Assembly (NCBI RefSeq): GCF_006345805.1
Contig: NC_043000.1
Coordinates: 163,246,001 to 163,310,000 of the forward strand
Reading direction: 5' to 3'
Length of the DNA stretch: 64,000 nucleotides
DNA from: Octopus sinensis
Lineage: Eukaryota
Part shown: piece by piece, positions 1-64,000 of the stretch
Position numbering within the stretch: the first letter of the stretch is position 1
Layout of the letters: every line of letters starts with the position of its first letter
Position numbers and translations under genes: made by a program
Notes under the pieces: model-generated
Database searches by the model: none
Seen by the model: only the letters and a program-made list of their open reading frames with translations
Told to the model about the DNA's origin: nothing

Positions 1-1726
1 TAATCTAAGGTTCGTATTTATAGAAAGATTTCGTGTCATGCGTCTCTGAGTTGTATCTCTATGTGTCAGCACTATGATCATAAGATTGTGGTTTCGATTC
101 CTAGACCGGGCCAAGCGTTGTATTCTTGAGCAAAACACTTCATTTCACGTTGCTCCAGGCCACTCAGCTGGCAAAAATGAGTAACGCTGCGATGGACTGG
201 CGTCCCGTCCAGCTGGGAACACATACACCATAGAAACCGAGAAACCGGACCCATGAGCCTGGCTAGGCTTTAAAAGGGCGCAATTATTATTATTTTTTTA
301 TGAGATGTAAAGGAAAAATAGAAAAAGAAAATCTTTCTTTTTTTTCTTTTGAATAAGTTCATGCAGATAATATGTTAGTCATAAAGGTAATACATGAAAG
401 CTAAAGCTGACCTCGGCAAGATCTGAAGCGATTGTGGTGAGTGTCAAAACAAATCCGACGAATTAACGACTTTCCTTTTGTACTTTTCTACTTTAGGCAT
501 AAGGCCCAAATCCTTTCTACTAGAGACACAAGATCTGAAATTTGGGGGGAGAGGAATAGTCGACTATGTCGACTCCAGTGTTTCACTGGTACTTATTTTA
601 TCGACCTGAAAAGGATGAATTTGAACTCAGAACGTCAGGACAGACGAAATGTCGGTAAGCATTTTGCCCGGCGTGCTAATGATTCTGCCATTTGGCTGTC
701 TTGACGAACTAACGACTGTCAAACGACAAGCGAATACCAATGAATTGCAAGATAGATTACAGATATCATAATCTCTCTGACTGTGTTTCCATTAACTGTG
801 CCATGGAGAGCTTTGGTTGTGTGTTCTTCATTCATAGGATGGGGCTTTAGTGCAAAGTTTGCTTCCTTTGTTTTTCAAGCGTAACAAACTGCACCCGGCA
901 CAACAGCAAGATTTATATTACCATAACTACTGGATACAAAGCCAGCAATTTCGAAGAGCCGGAGCTAGTCGGTACCATTGATCTAGTTGATATTTATTTT
1001 ATTTTATCAACCCTAAAACGATAAAAGGCAGATTTGACCCCAGTGGGATTTGAACTCAGGTCCAAAAGAACCGGACTGCCAGCTCATCACCTACGCTCTA
1101 TCTGAGCTCGGAGCTTAAATTTTGCTAGTGTAAACGTCCATTTTGTCTTTCACCATTTCAAGGTAGATAAACTACTACTAGTTCTGTGCAAGACTTGATT
1201 CTTCACTTTCGCTTAATTTTTTCTGCTTGCCTAACATTCTCTCTTCTAGAAGAGATTGGTTGTGGTCGGACCTGGAGAGAGAAAGACTTTGTCACGTCAA
1301 AATATGCCCAAGACACACCGTATATAACGACAGCAGCCCTTGAACTCTATCAAAGAATTGAGGGCGCGAAGTAAAGCGAGCGCGCATACATAGACAAATA
1401 CACACACACACACACACACATCTATGTATTTGTAGGTGTGTGTGCATTAGTGATCCTATCTCATTGTTGTTAAACTGAAGTGACTATAGATAATGAAGGA
1501 AATTGGATCAAGATAAACCCAACCCTTTCATACCAAACTAACACAGTTTAACAGTATTGTTCCGGAACCATTAAGTTAACGCTAGGTAATGGGGATTGCG
1601 TGGCGGCTAAGAATACAACACTATTTAGTTAAACCCCTGCCACATGATACTATACACTCGTACGTAAAGACAACTCCACCCTTATGTGTTTGTATGTATA
1701 TTCACTTTATTTTCTGTTTTATATTA

Positions 1727-1772
<46 letters not shown>

Positions 1773-2275
1773 GCGAGCGTGTATATAAATACATTCACAT
1801 ATATATATATATTTAGATGTATATCTTTATGTATATGTTTACATATATATATATATATACGTACATATTTATATATATGTACACTCACATACACACACAT
1901 ACATACATATAGGTATACATATGTACATAGATATTTATAGACATACACATTGTTATATATTTTGTATATATGTATGTGTGTGTATGTATGTATACTCGTT
2001 CTTCTCTCTCCTGTCTTTCTCCTTCTCTCTCTCTCTCTCGCAACGTGTGTGTGCGCGTGTGGACAGTGCTGTGCAACAGACGGAATTTTGCAGGAAGTTA
2101 CTTGCAAATCGTATTTGTGCTGCAGTTTCACTATTGCAGCCAACCCAATTTCCTCCAAGCCCCCACCCCTGCCTTTAACTTACTTCGAAAGAAGCCTTCG
2201 ATAACAATACCACGAACAATAAGGAGTCTGTGGCACCTTTTAGTTTCAGATATACCCTTTACATACTTTATGTAC

Positions 2276-2311
<36 letters not shown>

Positions 2312-3132
2312 CACACACACCACACACACATATATATATATATATATATCACGCACATATGCACACATGCATTTCTTATACAGATATCCGCTTTCTTCGT
2401 ATTGCCTCGTACATCAACGAACTCAGGATTTTATTAACTTACAGAAATACCCAAATACACATATATAGATATGTATATTATATATATATCTGTGTATTTG
2501 TATATATTCATCGTTGAGACACTCGTTCTCGTACGTTCACTTTCTAATATTTATTATCGTCAGAAATACGTGCGTTTGCTCATGTTACAAAATAGTTGTG
2601 TCGAAATTGTCAAGGTTCAACAGGCACAAAATCCCCGACGTACATCAGAATAAAAAGCACAGACACGCACAGTGGATAGGATACTGATTAACCAGGCGAG
2701 AAGTCAGGGGTTCGCATCTTTCCATAGGTACCGTGTTGTGCCTTTGGCCAGGATATTTCAAATGGCACAGCGTACACAGAGACTGCGGGTTCAGAAACAA
2801 CGCGTTGTTACTAGTAGGTAGCATTGTAAGACAGGATACAAATCAGACAACCACTAGTTTCTTTGGAATTTATTGGGTTATGTTTTCATTATAACTTTAA
2901 GAGTTTACTTGGAGGATTGCAGAGCAGAATTTAGTTTATAAACTGATGTGAAACCACTCTTCTTATATAATCTTCTTTAGAAGCCATGCAGGAAATATAT
3001 GTGTGTGTGTGTGTGTGTGTGTCTGTCTATCTGTCTGTCTGTCTGTATGTATGTGTGTATGTATGTATGTATGTATGTATGTATGTATGTATGTATGTAT
3101 GTATGTATGTATATGTATGTATATATATATAT

Positions 3133-4368
3133 TCAATATGAGCCCATGGAAAAAACATGAGTACATTTAAGTACCCCAGTTATATCTAAAAATAGAAATT
3201 CTTTGGTCAGTTCAGTACAACGTGTTGACTGTTCCCGACTACAGATTATAGTGGTTACCCTTCCCTGTAGCTAGTAGTAATAAGTCTACTACTAATATAG
3301 GATGAAGTTTTTTTTTCTACAGAAAAAAATTCCATCAAGAAATGTGGCAGCATATTAAAATACCTTTACGGTTAAAATTATAAACAACTTATAAGTAAGG
3401 GCTAAAGAAAATTATTTCAAAGCCAATATGCTGATAACAGACTATTAAATCGTCAATTTCCACATATAATTCACTCGCTACAGCAAAAACCGAAGAACTG
3501 AAATCGGGCAAGCCGGCCGTTAGAATTTTTAAAAAGTTCGTTATTTCTATATTGAATCAATTTCGGAATTAATCTCATAAAAGACTTATTCCTCTTCAGT
3601 AGAGCTCACGAAAGGATATAAATAAGATACTTACATGCTCCCATGGAAAAAGCCGAAGCAAAAAAACATGAGTACCTTTAAGTACCCCAGTTATATCTAA
3701 AAATAAAAATATGCTGCCACATTACTTGATGGAATTTTTTTCTGTAGAGAAAAAACTTCATCCTATATTAGTAGTAGACTTATTACTACTAGCTACAGGG
3801 ACTGGTAACCACTATAACCTGCAGTGGGGAACAGTCAACACGTTGTACTGACCAAAGAATTTTTATTCAGGAGGGGACCAGGAGGGGATCCACATCGGGT
3901 GACTTCTAGGAGGCGTCATTTTTGGATCTGCTATATAAGCCTGTATAAGTTCCGAGGCGGGCAAACTGTAGGGCTGAATCAGGGGACACACACTGTAGCT
4001 GCATCTCTAGTGTTTGTTTGCTTCTCTTCGTAAACACCCTTGTCTAGAAAGAGTGTTTCTCAAGCGCTCTAAACGCCATAATCTAAAATGGGTTTTAGTC
4101 TAGATCCCTAAACGCTAGTATCTAGAATAGATGTTTATCGAGTTCTCGAGTTTTCGGAAAATCGTCTCAAACTGTTGTTAATTTAACTCTTTAAATGCCA
4201 TTGCCTAAAAAGGCAGCTGTAAGACCTGTAAAAAGCCTCTGACCATGATTTTGGTCATCTTCGATACTTTCATTTTACCCAGAATCATAGTTTTCCAAAT
4301 ACTTTCACTTTTAATCCATCCTGAATTCTATCGTTACATCAAACTATAACAAACATACGGTTAAACAA
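3133..4368 (-). mobile_element. Probable Penelope-like (PLE) fragment: pLTR-like region with hammerhead, direct and inverted duplications
   Basis: Bounded by (TA)n on both sides and contains the hammerhead at 3537-3612. Direct repeat 3143-3195/3640-3707 and inverted repeat 3196-3356/3708-3863. A minus-strand piece FKELN*QQFETIFRKLENSINIYSRY loosely resembles PLE ORF N-termini. Confidence 0.45.
3537..3612 (-). ncRNA. Type I hammerhead ribozyme motif, intact core
   Basis: Minus strand: TTCGT-GAGC-TCTA [CTGAAGA] GGAAT...ATTCC [GAAA] TTGA-T-TCAA [TA] TAGA-AATA-ACGAA. All core nucleotides are present and three helices pair. AUA cleavage site between 3550 and 3549. Confidence 0.8.
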
Positions 4369-6002
4369 TATATATATGCAGGCTGCCAAAATTCACAGAA
4401 AGAGGGTGAAATGAAATTTCAGACTTTTAGGAAAAAAGGAATAGAGATTATCGGATAGGTCCCAAGTTGGTCAATGCTAATTTATGGTTAAACAACAACC
4501 AACAATAAATAAGACTATGAGGAGTTAATTGGCCGCAAAATCTTATTCATATCACACTCAATTTTATTAAAAGGTGGACTCATTGAACAATGAGAACCTT
4601 CATACATTGTCTCGAGACAAAAAGGGGTTGGCGCGACTGGAATGCATTTGATAAAATGTTTGCTCTGTCAGGGCTGGCCGAGGATTAGACGACAACAACA
4701 ACAACAATAACTTCTGGGAAAAAAAAATTATATTCATAGTCACTTGTATCTTATAAAATAAAGAATCAGTCTATTTGGTGATAAAAAAAAAGCAAAATAA
4801 ACAATCAAACAAATAAAAACGCACTAAGAAAGAAAAGACCGAGAGGGAAAAAAAGAGAAAGAATGAATATCCCAAAGTGATTCTATGAGATTAACTCATG
4901 CATGTCTTGTATGAATAATTACTTCATTAAAAGACTTCTAGAAAGTAAGTGAATGGAAACAGTGCGCACGCGCGTGTAAACTCACACACGTACACACACA
5001 CACACACACACACACACATCGGCTAGAATAAATAATATATATGTATGTGCGTGTATGTGCATGCATATATGTATGTGCATGTATATGTATATATATATAC
5101 ATGTGTATGTGTATACATACATACATACATACTGGCGCGCGCACACACATACGCACAAGATCGGATTCAGTACCAATGATCCGATCAGTAAAGAAAGAAG
5201 AAAAAAAATGAAATCGCGAAACAATTAACGAAAGTAAAAAACCTTGTCGTTTTAATAGCCTTCGTTTCTGGTCTGTCTGATTCTCTATTATTAGAACAGA
5301 TTAATGACACGCTTTTATTGGTTGATTGTAAATATAAAGCAATGGTAAAAGTTCCTGGGAAACAACACCTGAACTCTAGGTTCGATTGACGGTTTAGTAA
5401 TTCCTTTTCATTTAATTAAAGTGCTTACAGGTTTTTTTTTTTGGTTTTCTTAAAAAATTTTTTTTAATCGTTATCGATAACCTGGAGGCAGTTTCTCAAA
5501 ACAGCTTTGCTTTGGACACACTTTCCGAAAATGAAACTTTCGGATGTGATTGAACGACATGGCGATCCGTTAAAGGCCACAGGATGTTCAGTAGTGTTAT
5601 TGTTGTGGCTCTTAGCACTGGATTAACTCTAGACCAAACAATATTCTCTATAATCAAAAATACTCTACTTGTCACGATCCAGAACTTTTTCCTTTCAAGC
5701 ATACTGTAGAGGTTCTCAATCACCGAGCTGCGGACCAGTGCCGAGCCGTGGTTCATTTAGTACCGGACCGCAAAGACAATAATTTTTTTCTTTGATTTCT
5801 ATTTTATTGGCTATTACAATCAGTCGGTTCATTTTGCATTGTATTTGCATATGCGCACACACACACACACACACACACGTATATATATATATACACACAT
5901 ATATACACACACATATATATATATATATACAAACATACATACTCATATATATATACACACACACGATATATATATATATACACACACAAATATATATATA
6001 CA

Positions 6003-6098
<96 letters not shown>

Positions 6099-6474
6099 AC
6101 ACACACAATGTGATTTATATATACTATCTATCTGTCTGTCTATCTGTATGTATATACATATTTATATATATATATATGTAAATTAATGAATAATATCAGG
6201 GTAATAAAGATTTTAGAAATGTTTACTACCAGTGAGTGGCCCAGCGTATAGAAAAAAAGTGGTTTGGTCTTTAGGTGTTCCTTCTAGCGTAAGGGAGTTC
6301 TGTGATGGATACCGCTTAATGTGTTTGAATGTACACTGTATTTTATATATATATATATTTCTAAATTTAAACAGACTCTAAGTAAAAAAAAAAACCCCAC
6401 CGTACATGGTGTGATTAAGTGGAGAGTGAAAGAAATAAAGAAAAAGAATATATATATGTATTATTCTGTTATTT

Positions 6475-6661
6475 GTTTATTTGTTTCAGTCATTTGACTG
6501 TGGCCATGCTGGAGCACCGCCTTTAGTCGAACAAATCGACCCCAGGACTTATTCTTTGTAAGCCTAGTACTTGTTCTATCGGTCTTTTTTGCCGAACCGC
6601 TAAATTACGGAGACATATACACACCACCGTCGGTTGTCAAGTGATGGTGGGGAGACAGACA

Positions 6662-6734
<73 letters not shown>

Positions 6735-6885
6735 GACGGGCTTCTTTTAGTTTCCGCCTGCCAAATCCACTCACAAGTCTTGGGTCTGCCTGAGGCTATA
6801 TTAGAAGACGCCCAAGGTGCCACGCAGTGGTACTGAACCCAGAACCATGTGGTTGGTAATGAAGCTATTTACCTCACAGCCACTC
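6475..6885 (-). mobile_element. tRNA-derived SINE family A (internal CA/TA microsatellite, LINE-like tail)
   Basis: Colinear with copies at 39891-40386 and 46621-47034. The head has a B-box-like GGTTCAGTACC. Confidence 0.85.
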
Positions 6886-9800
6886 AAAAATGTAGTAATT
6901 AAATTATATGTTATATACTTTATGATATTTTGTTATGTGCGCGATGTGGTCCATAGAAAAAACTGTGCTGCTAGAAAGGTTGGAAACCGCCGATCTAACA
7001 TATTGCTCCGATATATCATAGAAATTTGACGTCTATTTCTAGCATGACATATAATCGCCTAAATGTTATCTCGTTCGTTGACTTGTTTATTTTAATGTTA
7101 ATTCATATTGCAGTTTGAACTGTGGAGAAAAACGATATCGTTACGTAAAGTCGGATGGACAATATTGTATAATAAAACAATATACAACATATGATATAGC
7201 AATTTAATATAATGTTGTATAATATAATGGTTTCAAATTTTAGCACTAGGCCTGCAATTGAGGAAGGACGCTCGTTGATTACATCAACTCCAATGATTAA
7301 CTGGTAATTATTTTATCGCCCCGAAAGGTCAGAATTTGAACTCGGGACGTAAAAACGGATGAAATGCCGTTAAGCACATTGTCAGGCGTAATATTGATTC
7401 TGCCATTTCACCGCCTTAAGTTTGTAAAATCTAAAAATAAAAAAAAAAACAGATTTTTAACATCTCTGTTTGACGCCATATTTTGTTTTCAAGAAATCAC
7501 AATTGTGTATCGACCACCAGTTTTAGTCTCTTTATATTATTTTGCACTCCTTATCACCTTATGTTTATATGGGTGTGTGGTGTGCATGTGTGAATGCCTT
7601 ATTTTCCCTGTGGGCATTAGCAGTGGAACTGGCTTGAAATTGCTTCTAACCTAGAATGAAATCCACATCGGGAGTATCGGATTTACAGAAATCTAACCTC
7701 GTAAATAATAAATTCTTTAGACCTACCACAAGACTAATTTTCTCAGAGATGGCTTATTTCATTTATGCCTCTACTTTATTGTCACACAAGGCTTTTGATG
7801 TCTTGGAAAGAGAAAACACAAGCGCAGTCTGGGTGAGATTTGAACTGAGATTGTAAGAGAACGGAACTAAATACTTTACCGTATTTAGTCTCAGTGCTAA
7901 GCAACTTTCCACTTTTATAGATATAGGTTTCTTACTTAGGCAAGCTATTAACTTTTTCCGGGGAGGTGTAAGGTCTCTAGAAATCTCTCTTTATATTACG
8001 GGTATCTATTTGATTGTCAATAGATAGGAGATAAACTGTAGAATGACCCTAGCGGAATTTGAACTTAGAAGTTAACTATTGCAAGGAATTTAACCCCGTA
8101 CTCCACCAACCCGTTCACCATTGTCACCTTTAAGAAATGTAAGTCAACCATAACATTTATACGAATTCCGTAAGAGAGAATGAATAATTCACATCGTTAG
8201 AGAGAATAGTTTTATTACTTTTGAAAGTAAGAAAGGATATACTGCCTTCAGTATCCAACAGGAAATAGTTCTGCCAAAAGTGAACCAAAAAAAAAACAAA
8301 AATGCACAAGTAAAAAAAAGATATTTTTTTTTAAAAAGCATCTTTCGTAATTCAACAGAGAAAGGAGACTAAATTAGCATTTGCTAGAAAGGTAGATTTA
8401 TTTTGCTTCATGTCGTTAGTGTCTTTTTTGTTTTGTTTTTTGTGTGTTGTTGATAGGCTTTCTTACTGCTTGTACAGATATCACTATTAATTTCCCCCTT
8501 TTATAGCTAAGTGTTTGCTTTGCCCTATTTTTCTAACAGTTGCCATTTCTTAAAGTTAAATCTTATCCAGAGAGTGAGTGAGGAACGGTACAAGTTCAGA
8601 TTTGATTTACAGCAGTTGCCAAAACATTTCCGAAACTCCTACTCACTTAAATGGCTTCATGAGACCTTCCTTATTATTCATTATTCATTTTGCGAATATC
8701 TTAGTATCTTGAATAAAAGCCGTGGAAAATGCTTTCAAGCTCTAGAAAATTTGCAAGTATGTCATTTTTTTTTTGTGACTAGTGGTTTGTAGAGTTTATA
8801 AAGTTAAGAGTTCTTAAACTTTACTTATTTTCTTTTAATAAGATTCCGAATCACAAGAATACGGATAGCAAGTGTTAATATCCTATTTCCTCAGTCATAC
8901 GTGGATAACTGATACGTCTGTCTACAAATTTGAAGAAGTACCGCTCAGTCATCACAACGTTGTCCCAGGAGTTGAACATTGAAATGGACTACTCATGAAT
9001 CTCTCAGTGACGCCATTAACTACAATGATGTAAAATAACATAAGCGGCCCTATCGACTTCCGAAGGAATGCCCGATAGCGGGAAACCTAACCGTTACGAT
9101 AAAAAGAAAATATTAAGGGGCTTTCAGTTGGTTAACCGATACCCTTTCGACTCCACTACCTGCCTTCTCTCCTCAAAATTCACTCTAACATGTTGAGGTT
9201 GTTTAACTGTAGAATCCCACCACCGCCAAAAACAACGTCAAGGCTGTATCTGTGACCCTTCAGATGGTCTGATAGACTGTCCGAAGAGAAGGTGAAAGAA
9301 AGAAAGTTATTCTCAAACCAGAGACCTGGTGTGAATGCTTGCGACGAAGTGGACACCGCTAAATGCACAGAAGGTGAAAGCTGGTGACCTGAAACCGGGT
9401 GACATAATATCTACATTAATCACATATTCTACAGAATACAATATATTATATGTATATATGTATGACAAGGAATAAGCATGTCCGTACCTTGCGTGTGAAT
9501 TTTCCGTTTGTTCCTTTGTCGTGCTTCTGTTCAGTTTTTGATATATATATATATATATATATATTTATCATTAGAAACTGGAAGGGTTTTGAATGGTAAC
9601 TTAGACTTACACGTACCCAGTTAATTACACACACACACGCTCGCACACGAACACACATATCTAGGCACGCGTATTAGTATACATCTACGTGTTCTTTCCA
9701 GAGAGTATGTATCTGTGTCTTCTTTCTGTCTGTTTGTATGTGCACACATTATTATTATGCCTGTTCTGATCGTTTCCGCATGGTTAAGGCATCAACAACA

Positions 9801-10036
9801 TACAGTCTCGCTATTTGTTAAAACAAAAAGAGGAAATGTCAAATACGACCTTTCTATGCAAATTCATTAAATGTAGTCACGCGTTTCTAGAAATATCTTC
9901 CGAATATTTCTTGAAATATATGTGAACCGCCACCGCTACAACCGGTCTATGAGAATCACCCCCACCACCATATCTACCTCCTTCATCTAAATATAATTAA
10001 TAATAGCGATACATATGCTGCTGTTATTATTATTAA

Positions 10037-10097
<61 letters not shown>

Positions 10098-10144
10098 GAC
10101 TTGATTTATACTGAACACTTCCTATAAATATGTATATATATATG

Positions 10145-10215
10145 TGTGTGTGTCTATGTACTGTATATACATACATACATACATACATACATACGCACAC
10201 ACACACATACATACA

Positions 10216-10249
<34 letters not shown>

Positions 10250-10350
10250 CATACATACATACATACATTACATACATACGCACACACACACACACACATA
10301 CATACATACATACATACATACATACATACATACATACATACGTACATACA
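10145..10350 (+). repeat. (ATAC)n/(AC)n microsatellite
   Basis: Direct reading. Also at about 24970-25105, 29020-29100, 33757-33910 and 35350-35443. Confidence 0.95.
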
Positions 10351-10836
10351 TTAATGTTCGATAGGAATACGATTGTTACCAAAAACAAGTGAACTTGCTT
10401 TTGATATCATAATATCTATTTTGAGATCCTGCAATAAACGTCAGCCAAGCAGAGCCAATATTTCTTCCTTCTTATTCTTTTGCCTCGGCTCTTCTCCCTT
10501 TTGCTCCTGCTCCCACTTCTTATTTATATATTTATTTACTGTTATTATTGTTTTTTTACTATCTGATCGTATTGATTTCTGTTCACTTAACGCAAGGCCA
10601 ATTTTCGTCTGTGAAATGCATTGTTAATTAAATCGACCCCAGAGTGTTATTGGTACTTATTTCATCGATCCATTAATGATGAAAGGTGAAACTAAATCCG
10701 GCGTGATTTGATTTCTAAACATGGAAAATCCGTATTAAATGCTTTCATACATTTATTAGGGAAATTAATAGAGTACGTGAAAAGACCTCAGTACTTGTTT
10801 TTTTTTTCTTTTCTTAATCTTTTAGGAAGAAACGAC

Positions 10837-10999
10837 CAGGCGCGGTCCCAGGGATTTTTCGAAATAAAGGCACAAGGTCAGAAAGGAATACAATTCCAGG
10901 CGAAAAGGGCGTTATAACTTTATTTAGAAGGGCACACTTCTTTTCTTGAATGGAGGAGCTCACACGTTCCTCAGCCCCCTTGCCTTGGATCCGCCCCTG
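10837..10999. mobile_element. Short MITE with imperfect CAGG(G/C)GCGG TIRs (hAT-like)
   Basis: CAGGCGCGGTCCCAGG ... CCTTGGATCCGCCCCTG. No recognisable TSD. Confidence 0.45.
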
Positions 11000-13559
11000 A
11001 GGACAGTATCATGACCTTTTCCAGGGCTCCAAAGATTAGTGGAAATTATCTTCTAGTTTGAGATGTGGTCTGAATTCTTGCAACAGAGTGGACTCTGCTA
11101 AAGGCAACCAGCCTAGCAATGCACTCGATTCTATGGCTGTTATTCTACGACCATAGGAGTATAAAAAGCGACGTCAACTTCGATGGGATTCAAATTGATG
11201 ACAACTTATACTGTGACTAATTGTTGCAACGCATGTTGTTCGCCATTTTACCAGTTCTCATCTCCACTAACTTTGATGCAAATAAATGATGCCTTACGTA
11301 GAAGCATGGCTTCAATTTCAGGAGTGTGTATCGTTACGGCCGTTTTAACAGCATTATAGGTTCCAAGACAGATTAATGCACGGTGTTCTCTACTTAAGCA
11401 ACCATAGCAAACTTACATTAGTATTGTGTCCCTAAACGGGTGAAGCTTCCAGGTAATTGCTCAGTGTACCTGTACATGGATATAGTTGGTTAAGTTTGAC
11501 CCACTAAAGGTCTGATAATTATTTTATCGTCTCAAGGTAGACGAAAAGCAAAGTCGATTGCTCAGTAACTAAATACTACGATTCGTTTTGTCCGCCGTCC
11601 TCCTGATTTTGTCATCTACAATCTTTGATATAAATAAAAATCAAAATTCAGAAATTTTATCTAGATGTCAACATTCACCATATTTATTTTATCAAATACA
11701 CCCTTACCCACCAAATGCTTTGAATGAATGTGCAGAAAAGAAAGAAAAAAATATATATACATGTATACTGTACGACGAGGCACAGTTGAATCATACTTAC
11801 TAATTTATTCCGCGAAGAAAATATCGTTGAATATTTCTTGTTATTATAACAAGCCTGTTGAATGTTGCAAACATCTGATAATCTACTCAGAACATCACCT
11901 GTAAAAGTAGTCTGCTTGTTGGATCAGCAGTGTTGGGTTGGTTATGTGATTTAGACATGGCCGAGAAATGTCGTGGAAGCCAACGCTTGTGGGATTTGTG
12001 CTGTTCTGTTTATAGACATAACATTTACAACTAGTCTTGCTACAATAACAGGATTGGCAGGTGGGCAAGCAACATGGATTTCACATTATCATTTCTTTCG
12101 TCTGATTGTTTTCTTTATATTTTTGCGCTTTTTTCTTTACTCCATGTTCATCGTCTTTTCTGTTGTTTCTCGTGCTGGTGGCTTATGGCAGCGGCGGCGG
12201 GCATTATTGGTGGTGTGATAGATTTTGTGTGATTGTTGCTGCTGTTGATCCCCCAAACACAATCTTGATTGAGTAGATTTATGATAACAAATGTAGCAGC
12301 CAAAATATCCCGTTTGTTTTTGTATATCGAGAACTGCATTTCTCATGAATCGCCCTTGCTTATTTTTACAATCGTCGAGTTTGATAGCCGTCGAAAATAG
12401 GCTGCTGTTTCTAACAGATCAGTTGACCTTGTAGAGCAATCCCACCTGTGGTTAAAAAAATAACAATAATCATTTATTGTTTTTATTATTACTGTTTTTG
12501 GTTGCATGTAATTATTGATGCTATAGTTCTGTTTAGCCCAAAGACAAAGCTGATTAAATATAAACAAAAATGTGCCAACCATGACCATCTTAACTTTTCT
12601 CAATATCTACGACTACATTAGCCAATGTCTCCTTCCACTTGTGGGAGCTAGGTCACTATTTCTAGCAGATCAAGCAGCAGGAAGAGGCTTACTAGCTGGT
12701 TCGTCATTGGTGGTGGCAATGGTAATGGTTGTGGTGGTGAGGGCTTCACCTTATTTAGGAAAATGAAAGTTGGCAGTTTTAATAGTAATGATGATGATGA
12801 TGATGATGACAGTGGTAGTGGTGGTGGTACCAAGGTAAAAATGTAGATGGCATAATGGTGATTGTTATTGTTGCTACTATCGACAAACAGATGGATGTTA
12901 GTGATGATGATGATGATGGTGTTTATAATGTTGGTGATTGTGACGCCACTAGTGTTACTGGGATTTATTTGAATTATTACGGTTACCATTAAGAAGATGA
13001 AAGCTGGCAGTTTTACTAGTGATGATGATGATGATCATCATCATCATCATCATTATCATTGTGGTGGTATTTGCAGTTTTGAAGGAGATATGTTGTAACT
13101 AATGAAGAAGTTATAGGTTTGTCGGTGGTGGGCATGCTTGCCGAATTTAGTTTTGTCACTCATTTTGATGTCTTTACAGCTGTTGTTCCAAATGTACAAC
13201 TTAAGACCTCAGTAAATTAACCGTATCATTTCCCTCCTAAACATCCGTGACCCTTTACTTATATTACAAATCCTTATGACTGCTGTAACATGGGCCTACT
13301 CTCGTCAACTCATACTCTGTCTCATTTCCCTCCTAACCTTGCAATAATCACACATCCCTCTTCCTCCTCAATCCTCCCTCTGGAATTCCTATAATGCCAT
13401 CACGTCCTTGTTTAGTTCTAGATCAACTCTGATGGTGAAGATTTATAATCAAAAATATTTTAACCGCCATCACCATGGTGTCTATCAACCCCCTCAGATA
13501 TAGCGTATCTAGGAGTAAGTTCATTGCCCAGTGCAGCCTTCCATTCGTAAGAAAGCAGA

Positions 13560-14732
13560 AGAATTTGAGTTACTTTGGCTGTGGTTTTTAACTGATCGTG
13601 GATACCTTAGAGGCTCTTTGATTGGTTTGTCAGTCTTCGATAGTCATGGAAGTATTGTTGATAGGTATTTATCCTGTTGTTGTTATAGTTATTTTGTTGC
13701 TATAGAAGCCGCTATTTTTAAGCTAACATTGTTGTTATTGTCTAGTCTCCAAGCCAGATCTTGTTCGTTTATTCTTATGACACGCGAGTAGTTAACCGAA
13801 TGACTAGGCACAGTCAACATGTTTGTTCCAGTCGAACTATATCTCTGCCTAGTTGAGAGTCATACTAAACATATAGACTTGCATGGGGCGAATTAAACAT
13901 TGTACGTATTATATTCTCTCCACTGTCCCGTCTATTTATATACGGCTGTAGATTTTTGCAGTGATTACAGCGAAAGAGGAAATAGTAGACTAGGTCAGGA
14001 ATCTATTTCTATTAGTGGTGTGCATCCCTTCATAGATTTTAGAGTTCATGTGGTAGTTAAAACTGCAGCTACGTGTGGATATGTTCCTTACGCTTGTCTT
14101 CTGGTTGAATTGATGAGACTGCTCTTAAAATATTGTAGTAGTGTTCAAGAGTGTTTTCTATGTATCTTAGTGTTGGAGGTAGTTTTTCATACTGTGACAA
14201 GGACGGTGAAGGTTGGAGGTTGCTGCGTCAAGAAACTGTACTCTTTGCATGTCTAGGTGGTATAATATTTTTGATTCGTTGTGGAGGAATATGGATCTGG
14301 TCCGTAACAACTTGTGGTGATACCTAATGCAATGTTGTGTGATCATTGTAATCTTTAGTGGTACATGTGTTATGAAGAGGTGGAAGACAGCAGACAACGC
14401 TAGTATAATCAATGGGGGTTTCGGTGTAATGTTTGCACAAATGTGTCGTTGTTTCTACCCAATATTATGTTAACTGTGATTGTTATAGGAGGTTTAAGCG
14501 TCGTTTTGCTTGCTTAACTGTTTTATGAGTAATGTGCATGTTACGAGGATGGTGTTTATAGCTCATTAGAATTTTGACTTTTAAGAGTAACAAAGTACTT
14601 CGTAGGTGCTACATGAATTCTGGTGTTTTGGAGCCAAGTGTCCTGGTGTTTGAGATAGAGATGAAGCTGTACTGCCTCGTCTGGAGTATGGTAGGTATAT
14701 ATGAATACGAGGTCGTTTGCTGTATGTATGTA

Positions 14733-14779
<47 letters not shown>

Positions 14780-15600
14780 TATATATATTGGAAAATTAAG
14801 ATAGGTACACATTATTAGTTTCTACGTACGTTTCGCCATTGCAGTTTTGAAGATGTGAATCAGAATGTCATAGCTCTGTGCAGTACTACTTCAAACGAGC
14901 ATTAAGGGCTTCACTCAGAACTGCTATAATTTAGTCAGCCTTCCAAAGTCTTGGACTCAGTCGGTGTTGTTACGAATAAGTTGTATACATTGCATGTAGT
15001 AATACATCTTTATCATATGTATTTTAAGTATGCGTTCGTTATTTTCTCAGATTTTGAAAGTTTTGCGTTTTTAGATTCCCTTATTGCTTTTTGGGCGTTT
15101 AATGAAAAAAAGGAGTTCCTATTAAGAATTGAATTGAAATATATAAGTTTTCTCTTTTGTGTTCTTCGCCTTTTTGTGTGTGATTGTTAGTGGTTGATTT
15201 TCGAGAAACTACCGATGTTGAAGTTTGAAAACATTCGAAGGTTATTTTGTAATATGGTATGTATAGTGGCCGTCATTATTTTTACTTTTGTTTGTAATAC
15301 CGATAATTCTGTCTAGAGTATTTTACGATTTGTTTTGTGGTTTATGTCAGATGCACTTAATTACACAGTTTGTTGTTTGTATATAGCTTGTTTTCCCTTT
15401 ACTATCTGTAGCACTTTGATACTCAGGTTTATTTCTCACGGAGTTGCTTATACTAAGGTCAGTCTGATCAACGAAACCTGTAATCTTTCTAGCTTTGTTT
15501 AGTCTGTCTTCTGTGTCTCGTTATCCAATGCGTCGATCATTTTATAAGACGGAAGTTTGATTTTGAGAGAATTCAAACCGATATTTTGTTACTCGGTCGA
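13560..15600 (-). mobile_element. Highly degenerate RTE-like LINE remnant
   Basis: Scattered motifs MKGCTPL and AVITAKIYSRI resemble RTE-type W.KGCILP and TAIAAKIYN. Frames are broken and the extent is uncertain. Confidence 0.35.
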
Positions 15601-15692
15601 TCATCGACGCAGAAGCCTTTTGTTGCTTCATTAATTGTGTTGTTGCAGTGATTGTGAATTATGTTTGAGGTTGTACTTTGCTTTAATCAGGT

Positions 15693-15778
<86 letters not shown>

Positions 15779-16807
15779 ATAATTTGGGTTGTCATGTTTT
15801 ATGTTCTTTTGGGGGAGGAGATGTTTATTTTCTTTAAGCGTCTAGCGCATTAGTCTCATAATGAAGTCGGTATTGTTATTGCTTTTGATGTTGTTGTTGT
15901 GTCGGTGGTGGTGACGATGATGATGATATTAATGACGACGACGATGACGATGATGATGATTTCGTTGTTGACGTTGCTGTTCATGATGTTATTTTTTGTT
16001 TATATTTTATTTCATTCTGATTTTTTTCTTTTTGTTATCGGCGCTGTTGCCGTTGCTATCGCAGTCTTCACTGTGTTGTTGTTGTTGCTGCTGTTTGTTA
16101 CTGAAACGAATTCTCCTCGACCTCTCCTGAAGGCAATTAACGCACAAAGCGTGTCCTTAATTCACCTCTCGATCACAGTCGACACTCGCCACCTGCTTTG
16201 CTATACAAGCACATATAAACAACACAATAGCTTGCACACACACGCACAGACACACACACACACACACACCACACACACACACACATGATATATATGTATA
16301 CACATACATACACTCGCTTGCTCACATATACAATAGCGCAGCTTTCTAAATGATGTAAACAGAAGTTAGACAGAACAGATATTTTTAACTTATTGAACAA
16401 AATCCGTACAATTCGCATGCGAAGTTTGACGGGTAACGTCCATTTAGAGGCTTATGTCACCCAGTAAAATAATGGCCTCCTTTTTAGAGAGCATTGTAAA
16501 CAATTATAGATATACATTCTAAGGGTGCATAAGTAATGTGTGTGTATCTTAAAACGCATGTATGTGCACGCATGAATCTCTCTTTCTCTCTCTCTCTCTC
16601 TCAATTAAAAAAAAAATTTATACTTAGTAAAACTGTTTGAAGTAATTTTTACAAATTCTTTTAAATATTTTATATATACATCACAGTATCGACCAAACTA
16701 TCAGATGTTGTTGTATATCGCTGTCACAATGCGCTTTCGTTTTAGCTTTCGAATGATGTCTTAGATAAGAGACCAGGCTAAACGAACAGGCCATGTATAT
16801 ATATGTA

Positions 16808-16851
<44 letters not shown>

Positions 16852-16854
<3 letters not shown>

Positions 16855-17250
16855 AGTGAATTGAAGAAATGGAGTTGAACGAAGATTGAACAGAAATCGT
16901 TTTATTGCATTCTACACGTGTTTCGAAAGCCACAATTTACCAAATTCCGATTGAATAAGGAGACCATATTGTGTCTTTCTCTTCAGGAAGAAATAGGAAA
17001 TCCGTTGGCAAAAACAAAAACAGAACAGAGGCGCAGCAAAACAAATCGAACGAGGCTCCTAAGAGCCCATGGCCAAACTCCATTTCTTCAACTCACTAAT
17101 AATATTAAAATTCAATTATCCGCACCAACGCATGGTTGCAACACCATATGGTTGTACCTCCACCGTGCTGTCTTCTGCTGTGATTTTTGCTACCAAGGTA
17201 TCGGTTAAACTTTTGATTAATCTGCAACAAGATTATCATCTTTCTATTTC

Positions 17251-17252
<2 letters not shown>
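16852..17252 (-). mobile_element. (TA)n-embedded PLE pLTR/retrozyme-like insert
   Basis: Flanked by long (TA)n tracts. Contains a hammerhead and a 25-bp inverted repeat (16852-16876/17076-17100, 1 mismatch). Confidence 0.55.
16903..16995 (-). ncRNA. Type I minimal (palindromic helix III) hammerhead ribozyme motif
   Basis: Minus strand: TATTTCTTC [CTGAAGA] GAAAG-A-CACAAT...ATTGTG-G-CTTTC [GAAA] C-ACGT-G [TA] GAATGCAATA. GUA site between 16913 and 16912, followed by AATAAA. Confidence 0.75.
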
Positions 17253-17310
<58 letters not shown>

Positions 17311-17364
17311 TATATATATATATAATATATATATATATTATATATATATATATATATATATGCA

Positions 17365-17472
<108 letters not shown>

Positions 17473-17569
17473 ATATAATATATATATATAGAAAGATAGA
17501 TAGATAGATAGAGAAAGAGAGAGCTATGTATATTATGTTTGGAAGTAAGCATGTCATTGCTTGTGTTGC

Positions 17570-18400
17570 TCTGAATGTTTTAACCTAAACGAAGGAAAAA
17601 TTGAGCTGATGCATTTTGGAAGAATGTCTATGCTAAAACAGCCAGGGGAATCACTCACAGAATCTAATGATATCAGAAACCTAGGAATAATTGTTGAGAA
17701 CAATCTCAGCTGGAGTGCCCACATCAACAGTAAGGTCGATATAGCTTTTAGGATGAGCTCCTGGTTCCTAAGAACCTTTCGGTCCTGAGAACAAGGTGTT
17801 ATCATTCCTCTTTTCTCCTCCTTTGTACGGCTTTACCTTGAATATTGCTGCCCCCAGTGATCTCCCCTTACAAAACAAAACATTTCGAAAACTGAATCTC
17901 CCCAGAGGTCATTCACTAAAAGAATTAAGGGCATGACTGATCTCGATTATTGGGACCGCCTGAAAGCATTGAAACTATTCTCTCCAGCACTGCCGTGAGC
18001 AATACATCCTTTGCACGATGTGGAGAATATACCACCAGCATTACCCAAACGACCTCAACATCAGTTTCAAAATTCATCCAATTAGGACCATGGGCCATAC
18101 GTCTCCTACCCATTTCATGATTACAACATATAAATACACCGCAAGACAATTTCTTTTCCTCACCTGACCTATTTAACATTGTCCAGAAACAGATCAAAGA
18201 GGAAAAGGATCCAATTACTTTTAAACTGAATCTGGACAAATTTCTTCAATGAATACCAGATAAGCCATCAATACCTAGATACAACTCTCTCAGCAAGAAC
18301 TCCCTAATCGAATGGACCATGAAACCACAAAAGCATTTAGCTAATCCTATCAGGTGGCGTTATTAAGTTAGACTTGGCCAGAACCAGTTTTTAGTCGAAA
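17570..18400 (+). mobile_element. CR1/L2-group LINE, 3' part of RT ORF, degenerate
   Basis: LNEGKIELMHFG...IRNLGIIVENNLSWSAHIN...FVRLYLEYCCPQ*SP...QRSFTKRIKGMTDLDYWDRLKALKLFSLQ. Preceded by a (TA)n tract. Confidence 0.85.
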
Positions 18401-18954
18401 AGTCTTATAGTTTTATGCGTGTGTATATCGAATTTGTTTTTTTACATATTTTTAGTTACATTAATGACTTGTAACTGTGATTTTTCTTTTTGCTATTAAT
18501 CGTTTCCTCTCTGCTTTCGCGAAACTCATCTGAGGCTGCAGCTACGTTACGTAAACATAAGCAATTACGTGTATAAACCCACAGTTACTGTGTGGATGGA
18601 ATACCTACAGATTCTTTGGTTGTTTGGCCTAGATGCTTGGTTTAACATTATGTTTAACATAAACGTCTATTGAACAACCGATTTCTACTACTCGACACAC
18701 TTCCTATTTTCTTGTCCCCAAATATTATTCCTGTATGTTTGTCCACAATCAGCTGATACTCATTTCTACCAATATCTTTGGGTAAAGGAATATGCCACCA
18801 CGCTCATTTTCTCAACTCCTTGGAATGTAGAGCTAATGGGGACTTCGACAAAATCGGAGTGTCTACTGAAAATATTAGCAAAATTTCCCTTAAATCGCAT
18901 TTTATTGCTTTTAATAAAGGGGAGGAGAATGCAATGTATTGTGTAATAGCTGAT

Positions 18955-19150
<196 letters not shown>

Positions 19151-19837
19151 TGATACCAACAACAAAAACGAATAACCACGGATGAAAAAGCCTTTGATTG
19201 CCAAAGGTTTGCCCAATAAGCCCTGACCTGAGGCTGAGTAACAACATCCTTGAAGTGTTTAATGCTGATCAAGTAAGAAAAGAATCTCTCTGACCTTGAA
19301 AAGTTAAGTAATTCGCATCATTTAATGAAGCCTTGCGTAAGATAAATAAATATTCATTCATCCTTAAGTTACATATTTTGTCGTATATGGATTTGTGGGA
19401 AAGATTATAAACTAACCCCGTAACCAAATACGATCCCAAGGGAAGAGAATAACAAAACTAAAAGCTTCGACTAACTCTATAGATTCCTTAAGTTTGGATA
19501 ACATGAATAGAAGCAAGTAAGACAGTTGCTACAAACTTCTTGACACGCACTCGCACACACACACGCACGCACACGCACAGACACACACACACACACACAC
19601 ACACATTCGTGTGTATATGCGTGTGTGTGCGTGTTTCTGTGCGTAGTACGATCTTTCGAAAATACGTCAGGAATGCATCATCAAAGAAGATATCTGACAC
19701 AAGTGCTCATAAATTTAGAACGTATTCTAAAGTGAAGCAAAAGAATAACACACACACACCACCACCACCACCACCACCACCACACAAACACAAACGTGCA
19801 CCTGCACAACCTCCAACCCCAACTCGTAACCTCCGAA

Positions 19838-20220
19838 GTCCTGCAAGCTACCTTCTAGAAGGATCATGCTTTTCAAGGGCTGTAGTCTACAGAACCACCC
19901 TCACACCATCCGATGGCATCAGCAGGCAAAACACAGGCATGACGGCCAATGATTTCAAGGGATGGTACAACCAGCGTATGCACACACTTAAAAACAGGGA
20001 TAGAGAGAACTCCACCCATTTTTCTCGTTTCCTCTGGAGACTCTGCAATCTCCGAAATGGAATCCCCAGCATCGAATAGATCATCATCGACAGAGCCCCA
20101 CCATAATCACTCGGCGCCTGCTACTGCCGGCTCTGTTTCCATAATATACTACATATTATCCACCAGCCTGCAATATCTATCAACAGGAAATAAATCTATC
20201 TTATTGTTGCCATCAGAGGT
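19838..20220 (+). mobile_element. Penelope-like element GIY-YIG endonuclease remnant (pseudogenised)
   Basis: Translates as LLEGSCFSRAVVYRTTLT...NTGMTANDFKGWYNQRMHTLKNRDRENSTHFSRFLWRL...IE*IIIDRAPP*...CRLC. This fits the PLE VY...YIG.T...FK.RY..H...F...T.LS.YIW...I.W.I...C.LC pattern. Stops are present. Confidence 0.75.
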
Positions 20221-20969
20221 ACTCGCTCCTAGTGAACTTCAAACCACTGAGAGCCGACGACCCATATATACCACCAGAACATTAGTTGCTCCTCAACATT
20301 GGCTGCATCAGACTAAGAAGAGGGTCCATAACCACTAATGCCTACTCAGACTGCAGACCGACACCTCGGCATTGCCTAAAACCCCCTACATTCGCCTTCA
20401 CAGCCGCAGTGTGCGCGCGAAAACACACGCATACATACACATCTATATAGACACACACTTCCAATCATAATTCTGTTCACACTTAGGCTACACTGTAGTA
20501 GTATTTTTCATGAGGGGGAAAAAGGGACCACTAGGTGTTGTAAGGATGAAAAGGAGGTGGACAAATCGACATGTTTAAAAAAATAAGATCGTTTGAAAAT
20601 TTTAAAACTTACTTGTTCAACACTATGGCGACGAGGAAAATCGCGATGTACTCAAACTGTTTGTGGAGAACAGGAATATGAAGAAACTCACTTTTGCCTT
20701 AAAATCGTCGATTTATACTGGCTGTAATGCATCCTGACTGGCGTCAATTACTTCATCTGCTGATGATTTATTAACATTTTCCTTTCGTCTCAAGGACCTC
20801 GTTGGTATTTTGATAGAATTAAAATTTTCCAATTTATAAAATTTACTTTTTTACAACAGCTTACATTTTATTTTACCTTTTATACTTTTTGTACTTATAT
20901 ATTTTGTCAGCTTTCGTACTTCTTGAAATAGCATGGAAAATGCAAGGTAGAATATGGTAATATTCTTAA

Positions 20970-21850
20970 TTGAACCTGGAAAATACGGGAAAGAAATGGA
21001 AGCTTAAAAGTAGTGCAGCTGAAGTTGAAATCAAAATTTTATAAAATGGTCTTATTTTATTTTCAAATATAAAAGTTATAACCCTACGCTGTTTAGATTC
21101 TAACTCCCCGTATTTTCTCTGTGGAATGTCCTATATTTATTACCTGTAAGATAATATATTTTAAGTTATGGGAAGGAACTGAAGTACTAGTATATGCTAG
21201 AGATGTAGCCTGTCTTTCAAAATTTAAAATATTTTCAGTTACCTTCTTATGTTTTTCTAACTACAGCTAAGCTGACATTTAGGTGTACAGAAATATGAGT
21301 TAATCTAGGTGTGGGGAGAGTGACTAAGATGAACTTAAACTCGCCTGTCAGCTTAGAAATAATGAGAAATAAATATTGTGGTGGTTTTAGTGATGTCTGT
21401 CATCTATAAAAATGAAAATGTATCCCCACAAGAGATAAAGGATACGTAATTTATACACATGAAACACTGGAAATCCAACTTACCTGGGCTTTTCATACCC
21501 AGAAACGCCCCTACACTCGTGTCCTCTATAAAGTTTGACCAAGAAATCTATTTTAACCAAAGTGCACAAAATTTGATTCATCTTCCTCAGTTTCAGCATA
21601 AACCGCTGGGTTCGATCGTGATTAAACTCATAATTATAATCATGCAAATGTACTATGGGAGAGAAAAATGGCTCTTCAAATTTAACATTACCAACATGTT
21701 GCCCAGGGGAATCCAGGTCTTCCTTTTATTTCTTTTTCCCTATTTTACTTTTATCCCCATATGAACCCCCACCCCACCCCAAAGCATAGGATTTATAATA
21801 AAATTCTAACTACAGCTGCAATATTTTAAGCTTCCATTTTCCAGGTTCAA
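20970..21850. mobile_element. Non-autonomous TIR element flanked by TTAA
   Basis: TTAA at 20966-20969 and 21851-21854. TIRs begin TTGAACCTGGAAAAT and continue GGAAGCTTAAAA..TGCAGCTG.AGTT after an ~11-bp indel. Confidence 0.7.
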
Positions 21851-22674
21851 TTAATGTTTGTATGCATATCGAGATTTGTAGATACGTAACAGAGATATGC
21901 ATACCGACTGGCGTATGCTTGAAGAGCGTATGGCCTTGTGAGCGCAAGTGTTTGTACCTAGGGTAATTGCAACCCGAGAAGGCGAACGCATGAATTGAAA
22001 GATACGTGAAAAGGCAACTATGCAGAAGTATATGCTAAGATATGAACACACTCACATGGTGATGAACACGTGTTTAATTAGCACTCTATTTTGTTAATTA
22101 CGGAGATTTACTTGCATGACAAATGTTTTGATCTAAGACCGTGCGTGAAAACTAGCCGTTCAGAAACACATAAAGATTATCAGCTTCACTTAAACATTTG
22201 TTGTTTGTAATCTCGTGTCACAATTTCCGTCGTGTGAAACTACGATAGGGTCACTGAAAAACTTTGTGCAGAAAAGCACAAACATTGTCAGTAACCAAAA
22301 GCTTCGGCACCCTATTATTGAAGTTAAAGGCTTTTGTGTCTTTCTGAATTGCTAACTTGTGTCCTCCATGCTGCAATCGTTTTATTTATTAATCATTCAT
22401 CGTTTATTTATTATCCACATATTTCTTCTCTGGTGTTTATTTTCTATAGTTGTATTTGTAAACCAGTACGAGGTTCGTTTACGTAATCAAGCTCATAGAC
22501 GCACTGATATAGATGTTGTGGATAGCATTCACTTGCACGTAGTGCTAACACTTTCTATCATTAAACCACTGAATTGTGGATAAGTTATCTTATTTTGGTA
22601 CTTAATTCATAATTACAGTTATATGTAATTTCAATTAAAACGAGAGGGATCTCCCTTGTTGTATATTGCTTTTA

Positions 22675-22880
22675 AACTTTGGCACAAGACCAGAAATTTC
22701 GTGGGTGGGGACAAGTCGATTACAGCGATCCCAGTGTTCAACTGGTTCTTATTTCGTCGACTCTGAAAGGATGAAAGGCAAAGTCGAAACCGCCGAAATT
22801 TGAAATCAGAAAGCAAAGACGGACGAAATGTCACAAAGCATTTTGTCCGGCTTGCTAACGATTCTGCCAACTCGAGGCCT
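22675..22880 (-). mobile_element. SINE family B (AAGGCGGCGAGCTGGCAGAATCG head)
   Basis: Colinear with 53702-53915. Other copies or fragments at about 565-702, 960-1080, 7228-7419, 39062-39262 and 42962-43180 (all minus). Confidence 0.8.
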
Positions 22881-23094
22881 TTCTCTTCAACTTGCCAACG
22901 CAGAAGTTGTGCTGGCGAATCTGAGAATTAGGAACCTCCTGACAAGGTTCTTTCTTGGTTGTAAGTCTCTAATCATATTCCGTATGTTGAAACATGCCAT
23001 CTTAACAGATTTCGTTCCCGAAGACCGAAGTAGATTATCCAGACACAACTCCGACTTGTTTATTTAATCTTGTTCTGTAATATTTACGCCTGAG

Positions 23095-23280
23095 TAAGGC
23101 GGCGAGCTGGTAGAATCGATAGCAAGCCGGGTAAAAATGCTTAGAGGCATTTCATTCGTCCTCAGGTTCTAAGTTCAAATTCCGTTGTGATCGACTTCGC
23201 CTTTCATTCTCTCTGGCTCGATGTAATCGACTTAACCCTCCCCTGAACTTGCTGGCCTTGTGGCAAAATTTGAACCCAAT
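23095..23280 (+). mobile_element. SINE family B
   Basis: TAAGGCGGCGAGCTGGTAGAATCG...AGTTCAAATTCC...CCTTGTGGCAAAATTTGAA. Confidence 0.85.
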
Positions 23281-23689
23281 ATTTATACCTGACAGGTTCG
23301 AGGAATGCCTACCGACTAATTGCTAAACAGTGTAGTCCCGTCAGAATGTGTTCGAAACCATGGAGAATGCTTAGTTGTCGACTGCGTTCATCGTCTTTAT
23401 TTAACTGCCATGTTCTATAATGTTACTTATTGCTTCTTCTTTTTTCCCCACCTTTTTCTCACCTTTCTGTGTAAATGCTTTACCAAAAATATTCCTTCTT
23501 CACTTGTTTTCGCCTCTTCCCCCCCCCCCCCCAGTGTTATATCTTTAACTCTTGGTCTGTTTTATTTTTTAAATTTTACGACTCCATGTTTAGTTTCATC
23601 TTTATGTACTTCCTACTGCACACTTTCTTCGGGTATTCTTTACCGGTAACGCACGCAGTTCCCTCTTTCTTGCACTGTACATACGGATG

Positions 23690-23749
23690 TTTATATGTGT
23701 GTGTGTGTATGTATATATATATATTATTTGTGTGTGTGAATGTATATGT

Positions 23750-23811
<62 letters not shown>

Positions 23812-24230
23812 GCATATATATATGTACATACATATGTATATGTATATATGTATATATATATGTATGTTATATATATATATGTATATATATGTATATATAT
23901 ATATGTATATATATGTATATATATATGTATATATATGTATGTATATATATGTATATATATATGTACATATATATGTATATATATATATATGTTTATATAT
24001 ATGTGTACATATATATGTATATATATGTATGTATATATATGTGTGTGTGTATATATATATGTGTGTGTTTGTGCATATATATATAGACATATGCATACAT
24101 ATATATGTATATATGTATGTATATATTTACATATTTATATATATGTGTGTATACATATGTATATATATGTGTATATTAATGTGTGTACGCGTGTATATGT
24201 ATATATATAAGTATATATATATGTGTATAT
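23690..24230. repeat. Long complex (TA)/(TG) microsatellite
   Basis: Direct reading. Similar tracts at about 1728-2000, 5845-6180, 17253-17490, 48545-48820, 52247-52362, 60310-60460 and 61500-61660. Confidence 0.95.
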
Positions 24231-24994
24231 ACATGGTGTATATTCCAGTACACATTACTGTATACAATCTGCTAACATTCCTCACTATTTTCGAGTGACA
24301 AGAAAAAAAAAACACAGGAGTCCAAAGGCTAACATGGTGTGTTATTCCAAATGCATACCCCCCCCCCCCACCATTCACACACATTTATCTTGAAACTGTT
24401 GACAAGACAATCATCATCATAATCATCATCATCATTATCTCTCACCCCACCTCCTCATCACCATTCTCATGACCACCGTACATTTAATCTCCTTCTTCCT
24501 CTTCTTCCATTCTGTCTTTTTCTTGTACATTGTTTTTGTTTGTTTGTTCCCCCCACCCCACCCCCGCGTTGACTCTCTCATGGCGTCACGAATACTGCGA
24601 GACGATGTAATTGCTGATGCACACAGAGGCTCTCAGACACATTCATACGCTGAAACATAATCATACGTACACGCACTCACACCACTGACACGCACGTACA
24701 CACACACACATAAACACACCAGTGTGTGTGTGTGTGTATGGTGTACACATACATGTAATGTATGTATATATAATGTATGTATATATAATGTATGTATATA
24801 TCTATATAAGTCATATATACATGTATATATATGTATGCCTATAGGTGTGTGTGTGTACACACACATATAATCATAGATATATATATATATGGATAGATAG
24901 ATAGATAGTTAGATATAGATATATAAACACACATATAAGTGTATATATAGCATATAAACACATAAGAGTATACATACATACATACATACATACA

Positions 24995-25025
<31 letters not shown>

Positions 25026-25072
25026 CCATACATACATACATACATACATACATACATACATACATACATACA

Positions 25073-25106
<34 letters not shown>

Positions 25107-25123
25107 CACACGCACATATATAT

Positions 25124-25169
25124 AAAACCGTCCGACGAACGGGAACGTGAAACTCTTAGTAACAGTTTT
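25124..25169 (+). ncRNA. Type I hammerhead motif with U4C core variant (first of a tandem pair)
   Basis: AAAACCGT [CCGACGA] ACG-GGAA-CGT [GAAA] CT-CTT-AG [TA] ACAGTTTT. Helix I has 7/8 pairs, helix II a GNRA loop, and the site is GUA. Confidence 0.65.
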
Positions 25170-25275
25170 TGTGATATTTTTATTGCTTTTTAATAAAGTA
25201 TACATATGACCTCGTGTGTACCGTTGGCGATTTTTTTCCTCTGTCTTCCCTTCTCTGGATCTTTCCTTCTCCTAT

Positions 25276-25310
25276 GTTTCCGACGAAGAGCTCCGCTCGA
25301 AACGTTAAAC
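25276..25310 (+). ncRNA. Minimal type I hammerhead motif with U4C core variant (second of a tandem pair)
   Basis: GTTT [CCGACGA] A GAGC-TCC-GCTC [GAAA] CG [TT] AAAC. Palindromic ACGT replaces helix III and there is an extra A after A9. Confidence 0.55.
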
Positions 25311-25415
25311 CCTCCTTCTTTCCTTCCTTCCTTCCTGAGCGTCCAATAATACTATATTTGTTCCACGTCCTCACGTTGTTGTGTTTTTTTTGTGCTTTCT
25401 TGTTTGGATTAACTT

Positions 25416-25446
<31 letters not shown>

Positions 25447-25541
25447 GGGGAGGGAGAGAGAGCATGAGTTTGATACAGATAAAAAGGAATGAACACAGAT
25501 CCGAATATAGATCTAAATTTAAGGGTAGAGTTTAATATTTA

Positions 25542-26194
25542 CGAGGGCAAGTCAAAAATTATCTGCACTTTCACCATAACATATCTTTATTATTGTCACA
25601 CTACCTTCTGCGCATGCGTGCTAATAGTTGGTACTATTGTGGTCACGCGGTCGAAGTTTGAGTCTGATCGCGCCATATTCCTTTTTTCTGGCCTCTCCAC
25701 TGACAACGTGCACCAGAGAAGAACAAAGAGCAAGTGATCCAATTTCAATTGGTCGGAAGGTGTGCCAGGTGCTGAAATTCATTGGAGGCTTTTAGCACAA
25801 TATGGGGACAGTTTACTACCGTGTAGTAGAAGTGTGTTTGAGTGGATCAAAAAGTCTAAAAGTGGCCGGATAAGCATGATGAATAAAGAGTGTGCAGGAC
25901 GCCCGTCAACCTCCACCACTGACGACAAGATTCAGTAAGCTCGATGGTAACGGTAAACCGGTTCACCATTACCATCTCTCGGATCACTGGTCTTTGTTCT
26001 TCTTTGATGCACATTGCTAGTGGAGGGGCCGTGCTTACACTGTAAAGCCAGAAAGAAAAATTGTACGATCAGGCTCAGACTTCGATCACGTGAGTACAAT
26101 AGTACCAATTATAAGCACGCATGCGCAGAAGGCCGTGTGACAATAATAAAGATATGCTATTGCGAAGGTGCGGATAATTTCTAACTTCCCCTCG
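25542..26194 (+). mobile_element. Internally deleted mariner element
   Basis: TA on both sides and ~100-bp TIRs beginning CGAGGG. The interior encodes a mariner N-terminal HTH remnant: CTREEQRA/VIQF/SEGVPGAEIHWRLLAQYGDSLL/RSVFEWIKKSKSGR...GRPSTSTT. Confidence 0.9.
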
Positions 26195-26523
26195 TACTGA
26201 CAGTGACTTCGAGGCTTCACTGAATGTGTGGCTTATTCAATCTTTGCAATGTTGTAACTTCATTAAGAAGATAGAATGAAAAGAATAATCCCATGAGGAA
26301 TTCCACCGTAGAATAAATACAGTTTGAAGTCCACTACATGATCTCCACTTAATGTTATAATTACTTTTACCTTCGTTGATTCTAACCCCTTTGAACGGAT
26401 AGGAGGCGTGGTGATATCTGTTTCCGCTTTCTGCTCTGTGATTTGAAATCCCAATGAGGTCGACTTAGTCTTTCATCCATCTTTTCTGGGTGGATAAATA
26501 CAGTATCAACTTTGTGCTGGCGC

Positions 26524-26592
<69 letters not shown>

Positions 26593-29017
26593 ATGATCAC
26601 GTTCTGCATCATCCACTGGTAAGAAGGCTGAGTGGGTGTCTTTATTTACTTGCGAATACTTGGGCACCTCTCACCATTTGCTAAGTTATTGAACAAACAT
26701 GCCGACGCCAAATTATCAACAATTTCGAGCGTCAGCCATCGTAGTTTTTAAAATTTACAGTAATATAGATATCGAGATCATAAAATCGGTAAAACTCCAG
26801 ATAAAAGGGCTTCCGGAATTATATTAAAATCTGATTTCGAATCCATTCGAAGTTATAGTTGCATTTTACTTTCTCGGGGTTGGTAAGATGAGAATTCTTG
26901 ACATCTTCTAGTTTCCAGTGTACACTCCCATGAAATGTATGACGTTAGGCCACTGGTAGGAATGGCTGAGCATACGACTTGTGTTCCAGTTGTCTCTATC
27001 TACGAGGTGGCCTGCACTCCACAGCTACGCAGCAATGTGATATAATATGTCTTAAGGACACATCGAGCCGCCAGGAACCGAACTTACCATCTTACGATCG
27101 CGAGCCGAATACATTTAGTCACGTGTCTTCGCCTCTGGTAATTATAAGAATTAATTAAGACAGTGAGCGCCAAGCTGAAGAACTTACAGTCTTTAGTTTA
27201 ACATTGTTCGAGTAGTGATTTTTTATACCTATCCCCCATTCATTATTGCTGACAAAATAAACACCAGTAGGTACCAGTAATATAAGATTGTGGCGATTCA
27301 GTATCCTGCAGATGTTACATTTATGCCAACTCAAAACAACATTTTACTGCATTCTCGTACCCGTGCGAGTATGTACGTGTGCGCGTGCGTGCGCGTCTAT
27401 GTTTTTTTTCTGTATTGTGCGATAGTGTCATTAATAAAAAGATTGGACACTTTATTCTACTCACTTCGGTTCGATTCAGAAGTATGAGAGAGGTGTGACA
27501 GATTGCTGTACATCCAAACGGGGATTACCTTTCGCACACTTCAAACCAAAAAATCTTTCGCAATCATCGGCTCTTTGAGTCAGCCAGCAACTTTGGAGAC
27601 GTTTAGGAGAGTGTAAAGAGTTGTGAGTAGATATGTGTTTATGTTTGTGTGTGCATGCTCTATGTATGCGTGTGCGTCTGTAAATCATTAAGTTTCCTTT
27701 AGCAACAACAAGTGGTAGAAGTTGCGGATAGGATATGACAAGAAAATTATATCTTTTTTCTGTTGGTTCTTAATAACACTTTAGCCACTTAATAGGATTT
27801 TGTGCCAGTTAAAACTGTTGCTACATGAAAGGGGCTCTTTGGTGTCCTCTTGCAAGTTAGCACAACTTCAGGAACTTCTTCATCGGTAGATGGGAGAAAA
27901 GTTTTAACCCTCCTTCTGGTTAGGACGCAAATTTTAACGTAAATGAAAGTACCAGAAGATTCTGATGTCAGTCCACTTAGAAACTATGAGAACCAGTCTG
28001 AGATACCAAAAAAAAAAAAAATAGAAAGAAAAGAAAATATAAATGAATAACAAAAAAGAGGGGCAACAGGTCCACTGATGGAACTAGGGCCATGTTTCAT
28101 ATATCTGTTGCGATTTGGTTTAAAATTAGTTCTTCTGATGTCTAACATTATTTGGATTAAATTCTTAGCCCAATTCATTATATGAACTCGTAATTCATAA
28201 ATTAGTTGATGAGGTTATTTCTCACCACAGCATATTGAGATATTCAGCCAAGGTTGAACCCATTACTATGTTGGCGATAGCTCTGAATGGCAGAGGGAAT
28301 TAACTTGTGAAGATAAAATAGTAAAGTTAAAACAACAGAATCAATTTATAATATCTAATTTGAGATGATGAAATAACGGGCGATTTGGTGTGTAATCAGT
28401 AACACACGATAACCTGGTGAGTGAAAGATATGTGGTTGGTTGCTTACTTTTACTGTTGAATTTAGTTTAAATAAGCTGTGGAACGTTGAATGATAAATTA
28501 AATAAGCAAAATATTTTCTCCAGACTCACAACAAAGTACCTGCGGCGCGTAGCCTGGATTGGTATGTCGCTTTAATACTCACTTCTGCCACGTGATATTA
28601 ATTTAGGAGAACAAAAAGGAAAATATAGTATATGTAGCTGCACTGAAGGCTTTTAGTCGAACAACAAAGCACAAGTAACGAGGAAAATATATTGTTTGAT
28701 GGTGGCATTTTTCAGATGCTTATTCACTTTTATCTACGGACACAATCTGTTAGCAGAGAGTCGAGACTATTTGTTCAATAGACCTGCGGCCAAGGGACAC
28801 ACCCAGCTCTTTTACACTGAAGGGTGAGAGGCAGAGAGGAGAGTAACTGAGAGAGAGTAGGAAGAGACGGGGGTTATGAAAAAAGAAGTGGGAAGAGAGA
28901 AGGATAAAAAGAAAATTGACAATTGGGCTGGAGGAAGGAAAGTGATAACATTGTCATGTCGAAAAGTTAATTTGTGAAATATTCTCATGTGGAAAGAACA
29001 GAATGTGTGTGAGTGCG

Positions 29018-29049
<32 letters not shown>

Positions 29050-29282
29050 TGTATGTATGTATGTATGTATGTATGTATGTGTGTGTGTGTGTGTGTGTGT
29101 GCATTTATATATGTATGTTTACACACACCAAGCTATATTTGAATGATTATGTACACGCATCCAGACGTGCCTATATATATGTATGCATACACATAAATCC
29201 ATGTATATATGAAGATAGATTTTTCTAGATAATATTACACACACGCAGATATATAGATATATATGTATAAATAATTCAAGTT

Positions 29283-29326
<44 letters not shown>

Positions 29327-30029
29327 TATATATATATATATATATTGGTAGCGACTCAAGACCAAAGTGATAACTAATCTGTTTAATCTTATTCTTTACT
29401 TTAACATATTCTCTACTTCTACATAAACATTTTCCCAGTGATATTCCCTAACGTTTAAGCCCCCTTCCCTTTCTTGTTCCTTCTTCCTTCCTTCTCTCTC
29501 TCTCTCTCTCTCTCTCTCTTGCTCGCTCGCTCGTTCCCTCTCATCTTACATTAAAATATTGCTTTTCTCATTTTACTTTTGCCCTTCATCAAATACATCA
29601 AGTTTTCCTCTGGGACAGAAAAACATTAATCTACAGATTAATATTAGACCACAGGGAAGGATTTAGACCTACAAAGATGCTTTAGCAATCCAAGAAAATT
29701 TTCTGACGTCTAGGAATAAACACAGAAATTGACAGGTATTTTTGTACGTTATGAGCCACAAAGATGGTTTAACATACTAAGAAAAAAAAATTAAAGGTTG
29801 ATAACATTTTAAGCTCCTACCAGTAAATAAATAAAAGCTTTGCTCGTAGAAAAGAGATCTTTAGAATAATCTTCAGAGCTGTATCCATGTATGTCTTTCG
29901 AATTGCTTTGAAACTCAAGGAAATCTTAAAGTTTCAGGAAAATATTTTGAACTAAACAGAAATATAAGGATACTGAATATAACTGACTATTCAACAAAGT
30001 TCGACAGAGAAGTTTAAGAAAACAAGATT

Positions 30030-30030
<1 letters not shown>

Positions 30031-30121
<91 letters not shown>

Positions 30122-30148
30122 TGTGTGTGTGCGTGCGTGTGTGTGTGT
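30031..30148 (+). repeat. (TG)n microsatellite
   Basis: Direct reading. (CT)n at 15693-15775 and 26528-26591; (GATA)n at about 45270-45325 and 60565-60622; (GAGT)n at about 61990-62105. Confidence 0.95.
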
Positions 30149-30167
30149 TTACATAAATTAAACAAAT

Positions 30168-30447
30168 TCCGTGTGGTAACTGCAACCAATAAAAATTCGT
30201 CTAGGCGACAATCTCAGGAACTCTTAGGATTCTCCGAAATTGGCTTGCCATTAATGAAAAGACAATCTAATTGTATAACAAATGAGGACAGGTGTAAACA
30301 CGTTTCTGCGTCAGTAGTTGTCATTTGAACAGCTTTTAACTTACCTTGACACTTAGATATATATAGAAAGAGTAGAAAACATTTATCTAGTGTATATAAT
30401 TTAAACGAAAATAAGTTAATTGATATAAAATTTTTATAAATTTTTAA
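30168..30447 (+). repeat. Dispersed repeat; uninterrupted twin of 35518-35619 + 36518-36710
   Basis: Colinear similarity on both sides of the insertion point. Confidence 0.85.
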
Positions 30448-31317
30448 TGTAACGAAATGTGTGTTTGTGTGTGTGTGTGTCTCTGTGTGTAAATATATGC
30501 ATGTAAGTAATTATGTATAATATGTGTGCGAGTGTAGAGACGTCTGTCCGCGACATCAAATTGATTGTGAGATATTGTGATTGTGGAGTTCCTAGCTGAT
30601 GTCTCTTATAAGGAAATGCTTCACAAAGAGAAAATTAATACAGTGAAGAATATATATATGTGTGCACGTGTGTGTGAGTCTCTGTGTGTGCTGTTTTTGT
30701 TATTGTTATTATCATCATCATCATCATCATAATTTGACTGCCAATTTCCCGTTTTTATTAGTCAATCATCTGTACAAAGGAAATCCATCAAACTAGAATA
30801 ACACTATTTGAACCAGAATCTGTGAGATTAATGATATCCAAAACGTAGTCTAATCACATTTCCTTATCTTATGTGCATTTCCACAGTGGTTGTAATATGT
30901 TATTAGTGAAACGATATCACACTTAGTTTTGATTAGTTTAATTTGTTAAATCTGTATTGGTAAAAGTCATTAGTAAATGTCTCATATCTCTTTACTTTAG
31001 TAACATAGACCATCATAGCCATCCGAATAGTCAGGGCTCTGGTATATTTACCAAAGGATCGACAATTGTTATTTAATCTATTGTTTTGTAATATGACCAT
31101 AACAAAGACATTTGTTATAATTGTTTTTACTGTCTTTTACATGGGTGCCATGAGTGGCACATCTCAATCATACTCATTTATACACATAACTCGTTCAAAT
31201 AGCATCACTCATTATCGAACAGCAATTTTTAATTGAAAATGCCAATAAAAGTGACGCTAAAATCACCTGTTTACCTGTCTATATTTTATTATATACATAA
31301 TTCTTTTCTATTTCTAG

Positions 31318-32660
31318 GTGAAGTCAATGGAGATGCCATGTTCTTCTTCAACCTATCAGCAATCAAAAAATCAGAAAAGGTTCTCCGAGCCGAAGTTCAT
31401 TTATACAAGAGAAAATCTCGCCCTTGGATGCCCAACGGATCAAAATTACAAATTCTATTACATGAAATTGGTCCGAACTATATTAGCAAGACAGGACGTG
31501 TGACTCTGCATCGTGCCAGCCATGGATGGCAATGGCGAGATGTTACCAATTCCGTTCTTAGTTGCCTCGCAACCTCCCGCAAATATCCTCATCTATTTGC
31601 AATAAACTTTCAAACGAAAAAGTCAGGGGGTAAAACACGTACAGTTGCACTCAAGAAATTTTCTATTCATCACTCTAGGCCCTTTCTTATTGTTTATTCT
31701 AACGAAACTGAAGTGGTCAAACTTGACCAGCTTGACAAATTGGCCGAGCGCCTTAAATTATTCTTACCGGGTCAGAACCGAGATAGAAGGCCTGCAAACC
31801 GTACTTCATTGGCAACCAAGTTAGTTCCGTCTACGTCTGGTTCGGATGACTTTTTACCGCCCTTGGATAGAAGCAAAAACAGCACTCGACTTGTACATCA
31901 TATCGCACACGGAATTGGTCCTAAAATGAGAATAGTACTTGACGAAATCGATCCCTTTCACTCGGTTGCTATAGAGAAACTAAACGAAACTACAGAAAAG
32001 CGACATAAAACAAGTGTACCGGTGAAAAAGATTAAAGACAAGAAAGAGTTTCAACGCCGGAAATATGAACAAGATTTTATACCAAACCAGGAAATAGTCA
32101 CAGCTTCACCGTCGTACGAAATTATGGATAATACAACGATGGAACCCGAGTTAGAAAATACAACCGACAGTGAAACAGAAGAGGTAGAAGCAGCCTCGTT
32201 AGCGTTTTCGGATGATTCCAGCATTACGGTGGACGCCAGTCAGACAAACCGATCGAAACGGTCGGTTTTGACTAATGAAATACCCCAAGAACCCGTCGAC
32301 TACAGAACAGTTACGAAATATAATATGCTTAATATTAATCCCGGGGTATTACAGCCACGCCAACGACCGAAGCAGAAGAAGATGTCTCGTCTCATTCCTT
32401 ACCCAAAGGATTCACAGCATAAAAAGAAAAGGCGCAAAAGAAAAAGGATTCGACGAGAAAAAGCCCAACGACGCCGACTTCGCTTTCCGAAGAATTGGAA
32501 AAACACAGACAGAAAGAATTTCCACAAGGAAGATAATTTGTGTAAAAAACACAAATTGCACGTTAATCTGGATGATATTGGATGGAGAGATTGGATAATA
32601 AGTCCTCAATGGTTAAATGCGCATTACTGCGCAGGAAATTGCCCTTTCCCATTGGCAGAG
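31318..32660 (+). CDS. BMP3: Internal coding exon of a BMP3/GDF10-like TGF-beta ligand: most of the prodomain, furin sites and N-terminal half of the cystine knot
   Basis: Open frame inside ORF 31233-32780, bounded by acceptor ttcttttctatttctag|G (phase 1) and donor GAG|gtgagt (phase 0). It starts with FFFNLSAIKKSEKVLRAEVHLY (TGF-beta propeptide) and contains RSKR-SVLTNEIP (cf. BMP3 KKRS...NNELP). It ends with CKKHKLHVNLDDIGWRDWIISPQWLNAHYCAGNCPFPLAE (cf. BMP3 [40 protein letters not shown]). Both intron positions match the vertebrate BMP3 exon 2 layout as I recall it. ADMP or another BMP is less likely but not excluded. Confidence 0.85.
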
Positions 32661-33750
32661 GTGAGTTGTGATTCTCGTTTTTTGTTTGTTTGTTGTTTTT
32701 GTTGTACTTTTTCCTTTTGTTATATTGTTTTCACATTTCACAATATTCCTTGCTTGTTTTCGTTCGGATTACGTTCATGAAGAGTGCAGAACAAAGAGTT
32801 GGAAATGGTAAAAGCAGCTCTTCCCAGCTCAGTATGAATGATAGCTAATATATTCAATTGTGGTTCATTTGGGAAAGGTCAATCTATATTAATTAATAAC
32901 TAACTATTTGTAATACGACCTGGTGTTATATATTCTAACAATTTCTACGTTATAGCTTCATATTTTGTTTATATTGATATTAACATATTACATTAGTGGC
33001 AGACCAAAAACTATCACTAAGATGGTTCTATCAGGATTTGAATTTAGTAAAGAGACATAATAAAATTTAAGGCAATGTACGGAGACAATTGTGTGAACAG
33101 AAATGATTATGAAGTGTATACATCGGAATAAGACCACGTGACTCACTTACACACTGGGCCTGAGAACATTCTATGGAGAGTCGAAATCACAATAGTCTAT
33201 TAGGTGATCAAGTACTTACAGCCATACTTGACGTGTGACTCTTCGCATTCACTGTTATCTTAACTCAATGCTAGATGTTTAAAAAAAAAACTCAAAAGGT
33301 TCTATTCTTCATTGAGAGTATGAGTGTGTACAAACGTACGCACACATTCACACACATGAATGCAACTCATAAATACACGCACGAACGCACACAGACACAC
33401 ACACAGACACAGACACACACACACACACAGAGGCAGACAGACAAATATCCAGGCTATACATATTCATACATACATATGGACTAGTGCTAACCTGCTACCT
33501 TTAAGATAACTTTTTATTACTGACATTGATTTTTATTCAGAGATTGTGTAGTGTATATTTTTAGTTGGAAGAGGGTGAATAGTGTAATACATCAATCTGA
33601 GAAAGTAAATGACAAAAGAAGGGTTCAGAAATACTGAGAGGATTCTGCACTGGCTGGAAAATTTTGCGGTTGTCCTTGTTGAAACGCAAGGTCAACTGAG
33701 ATACAGCAGACTGATGATGAAAGGTTTTATATGTTGTTTACGCTTGAATA

Positions 33751-33784
<34 letters not shown>

Positions 33785-33817
33785 GTATGCGCGCGCGTGC
33801 GTGCGTGTGTGTGTGTG

Positions 33818-33849
<32 letters not shown>

Positions 33850-34985
33850 TGTATGTATGTATGTATGTATGTATGTATGTATGTATGTATGTATGTATGT
33901 ATGTATGTATATGACAACTGGAAGAATGTTTTATCAACGCTAAAATTGTGTATATAATCAATAATTTCTGTCAAGATACCATAGGTTTCATACAATATAT
34001 CCACACGATATCTATTGTACTGGACTATTGAATTCCGTTAAGAAAATGACATAATTGTTTATATGTGTGTCGTGTATGAAATGTACATAGAAAGCCTTTA
34101 TTGAAGATGCTATGCAGTCTGTCCGAATGCAGAAACATAGCGAAGTACTTTTTACAACACCATATTAGGCAAAGTGAACTCTGTCTGTTTATCTATCTAT
34201 CATCCTCTACTGGTCTTTGTCTTCCATTGACCACACACTCTGTTTATCTCGCTCTTCTAAGTCCTATCAATATATCACATTCATTGTTTGTTTCCATCTT
34301 AGTATCTAATCTCCCCCTCTCTCTCTTCCCCCTCCCCCTCTCTCTATCCCTCTTATTTCCGTGTATCTCAGGATATTTATATCGTAAAGTGTATTGTCAA
34401 TTTTGCTGTATCGAAAGACTTGTTTTAGTATAATGTCTTGTTTGGGCATGTCTACGCTCGTTCACTTAGTCTCTAGCTTACTCTTTCACATATGCGCTGT
34501 GCCCATCTTACTTTTTCACTCATCTAGTTATCACACTTTTACAATCTTTTTTCAGCATTAGTAGCAGTTTACTAATTTTCGCTATATCTATGTTACTTCA
34601 TGCATCTCAGGTCATGTGAGTGGTATGCATTGAGTGTGTATGCATACTGTCAAAATTTACGTATACGTGTATATAATATGTGTATGGGTATCTGTATATG
34701 TTTGACTGTAATTATATATATATTTTAAAGAAAATAAAGTAAATCTCTATCGCAGAGTAGCTGTGAAAACTGCTTAGAAGATTAGATAAATACACCCAGA
34801 AGACGGGGAAAAAACTGGCCGCCACAAAGAACCGAACCCTGTACCTCTCAAATCCCAGCTGAATACTCCGTACAATTAAGCTAAGCAGCCCATGGCAACA
34901 AATACTTTCTATTATAAGGTTAAATAATAGATTCTGGATTGTAAGAGCATTTTTTTTTCAAAGCTAACCTTTTTTCACAGTTAGA

Positions 34986-35102
34986 CTGTTTTCACTGCTA
35001 AGCTGTTTTCACTGCTAAGCTGTTTTCACTGCTAAGCTGTTTTCACTGCTAAGCTGTTTTCACTGCTAAGCTGTTTTCACTGCTAAGCTGTTTTCACAGC
35101 TA
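34986..35102 (+). repeat. 17-bp minisatellite (CTGTTTTCACTGCTAAG) x6 plus a partial copy
   Basis: Six identical units, 34986-35087. Confidence 0.95.
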
Positions 35103-35619
35103 TTCTTCTAAGCTGTTTTCGCAGTTTTTCCACGTTCGAGTTCATGCTTCATTTTCTGCGACATATGTAGTTCTCTGTAACTTAACGCAATAAAGAGTTC
35201 TCTGATGATGATCAGTTTTGGTTAAACATCCAAATGCTTTTGGAGCATCCAATGCATGGTTCTAGGCAATCGTAATTGTGACACTTAGGTAAGAACTAAT
35301 GACATAAATGTGTTTATTGTAATTTCCCATATACGTACATGCATGCATGCATACATACATACATACATACATACATACATACATACATACATACATACAT
35401 ACATACATACATACATACATACATACAACATACATACATACATACCAAAACGAATATCAAATGCCGTACGAGATAATTCTTGACTTATTGAAACCGTTTT
35501 AACTACAAAACAAAAGTAAACAAATTCCATGTGGTAATTGCAACCAATGAAAATTAGGAAAGGAGATTATCTCAGGAACTTCTAGGATTCTCCGAAACTG
35601 ACTTGCCATTAATGAAAAG

Positions 35620-36517
35620 GGATTTGTTCCATATCAATCACAGATGTTGTAATTAATTTTTTCTAACTAAGCAGTTTGAAACTTCGAATACTGATAAAAT
35701 TTCGCACGTAGAACACGGTTTATTCTGAACGTTTTTGACCAAATTTCGTATTTTAGAAGTTATTTCGTGTTAAAGTTGTGGTATTTGGGTAATTTCAACC
35801 AATCAACGACGTGTATTCGGTTGAAGAATGCTACTGCTGTTTGCGATAGTAATTGAAAAGGAGCAACATCCGGGTCATCTCTTCTAAATGTCGCCACTCT
35901 GTTCTATTCGTATACTGTGCGAATACGATGTCACCTTTTATCCTTTCTTCCTTTCTAGTCATCATCGTGCATTCCTTACTCTTTCCCTCTGTTCTACTCT
36001 ATTAACTAACAAGCAGCAAGTGAACTTGTCACTGCCACTACAATTATCTATTTTCCGGTGTATAAGCCGCTATTTGTTTTGTTTTACCTTCATGTTTTGA
36101 TAATGTTATTTTTTTTATCTAATAAAGACTTTTATATTGACGAAATGTGTTTGTTGTTGATTATAGTAAGATAAAATCATAACAATAACAAAACATCTTA
36201 TAGGTGTAAAATAAGGCATTTTGAAACTACATATACGTCAACAACAAAAAAGCGAGCCGCGGACTCGTGGTGACATTTAGTAGAGATAACCCAAAAACAG
36301 TAGTAGCTTTCTTCAACCGAATACACGTCGTTGATTGGTTGGAATTAACAAAATACGACAACTTTAACACGAAATAACTTCTAAAATACGAAATTTGGTC
36401 TAAAACGTTCAGAGTATACCGTGTTCTACGTGCGAAATTCTACCTGTATTCGAAGTTTCAAACTGTTTAGTTAAAAAAAAATTAATTAAAACATCTGTGA
36501 TTGAGATGAATAGATCC
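35620..36517. mobile_element. Non-autonomous TIR DNA element, ~225-bp TIRs starting GGAT, 8-bp TSD (Merlin-like by TSD and terminus; unproven)
   Basis: TIRs at 35620-35843 and 36293-36517. TSD ATGAAAAG (35612-35619) / ATGAGAAG (36518-36525). The empty site is seen at 30254-30261. Confidence 0.85.
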
Positions 36518-39500
36518 ATGAGAAGACAATCTAATTGTATAACAAATGAGGACATATGTAAACACGTTTCTGCCTCAATAGTTGTCATTTGAACAGCTTT
36601 TGACTTACATTAACACTTAGATATATATAGAAAGAGTAGAAAACATTTATGGTCGAGAGCAATGAGCATAATTTAATAAGCTAAGTGATACAAATTTTTA
36701 ATCTAACGAAGTGTGTGTGTGTGTGTGTGTTTACGCGCAGTCGGCTAGGTATCCATAAGTCAGCAAAATAGGCACACGTTTTGTCAATTGTAGTAATCTA
36801 AATGTGTGTGCATGCGCGCGCGTGCGTGCGAGAGCATAATTATAAGTATATACACACACATTCAAGGTCACATGCGCAAATCAACAACCTAAAACCTGTC
36901 AACAACGAACTTTGATCAGTGTTTTAATAAATTTCAAGAACTGAAAATAACGAAGTCTTACATTCTTTGACAATGAATTCGGTCTTATAGGATACCAAAA
37001 TCTTCTATGTAAGAAATGTGGTTGCAGTTAGGAATAGGGGCCGAACGACGACGTTGTCTACTGTTTCATCCGGGTCACTACTGATCGTCCCTCTTTTTTT
37101 GGAGTGTGCTGCATTAGGTTATATAATGATATTTTTCCTCACTTAAAATTGTTGGTTGATTTTTGCTGCTTTGTCTAGCAAGTGAAATGTCCACGTAAAG
37201 GCCAAACTAGTTGAAACAGAGGGTACGGGATGTTGCTGTGAAGAGAATATAAAATTGACAAAATGAATGACTAGGTAGATGAAGACGGAGATGAATGATG
37301 GTAGTGGTGGTGGTGGTGGTGGTTTTAGTGGTGGTTATAGTGGTGGTAGTGGTGTTTGTATGGGAGGGGGTAGATGCGGAGATAGAGTGGCAAGAAGAAG
37401 GTTGTAAGATAAGCAAATGTTAAGAAAAGTGTTTAAGGACAGTGATTGTGACGGTGGTCTTGTGAAGAAACTGCTGAGTGGTAGGGGAGGGATGGGGGAG
37501 ATAGTGGAGGGTCTTTGAGCTTTTGGAGATTGACAAATAAGAAAGATAATAATAGATCTAACAAAGTAACAACAGAACACACAAACAAAACAAAAAAAAT
37601 CAGTGAAAGTAGAAGAAAAACAACAGCAGCAATAAATAATAATAATAATAATAATAATGGTGATGATAATAGAAACAATAAGCAGCAGCATAAGAACAAC
37701 AACAGCAACAAAAACAACTGCAGCAATAACTACGACCATAATCCCCATAGATGAAGTTTATGGCGGTGCGACTTTGGCGCCTGTCGATCCACTTCTGTCC
37801 TTCCCCATCCTCTCTCGCTCATTCCCTTTCTATTTCTCCTCGCTCTCTCTCTCTCTCCCCTTCTCTCTTTCTCTGTCTCTTAAAGATTTGCTTAGAAGCT
37901 AGAAAATTATCATAAGCCACCGACAAGAAAAGGGATCATTTGAAAAAGCTAGTTAGTGTAGAAAATGCGAAAAGGTGAGATAAGGAAGGAAAAGAGGAAG
38001 TAAGGATGAAAGAGAGAGTTGCCATTTGGGACTGGTGAGATAGTGAACTTTGGCCTAAGCAATACCTACCCACCCGTAATATCACCACCAAAACCACCAG
38101 CATCAAATCATTGTAGCGGCTTTCATGTGGTTGCTTGTATGTTACAAATTTGGGGTCAAATCTTCCTTAAATTAACCCCTAACTTTCTTAACAAGGAAAG
38201 GGCTCCTTAGTTGATGTAGGTTCTAGGCCAGAAGTAACCAATCTTTTTATGGGGTAGGAGCGCTAAGCGGTGATGTGTGCAAATCCAGTTATATGAAGTT
38301 TTTTAAATGTTGCTGGAGCACATGCGTGGAACGCTAGAAGAAAGTATGGTTTAAAGTAAATGTTAACATTTTCATTATAAAGTGAGCTTGAAAATAACAA
38401 AGGGATTTAGACCGACGAGAAAATTCAATATAGACTGTTGGAGTCAAATTTATCATAAAATTCGGTTTGATAGTCTGACAACTGCTCATTTCACCAGTTG
38501 AGTAGATGGTGTTAGTGATGATGTAAGTATTTAGACTATACGGTAGTATTTAGATTAGTCAATTCTTCCGAGGTTGACTTTGCCTTTTATCATTCCGGGG
38601 TCGATAAAGTTGAGCAATGAGGTTGATAAAACTGACTAGTCTGTCCATCCCAAATTTCAAGCCTTGTGCCTGTAATAGAAAGGCGGCAAGCTGGCAGAAC
38701 GTTTAGAGCGCCGAACAAAATGCTTTTGAGGTCGATAAAATAAGTAACATTCGAGCATTGGGGTCGATGTAATTGACCATCCTCTTCACCCAAATTTTAG
38801 AATTATGCCTATGGTAGAAAGGATTATAAAGCAAGCTCGAGAATAACAGCAGAACTTGTACTGGCGACGAGATTCAATACACACTGTAGAGTCAAATTTA
38901 TAAGATTTGTTTTGACTGAAACTTCAAGTTTTCTGTGATAGCTTATTTTACCAGTTTGGTGTGAATGTTACTGAAAGACTGCTATTTAGACTAGTTGAAT
39001 AAAGTAGCAAGCGAAACTTAGCGTCCTGGAGAAAACAAATTTTATAATATATTTTAGGAAAAAATGTCAGTTTCAAATTTTGGCACAAGGCCAGTAATTT
39101 CAGTGACGGGGGCAAGTCGAACAGATCGATCCCAGTGCTCAACTGGTAATTATTTAATCGACTCCGAAACATGGCAAGCAAAGTCGACCTCGGTGGAATT
39201 TGAACTACAGAACGTAAAATTTTACCCGGTGCGCTTACAATTCTGTCAACTCGCCGCTTTATTTTAGGAAATTATTTCTGAAAACTATTGCTTACTTTGT
39301 TTCATTAACAACAAACGTTGCAGTAAAATTATGAATAACACATTTTTTTTCAAACTTCAACGCATTAATATAGATTTTCTAAAGCTTTATATTATATTTT
39401 TATAACTTGCAGCGTTCTTAGATATCCCTTATGATTCGCCATTGCATCGTGGGGCACTGTTGGAGAATCATAATACCAGATGCTCTGAAAGAAAAAAAAA

Positions 39501-39890
39501 GATATAATAATCAAGGCTAGAATGCTCAAAGATTAGGATGCTCAATCAAAATTGATCAAAGCATCAGCAAATCAAAATGTATTTGATTGCAATAAGGCCG
39601 TCATTTTGTTCAATTAAATGATTAACAAAATAAATTGTGCAGTCATTTAGTTATTATAAGTAGAATCGCTGCCTGTGTATATAGATTGATATATCTAATT
39701 ATTTATTTCTCTTTGCATACAATCCCCCCGTCTTTAGTTCTCTCTATCTCGCTTACATTATATTGCTATCACTATGTCAGACTATCCATCAGTTATCTCT
39801 AAATCTAGCAAACCAATTAAAGACAGTCCACTAGCACATTAGCCTTGATGAGTAAAACAAACAAAAGAATCAAAGAACAATCGCCAAAAT

Positions 39891-40051
39891 GGCGCAGGAG
39901 TGGCTGTGTGATGAGTAGCTTGCTTACGAACCACATGGTTCTGGGTTCATTCCCACTGCGCGGCACCTTGGGCAAGTGTTTTCTACTATAGCTTCGGGCC
40001 GACCAAAGCCTTGTGAGTGGATTTAGTAGACGAAACTGAAAGAAGACCGTC

Positions 40052-40114
<63 letters not shown>

Positions 40115-40386
40115 CGACGAGCTTCTTTCAGTTTCGTATATATATATATATATATGTATGCGTGTGTATATGTTTATGTGTCTGTGTTTGTACCCCCAAC
40201 ATCGCTTGACAACCGATGCTGGTGTGTTTACGTCCCCGTAATTTAGCGGTTCGGCAAAAGAGACCGATTGAATAAGTACTAGGCTTAGAAAGAATAAGTC
40301 TTGGGATGGATTTGCTCGACTAAAGGCGGTGCTCCAGCATGGTCACAGTAAAATGACTGAAACAAGTAAAAGAGCTAAAAGAGAGT
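39891..40386 (+). mobile_element. tRNA-derived SINE family A, full length
   Basis: GGCGCAGGAGTGGCTGTGTG...GGTTCATTCCC head, internal (TA)n, and GGCGGTGCTCCAGCATGG...AAAAGAG tail. Confidence 0.9.
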
Positions 40387-41711
40387 AATATTGCAAAACT
40401 CAACGTTTGGGTTCCCGCTTAACAATAAATATAAACGTGGCCAGGGATTGGTTACGTCAGCGGTTAAATGTTAAATGGATCTTATACGAGGCATAAGAAT
40501 ACGCCGAAGACAAAAGTAAATTATCACGCTACCACCTTTGTGATTGCTTGAGACTTTGCATTCAATGTTCCAAGACATTGAGTAGCTCTGTAATATAATG
40601 TGATAACTGGATCCCCGATGCTCCGCTGTAGTTAAGCACCCAATGGCACTTGAAGCATCCAATGCAGGGTTCCAAACTGTCACAATGGCGAAACTTACCT
40701 ACGAATGAATTATATAAACTTGTGCTTATCGTAGTTTCTCCTATATTTGAACTGTATTTTATACTTAGTAATACTACTAGATATAGTAGTAAATTAACCA
40801 CTATACTAAAAAGCAGACTGCACGATGATGGACCACGTAAAGCACTAAATTTATCACTAACACATCTGTTCTACTTGTACACAAGACACACTACACACAC
40901 ACACACACTACACACACACACACATACATATACAGTATGTATATAATCTACTCGAGAGATACTTGAAAATTAAAATCGATCTACATAATGAAGTAAATGT
41001 GTATCTTCTCCAGACATTTTTGTGGAGAACTTTAGTAATTCAAATTAACAACCATGTGTTGTTAAAGTAACTATGGCAACACAGAATTCGTTTTTATGTA
41101 AGAAAAGTTGTCTAAGGTAAAGCAAGTTACTAGAGAGCACAGTAACCGTAGAAAGATCAGATTTAGAGTGAAGTGTCTCCTCGATTTAGCTGTACTTACA
41201 GCATTGTTATTGTTTTAAATCCGATTTCTTTTTTTATTGAGCTCTTTGCAGATCGCTTCTCCCAAAAGAAATATATTTACTATAACTGCGAAATATCCAT
41301 ATAATTACTGTAATAGGTCAGATGCTATTTCTAGAGTTTATTTGAAATTCTATTTTTATGTTGATTTTGATGATTCGAACTGCCTTGTAAAGACTTTCGA
41401 TCGTATTTGAATTGTGTCTTCAGTTGTTTCTGTACACAAGTTGTTTCTTCACTACAGTACATATATTGTGGAGAAACAGTAAAATTCTCTCAAATGTCCA
41501 CTGATAAGATATCACCTATCAATATGTTTTTATGGGCGTCTGACTGCTAGAAGTGCAATAATATTCAGAAAAGATATGAAATATACACCATATTTTATCA
41601 ATATATAGCTTTTATTATTATTTTCATTGAGTTCTCTGTTTATTGCTTTTCGCAAAAGAAATATTTCCGTTCGAAAAACATAATGATATTTATTCACATA
41701 TCTGTGTGTGC

Positions 41712-41776
<65 letters not shown>

Positions 41777-43329
41777 TGTGCACTTTTTATCTTGCCCAAG
41801 GTGCCACGCAATGGGACTGGACCCGGAACCATGTGGTTGGGAAGCAAGCTTCTTTACCGCCCAGTCATGCCTACATACATACATACATACATACGTACGT
41901 ACATACATACATACATACATACATTAAATGCTTGTGTCTTATTTTTTCTCAGCTTTTCCTTGTCTTTCTGTGGCCACCTCACCAAACGCAGACGCCTGTT
42001 TCGTCTTAAATCTTTTAAATCGTTGCTGGATATCAGATGATACACAACGATAAAAGTAATAATAACAATAATAATTATAAGTTTCGCTTTTGTTTACTTT
42101 AAAACAAATTTATACCTACTCGCCCCCCATTAAAATCAAATACAGAAAAACGGAGATATACCGAATTATAATTTTTAAAAAAAGATCTTAGAATAAGATA
42201 AATAAATATACAAGCATTATATGAATGAAAATAAATAAGGAATAAATGGCAATTGGTTACCCCACCACCCCTTCCCGTCGCCGACTTCCACGTCTGAAAT
42301 AATTATATGCCATTATTTGTACGCGACAAAATGTCTCCCACCAAATATTGGTGTGGCGGCACCGACACTAGATGGGACTTAGTGAAGTATGGAGAGAGGG
42401 AGAAAGAGAGAGATCTGGAGTGCAGAAGAGAATGTTGGAGAAAGAAGAAGAGGAGGAGGGGGATAAAGGCGAAGAAGAAGGAAATAGAGGATATAAAATA
42501 GGTGGATACTGAAGTGAATATATTGACGAATAATAATAATAATAATAATAATAAGAAGAAGAAGAAGAAGAAGAGAAGAAGAAGAAGAAAGTGGTAGGAG
42601 ACGAAAGAGAGAAGAAATTAGGAAGATGGAATAGAAAAGAAAGAAGATGTTGAAGCAGCAAAACATGAACGGAGCAGAAAACAGAAATAAAGAAAAACGT
42701 GAACGAGAATAAAAAACAATGAAATACGAAGCAAATAACAAGTGCAACATTTTGCCTTCCAAAGATGTCGGTCTCCTTCCGACTGCTGTTGGTATTCTAC
42801 AAGGCATATCATTGGCCATTACCATAGTATTGGACACATACACTGGGGTGCATCTACTACTACTACTACTACTACTACTTACAAAAGTACCTTAGACTCC
42901 ATTACGAAAACCGTTTTATTGATTGGAAAATCTTGATACACCAACATGCAACGACCACATAATATTGGTTTCAAAATTTTGCCACAAGGCCAGCAGTTTT
43001 GGTGTAAAGTCGATTACATTGACCCCTGTGCTCAGCTGGTACTTATTTTATCAACCTCGAAAGGATTAAAGGCAAAGTCGATCTCAGCGGAATTTAGACT
43101 CAGAACGTAAGGACGGACGGAATGCCTTTAAGCACTTTTATTCGGTCTGCTAACGATTCTGCTGGCTCGCCGCCTTACCTGAAACCGTATATTAACGTTC
43201 TGTTCACACCCTCTTTCTCTTTTTTCTGTTTCTATTCGAACAATTTTGTTCTAAACAAGCACGTTGTGTCATAGAGGTACCTTTCTTCTTTTCTCCTTTA
43301 CCCCTACAAAAAAATCTATAAATTCTTTT

Positions 43330-43955
43330 TTCTTCTACCACCAAACTGAAATTATGCTAGTTCTATGGAGGCCATTTGTACTCAGCCATCTGGACTACTG
43401 CCCTCAACTATGGTCATCCTACTGTGTGAGTGTTACACCAGGAAGTTTGCATCAATGGAACAGATGAGCTACTGGGAGAAACTGAAAGAGCAACGATTCT
43501 ACTCTCTGGAGCGAAGACGGGAGAGGTATGCAATGATATGCAACTGGAAGATCCTGGAGGGGCTGACACCAAACTTTGGTATTGATAGCTATACTAGCCC
43601 CTGAACTGAACATCACTGCACTGTTCCAAAGGTCCCAGCTATCCCATCTACAGTGAGGACCATGTACGGCAATAGCTTGGGATTCATGGGCCCACAGCTA
43701 TTTAATGCCTTGCCAAATTACCAGAGTGATCTTCATGGTATAGGGGTACTTGTTTTCAAGAAACAACTTGACCTCCTGCTATCCAAGGTCGCAAATGGAC
43801 CTAAATCACGGCAAGAAACTCAAAAGAGGGTAGCAGTGTCGAACTCACTTCTTTAACAAAAGCCAATAGCATAAGATTGGCTATTGAAAAGTAATTACAC
43901 CGGCAGTGCTCCAGCATGGCCACAGCCTTCGGGCTGAAATGTGTAAAAGAATAAA
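43330..43955 (+). mobile_element. CR1/L2-group LINE 3' end (second family), internally deleted, with intact 3' tail
   Basis: LWRPFVLSHLDYCPQLWS; YTRKFASMEQMSYWEKLKEQRFYSLERRRERYAMICNWKILEGL; GPQLFNALP. The tail has a CAGCC-TTCG-GGCTG stem-loop followed by AAAAGAATAAA. Confidence 0.85.
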
Positions 43956-44311
43956 GCTTGCCTCCCCACCACATGGTTCCGGGTTCAATCCCACTGAGTG
44001 GAACTTGGATGTCTTCTACTCTAGCTTCGGGCAGATCAAAGCCTTGTGAATGGATCTGGTAGATGAAAACTGAAAGAAGCTCGTCGTATTTATATGTATA
44101 CGCCTGTGTGTACGTGTGTCTGTGTTTGGCTTCTAAATCTTTAATATATTTCGCAGTATATTATGTTTGCATAACGAAATACGGTGTACCTACGAGCAGT
44201 TAATACGTCCGCATTCCAGCAGTTGCCTAGAATGCATTAAACATGTACAATGGGTATATCCAATCGTTTTACACCGCTAAATATAGTGGCTATTTTGTGC
44301 AATGAATTCAT

Positions 44312-44376
44312 GGATGGTTAATGGGTGCTGAAGATGGAGCACTCCTGAAATATCTATATACATCCATTAACTATTT
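44312..44376 (+). ncRNA. Type I hammerhead ribozyme motif
   Basis: GTTAATGGGTG [CTGAAGA] T-GGAG-CA-CTCC-T [GAAA] TAT-CT-ATA [TA] CATCCATTAAC. Helix I is 11 bp or more and the AUA site lies between 44360 and 44361. A U.U mismatch closes helix II. Confidence 0.72.
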
Positions 44377-44483
44377 TTCTAACGTCGATCGCATTGATTA
44401 CAGTAAAATATTCGTATACGAAACATCAAAACTTTCAGTGCTGGCTCTAGAAAATCTTAGAGATAACTTTACAAAGTGAGATA

Positions 44484-44938
44484 TCTATCATATAAAATCC
44501 ATTCTGTTTGTCTGTGTGTGTCTTCAAGGATCTCGGGCATCCTCCATCCGATTGCGCTCAAATTTGATATGTGGATACCGACGGTATCAGGGCGTGTATA
44601 AATCATGAAAAAAATTACAAAAATCGATTCCAGGTGAGAATGTGATCGATAAAGCCGTGGGAACGTGCATTTGTACGCGCAAGTACATCAGCTGTTGTGA
44701 TGTACTTACTGGTACTTTAAACTCTTCGGTTGCATATTTGTGTGAATAAAATCGTTTTTTTTTGGAATAGAAAAAAGTCTATCTTTATTTCTTCTTTTGC
44801 TTGTGTCTGAAATTTAGGTTAAATCAGTGTTTCTCAAAGGAGAGGCCTATGGGACGGTCGGACAAGTTGCTTTGAGAACATTTGGTTTAAATGTTTGACA
44901 ACTCAGCACCGTCCATTGGACGGGGGGCGTTTTGCTCG
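44484..44938 (+). mobile_element. Probable non-autonomous Helitron
   Basis: Starts A|TCTATCATATAAAA and has a subterminal hairpin CCGTCC-ATT-GGACGG (44909-44923). Ends CTCG|T (CTAG-like). Confidence 0.55.
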
Positions 44939-45268
44939 TATATATATAAAGTGTATGCATACATATATATTTATGTAAGATTGCATTTCCTATTTCAAAA
45001 ATAGTTGGATATACATTTTAAAGTTGAGTGGGTGTGTTTTTTTTCTTTGTACATGTGTGTGTACGTGCGTACATAATAATAGTGGTGTCAGTGACTTCGA
45101 AGTTTTTGGCTTGCTAGCTTACAGTGAATAGTCAGATGAAGGTTAAGCATGCTGAAACTTTGAGGATGCCGCCGATGCTCTTCTACTGATATATCGATGA
45201 GAGACAAACATATCACGCACGCACTTGCACACATATAGATAGCTTGACAAACAGACAGACTGACAGAC

Positions 45269-45326
<58 letters not shown>

Positions 45327-45510
45327 TTACCTAAATACAAGCACAACTATACGTAATAAGGCAAGCGCACTAGAAAACCTGCCAAAAGACAGTGCCACAT
45401 GTTCATGCAAAAACACATACTACAAAAACCACGTAACTAAAGAAAAATATTTTCGCACATATAGTCACAAACTACAATTACACAAACATAAGTATAGAGA
45501 AGCACGCACG

Positions 45511-45581
<71 letters not shown>

Positions 45582-45997
45582 TTCAAACTCACTTAGACTC
45601 TTAGAACAAATAGACGTGTTGGCACACCAAGATATTTGTCTCCAAGATACCAATTTCTGACACACTTGACCCCTCTGTGTCTCTTCATTCCCACACATTC
45701 ATAACAAGATGGGTTCACCAGCACCGAATGTTTTGTGTGCCGTATGAAGTTCTTGTATGTGTGTATGCCTACAGGAATATATATGTGCGTGTGTATGTGT
45801 GAGAATATTTATGTACGTGCTTGTGTGAATCTACACGGCTGAGATTACATACACTCACGCACACACGCACACACACACACACGCACACACGCACTCATAT
45901 GTATGTTAAAACTTATCCCTCCTGTGCTGTCTTTTTTTGTTTTTATTCATTCCATCTAATATATATATATACATATACATACATACATACATACATG

Positions 45998-46082
<85 letters not shown>

Positions 46083-46504
46083 TATACATACATGCATTTA
46101 TACATACACAAACACACACACACACACACACACACATATGTATACCCCATATATATAATATACACACGTGTGTGTGTGTGTGTTCTCTACAGTACATACA
46201 GCATCCTGTACGCAGCGAACTTCCCCCTACGCGACTTCGGGGTCGTTCATCCATTAAAAACAGGTCCGTTTCTCTGTCCCACACTCACCCATGTCCCCAC
46301 CCTACCTTCACACACTTCACCCACCAATGAGTGTGCCTCAAACCAATATGTTTTCTTGCTTTCTTAACTAGCGTATCTTTCGGTATAAGCCCACCTACCA
46401 CCCATCTCCAGCACGCATGCACATACACACATATACAAGCAGACGGTGCTAGGCATTTTTCTAACACTACCTTACACTTTTAAACCACTCTTCTACCTCG
46501 TTTA

Positions 46505-46560
<56 letters not shown>

Positions 46561-46578
46561 GTCTCTTTCTCTGTCTGA

Positions 46579-46612
<34 letters not shown>

Positions 46613-46620
46613 TGATATAC

Positions 46621-46815
46621 TCTTTTATTCTTTTACTTGTTTCAGTCATTTGACTGCGGCCATGTTGGAGCACCCCTTTAGTCGAGCAAATCGACCCCGA
46701 GACTTATTCTTTGAAAGCCCAGTACTTATTCTATCAGTCTCTTTTGCCGAACCGCTAAGTGACGGGGACGTAAACACACCAGCATGGTTGTCAAGCAATG
46801 CTACATACATATACA

Positions 46816-46870
<55 letters not shown>

Positions 46871-47034
46871 TACGACAGGCTTCTTTCAGTTTCCGTCTAC
46901 CAAATCCACTCAAGGCATTGATCGACCCGGGGCTATAGCAGAAGACACTTGCCCAAGATGCCACGCAGTGGGACTGAACCCGGAACCATGTGGTTGGTTA
47001 GCAAGCTACTTACCACACAGCCACTCCTGCGCCT
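46621..47034 (-). mobile_element. tRNA-derived SINE family A, full length
   Basis: Reverse complement of the 39891 copy. Partial copies also occur at about 41781-41872, 43956-44090, 55530-55640 and 56080-56245. Confidence 0.9.
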
Positions 47035-47037
47035 AGC

Positions 47038-47068
<31 letters not shown>

Positions 47069-47487
47069 TGTTTGTCTGACTGTCTGTCTAACTATCTACC
47101 TACTTATATTACATGTTTTTCTATCCACCCACCTAACTGTATATATCTCGATAGTTTTTCTTTTTTCCTTTTAAGTTCACCTAGTGTTTCGGCCGCCTGA
47201 CTAAAAGAATGAACAAATTCTCGATTATTTAAAAAAATGACTCTCTTCCTCGTTCGTGTAACAAACTAAGCGCATGCGTCGTGAGTTTGTGCGTGCGAGC
47301 GTGCTTGCGTGTGTGATGTCGTGTGTGTATGTGTATGTGTGTGTGTGCTCGAAAAAGATGTGACAGGTAAGCGGGAGAAAAGGCTCGGTCGAATGAATCA
47401 CAAAATGTCATCCACATCCAGTGCATCCTAAAACAAGCCAACCTCGTGTGTCTCCCTGCGTATTTGCTGAGAAACTATTCGGTCGTA

Positions 47488-47746
47488 TGTGTGAGTGTTA
47501 CACCAGGAAGTTTGCATGAATGGAACAGATGAGCTACTGGGAGAAACTGAAAGAGCAACGATTCTACTCTCTGGAGCGAAGACGGGAGAGGTATGCAATG
47601 ATATGCAAATGGAAGATCCTGGAGGGGCTGACACCAAACTTTGGTATTGATAGCTATACTAGCCCCTGAACTGAACATCACTGCACTGTTCCAAAGGTCC
47701 CAGCTATCCCATCTACAGTGAGGACCATGTACAGTGAGGACCATGT
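47488..47746 (+). repeat. Local 245-bp copy of LINE remnant 43423-43667 with a terminal 16-bp tandem duplication
   Basis: Two mismatches seen versus the source. ACAGTGAGGACCATGT occurs twice (47715-47730, 47731-47746). Confidence 0.9.
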
Positions 47747-48571
47747 AAATTAGCATAGGTGTCAAATGGTCAAATAAGAGCTATCTGCTAATGGATCACA
47801 ACCAACTTTCCTCTATTTCTCTTCTCTTCTTCCTTTCTTTTTTTTTTTGCAGAGGTTGTGCATAGAAATTTGCTTGTGCACACATTTTATCTTCCTTTTC
47901 AAATTATATTCTCATTTCTGTAAGTAACCATCGTCAGTTTTAAAAAGAAATTCGGTTTTATCTTGAATACAATTTTGAAGAACCAAAGACATAGAAATCC
48001 TTTTGCCGAGTGCCCATTCTCAATACAAAAAGCCTTCTTAGCATCTCACCGTGCATAAAACATTCAAACATTTCAAACCAATACATTAATATTACACATA
48101 AGTAATTTCATTTGTACCACACTAAACTGAATTTCTGGCGTCTATTACACATTTTTCATCTTTGACTTATGCACACCATTTCCTTATGACCTACATGACT
48201 TATTGTGTAACATCTTTAACCCAGTTTACACTTAGCGCCCTTTGCACTAATACATGAATTTCTCATTTCTTTTTCCTTTGCCCTTCATTTTTTAACCTAC
48301 ATTAAACTGAAGACCTACTTGTAATGATTTTACATATAATTCACTTATGCTTTCCGTTTTTACCATCTAAATTCCAATTTACTATTTACTTTGTAGATTT
48401 CTTGCAACCACTAAGAATTTTTCTATGCATTTTTCCTAGAAACTAAATCCCTCGTCTTCGACTCCACCACATTCCACGAGTTCTAATCTTAACACTTTCT
48501 GTGACAGTTAGACCAACCATTTTGCATTTGTTGAAGTTTGCTTGGCATATATATATATATATATGTATGTG

Positions 48572-48611
<40 letters not shown>

Positions 48612-48721
48612 ATAGAAAAAATATATATATACATATATATATATATATACTACATATATATACAAATATGTATATTAGCTGTATATATATATACACACAC
48701 ATATATATATATACACATATA

Positions 48722-48784
<63 letters not shown>

Positions 48785-48823
48785 TATATATATATTATAT
48801 ATAAATATATATATATATAGTAA

Positions 48824-49147
48824 TAATGAAGGGTGAAATTAATTAATTTGGAATAATTATCAATTACACCAAGTAGTCTTCGGCATGTAAAAGCCTCATT
48901 CGAGGAAAATTTAAGTAATACTAAGCAATAAAGGGTTTAGCAACGAATTGCCTTACCACATACCGAATTTAGAAATAGCTATTTCTTCTACTAAAAAGGG
49001 AGATCTCAGTAAAAACGCTTCCAATTGCTGTTTTTACTGAGATCTCCCTTTTTAGTAGAAGAAATAGCTATAACTCTTTGACTGCTATTTCTAAATTCGG
49101 TATGTGGTAAGGCAATTCGTTGCTAAACCCTTTATTGCTTAGTATTA

Positions 49148-49151
<4 letters not shown>
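48824..49151. repeat. (TA)n-embedded insert ending in a near-perfect fold-back palindrome
   Basis: Left arm 48912-49016 pairs with right arm 49030-49151 around a 13-nt loop. The only difference is a 17-nt deletion in the left arm at a TAGC microhomology. Confidence 0.85.
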
Positions 49152-49192
<41 letters not shown>

Positions 49193-49275
49193 TACTGGTA
49201 TATACATATATGTATATTTGCTATATATATACACATATATATATATATACATATATGTGTATTTGCTATATATAT

Positions 49276-49306
<31 letters not shown>

Positions 49307-50239
49307 CTCAATATGCATATTTCCCGTATACATGTGTGTGTATATATAACCTATGTGTGTGTGCATGTTTATTTATGCATATATGATTTATGTGGATGTG
49401 CATGTTTGGGTTTGTGTGTCGGGCGTTTTGTCTGTCATCTTTTTTGTGCCACTTTTGAACTGCATTGAAAGCGCTAAACCGGACACGCACTTCAAGACAT
49501 TCTTCTCATCCCAAATTGCATTTATACTTTCTGATTTCTGTTACCCTTTCTCCTAGGCTTCGTTTATCTCTCTTTTTCTGTCTCTATTTCTCTCTCACCC
49601 CCTTTCTCTCTTCTCGGCGAATTCCTTTTCTGCCATTTTGACTTCAAGCTTCCTCTACAATGTCCTTAGCCATATCTTTTATATTATATTTAATGATCAC
49701 CCACCAAGGATCCTGTCCATGAGGGAACAGTGGTTCTGTTTTTCTTCCTGCATCAATGAACTCCGGTTAACGCCTACATTTTGCATTGTTTTATGTAGGC
49801 CTGTAAGATAATGGTTAACACACACACACACAAACTTACACGCGTGTTTGTATATATATATATATAATATTTTATTCATTTAAGTGTTGCAGTCAAATGA
49901 ATGAAACACGTACAAGAATAAAAGAATATTATATGCACACACAAAAACACGCATTGGGTGTATGTATATGCTGGAACATCACATACACACACGCACACAT
50001 ACACACACACACACATATATATGTGTGTGTGTGTGTACATATATATATATATATATATACATATATATATAGGAGCACTCCGTCGGTTACGAAGACGAGG
50101 GTCCAGATGATACGATCGACGAAACAGCTTGCTCGTGAAACTAACGTGCAAGTGGCTGAGTACTCCATAAACACTTGTACCCTTAACGTAGTTCTTAGGG
50201 GAGATTCAGCGTGACACAGAGTCTGACAAGGCTCTGAAA

Positions 50240-50990
50240 AGTGAGTCCAATATTGTGCAACCCTTCATTTTATTCACTCAAAACAAATTCATACACAGGA
50301 ACGTCTTGTACTTTCGGGACGTTTGCAAGGACTTACTGAGTTAAGGTCTTATTCGGTCATAGGTCGACTTCTACCATAGCTATATTTCTAATATACTTCT
50401 ACGTCCAGAATTCGTTATTTAGAGACGTTTCCATTCTTTTCCATTTATCTTTTCTTTACTATTGTGTCAACTAGATTCAATCTGTAAATGATGTTTATAG
50501 TTATCTCCCTGATTACAAATCTCTCGCTATTTCATATCTGGCACTAATTTCGTTTTTATCACTAAGCTTCCGTTAAATATTTTCCCTGAATTTCCGGTCT
50601 TTTACTTTTCCTTCAATAAGAATCCTGAGTTTTATAGGTAACTATGCTATTCTATAGATTTATGTCGTTTCTCCTCCCTTCCTACTACAATCATTTAACA
50701 TTTTCTTTTCTTCAGAGACGCAAAGTATTCTTACAGTTTCTCTACATGCTTGCATTGAATCCGCCATTATAAATTTCAATAATGCTCCCAAAACCTTTCC
50801 GTATCCTAGTTTTAGTAAATTGTTTTTGATATATAACCTTACAAATGATATTTTAATTCTTTCTTCCCTCGGTCTTTCATAGAATTTTGATTACTCCATG
50901 AAACACTGTAAGGAAATAAGAATTCTTTTATACCTGCTTTTAATGTCTATTATTGAATTTCGTAGGTAAGATTGTTTCTAGATAAGGCAT
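50240..50990 (-). mobile_element. Degenerate LINE apurinic-endonuclease region (L1-like)
   Basis: Minus-strand RLYIKN, GGFNA (cf. GDFNA) and SD motifs in the expected order, with many frameshifts. Confidence 0.4.
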
Positions 50991-52244
50991 TTAATCGTGA
51001 AGGCGTATGGTTTTGTGATTAGAGTATTGGATTTATGAGCATAAACCCGAGGTTTCAATTCTCAGACTGCGCAGGGCCTTGTGTCCGTAGGCTCTTCACA
51101 ACAGTTAAAAATGAATGCAAGTCGAGTGCCGATACAACCCTTCCTGGCTTCTTTCAGCTACCACATCTCTTGCCAGGTCAAGAGAAGAATAACTGAATGT
51201 GTTTCAGCGAAATCATGTCCCATGCCATCAGGTCTTACTCGCTTTCAAGTGATAGCTGTAGTTTCAGGCATTTAACTCTAAGATTCTCGTTCGTCTGGGA
51301 GGGCCTGCAAAAGTTATAGGCTTTAACTCCCTTCCCTTGGCAAACTTTAAAAATCATCGGTTGTTGATACAGCACCTAAGACTTAAGCTTCGGATCGTCA
51401 ATACATTGGAATGAATTTGATCTTTCTTCTCATTTTTAGATCAATAATATAAGTTTAGTACCACCAACCAAAGAAACACTTCTGAGTTATTTAATGCCCC
51501 TTGTCGTTAAAACCACATATAGTTATCCATATTGCTTAGTTGGACAGCAATATGGAAGATCTTAACAAATGAGCGTTAAGCGCATCTTTACCTTTAGACT
51601 GCAGTATTCACACAGGGTAGAAAGAGCTGCTCCATCGTTCTCTGATCCAAGCTTTTATTGCTACAGTCAACTATAACTCCGACTGAGTCATCTTTGTAAT
51701 ATCATATTTAACAATTATCTTGTTGTTGTTGTTGTGTTGCTGCCATTTCGGTTGAAGCTAGCGTTGATCTAGAAGACTTACAAGTACAAGCAAAAGCATT
51801 CCACCACCGACCATTCAGTATTACTGTGTAGTAGCGACCACTTTCATCAATGTATTTATCTTACTAAGGCAGTACAGTGTGATTTGAGGGAGATTTAGCT
51901 GCTGCTTATACATTAGAACTAGACCGTGTAGTGGTCCCCCCCCTCTTGGTTAGTATTCTTCTTTAGCTTCGTTGTTGCTTAGCGCTTGATCACATTTGAT
52001 TGAGCAGACAAATGGGTTTTTAAGTAAATGAATTCGCTGTGGTCATTTTATCTAATTCAAAATATTACATACTAAAAACTACCAATGAACCACCTTTTAG
52101 ATTAGCAGGGTATTTAAGATAGATTTCATTGCTCTTTCTTGCAGATTGAGCGACTCCGTAAAAGTTCCCTCTCGGGTTTATATCCATATTTAGTGCTGTT
52201 ACAGTATGTTCTAAATTTGTATCCAAGGGACCACATATTAATGC

Positions 52245-52367
<123 letters not shown>

Positions 52368-52498
52368 TTAGCAATTAAGGACAACTACTTAATAAGGAAA
52401 ACTTAACAAGAAATTGTCAGGTAGATAGCGTGAAAACCTCATAAGAGAAAAAATTTCGAAAATAATTATTTCTTATTGAACATATTAATTTATATATA

Positions 52499-52897
52499 GA
52501 GGGCATTATACATCCATGCCAGATGGCATTATACATACATGCCACACGCTAAGAGGGACATTTAGTCATTTCTACCAAAAATATTACTAATCCCACCGAA
52601 TGCAATTTTTCAAAGTAAGACATTTAAAAAATATAGACCTGTATCACAGTGATTTCATACTTACGTATTCATCAGCAGGCCTGGATGTATCATACATAAA
52701 CGACCCTGCCTCGCTTAAGCCGATCAGCTAACTGATCAACATCAACGAAGCACATGGGTGAGTTTACATATATTACATCCTGTAAATGTCGGACTTTTAC
52801 GAATTGCATTTCGGGAAAGGAAAAGTTTTTTCGGAATAAAAATTTAGCGTGTGGCATGTATGTATAATGCCATCTGGCATGGATGTATAATGCCCTC
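52499..52897 (-). mobile_element. Hammerhead-containing insert with perfect 54-bp terminal inverted repeats in TA repeats
   Basis: 52499-52552 is the exact reverse complement of 52844-52897, and each arm has an internal ~23-bp direct repeat. TA/(TA)n lies on both sides and the hammerhead is at 52635-52682. Confidence 0.7.
52635..52682 (-). ncRNA. Type I hammerhead ribozyme motif, intact core
   Basis: Minus strand: AGGCCTG [CTGATGA] ATAC-GTAA-GTAT [GAAA] TCAC-T-GTGA [TA] CAGGTCT. Helix I is 7 bp, helix II has a GNRA loop, and the AUA site lies between 52642 and 52641. Confidence 0.85.
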
Positions 52898-52950
<53 letters not shown>

Positions 52951-53473
52951 GCACATTCAGAAGTACACTTCTGTTCTATTTCAGCTTGTCCTACATTTTC
53001 TGCACTATTTAGACACTTGGTAAACATATGGCATTTATTTTAACAATCGATGCTCATGTATGATATATGTATATGTGTACGGTACATGCTGACATACGCG
53101 CGCACGCACACACTCACACACACACGCGCACACACACACTCATATACATGCATAAATATGTACATATTTGTTAGTGTGTGTATCTGGTGTATGTATATGC
53201 TACGTTCAAAAAACTCTAAGCGCACATACTGTACTAACGCGAAGAAATAGGACGCACGCACACCCACCTGTGCGCGCAAATACCCACACACACAGGTATA
53301 TAAACAAACACATCTGTGTGTGTGCGCGTGCGTGTGTGTGCACGTGTATGCGTGCGTGTGTGTGTAGTGTCTGATATGATGTATAATTTGATGTACCAAC
53401 GAAGTATGCTAAAAAGGAATATGAATCATCCTCAGTGTCTTGGGCCCTTGCAATATATTAAAGAAATCATCAA

Positions 53474-53475
<2 letters not shown>

Positions 53476-53558
<83 letters not shown>

Positions 53559-53559
53559 G

Positions 53560-53593
<34 letters not shown>

Positions 53594-53627
53594 TGTTATT
53601 GTTATTATTATATTATTATTATTATCA

Positions 53628-53692
<65 letters not shown>

Positions 53693-53700
53693 CAACATTA
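53476..53700 (+). repeat. (ATT)n microsatellite
   Basis: Direct reading. Also at 10023-10096 and 57238-57333 (with ACT repeats). Confidence 0.95.
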
Positions 53701-53701
53701 T

Positions 53702-54400
53702 TAAGGCGGCGAGCTGGTAGAATCGTTAGCACGCCGGGCGAAATGCTTAGCGGTATTTCGTCTATCACTACGTTCTGAGTTCAAATTCCGCCGGGGTCGA
53801 CTTTGCCTTTCATCCTTTCTGGGTCAATAAATTAAGTACCCGTCTAGTACTGGGATCATTGTGATCGATTGTACCCCTCCTCACAAAGATCCTTGTGCCT
53901 ATAGTGGAAAGGATTGTTATTATCATTATTGAGTCGATAAATTAACTACCAGTTATGCGCTGGGGTGGATGTAGTCGACCGATCCCCTCCCCCAAAATTC
54001 CAGTCTTGTGCCTATATTAGAAAGGATTATGATGATTATTAAGGCGGTGAACTGGTGGAATAGCTACCGCGCCGAGGAAAATGTTTAGCGACATTTCTTC
54101 CGACTTTATATTTTCAGTTCAAAGTCGGCCGAAGCTGACTTTGCCTTTCATCCTTTCGGGGTCAATGGTATAATTAACAGTTGACTGCCGGGGTGGATGA
54201 TATCGACTTATCTCCTCCCCCCAAATTTGAAATCATTATTATTATTGATACGAAAGCAGAGAACTGACGTAATTGTTAGTACACCGAATTTTGTCGGTCC
54301 TTGTTCTGAGTTCAAATTCTGCCGATAAGTACCTGATTAGCACTGGGGTCGGCGTTATGAACTTCTCCACCAGTCAAAAGTGTAGGCCTTGTGCCAGAAT
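53702..54400 (+). mobile_element. Head-to-tail cluster of about four SINE family B copies
   Basis: Copies at about 53702-53915, 53930-54030 (3' half), 54041-54236 and 54250-54400, separated by short (ATT)n runs. Confidence 0.8.
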
Positions 54401-54949
54401 AAGAAAGGGCGGATGGACGGATAGAACGGAACGGAACGAGACAAGGCAGACGGATGGGACAGATGGGACAGATGGGACAGATGGGACGGATGAGCGGAGT
54501 TAATCGACAGAGTAAAACGGAGCGTTTTTCAAATGCTTTGAACGGTTAGATAAACTCTTAAAAATATAAATAAATATGGGTATTTATATAAGGGTATTTA
54601 TATAGCGTAAATAAACTCCTGAAAGCTAAACCAGTAATTGTTGTAATTGCAAATATTCTAAAAACATGGATAAATTATAGGACATTATACAGCGTCTTTG
54701 GGATAATTTGAAATGGAAAGTATAATGCTCTTAAAAATATTGGCATACTCTCTATCCTCACGAAGAAAAAATATGTAGTCTTCCTCTGACGAAGATTTTC
54801 ACTATTTTGTTATTCATCGCAGCAAAACTAAATTCTGGTTAGTTTGTTTGTTCATATTATTTCAAACATTTATACTTGTGCGCGCGCACACATATCTGGA
54901 TTTGTTCCATCTTCACTGATAACTTCCGCATTCTTATGCTTCCTTGTTG

Positions 54950-55450
54950 TCAATGGCATTTTTTACTTTCCGTCCATGACCTCTCGGATGACTATTTATT
55001 CCTAATGCAGATCTGCATGATTTGAAGCATACGTGATAGACGAAAATTCCAACTTGCTGCGCGCTTCCAACTGGTTAGGTCTGCACCCATCGGCATTCTT
55101 CCGTTGCCATAAGACTTTCAGGAGATGGAATGACAAATTAAGTTACCATAAAGAAATATGTGTACATCAATGGATTATAGTGATAAAGGCTTGTACGACA
55201 AGAGCACCACTCTTTTAGTCTGTAATTAGTGCCTGGTGGCAGGCCGAAGAGAGATAGCCACCAATCACATGAAACCGCAGGTTTTATATCAGGGTCCCTC
55301 TCCTAGAAGCTGGAATAACAGCTAGAATTCCCACACTCTCAGTGATTTTCATGCGCACCCTGACAGCATATACTAGTTTAGTCATAGCTGGGACTTTGAC
55401 AAGTGCTACAACTTCGGGTCAGAGCTGACCTGGGAACAATACTGGCTAAC
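54950..55450 (-). mobile_element. RTE-like LINE 3' remnant
   Basis: Minus-strand IFLYGNL (cf. LFYGEL) and CRSALGINSHPRGH (cf. the RTE C-terminal C.S..GL.SH.R.H motif). Confidence 0.45.
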
Positions 55451-55664
55451 AGGTGATTCTACATTTGTCGGAAACCTGAAACTCCCAAACCAGAGCCTCA
55501 CTACGAGATGTAGTCACACGACAGTACATTCAGTTCAGCCGCACTGCGTGGTACCTTCGGCAAGCATCTCTTATACCACCCGATTAACTAGTTACATCGT
55601 GAGTGAATTAGATAGACAGAAACGCTGCTTGAACCCGTATATATATATATATATATCTAAAGAC

Positions 55665-55980
55665 TCCGCCGGTTACGACGACGAGGGTCCCAGCTGATAC
55701 GATCAACGGAACAGCTTGCTCGTGAAATTAACGTGCAAATGGCTGAGCATTCCACAGACACGTGTACCCTTAACGTAGTTCTCGGGGATAATCAGCGTGA
55801 CACAGAGAGTGACAAGGCTGACCCTTTGAAATACAAGTACAACTCATTTTTGCCAGCTGAGTGGACTGGAGCAACGTGAAATAAAGTGTCTTGCTCAAGG
55901 ACACAACGCGTCGCCGGGAATCGAACTCACAACCTTACGATCATGAGCCGAATGCCCTAACCACTAAGCCACGCGCCCTC
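55665..55980 (-). mobile_element. tRNA-derived SINE family C
   Basis: Minus head AGGGCGCGTGGCTTAGTGGTTAGGGC...GAGTTCGATTCCC (A and B boxes), then TGTCCTTGAGCAAGACACTT. Related copies at about 45-285 (+, different 3' half), 50071-50234 (-) and 56354-56680 (+). Confidence 0.85.
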
Positions 55981-56353
55981 ACTATATATATATATATATG
56001 CAGGAATGTGTGGGTGGTGTATGTGCGTGTGTGTCAGTTTGTCTGTCTGTGTTTGTGTCTGGCCTACACCACTTACTTAACCGGTATTGGTTTGTTTGCG
56101 TGCCTATTATGTAGAGGCTCGGTAAATATGACCGATGGAAGAGGTACCAGACTAAAAAATGAGCACAGGGGTGGATTGAACCCGTGAAAGCTGTGCCCCA
56201 AGTATGCCTGTAATTCAATGACTGAAACAAATAAAATAAAATGCAATAAATATATATACTCCGACTTAAGTACTGAGTTTATAAAGTTATATATATATAA
56301 GCTGTCTTTTGTCTGAAAGCGTTAGTAAACGTTTGTATGTAAGTGTATATGAA

Positions 56354-56680
56354 GACACGTGGCTTAATGATTCGGGCAATCGACTCACGTTCGTAAGGTT
56401 GAGACTTCCCAATTTCGGCACTCTGTTGCTTCTTTGAGCATGTCGCTTTATTTCACTTCCTTCCAATCCATTCAACTGGGGAAAATGAATTGTATCTGAA
56501 ATTTAAAGAGTTAGCCTTGTCACATTCTGTGAAAACTGCGTGGATCTTTATGAGAAATACATGAAGGGTACGCGTGTCTTCAGGGTACTTAGCCAGTTGC
56601 ACGTTAATTTCACGAGCAGGCTATTCTGTTGATCGAATCAACTGAAACCCTCGTCGTCATAACCGACGGAATGCCAATAT
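56354..56680 (+). mobile_element. tRNA-derived SINE family C, diverged
   Basis: Inverted and colinear relative to 55665-55980. Confidence 0.75.
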
Positions 56681-57236
56681 GTACGCGTATAAAAATTCTC
56701 AAAAATAAAATCAAAATTTGGCAAGTATTTTAAAACCGCCACAAATCAACTGTCAGTAAACTTTAATTTTTGTTTTTTAATTTTACCAAAAAAAAAATGG
56801 CTGAACGTTGATAAGATAGAGCTAGGGCTAACAGCACACCGGGGTTAAACTAATCTTGAAAATGTGTGAAGTTTAATTGAAAGGTAGACCACACACAACG
56901 GAAAGACAGTTTCTGTCTGAATTTTAAAATTTTGTTTCTAGTTCTGTTTCATCACCGAATACGGGGTATTTTGATTATCCTTATATAGCTTTCTTTACAA
57001 TACCATGCATTAATTCTCTACTCTCGTTACTTTTTCTTCTTTTTTTTATGCAAATAAGATTTTTAGAGAAAAATAAAGAAATTCATGATTTTTGCTAACT
57101 GAATATAAAGATGACCTTACGTGAGGGAGATGCCATTTGTCTTTACCAACTGACAGTGTGAACAGCTCTCTGAAATTTAATGTTTATAATTTAAAATTCA
57201 GATATGCTAAAAAGAGAAAGATATAAATAATAAAAA

Positions 57237-57277
<41 letters not shown>

Positions 57278-57295
57278 TATTATTATTATTATTAT

Positions 57296-57333
<38 letters not shown>

Positions 57334-58215
57334 TCAGAACCGACATATAGGGGAGAGTACAGTAGACGTGGACAGTGGGGCTTTGCACAAAACAACGACT
57401 ACACAATTAAAACAATAACAATACCAAGCAAGAAGAATATAACAATGAAAGCTCCCCAGTTGGCTCAGGTACCCCACCAATCCTGACGCTTCGAAGGCAT
57501 CCGGGTAGGGCACCCTTCTTATTAGAGTAGGTCCACTCACACGGGCTATTTTCGCTACAATCACCCACCTTTTGGCAAATGTACTGGGGAGAAGCACTTC
57601 TCTCTTCACCCTCAGCTTCCTTTCCAAATAAAATTTGTAGAAGTTGATGAGGGATTGGCTGAAGAGAAAAGTGTCAAGTCCAATGGAAGGCAGCGAATCG
57701 ATTCTCACTATGGACTCGGCCGATAGCCAAATCCGCCCTACACGTGATAACAGTTGTTCAACCACAAGTCAGTGATGCAAGAGCACTGGACGAGTGAGTG
57801 GAGAACGGTTTCGTCGCTCTGCGCGCTTCTCGGGCAGGTTCATCTGACAGCACTTTCGTGTCTGTAGAGTTTATCTCGAACTGGCAGTGCCCCCATCCCC
57901 GGTAGCACTGTCAAGCTAGAGATTTCTGGAAGTTATCCATCATCCCCGGCTTGAAAGTCCTGAACAGACTGGTCAGTTTGACTTCGTCGACGTCTAGCGC
58001 CTCTCCGAGTGCATCATCGCTCTTTCCCTCCATTAATCCTCTATAGAGCTCAAGAGTGGGTGTTCCACTGATCTCATTGCTCGACTGGTAAAGGGCAGTG
58101 AGTGCCTAGCAACATTCCAGTTACCAGTCACCCTATCTCGGTCTCTTCTTGACCCAGGACTACAGCTCGGTCAAGGAGACGAGCTGGGGAAAGGCCTGTT
58201 TGACAAGGTATCCGG
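57334..58215 (-). mobile_element. Tx1/L1-clade LINE, 3' end of ORF2 (zf-RVT-like region) plus 3' UTR
   Basis: LYRGLMEG...DNFQKSLA*QCYRG/ALPVRDKLYRH...TCPRSAQSDETVLHSLVQC; FYKFYLERKLRVKREVL...FAKRWV. Runs into (TAG)n(TAA)n. Confidence 0.8.
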
Positions 58216-58334
58216 CGAGTTTGTCTAAAACAATTCGTCTAAAATACAACTGATCTAAATGAAATTTGCCTTAAACAATTTGTCGAAAACAATTTGTCTA
58301 AAACACTATTAATCCTGAAATAATTTGTCTAAAA

Positions 58335-59870
58335 AATATAAATTGTTTCTTTTTTTATGAATTCGTTGGAAGGTCCACTCGGTGTCTTGTGATGGTTGGG
58401 TGGTTCAACTTCCATAATTGGTGGAGTTTTCGTAGGTGGGGGAGGGACCCCTTTAAGAGTATCGATGTGGGTCTCACGTTCGCGGTTCCAACGTCCCCAG
58501 GAAAGCTCTCTCGAATTTTTGTTCAGGAATCGAGCGATATTCGTACCAGAAGCAAATCTTCTGGTACGCGAAATGCGCTCGATTCGAAAATCACTCCCAC
58601 CGTCATTCAAATTCAAGGTTTTGTGTTATTCGGGCCATCGGTTCCTCGCTGTGCCTTCTGATGAGAACGAAGTTGGGTGTTTTGTGTTGGTGTTGTTTAA
58701 TTTGTTTGCTTGGCTGTAGTGGTGATGGTCTTATTGTTGTTGTTTCGGTGGTATCTGCAATTTTAGATGTTTGTGTGAGTATTTGTTCTTATGTGTGTTT
58801 AGGTTGCTTGCGTTTGGGGGATTCTGGTGACAGTGGTGGTGTTGGTGTTATTGGGGAGATGCTTGTGTGGGTGGTGTTTGTATATTTTTTATTGTGAGTG
58901 TTGTTATGCTTTATAGTTTTTGTTCTATACTTTCCTTTTTTGTTTGTTTTTTTGGTGGGGAGGGGGCTTTTGGTTTTCCTTCATCTTCACTACTGGAGGA
59001 TGAGGGGTTTGTTGCTGTAAGTGTGTCTGTGGGTATGGTTATATTCTTGTTTATATGAGTATTTTTGTTTAGTGTGAGGGAGTGAGAGAGCTTTCCTCGT
59101 TTCCCCCTGGGGTAGGTAATATCTTTGGTGTTTCTTTTGTTGTTGCTAGTGGTTTTGCCAGTGCTGGTATTGCTTGTCGTCCACGTCTCGGCTTAGGCAT
59201 CAGTGGAGGCCTTTGATCCCTTGCACTTTTTACCAGTTGGGGGCAGCAAACTCGCAAATGAATAGTTTCTCCAGATCAACCCCGAATCAGTCTCTCCAGC
59301 AGTTCTTGTCGCTCCTATCAGGACGGCATGCGTCCCCTCCACAATTACGCATCCCAGAAGACACCACATACCAAGTCCTGGTGGGATCCTAGGAATGCGA
59401 ACATGTACTGTACATTTCCCCAAGTGGGAGGTGTACATAATGACTTTGCTTGGCTTCTGACTTAAAATCACCGAAATGATGCCGTAGTGTTTGCCCCTCG
59501 CTATGTACTCAGTGTCATCTCTGATGCACCTCAGCACCACTTCAATATCTACTTGGGCTATTAAAACTGCTCTTTTTGTCTCTGCTAAGCTGCATCTGAA
59601 AAGCACCGTTCTTTTCTCCACTGCTTCAATTGCCTCTTACGGAATAATTAGGTTGGCCCAAGTTTCTTGTTGTTTAATCAGTTTCCATACCTGGGTCAAC
59701 AATTCATCTCTATTTGTGATCCCCACGATGAAGCTTTACTTTTTTTCGCTGCTGCTACGAACGTATTTTTGTCGTTGGTAAAGTTCTCCTCGTCACCGTT
59801 GTTGTTGTTGCTGTTGTTGTCGTTGTTCTTGTTGGTGTTGTTGGTGTCAGTTTTGTAGCTGTTGCTGTTA
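58335..59870 (-). mobile_element. Degenerate ORF1-like region of a Tx1/L1-clade LINE
   Basis: Broken coding-like frames (EAVEKRTVLFRC...RGKHYGIISV...GKCTVHVRIPRIPPG; FSNRAHFAYQKICFWYEY...) lie upstream of and co-oriented with the Tx1 ORF2 end. Confidence 0.55.
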
Positions 59871-59989
59871 AAAAAGTGGCGGGGAGGATGATAGAGATGT
59901 GGCCCTTCTGATACAGGAAGGCCTCTAGAGATAATCGAGGAACCCCATTGTCAGAGATTTCCCTGGAACCCCTAGAGCAATTGCTCTCC

Positions 59990-60120
59990 AATTCCTTCTC
60001 TCCGATTCGCAGGTCTACACTTAGAGAGGTACCATCCACTCTTGGCATTTTCGTAAATTTCACCCACTTTTCAATAAACTCATTCGAGGACAACACTTCC
60101 CTCTTCCATTCTCAATTTAC
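59990..60120 (-). mobile_element. Second, 5'-truncated Tx1-like ORF2 C-terminus
   Basis: KLRME/REVLSSNEFIEKWVKFTKMPRVDGTSL aligns with KLRVKREVLLPSTFAKRWVIVAKIARVSGPTL at about 57530-57630. Confidence 0.7.
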
Positions 60121-60308
60121 TTGATAATAATAGTAATAATGATGATGATGATGGGGATTTTGGAGACAAAGTAGTCAAAAGGCGTTATTATGTATATATA
60201 TATATATATATTTAAAGTGAATAATTAATAAATTTTTCTCTTATGAGGTTTTCCACGCTAACTTCTTGATAAATTCTTATAAAGATGTTATCCTATTTTA
60301 AAATTGTA

Positions 60309-60446
<138 letters not shown>

Positions 60447-60564
60447 TATATATATATATATGACGGATAAATGGTCTGGCTGTCATAGCCAAGATGTTTG
60501 TGACCAAGCGGCCAAAGATAACAAAAGTAATAAACGAAGATAATATATATATATATATATATAT

Positions 60565-60624
<60 letters not shown>

Positions 60625-60837
60625 ACGAACGACTTGATAGGAAGACATACAGAGAGAGAGAGAAAAAGAAAATATGAAAGACAGGCAGGCAGAGACGGGA
60701 ATATCTTAGTGAATGTAGATGGGGGGGGGCGGTGCTGATTATGTGTGTATATATTATATGCGAATATTCTTGTGAAAATGAGAGTACGAAAAGGTAAGGA
60801 AGGACACGGAGGATTAGAGAGAAACAGATATAGCGAA

Positions 60838-61010
60838 TGAGAGAGAGAAATAGATAGGGAGTGAGAGAGACAGAAATAGATAGGGAGTGAGAGAGAGAGA
60901 AATAGATAGGGAGTGAGAGAGAGAGAGAAATAGATAGGGAGTGAGAGAGAGAGAAATAGATAGGGAGTGAGAGAGACAGAAATAGATAGGGAGTGAGAGA
61001 AACAGATAGA
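60838..61010 (+). repeat. Purine-rich minisatellite AAATAGATAGGGAGT(GA)n
   Basis: About five to six units with variable GA length. Confidence 0.9.
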
Positions 61011-61438
61011 GAGAGAAAAGAGAACCGCGTAAAGAGACCCTGGGCGAGAGTTAAAAGCAAAAAATGACACAAAAAGAATGCAATATAGACATAGAAAAGG
61101 ATTTAGCGGAGTAAAATGGAGATGTATGAAGAAAAAGGTTAATACCTTGTTAGACCCCTAGAAATTGCACCTCCCATTCCGTTTATCTTAATTTTATCTA
61201 AGATCCGACATACTATCACTAATGGTTTTGCACTAGATGATGCTCCCAAGGAACCAAATAGACTAGCTAACATCCCCCACCATCACTAATGTTTAGGGGG
61301 CTCCGCTTTCCTGTTGTAATGTACTTATTATATACCGAGCAAGTCGTTTATATGTATGCACGCGCGCGTTGTGTTTCTGTTAAAATGTGTGTGTATACAT
61401 ATGTATGTAAGTACGTATGCATGGATGGCTCTCTCTTC

Positions 61439-61472
<34 letters not shown>

Positions 61473-61556
61473 AGTACTGTGTGGAGTAATTACATTTATA
61501 TATAATATATGTATGCATATACATATATATATATATATGTGTATGTATATATGTAT

Positions 61557-61640
<84 letters not shown>

Positions 61641-62192
61641 ATGTGTGTATGTATATACGCATACATACATACGCACTGAATTTATGTGTGTGACTATAAA
61701 GTGTCTAAATGTATGCAATACTGAATGCACGGCCAATAATCCTAATTCAAGCCTGTTCGAGTAAATTTATGATTAAGGATATTCCAGCCATGACTATCAC
61801 CTATTTTATCCATAAATAGTATTATTCACTATATCTTTCATCCTTTTAAAACAGTTTGGGGTTGTGTGAGGGAGAATTTTCTGCTGTTTCTCGCAGTTTG
61901 AACAATAACATATTCGTTCAAACGTTCTGGTGTGTGCGGGCTTGCGTGAGTGTGTGGGTGGGTGCATCCATCCTTTTGTGTGCATGTGAGTGAGTGATTG
62001 AGTGTGTGAGTGAGTGAGTGGGTGAGTGAGTGAGTGATTGAGTGAGTGAGTGAGTGAGTGAGTGAGTGAGTGAAAGAGTGTGTGAGTGAGTGAGTGAGTG
62101 AGTGACCGACCGTGTGTGTGGTTATTTTTCTTGTATTTGTGTAATGTAGAGCAGTAGTCAGCTACCTATTTTGCACTACGAACCGGGATATA

Positions 62193-62411
62193 CACGAGGG
62201 ATGTTAAGAAGTCCCTGCCTTTGGGTAAAAGAAGGTACAGGAGGATTAGTTAATTATGATTTTACTCAACACACTCCCCTCTCAGATTCACACTCTTATT
62301 GTGCGGGCCTTCAGTTTTCCTAAGCTCCCTGAAAGAACTCGGAATGCTGGACTTCCAACCGAGCCTTTTGCGATACCCTTAAAGCCAGGAACTTTACAGA
62401 ACCCCTACGTG
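62193..62411 (-). mobile_element. Mariner-derived MITE
   Basis: Imperfect ~35-bp TIRs (CACGAGGGATGTTAAGAAGTCCCTGCCTTT versus the reverse complement of AAAGCCAGGAACTTTACAGAACCCCTACGTG). The minus strand encodes NKSVNLRGECVE*, like the mariner transposase C-terminus. Confidence 0.7.
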
Positions 62412-62749
62412 TGTGTGTGGGGGGGAGGGGGGCAACTTCGTCTTTTTATATTGCTTTGGCCACTTTGAAACTAAAGTATCTTTATTCACTGATGTTGGTA
62501 AGGTGTGGTAGAATGGGAATTTGGTAGCTATTTCTAACAGATCGAACGTGGAAGCTCCTTCGTCGCTCGTTTACGAAATATTTATTGTACAAGCAATACA
62601 TGGCCTTGAACCTTTGATATTTTCCTTCCCTGATTGACGGTGTCCATAGGCATTCCGACCGGAGAGAGACAGTTGACTCAGACGGTGTCGCCATCTTGTG
62701 TTGGGATGTGGGTATAATGGCTAAAACACTTTCTCTCAAATATTCCACT

Positions 62750-63300
62750 TGACTTTACTTTCTCTCAAAACTTCACTTCATTAGCATGCTTGTTAATTTT
62801 GTTGTTCTTTAAATCCGAGTCAAGCCTATTTTAGGCGGCCTCTTATTAATGGCGTTTCAGTTGTAACCATTTCGTCAGTTTGAGACAAAGTATCTTGGAC
62901 CAAATATTCTAATGTGTCCTTGCTTTTTTTTTCCAAAGGCCGCACTTCATATGAACATCTTGATGTTATTTATTAAATTCTTGTCTATCATTTCATCAGG
63001 ATGGGATTTCAGGCAAGTTAGAAACAGCTGTTTGTACAGAGTAAGACAATGTTTTAGTTCATTTTTTAATGGAGCTAAATTTAACTGCGAAAAATGCAAT
63101 ATAATTGAAGGCTGGGCTGTGTTAATGAACTGGAATTTAAATATCGTTGGATGTTGACTGTATCGAGGTCCCTAATCCTAAATGTTTTTGAGACACATTT
63201 ATACCTCAACAGAGTTTAAATTGAGAAGCCTTCCCCTCTCTCTTGAAGAGGGTAGAAGTTAAATATGGTTAAGTGATCCAATTAGTCTAAACTAGACATT
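62750..63300 (-). mobile_element. Degenerate RTE-like RT remnant
   Basis: LPEIPS**NDRQEFN resembles KA.GPDEIP.EVWK..F. Weak. Confidence 0.3.
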
Positions 63301-64000
63301 TCATTATTTGTTGCAGTGATTGGCATTTCCGTAGAAGCTGAATTCTCGATAAGCATCCTTTCATTTAAGAGCAGCATTGCGAAAGCAGACTAGAACAGGG
63401 TCATATAAGCACAACTTCTTGGTCAGAATGTTTTAAGTATCTATGTGTCCATGTCTTTATTTCTTAGGTGAGACTCTCCTTTTTAGATTTGTTTATCAAC
63501 AACAGTTTTATTATCCCTAAGCTTATCTCATGCCCTAATGCAATGTTCTTCTAGAGGATCTAAGAAGATTGAAGAGGAACAGACAAATTGCCTTGTTTAA
63601 CATCGTTTAAAGCTTTAAAACTTCTCCAACACCATGGCAACGTAAGAAGAATTATACGGATGCAAATGCGATCCTGCTTTCTTATTAAAAAAGGAGGGAC
63701 AAAAGATGTGCGTGCGTGCGTGTGTGTGTGTGTGTGTGTAGGTAAAGAACTGCTGCCATAAAGGATTTGAGAGAGAAAAGAGATTTTTGATTGGTTTACG
63801 TTGTGTTTCTTACAGGACAGGAGTCGTTCGAATTTACTTGTATTCAGCTGCAACTTCTACCTCAGACTGTTTGATATTGAAAGATTGTAATAAACAGTTG
63901 CTCACATAGCTTTTAATGTTTTACATCGTTGTTGTTCTCGTTGCTTTGCAGTTTTTAAAAATCCAGTAATATTTGGGTTTTAATAGGTTGACCCGCATGC

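What the first reader, a model, noticed from the sequence alone, without database searches (positions are those of the whole stretch)
44312..44376. Sense-strand hammerhead with a long helix I in the presumed second intron of the BMP3-like gene
Seen: helix I of 11 bp or more (extendable to about 16 with G.U pairs), intact core, GGAG/CUCC helix II closed by a U.U mismatch, AUAU-CU-AUAU helix III and an AUA site. It lies on the same strand as and downstream of the BMP3-like exon, whose last exon was not found in the window. Inference: if still inside the intron it could cut the nascent pre-mRNA. Intronic self-cleaving ribozymes are known in other animals. Unlike the others, it has no flanking (TA)n or IR, so it may be older or retained.
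Basis: partly seen in the sequence, partly recalled or inferred. Interest (0 to 1): 0.7.

Follow-up and report, generated by a model that had tools for sequence, protein, structure and literature searches.

The report
Lone minimal hammerhead in BMP3-like intron
A real but structurally weak hammerhead-ribozyme motif sits, on the sense strand, about 11.7 kb into a very long intron of a BMP3-like gene; it is most likely a stray copy left by a ribozyme-carrying mobile element, an ordinary kind of thing in invertebrate genomes, and nothing shows that it regulates the gene.

Summary
Window 44312-44376 (+) has every invariant hammerhead core base (CUGAAGA...GAA, A15.1-U16.1, A17), a 16-bp helix I (12 Watson-Crick, 4 G.U) and a predicted cut between 44360 and 44361. 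It is not chance: my descriptor finds 3 motifs in the window, against 0.013 per shuffle and about 0.006 per scrambled-core decoy on the real sequence.

It is a weak hammerhead. It has U.U at 10.1/11.1. Helices II and III are each effectively 3 bp, because the 2-nt loops are impossible. No helix I loop exists for tertiary contacts. The ribozyme fold is 5-7 kcal/mol worse than a misfold, and Rfam gives no match.

It is single copy, not tandem, and no relative was found anywhere. It lies next to a SINE tail, in a 372-bp patch bracketed by a 17/20 direct repeat. The last BMP3-like exon is not in the window, so the site is very probably intronic and sense-strand.

Best reading: a solitary minimal type I hammerhead of the Penelope-like-element/retrozyme kind, at most a slow cleaver. 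A role in pre-mRNA processing is untested and unlikely. This is a new member of a known kind, of low to moderate interest.

The parts
44312..44327 (+). Helix I, 5' strand (GGAUGGUUAAUGGGUG)
   Evidence: Pairs with 44361-44376 over 16 contiguous bp, with pair probabilities 0.92-1.0 for the inner 15. Also reported as inverted repeat I3.
44328..44334 (+). Core C3-A9 (CUGAAGA; N7 = A)
   Evidence: Read directly from the sequence. It is the only CTGANGA...GAAA site on the + strand of the window.
44335..44346 (+). Helix II: U10.1, GGAG, CA, CUCC, U11.1. Effectively a U.U mismatch plus 3 bp (GGA/UCC) plus a GCAC loop.
   Evidence: Helix II alone is -1.8 kcal/mol and its pair probability is about 0.11.
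44347..44349 (+). Core G12 A13 A14 (GAA)
44350..44359 (+). Helix III, AUAU-CU-AUAU. Effectively A15.1-U16.1 plus 2 A-U pairs plus a UCUA loop.
   Evidence: Helix III alone is +2.6 kcal/mol and its pair probability is about 0.
44360..44361 (+). A17 and C1.1: predicted self-cleavage site between 44360 and 44361 (AUA triplet)
   Evidence: Follows from standard hammerhead numbering applied to the sequence. Cleavage itself was not tested.
44361..44376 (+). Helix I, 3' strand (CAUCCAUUAACUAUUU)
44134..44505 (+). 372-bp single-copy patch carrying the hammerhead near its middle; a possible retro-insertion unit
   Evidence: Bracketed by the 17/20 direct repeat 44114-44133 / 44506-44525. It has no other copy in the window. 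It folds at -81.5 kcal/mol, z = -2.35, and is not rod-like. The boundaries are suggestive only.
44114..44133 (+). Left copy of the 20-nt direct repeat (GTGTGTCTGTGTTTGGCTTC), within the SINE microsatellite tail
44506..44525 (+). Right copy of the 20-nt direct repeat (GTTTGTCTGTGTGTGTCTTC)
44476..44513 (+). Diverged second copy of the hammerhead's 3' half (GAG instead of GAA, helix III, AUCCAUU). It is not a functional hammerhead.
   Evidence: Local alignment to 44345-44380 has p about 0.002 against shuffles. The rest of a 131-nt unit is not repeated.
43955..44100 (+). tRNA-derived SINE copy whose (TA)n/(TG)n tail runs to about 44133, immediately upstream of the patch
   Evidence: Five copies in the window align, with a B-box-like GGTTCCGGGTTCA and microsatellite tails.
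31300..32660 (+). BMP3-like exon (propeptide plus the first part of the TGF-beta domain), ending at the donor GTGAGT at 32661. This is the host gene context.
   Evidence: ORF 31233-32780. It matches BMP probes by tblastn. Its homologues carry PF00019/PF00688. Donor site read. The first and last exons are absent from the window.

Best explanation
This is a solitary, minimal type I hammerhead motif that descends from a ribozyme-bearing retroelement of the Penelope-like-element (PLE) / non-LTR retrozyme kind. It landed beside a SINE microsatellite tail inside the long second intron of a BMP3-like gene, and by chance in sense orientation. In its element of origin, such a hammerhead cuts multimeric element transcripts: the 2'-OH of residue 17 attacks the adjacent phosphate and gives 2',3'-cyclic phosphate and 5'-OH ends. 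These motifs usually work as a dimer with a neighbouring copy. Here the copy is alone. It lacks the loop-loop tertiary contacts, has U.U instead of G10.1-C11.1, and misfolds in prediction. So in the host pre-mRNA it is most likely inert or a very slow cleaver. If it did cut, the 16-bp helix I would keep the two halves annealed. Shown: the motif, its non-random nature, its single-copy state in the window, its strand and position relative to the exon, and its predicted thermodynamic weakness. Inferred: the transposon origin, the intronic status, and the low activity.
For: All core positions and the three-helix layout are present.

Chance is excluded. The window gives 3 hits against 0.013 per shuffled window and 0.0056 per scrambled-core decoy on the real sequence.

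Two further, unrelated hammerhead motifs lie in the same 64 kb, inside small TIR-bounded elements flanked by (TA)n. So hammerhead-bearing mobile DNA is present, and apparently young, in this genome.

PLEs insert preferentially into microsatellites and carry hammerheads in their pLTRs (PMC8557442; PMC4209133). Penelope elements are abundant and expanded in octopus genomes (PMC8967140).

Most PLE-type hammerheads occur as dispersed single motifs of extreme sequence variability, and single motifs show no detectable cleavage (PMC4209133). Solo retrozyme monomers are common, and 42-44% of Xenopus retrozyme copies (monomers, dimers and multimers together) are intronic.

A natural retrozyme hammerhead with a U.U at the base of helix II exists. 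It is the axolotl HHR_Amex2, and it cleaves weakly as a monomer: 22% in 1 h (PMC7229834).

The candidate sits in a 372-bp patch with 17/20 flanking direct repeats next to a SINE tail.

The hammerhead fold is -16.0 kcal/mol against an MFE of -21.2. Helix III alone is +2.6 kcal/mol. The pair probabilities of helices II and III are about 0.11 and about 0, and the gap is worse at 10-25 C.

There is no tandem partner.
Against: No second copy of the 372-bp unit or of the 65-nt motif was found. It is absent elsewhere in the window. It is absent from 5.8 billion predicted proteins searched with a 52-aa ORF and with a six-frame query. It is absent from metagenome, viral and prokaryote contig scans. So membership of a repeat family is not demonstrated. 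However, no cephalopod genome could be searched at the DNA level.

No PLE reverse-transcriptase or endonuclease remnant was identified nearby; I only eyeballed six-frame translations and ran one Pfam scan of selected ORFs.

The motif does not fit the PLE min-HHR consensus, which has a short helix I, a 6-8 bp helix II and G10.1-C11.1.

An intact 13/13 core and a mismatch-free 16-bp helix I in an otherwise orphan sequence could also mean constraint rather than youth.

Nearest-neighbour folding ignores the tertiary stabilisation of the hammerhead core, so the misfolding prediction is only indicative.
Confidence: 0.65

Rival explanations
1. Domesticated or retained intronic ribozyme. The hammerhead cleaves the nascent BMP3-like pre-mRNA co-transcriptionally in the long intron and thereby tunes the yield of spliced mRNA, like the conserved intronic hammerheads of amniote genes.
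For: It is on the sense strand, 11.65 kb into an intron that continues for at least 19.6 kb more. That leaves minutes of transcription time for even a slow ribozyme (inference). The core is fully intact and helix I has no mismatch, yet no repeat family was found. Intronic hammerheads with proposed roles in mRNA biogenesis exist in amniotes (PMC6155905).
Against: The amniote intronic hammerheads are canonical, with conserved loop 1-loop 2 contacts and G10.1-C11.1; this one has neither. The fold is predicted to be out-competed by 5-7 kcal/mol. No conservation data exist. Two other hammerhead motifs in the same window sit in obvious mobile elements, which makes a transposon origin the simpler reading. 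In Xenopus, 42-44% of retrozyme copies are intronic, so intronic placement is not special.
Confidence: 0.07
2. Copy of a still-active small non-autonomous element (a retrozyme-like solo monomer or the remnant of a dimer). Its hammerhead works in the element's own transcripts, pairing as a dimer with copies elsewhere, and is unrelated to the host gene.
For: The patch is 372 bp with flanking direct repeats, a size within the 170-400 nt retrozyme range (PMC7229834). There is a diverged second copy of the hammerhead's 3' half 131 nt downstream. Helix III (AUAU CU AUAU) is short and nearly palindromic, as is typical of dimer-acting type I hammerheads (PMC4209133). The neighbouring hammerhead elements have 95-100% identical TIRs, which shows recent activity.
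Against: There is no tandem array. The rest of the putative unit is not repeated. No other copies were found by any route. The predicted structure of the unit is not rod-like.
Confidence: 0.2
3. Chance look-alike: an ordinary 16-bp inverted repeat whose 33-nt loop happens to spell the hammerhead core.
For: The genome is AT-rich and full of inverted repeats. Rfam's hammerhead models do not match, even at E<=10 on a 191-nt slice. Helices II and III are minimal.
Against: Shuffles give 0.013 hits per window, and none with helix I >=6. 539 scrambled-core decoys on the real sequence give 3 hits in total, all with helix I <=6. My estimate of 1e-8 to 1e-7 per hairpin makes even one such case per genome unlikely (inference). 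Rfam also misses the cleaner motif at 52635-52682, so its silence is not informative.
Confidence: 0.02

Closest known systems
Minimal type I hammerheads of Penelope-like elements (Cervera & de la Pena 2014, PMC4209133)
   Same: Both are metazoan type I motifs without loop-loop tertiary contacts. Helix III is weak and short with a near-palindromic sequence. They are mostly found as dispersed single motifs of very variable sequence. They are associated with microsatellite-targeting retroelements. Single motifs have little or no activity.
   Different: PLE min-HHRs typically have a short helix I (4-5 bp), a long helix II (6-8 bp), an extra unpaired base after A9, and a highly conserved G10.1-C11.1. 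The candidate has a 16-bp helix I, a 3-4 bp helix II and a symmetric U.U. No PLE ORF or pLTR was found next to it.
Non-LTR retrozyme hammerheads, especially axolotl HHR_Amex2 (Cervera & de la Pena 2020, PMC7229834)
   Same: Both are type I. HHR_Amex2 also has a U.U mismatch at the base of helix II and a 2-3 bp helix III capped by a tetraloop. The unit size is a few hundred bp with low GC. Monomeric cleavage is weak. Solo monomers exist and are often intronic.
   Different: Retrozymes are defined by tandem repeats with a hammerhead in each unit, and usually by loop 1-loop 2 contacts. Here there is one copy, no tandem array, and no loop in helix I.
Conserved intronic hammerheads of amniotes (Rfam HH9/HH10; RECK, CTCL, DTNB introns; PMC6155905)
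   Same: Sense-strand type I hammerhead inside an intron of a protein-coding gene.
   Different: The amniote motifs are canonical, with tertiary contacts and G10.1-C11.1, are ultraconserved across species, and are matched by Rfam models. The candidate is minimal, unmatched by Rfam, and of unknown conservation.
Laboratory 'minimal' hammerheads with long substrate-binding arms
   Same: Uninterrupted helix I without loops, a short stem-loop II, and only the 13-nt core (comparison from general knowledge).
   Different: Laboratory constructs keep G10.1-C11.1 and a stable helix III. They need about 10 mM Mg2+ for about 1 per min. The candidate is weaker on both counts.

Membership tests
Hammerhead ribozyme (type I topology) | Invariant core C3 U4 G5 A6 N7 G8 A9 ... 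G12 A13 A14 | tested here: met
   CUGAAGA at 44328-44334 and GAA at 44347-44349.
Hammerhead ribozyme (type I topology) | A15.1-U16.1 pair and a non-G residue 17 at the cleavage site | tested here: met
   A44350 pairs with U44359, and A44360 is followed by C44361 (AUA triplet).
Hammerhead ribozyme (type I topology) | Three helices around the core, with helix I open and helices II and III capped | tested here: inconclusive
   Helix I is solid (16 bp, probability about 1). Helices II and III are possible only as 3 bp plus a tetraloop. Their predicted probabilities are about 0.11 and about 0, and the hammerhead fold is 5.2 kcal/mol above the MFE. Nearest-neighbour models ignore core tertiary structure.
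Hammerhead ribozyme (type I topology) | G10.1-C11.1 pair closing helix II (nearly invariant in natural hammerheads) | tested here: not met
   U44335. U44346. There is a precedent in axolotl HHR_Amex2 (PMC7229834).
Hammerhead ribozyme (type I topology) | Loop 1 / loop 2 tertiary contacts of full-length natural hammerheads | tested here: not met
   Helix I is an uninterrupted 16-bp duplex with no bulge or internal loop. Loop 2 is only 2-4 nt.
Hammerhead ribozyme (type I topology) | Match to a curated covariance model (Rfam Hammerhead_1, _3, _II, HH9, HH10) | tested here: not met
   No hit at gathering score and none at E<=10 on a 191-nt slice. The test has little power: the cleaner motif at 52635-52682 is also missed.
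Hammerhead ribozyme (type I topology) | Site-specific self-cleavage giving 2',3'-cyclic phosphate and 5'-OH ends | not testable with these tools
   Needs in-vitro transcription or end-specific RNA sequencing.
Penelope-like element min-HHR | Location in the pLTR of a PLE (RT + GIY-YIG ORF nearby, or a truncated copy of one) | tested here: inconclusive
   No long ORF is evident in the six-frame translations of 41.9-46.9 kb, which were inspected by eye only; a Pfam scan of selected window ORFs, including the nearest LINE-like frame, found no RT or endonuclease. The only nearby coding remnant is a LINE-3'-end-like frame at 43.3-43.75 kb. This was not a full HMM scan of the region.
Penelope-like element min-HHR | Architecture: helix I 4-5 bp, helix II 6-8 bp, an extra base after A9, G10.1-C11.1, and palindromic 15.2-16.2 / loop 3 | tested here: not met
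   Helix I is 16 bp, helix II is 3-4 bp, and 10.1/11.1 is a symmetric U.U. Only the near-palindromic helix III fits (against PMC4209133).
Non-LTR retrozyme | Tandem repeats of about 170-400 bp, each with a type I hammerhead | tested here: not met
   TRF finds no array. The motif is single copy in the window. Only a 37-nt diverged duplicate of the 3' half exists. A solo monomer remains possible.
Non-LTR retrozyme | Family of related copies in the genome; expression as unit-length linear or circular RNA | not testable with these tools
   No cephalopod genome or transcriptome could be searched at the DNA level. Indirect searches were negative.
Conserved (domesticated) intronic hammerhead | Presence and sequence conservation at the orthologous intron site across species | not testable with these tools
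   The only close relative recovered is a 2.36-kb Logan contig, L001, covering the exon (90.3% nt identity). It does not reach the site.
Conserved (domesticated) intronic hammerhead | Lies inside an intron, on the sense strand | tested here: met
   The exon is on the + strand and ends at the GTGAGT donor at 32661. The last exon is not in 32.7-64 kb. The other cephalopod locus also has >10 kb of intron. Intronic status is inferred, since there is no transcript evidence.

The most novel reading that the evidence does not exclude
This is a retained, host-co-opted hammerhead. It would be conserved at this position in octopod BMP3-like genes and would nick the nascent pre-mRNA during the many minutes needed to transcribe the rest of the >31-kb intron. 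The unusually long 16-bp helix I would hold the cleaved ends together for re-ligation or controlled release. That would make it the first conserved intronic hammerhead outside amniotes.
Probability: 0.05. Interest if true: 0.75.

Novelty: new member of a known kind. Interest (0 to 1): 0.3.

Why it matters
Hammerhead motifs scattered by Penelope-like elements and retrozymes are already known to be abundant in invertebrate genomes, so one more solitary, weak copy in an intron changes little. Two things give it modest value. First, none of the papers returned by my two full-text searches (hammerhead ribozyme with octopus, or with cephalopod and squid terms) describes hammerheads in cephalopods. 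Yet this one 64-kb window holds three unrelated motifs, which suggests that octopod genomes carry a sizeable and partly young population of hammerhead-bearing elements. Second, a sense-strand copy in a very long intron of a developmental signalling gene is a convenient natural test case. It could show whether minimal hammerheads cleave at all in vivo, and whether such cleavage is tolerated during splicing.

Tried and rejected
- **Rfam.** The whole window at gathering score gave nothing. The 'evalue' scan was swamped by microsatellite pseudo-miRNA hits. Narrow slices around the candidate and around the 52.6-kb motif gave no hammerhead family. I conclude the Rfam models are insensitive to these minimal variants.
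- **Other copies in the window.** A 30-mer search with 3 mismatches and blastn of 43.0-45.8 kb against the window found none for 44100-44900.
- **Homology among the three hammerhead-bearing elements.** None was found. An 11-nt identity with the TIR of element B was judged to be chance.
- **Tandem or dimeric organisation.** TRF was negative. A test of a 131-nt unit was negative.
- **Relatives elsewhere.** Exact look-up of the 52-aa ORF found no record. Homology searches with that ORF and with a six-frame concatenation of the 372-bp unit found no hits. Two metagenome scans gave 0 hits and one bacterial chance hit. The viral contig scan gave 0 hits. The prokaryote genome scan gave 11 coding-sequence coincidences without a hammerhead.
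- **Orthologous-site comparison.** The only octopod relative is a 2.36-kb contig that stops 11 kb short of the site. The other cephalopod locus has no hammerhead hit in 21.7 kb, and its introns were judged too diverged to align; I did not align them.
- **PLE coding remnants.** A Pfam scan of selected window ORFs was negative.
- **Rejected ideas.** A pre-miRNA hairpin, because the stem is too short and the loop is 33 nt. A rod-like viroid or retrozyme fold of the 372-nt unit, which is not supported. A hammerhead formed with the downstream 3'-half copy, because it has GAG in place of GAA.

Full report
**What is there.** Window 44312-44376 on the + strand reads GGATGGTTAATGGGTG CTGAAGA T GGAG CA CTCC T GAA ATAT CT ATAT A | CATCCATTAACTATTT.
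- In hammerhead numbering this gives C3 U4 G5 A6 A7 G8 A9, then U10.1, helix II and U11.1, then G12 A13 A14, then A15.1, helix III and U16.1, then A17. The scissile bond lies between 44360 and 44361.
- One refinement: hairpin loops of two nucleotides cannot form. Helix II is therefore effectively a U.U mismatch plus GGA/UCC closed by GCAC. Helix III is AUA/UAU closed by UCUA.

**Is it more than chance?** Yes.
- I wrote a descriptor: CUGANGA; a helix II of at least 3 bp, with a mismatch allowed at 10.1/11.1; GAA; an A15.1-U16.1 helix III of at least 3 bp; a non-G residue 17; and a helix I of at least 4 bp.
- It finds three sites in the window: 3546-3603 (-), 44312-44376 (+) and 52635-52682 (-).
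- 150 dinucleotide-preserving shuffles give a mean of 0.013 hits, and none with helix I of 6 bp or more.
- Shuffling destroys real inverted repeats, so I also ran the same descriptor on the real sequence with 539 permuted versions of the core letters. Together they gave three single hits, all with a helix I of 4-6 bp. The true core gave three.
- Only four inner-motif sites exist in the window at all.
- My rough calculation is that a random 33-nt loop satisfies the inner constraints with probability 1e-8 to 1e-7. Even genome-wide, a 16-bp-stem example is not expected by chance (inference).

**How good a hammerhead is it?** Weak.
- The nearly invariant G10.1-C11.1 pair is replaced by U.U.
- Helix I has no bulge or internal loop, and loop 2 is tiny. 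So the loop 1-loop 2 contacts that give natural hammerheads activity at physiological Mg2+ (PMC6155905) cannot form.
- ViennaRNA puts the hammerhead fold at -16.0 kcal/mol against an MFE of -21.2. In the MFE fold, A7-G10.2 pair with the 5' strand of helix III.
- Helix III alone is +2.6 kcal/mol. The pair probabilities are about 0.11 for helix II and about 0 for helix III. The gap grows to 5.5-6.9 kcal/mol at 10-25 C.
- Rfam gives no hammerhead hit at gathering score, nor at E<=10 on a 191-nt slice. It also misses the cleaner motif at 52.6 kb, so I give this little weight.
- Published precedent matters here. Invertebrate type I hammerheads normally have 2-3 bp helices III. An axolotl retrozyme hammerhead, HHR_Amex2, carries exactly a U.U at the base of helix II; it cleaves weakly as a monomer and better as a dimer (PMC7229834). 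Single PLE min-hammerheads show no detectable cleavage (PMC4209133).

**Genomic context.**
- The large ORF at 31233-32780 (+) is a BMP3-like exon. It carries the TGF-beta propeptide and the start of the cystine-knot domain. It ends at a consensus donor, CPFPLAE|GTGAGT, at 32660/32661.
- Full-length cephalopod orthologues P0003 and P0004 show one more exon of 63 residues (KLHPSNH...CACR) and an upstream first exon. Neither is anywhere in the window. Neither lies within 10 kb of the exon in another cephalopod's locus, L002.
- The motif is therefore very probably 11.65 kb inside an intron longer than 31 kb, on the sense strand. This is an inference, because there is no transcript evidence.
- Immediately upstream lie a LINE-3'-end-like fragment (43.3-43.75 kb) and a tRNA-derived SINE copy (43955-44100). 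The SINE's (TA)n/(TG)n tail runs to about 44133.
- The hammerhead lies near the middle of a 372-bp single-copy patch (44134-44505). A 17/20 direct repeat brackets the patch. This could be a target-site duplication, or just two TG-rich patches.
- A diverged duplicate of the hammerhead's 3' half lies at 44476-44513 (p about 0.002). The rest of a 131-nt unit is not repeated, and TRF sees no array.

**The neighbours.** The other two descriptor hits are on the minus strand. Each sits near the middle of a small foldback-like element.
- One is 52496-52900, with perfect 57-bp terminal inverted repeats and (TA)n on both sides.
- The other is 3250-3813, with about 105-bp inverted repeats that are 95-97% identical.
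- The three elements share no sequence beyond the core.
- This fits what is published for PLE-associated hammerheads: insertion bias for microsatellites, inverted arrangements, extreme sequence variability, and mostly dispersed single motifs (PMC8557442; PMC4209133).
- It also fits the abundance of Penelope elements and tRNA-SINEs in octopus genomes (PMC8967140).

**Search for relatives.** None was found.
- The 52-aa ORF across the motif is not on record and has no homologues.
- A six-frame concatenated query of the 372-bp unit found nothing among 5.8 billion predicted proteins.
- Metagenome, viral and prokaryote contig scans gave only chance matches.
- The one close relative recovered, Logan contig L001, is 90.3% identical in nucleotides but covers only the exon region.
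- So I can show neither a repeat family nor orthologous conservation. No cephalopod genome was searchable at the DNA level, which is the main limit of this report.

**Interpretation.**
- Most likely reading, about 0.65: a solitary minimal type I hammerhead left by a PLE/retrozyme-type element. It happens to be in sense orientation in an intron, and it is inert or very slow. A related possibility, about 0.2, is that the unit is a copy of a still-active small element whose hammerhead works in the element's own transcripts.
- Intronic placement is unremarkable. In Xenopus, 42-44% of retrozyme copies are intronic, and they are only modestly depleted there.
The intact core, the mismatch-free helix I and the apparent orphan status are compatible with constraint. 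But nothing positive supports it, and the structural deficits argue against efficient cleavage. I give it about 0.05-0.07. Chance is about 0.02.

**Verdict.** This is a new member of a known kind, with interest about 0.3. The decisive data are a DNA-level search of octopod genomes, end-specific RNA sequencing at 44360/44361, and a simple in-vitro cleavage assay with core-dead and 10.1/11.1-repaired controls.

Noticed in passing
window 52496-52900 (hammerhead 52635-52682, minus strand): A small foldback-like element with perfect 57-bp terminal inverted repeats, flanked by (TA)n on both sides. It carries a cleaner type I hammerhead motif (CUGAUGA, A10.1-U11.1, 7-bp helix I, AUCA/UGAU helix III). 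The hammerhead fold is -9.7 kcal/mol against an MFE of -12.1. Rfam does not call it.
   Followed up: partly
window 3250-3813 (hammerhead-like 3546-3603, minus strand): A second foldback-like element, with about 105-bp inverted repeats (95-97% identical). It holds a hammerhead-like motif (CUGAAGA, G10.1-C11.1, an 18-nt loop 2, and a helix I of only 4 bp). The fold is predicted to be very unfavourable (-0.5 against -11.7 kcal/mol). A 50-nt piece of the element recurs at 3150-3199.
   Followed up: partly
window 43955-44100, 39917-40066, 46861-47007 (-), 6720-6856 (-), 41796-41851 (-): Copies of a tRNA-derived SINE (with a B-box-like GGTTCCGGGTTCA) ending in (TA)n or (TG)n microsatellite tails. 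This is consistent with the SINE-rich octopus repeat landscape.
   Followed up: partly
window 43423-43667 and 47488-47732: A 245-bp direct duplicate at 99% identity. It lies within a reading frame that looks like the 3' end of a non-LTR (LINE) ORF2. This is either a recent LINE copy pair or a small segmental duplication.
   Followed up: no
window 44476-44513: A diverged second copy of the candidate hammerhead's 3' half (GAG for GAA), 131 nt downstream of the first and ending at the edge of the 372-bp patch. Its origin is unexplained.
   Followed up: partly
window 31233-32780; loci L001, L002: Only the large middle exon of the BMP3-like gene is in the window, so both neighbouring introns exceed 31 kb. 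Database 'proteins' P0001 and P0002 are read-through ORFs of this exon into the intron, not spliced products.
   Followed up: yes
window-wide (e.g. 10135-10216, 40030-40137, 49983-50054): (TA)n, (TG)n and mixed microsatellites produce hundreds of sub-threshold pseudo-miRNA matches (mir-297, mir-3149, mir-5014 and others) in a permissive Rfam scan. None reaches gathering score.
   Followed up: yes
window 18766-19272 and 53316-53778: Long trinucleotide-type simple repeats show up as poly-N, poly-V, poly-L and poly-I ORFs on both strands.
   Followed up: no

What the first reader, a model, noticed from the sequence alone, without database searches (positions are those of the whole stretch)
52499..52897. 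Textbook hammerhead inside a 399-bp element with perfect 54-bp terminal inverted repeats
Seen: all core residues (CUGAUGA, GAAA, UA), a 7-bp helix I, a 4-bp helix II with a GUAA GNRA loop, and helix III AUCAC-U-GUGAU. The enclosing element has zero-mismatch 54-bp IRs with an internal ~23-bp direct repeat and TA at both ends, so it looks like a Tc1/mariner MITE. Inference: either a PLE pLTR with an inverted terminal duplication or a genuine DNA MITE carrying a ribozyme, which would be unusual. The GAGGGACATT right after the left arm resembles the GAGGGCATT terminus, suggesting a microhomology template switch. Perfect IRs imply a young event.
Basis: partly seen in the sequence, partly recalled or inferred. 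Interest (0 to 1): 0.85.

Follow-up and report, generated by a model that had tools for sequence, protein, structure and literature searches.

The report
Octopus hammerhead retroelement with inverted ends
A 399-bp non-coding mobile element in an octopus genome carries a complete self-cutting hammerhead RNA motif and perfect inverted ends; it most likely is a small ribozyme-bearing retroelement copied in by Penelope-like machinery, a known kind, rather than a ribozyme-carrying DNA transposon.

Summary
At 52499-52897 there is a 399-bp element with zero-mismatch 54-bp inverted arms, each made of two 23-nt subrepeats. It sits inside a (TA)n tract. On the minus strand (52682->52635) lies a complete type I hammerhead with a cut site at 52642/52641. 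A motif this good is expected about 6e-6 times per window by chance.

The host is Octopus vulgaris/sinensis. Beyond the arms, the 291-nt interior is itself a long imperfect hairpin (z = -8.6), and the hammerhead is a clean side branch on it. Helix III is unstable alone but forms a double hammerhead in a dimer.

My best reading is a monomeric, retrozyme-like non-autonomous retroelement inserted by Penelope-like (PLE) target-primed reverse transcription on both DNA strands. The left arm would be the native 3' tail, and the right arm a 54-nt inverted 5'-truncated twin copy. This geometry, the (TA)n target and the ribozyme all match published PLE and retrozyme features.

A true MITE is not excluded. 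I could not retrieve any other copy with the available collections, so the decisive copy census remains undone.

Verdict: new member of a known kind, of moderate interest.

The parts
52491..52498 (.). Left flank TATATATA. It is the remnant of the (TA)n target and a possible target-site duplication of 2-8 bp.
   Evidence: the same 8 nt lie at 52898-52905, and identity is lost beyond 8 nt
52499..52552 (-). Left arm. On the ribozyme-sense (minus) strand it is the 3' terminal 54 nt, UUAGCGUG...AAUGCCCUC. It holds two 23-nt subrepeats, each a GGCAU-N9-AUGCC hairpin. I infer it to be the native 3' tail and the reverse-transcription start region.
   Evidence: the role is inferred from PLE geometry (PMC8557442, PMC11167929)
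52553..52567 (-). Unpaired 15-nt linker GACUAAAUGUCCCUC. It ends in a near-copy of the terminal motif AAUGCCCUC, and its 3' end (52553) lies 89 nt downstream of the cut site.
52568..52626 (-). Distal 3' half of the interior hairpin (rod). It pairs with 52783-52843.
52627..52634 (-). 8-nt single-stranded spacer AUAUUUUU between hammerhead helix I and the rod.
52635..52682 (-). Type I hammerhead ribozyme motif, 48 nt. Predicted cleavage is after A17 (52642), between 52642 and 52641. It forms a side branch of the rod.
52683..52727 (-). Proximal 3' half of the rod. It pairs with 52732-52780. Positions 52678-52693 resemble the terminal subrepeat in inverted orientation (14/16).
52728..52731 (-). 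Terminal loop of the rod.
52732..52843 (-). 5' half of the rod. Position 52843 is the inferred 5' end of the main copy.
52844..52897 (+). Right arm, a perfect inverted copy of the 54-nt 3' tail. I infer it to be a second, 5'-truncated cDNA primed from the opposite target strand.
   Evidence: the role is inferred (PMC8557442 fig. 2 legend; PMC11167929)
52898..52946 (.). (TA)25 microsatellite, the target tract on the right.

Best explanation
This is a single (monomeric) copy of a small non-coding, hammerhead-bearing retroelement of the metazoan 'non-LTR retrozyme' / Penelope-like-element (PLE) dependent kind, in an Octopus vulgaris/sinensis genome.

Shown here:
- a complete type I hammerhead on the minus strand
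- an interior that folds as a long imperfect rod, with the ribozyme as a branch
- a helix III that is stable only between two molecules
- insertion in a (TA)n tract
- perfect 54-bp inverted ends

Inferred mechanism:
1. An RNA of about 345 nt served as template. It consisted of the rod plus a 3' tail with two small hairpins, running 52843->52499 on the minus strand.
2. A PLE reverse transcriptase/GIY-YIG endonuclease cut both strands of the (TA)n target.
3. Each 3'-OH primed cDNA synthesis from the same RNA 3' position (...AAUGCCCUC).
4. One cDNA ran the full length. The other stopped after 54 nt.
5. Joining the two left the 54-nt tail at both ends in inverted orientation.

The perfect arms are therefore a by-product of integration, not transposase-binding sites.

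The hammerhead would cut multimeric or paired transcripts. This single copy cannot release a unit-length RNA or a circle by itself, because it has only one cut site.
For: Hammerhead is real.
- All core nucleotides and three helices are present.
- The chance expectation is about 6e-6 per window.

Retrozyme-like body.
- The size is 345-399 nt and GC is 38%, inside the published 170-400 nt and <50% GC ranges (PMC7229834).
- The interior without the perfect arms folds at -102.7 kcal/mol, z = -8.6. As a circle, 71% of it is paired.
- The sense strand folds better than the antisense strand (-102.7 vs -76.5 kcal/mol), and G.U pairs number 11 vs 4.
- The ribozyme is a clean 56-nt branch opposite only 2 nt of the other rod arm. 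That fits an RNA organised around the ribozyme, not a DNA palindrome that picked one up.

Hammerhead type and dimer behaviour.
- It is the canonical metazoan type I kind with a weak, near-palindromic helix III.
- Helix III as a hairpin gives -0.2 kcal/mol; as a duplex it gives -12.1.
- The dimer MFE is -32.7 against 2 x -12.9 for monomers, and it draws the double hammerhead (PMC4209133).

PLE signature.
- An inverted 5'-truncated copy adjacent to the 5' end that gives flanking inverted repeats, a (TA)n/AT-rich target bias, and hammerheads are all published PLE features (PMC8557442).
- A purified PLE protein cleaves and extends both target strands and starts reverse transcription about 85-120 nt downstream of the hammerhead cut (PMC11167929). 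Here the cut lies 89 nt from the linker motif and 143 nt from the end.
- Only this orientation attaches both cDNA 5' ends to flanking 3'-OH groups.

Host and element class.
- The host has 31 recently active Penelope-like families (PMC13282606).
- Animal retrozymes are reported to be PLE derivatives and often occur as monomers (bioRxiv 10.64898/2026.07.22.740005).
- The element has no poly(A) or tRNA part, so it is not a LINE-type SINE.
Against: - There is only one copy in hand. No homologue was found in any collection I could search, so family behaviour is unknown: variable 5' ends, variable inverted copies, tandem arrays.
- No similarity to an octopus PLE pLTR could be tested.
- Retrozymes are defined by tandem repeats and circRNA, and neither is seen here.
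- Several features are equally typical of MITEs and foldback elements: long perfect terminal inverted repeats with two direct subrepeats, a recurrence of the subrepeat motif inside the element, a whole-length hairpin, and TA-type flanks.
- The G.U asymmetry is weak (about p = 0.06-0.09).
- Rfam hammerhead models do not score the motif.
- A10.1-U11.1 departs from the conserved G-C.
- Cleavage is untested.
Confidence: 0.55

Rival explanations
1. It is a genuine DNA-transposon MITE or foldback element that carries a hammerhead as passenger sequence. The 54-bp terminal inverted repeats, with two 23-bp subrepeats, would be transposase-binding sites. The element would move by cut-and-paste into TA or (TA)n, with Tc1/mariner-like TA or hAT-like 8-bp target duplication. 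The ribozyme would have been captured from a retrozyme or PLE.
For: - The terminal inverted repeats are perfect and long, with internal direct repeats.
- The flanks are compatible with a TA or an 8-bp TATATATA duplication.
- The whole element is a hairpin.
- The subrepeat motif recurs inside the element in inverted orientation, as subterminal repeats do in some DNA transposons.
- O. vulgaris has many active Tc1-mariner, hAT and MITE families (PMC13282606).
Against: - No paper in the held library links a hammerhead to a MITE or DNA transposon.
- The ribozyme is intact and sits as an exact branch of the rod, opposite only 2 nt of the other arm. No capture mechanism explains that.
- The termini GAGGGC... 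do not look like Tc1/mariner/pogo CAG-type ends (from memory, not tested).
- The interior is only about 70-77% self-complementary while the arms are perfect. The arms and the interior therefore differ in origin or age.
- The TA flank is a microsatellite, so the TSD argument is empty.
Confidence: 0.2
2. It is a retrozyme-type family whose RNA itself contains both arms. The unit would be 399 nt and the arms would form the closed end of the rod. The genomic copy would be one exact unit, opened at the tip of the rod because reverse transcription starts and ends in that terminal stem-loop. On this reading the 'terminal inverted repeats' are simply the rod seen in DNA.
For: - The arms stack directly on the interior rod, apart from a 15-nt bulge.
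- The 399-nt circle folds at -197 kcal/mol with 78% of bases paired.
- The PLE reverse transcriptase is reported to initiate inside a stem-loop (PMC11167929).
Against: - A perfect 54-bp duplex next to a 70-77% paired interior is an odd gradient for one evolving RNA.
- Long perfect dsRNA is generally avoided in viroid-like RNAs. This rests on established knowledge and was not tested here.
- The model requires exactly one round of copying, with start and stop at the symmetry centre.
Confidence: 0.12
3. It is a local rearrangement or an assembly artefact. The inverted 54-bp duplication would have arisen by replication template switching at the microsatellite, or by a mis-assembly. The hammerhead-like motif would be a decaying relic with no activity.
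For: - The locus lies between long AT microsatellites, which are fragile and hard to assemble.
- The microhomology GAGGGACATT / GAGGGCATT lies at the inner edge of the left arm.
- Rfam hammerhead models report no match to the motif.
Against: - The ends of the palindrome coincide exactly with the TA-repeat boundary on both sides, as expected for an insertion.
- The ribozyme core is fully intact, with three helices.
- The interior rod is highly non-random.
- Fold-back read artefacts usually give kilobase-scale palindromes. This is established knowledge and was not tested here.
Confidence: 0.05

Closest known systems
Metazoan non-LTR retrozymes (Cervera & de la Pena 2020, PMC7229834; review PMC7761336)
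   Same: - non-coding, 170-400 nt, GC <50%
- canonical type I hammerhead
- highly self-paired predicted RNA
- found in molluscs (mussel units are 350-390 bp)
- co-occur with PLEs
- monomeric copies are known (bioRxiv 10.64898/2026.07.22.740005)
   Different: - Retrozymes are described as head-to-tail tandem repeats expressed as circRNA. Here there is a single unit with one cut site.
- This unit is flanked by perfect inverted ends, a feature the retrozyme papers I read do not mention.
- No expression or circle data exist for it.
- I found no paper in the held library that reports one in a cephalopod.
Penelope-like element insertions: pLTR with hammerhead plus an inverted 5'-truncated copy (Craig et al. 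2021, PMC8557442; Frangieh et al. 2024, PMC11167929)
   Same: - an inverted copy abutting the 5' end, which gives inverted repeats around the unit
- (TA)n / AT-rich target
- hammerhead upstream of the reverse-transcription start by about 90-140 nt
- both target strands usable as primers
   Different: - There is no RT/GIY-YIG ORF, so at best it is a non-autonomous derivative.
- The hammerhead is canonical, not the PLE minimal type.
- No 30-40-bp one-sided 'tail' is identifiable.
- Homology to an octopus PLE is untested.
MITEs / foldback DNA transposons (for example Tc1/mariner- or hAT-derived)
   Same: - about 400 bp and non-coding
- long perfect terminal inverted repeats with direct subrepeats
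- TA-type flanks
- hairpin potential over the whole length
   Different: - It carries a complete ribozyme placed as a structural branch.
- The termini are not of the CAG type (from memory).
- The TSD is unreadable.
- No transposase partner is known.
- The interior complementarity favours one strand as RNA.
Dimer-dependent type I hammerheads of newt satellite 2, Schistosoma Sm-alpha and amphibian retrozymes (Forster et al. 1988, cited in PMC4209133; PMC7229834)
   Same: - helix I of 6-7 bp and helix II of 4 bp
- a weak, near-palindromic helix III that is stable only as an intermolecular duplex (double hammerhead)
   Different: - Helix III here is longer: 5+5 bp around a U.U mismatch.
- Loop 2 is a GUAA tetraloop.
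- The 10.1-11.1 pair is A-U.
- The cleavage triplet is AUA.

Membership tests
Hammerhead ribozyme, type I | Conserved core: C3 U4 G5 A6 N7 G8 A9, G12 A13 A14, the A15.1-U16.1 pair, and H17 at the cleavage site | tested here: met
   CUGAUGA 52675-52669, GAAA 52656-52653, U16.1 52643 and A17 52642 on the minus strand
Hammerhead ribozyme, type I | Three helices around the core, with helix I open-ended (type I topology) | tested here: met
   Helix I has 7 bp and is open. Helix II has 4 bp plus a GUAA loop. Helix III has 4 bp plus a triloop, or 5+5 bp in a dimer.
Hammerhead ribozyme, type I | G10.1-C11.1 closing pair of helix II (highly conserved; PMC4209133) | tested here: not met
   A10.1-U11.1 (52668/52657). 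I expect this to lower activity rather than abolish it. That expectation is from memory and was not tested.
Hammerhead ribozyme, type I | Match to curated covariance models (Rfam hammerhead families) | tested here: not met
   No hammerhead family is reported at gathering score or at E<=10, even for the 81-nt stretch alone.
Hammerhead ribozyme, type I | Self-cleavage at the predicted site | not testable with these tools
   This needs in vitro transcription of monomer and dimer constructs.
Metazoan non-LTR retrozyme | Non-coding unit of about 170-400 nt with GC <50% and a type I hammerhead | tested here: met
   The unit is 345 nt (399 nt with both arms) and GC is 38%. It has no ORF longer than 76 aa and no protein homologue.
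Metazoan non-LTR retrozyme | Highly self-paired (rod or branched) predicted RNA | tested here: met
   The interior has z = -8.6. The circular 345-nt fold has z = -9.1 with 71% of bases paired.
Metazoan non-LTR retrozyme | Head-to-tail tandem repeats in the genome | tested here: not met
   This locus holds a single unit, and there is no other copy in 64 kb. The rest of the genome could not be searched.
Metazoan non-LTR retrozyme | Expression as linear and circular RNA | not testable with these tools
   No transcript data are accessible for this element.
Penelope-like element insertion (non-autonomous derivative) | Inverted 5'-truncated copy abutting the 5' end of the sense copy, which gives flanking inverted repeats | tested here: met
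   With the ribozyme sense on the minus strand, the 54-nt inverted copy (52844-52897) lies at the 5' side and both outer ends are the same 3' terminus (PMC8557442). The structure is compatible with this feature, but the feature is not unique to PLEs.
Penelope-like element insertion (non-autonomous derivative) | AT-rich / (TA)n target | tested here: met
   TATATATA | element | (TA)25
Penelope-like element insertion (non-autonomous derivative) | Sequence similarity of the 3' end or ribozyme region to the pLTR of an autonomous PLE in the same genome | not testable with these tools
   No octopus PLE sequence was obtainable. No RT or GIY-YIG domain matched among the sampled window ORFs.
Penelope-like element insertion (non-autonomous derivative) | PLE-type minimal hammerhead: an extra nucleotide between A9 and 10.1, a 6-bp helix II and almost no helix III | tested here: not met
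   There is no extra nucleotide, helix II has 4 bp, and helix III is present (PMC4209133).
Tc1/mariner-type MITE | TA target-site duplication that can be demonstrated | tested here: inconclusive
   The flanks are TA repeats, so any even length from 0 to 8 bp fits.
Tc1/mariner-type MITE | Terminal inverted repeats shared with an autonomous transposase-encoding element, and many copies with constant ends | not testable with these tools
   No other copy and no partner element were retrievable.

The most novel reading that the evidence does not exclude
The element is a true cut-and-paste MITE, or a hybrid family, whose terminal inverted repeats are constant in all copies and which carries an active hammerhead. 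In that case a DNA transposon would be spreading a self-cleaving ribozyme. Alternatively, a retrozyme lineage may have converted into, or be mobilised as, a terminal-inverted-repeat element. A related possibility is that repeated PLE twin-copy events build the rod layer by layer, with the perfect outer arms as the youngest layer.
Probability: 0.2. Interest if true: 0.75.

Novelty: new member of a known kind. Interest (0 to 1): 0.4.

Why it matters
If the best reading is right, this adds cephalopods to the animals that hold hammerhead-bearing, PLE-dependent small retroelements. It also gives a very clean, young, single-copy example of the two-strand (twin) priming that purified PLE protein shows in vitro. 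Both junctions and both reverse-transcription start points can be read to the base, so the copy could help define how PLEs start cDNA synthesis and why their insertions carry inverted repeats.

There is also a practical warning. Monomeric retrozyme or PLE insertions of this shape will be called MITEs by structure-based annotation tools.

If instead it is a real MITE with a ribozyme, that would be a new association between DNA transposons and self-cleaving RNA.

Tried and rejected
Searches for homologous copies, all negative:
- blastn of the element against the window found only itself.
- A six-frame pseudo-protein of the element against the 5.8-billion-cluster protein database gave no hit. The idea was to catch ORFs called on octopus contigs.
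- Exact or degenerate DNA patterns for the hammerhead and the arm gave nothing real: viral contigs gave 0 and one chance hit L001; metagenome contigs gave 0 in two scans; prokaryotic genome contigs gave 0 in two scans.

Attempts to sample more octopus DNA:
- The O. vulgaris BMP3-like protein P0021 is not on record for contig look-up.
- Two window ORFs are not on record either.
- LINE fragments from the window retrieved only short ENA/Logan contigs.
- Only an Argonauta hians locus (L003, 90 kb) was obtained. My one pattern, tied to this element's CAGG helix-I strand, gave a single match there that I judged to be chance because it has no helix II. L003 was not compared directly with the element, because it was not readable from Python.

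Other negatives:
- Rfam gave nothing relevant. Its microRNA hits are the TA repeat, and the OTKONC hit at 13.6 bits is noise.
- Pfam on a sample of window ORFs found only the TGF-beta gene.
- tRNA and bacterial promoter scans were irrelevant or negative.

Ideas rejected or downgraded:
In that case the second cDNA's 5' end would be internal and not attached to a primer.
- A third, degenerate subrepeat in the linker. It did not reach my alignment threshold.
- A LINE-dependent SINE. There is no poly(A) or simple-repeat tail of its own, and no tRNA or 5S head.

Full report
**What is there.**

- The two arms, 52499-52552 and 52844-52897, are 100% complementary. The repeat finder reports 63 nt only because the flanking TA repeat is its own complement.
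- Each arm consists of two tandem 23-nt subrepeats matching at 21/23. Each subrepeat contains a small hairpin, GGCAU-N9-AUGCC.
- The element is bounded by TATATATA on the left (52491-52498) and (TA)25 on the right (52898-52946). It therefore sits inside a (TA)n tract.
- Because of that tract, a target-site duplication of 0, 2, 4, 6 or 8 bp is equally possible, and more than 8 bp is not.
- A second microsatellite, (AT)60, lies 133 bp further left.
- No other copy of the element or its arms exists in the 64-kb window.

**The hammerhead.** The minus strand reads, from 52682 to 52635: AGGCCUG / CUGAUGA / AUAC-GUAA-GUAU / GAAA / UCAC-U-GUGA / UA / CAGGUCU.

- All conserved core positions are present: C3-A9, G12-A14, the A15.1-U16.1 pair and H17 = A.
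- Helix I has 7 bp (one G.U) and is open, which makes it type I. Helix II has 4 bp with a GUAA loop.
- Cleavage is predicted between 52642 and 52641.
- A descriptor I wrote finds this as the only hit on both strands of the window. In 300 Markov shuffles of the window it found 0.017 loose hits per window and none with helices as long as observed.
- An analytic estimate gives 6e-6 per window and about 0.25 per 2.7-Gb genome. The motif is therefore a hammerhead by descent, not by chance.

Three reservations apply:
- Rfam's hammerhead models do not report it, at gathering score or at E<=10.
- The 10.1-11.1 pair is A-U instead of the highly conserved G-C (PMC4209133).
- Helix III cannot close on a 1-nt loop, so as a monomer it is 4 bp plus a triloop, worth only -0.2 kcal/mol.

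Two molecules, by contrast, form a 5+5-bp intermolecular helix III worth -12.1 kcal/mol. The dimer minimum-energy structure (-32.7 against 2 x -12.9 kcal/mol) is exactly the double hammerhead. This is the weak, near-palindromic helix III of canonical metazoan type I hammerheads that act as dimers. It is not the PLE 'minimal' variant, which has an extra nucleotide after A9 and a 6-bp helix II (PMC4209133).

**The body of the element.** The whole 399 nt folds as one hairpin (-206 kcal/mol, z = -23), which is trivial given the arms. The 291-nt interior alone, without the arms, is the informative part.

- It is also a long imperfect hairpin. On the ribozyme-sense strand it folds at -102.7 kcal/mol, z = -8.6. 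On the other strand it folds at -76.5 kcal/mol, z = -5.3.
- It has 11 G.U pairs on the sense strand and 4 on the antisense strand. This points the right way for an RNA-level structure but is not significant.
- Positions 52843-52732 pair with 52727-52683 and 52626-52568.
- The hammerhead plus an 8-nt spacer (52682-52627) is a clean side branch opposite only 2 nt of the other arm.
- A 15-nt unpaired linker (52567-52553, ending AAUGUCCCUC) separates the rod from the left arm.
- Folded as a circle, the 345-nt unit has 71% of its bases paired, z = -9.1. GC is 38%.
- No ORF exceeds 76 aa, and a six-frame search of the element found no protein relative.

**Host.** A BMP3-like exon at 31233-32780 differs by one residue in 447 from Octopus vulgaris CAI9720588.1, and Argonauta hians is 71% identical. 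The window therefore comes from the O. vulgaris/sinensis complex.

A recent repeat annotation of O. vulgaris lists 31 recently active Penelope-like families. It also lists many Tc1-mariner, hAT and MITE families (PMC13282606). Both candidate machineries are thus present in this genome.

**Most likely mechanism.** Published features of Penelope-like elements fit the anatomy point by point.

[quoted passage not shown] They also show an insertion bias for (TA)n, and canonical PLEs have hammerheads in their pLTRs (PMC8557442).
- A purified PLE protein cleaves and extends both strands of the target. It prefers AT-rich DNA and starts reverse transcription at internal stem-loop sites roughly 85-120 nt downstream of the hammerhead cut (PMC11167929).
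- Metazoan type I hammerheads are mostly housed in non-coding 170-400-nt 'non-LTR retrozymes' with highly self-paired RNAs, including 350-390-bp units in a mollusc (PMC7229834).
- These retrozymes are now argued to be non-autonomous PLE derivatives that often occur as monomers (bioRxiv 10.64898/2026.07.22.740005).

With the ribozyme on the minus strand, I infer the following steps:
1. The template RNA ran 52843->52499: the rod, the linker, then a 54-nt 3' tail with two small hairpins.
2. One cDNA was primed from the left (TA)n 3'-OH and copied all 345 nt.
3. A second cDNA was primed from the opposite strand on the right. It started at the same RNA position and stopped after 54 nt.

Both outer ends are then the complement of ...AAUGCCCUC-3', which is what is seen. 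The cut site lies 89 nt from the internal near-copy of that motif and 143 nt from the end.

The steps from 'template RNA' onward are inference. The sequence anatomy and the folding are shown.

**Age.** Zero differences between two 54-nt arms, with the octopus TE clock of JC 0.09 for 25 My (PMC13282606), gives a 95% upper bound of about 7.7 My. The insertion is young but not necessarily very recent. The interior complementarity (about 70-77%) must be a family feature and cannot come from the same event.

**Rivals.**
- A true MITE or foldback element remains possible. I give it about 0.2. In its favour are the long perfect terminal inverted repeats with two direct subrepeats, the TA-type flanks, the whole-length hairpin, and a recurrence of the subrepeat motif inside the element: + strand 52678-52693 matches at 14/16 and overlaps helix I. 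Against it are the intact ribozyme placed as an exact branch, the absence of any reported hammerhead-MITE association in the held literature, and termini that do not resemble the Tc1/mariner ends I recall.
- A retrozyme whose RNA contains both arms, with the copy opened at the rod tip, is a variant I give about 0.12.
- A local rearrangement or assembly artefact is unlikely, at about 0.05.

**What could not be done.** The decisive test is a census of other copies, and it was not possible. The available DNA collections are viral, metagenomic or prokaryotic, and they gave nothing. Octopus contigs could not be reached through protein look-ups. Only a 90-kb Argonauta locus was obtained. My one pattern, tied to this element's CAGG helix-I strand, gave a single match there that I judged to be chance. 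That locus was not compared with the element directly.

**Verdict.** The element is best filed as a new member of a known kind, a retrozyme-like, PLE-type hammerhead retroelement in an octopus. A 20% chance remains that it is something less ordinary. Interest is moderate.

Noticed in passing
window 31233-32780 (+): Large exon of a BMP3-like TGF-beta family gene (Pfam TGF_beta and TGFb_propeptide). It differs by 1 residue in 447 from Octopus vulgaris CAI9720588.1, which identifies the host as the O. vulgaris/sinensis complex. The ORF reads through into an intron after ...PFPLAE.
   Followed up: yes
window 17549-18300 (+) and 43255-43853 (+): Frameshifted fragments that look like the C-terminal part of a LINE ORF2 (motifs such as ...YSLERRRERY...KILEG...). 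Pfam reported no domain in them. The only relatives found were on short ENA/Logan contigs.
   Followed up: partly
window 52678-52693 (+): GGCCTGGATGTATCAT matches the terminal 23-nt subrepeat at 14/16 in inverted orientation and overlaps the 5' strand of hammerhead helix I. The 3' tail could therefore pair with and mask helix I. Alternatively this is a subterminal repeat of the kind seen in DNA transposons. My rough corrected p is about 0.02. Unexplained.
   Followed up: partly
window 52366-52490: A roughly 125-bp unique stretch lies between (AT)60 (52245-52364) and the TATATATA that precedes the element. It shows no similarity to the element beyond a 9-nt AAATTTAGC. It may be an older insertion into a once-longer TA tract.
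   Followed up: partly
whole window, e.g. 48621-48819, 52245-52364, 53475-53703, 45959-46090: The density of microsatellites is extreme: (AT)n up to 100 units, (ATT)76, and (CA)n/(TG)n. Most long ORFs in the window are translations of these repeats.
   Followed up: no
window 52620-52700 (-): A weak partial Rfam match to 'OTKONC RNA' (13.6 bits against a gathering score of 141) lies over the hammerhead helix II region. I take it as noise.
   Followed up: no
L003 (Argonauta hians BAAFZT010000053.1, 8604257-8694734): The orthologous BMP3-like gene model spans 70 kb and yields an 895-aa product, longer than the 505-517-aa octopus proteins. It may be a fused gene model. One pattern tied to this element's helix I gave a single match in the 90 kb, which I judged to be chance; the locus was not compared with the element directly.
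   Followed up: partly
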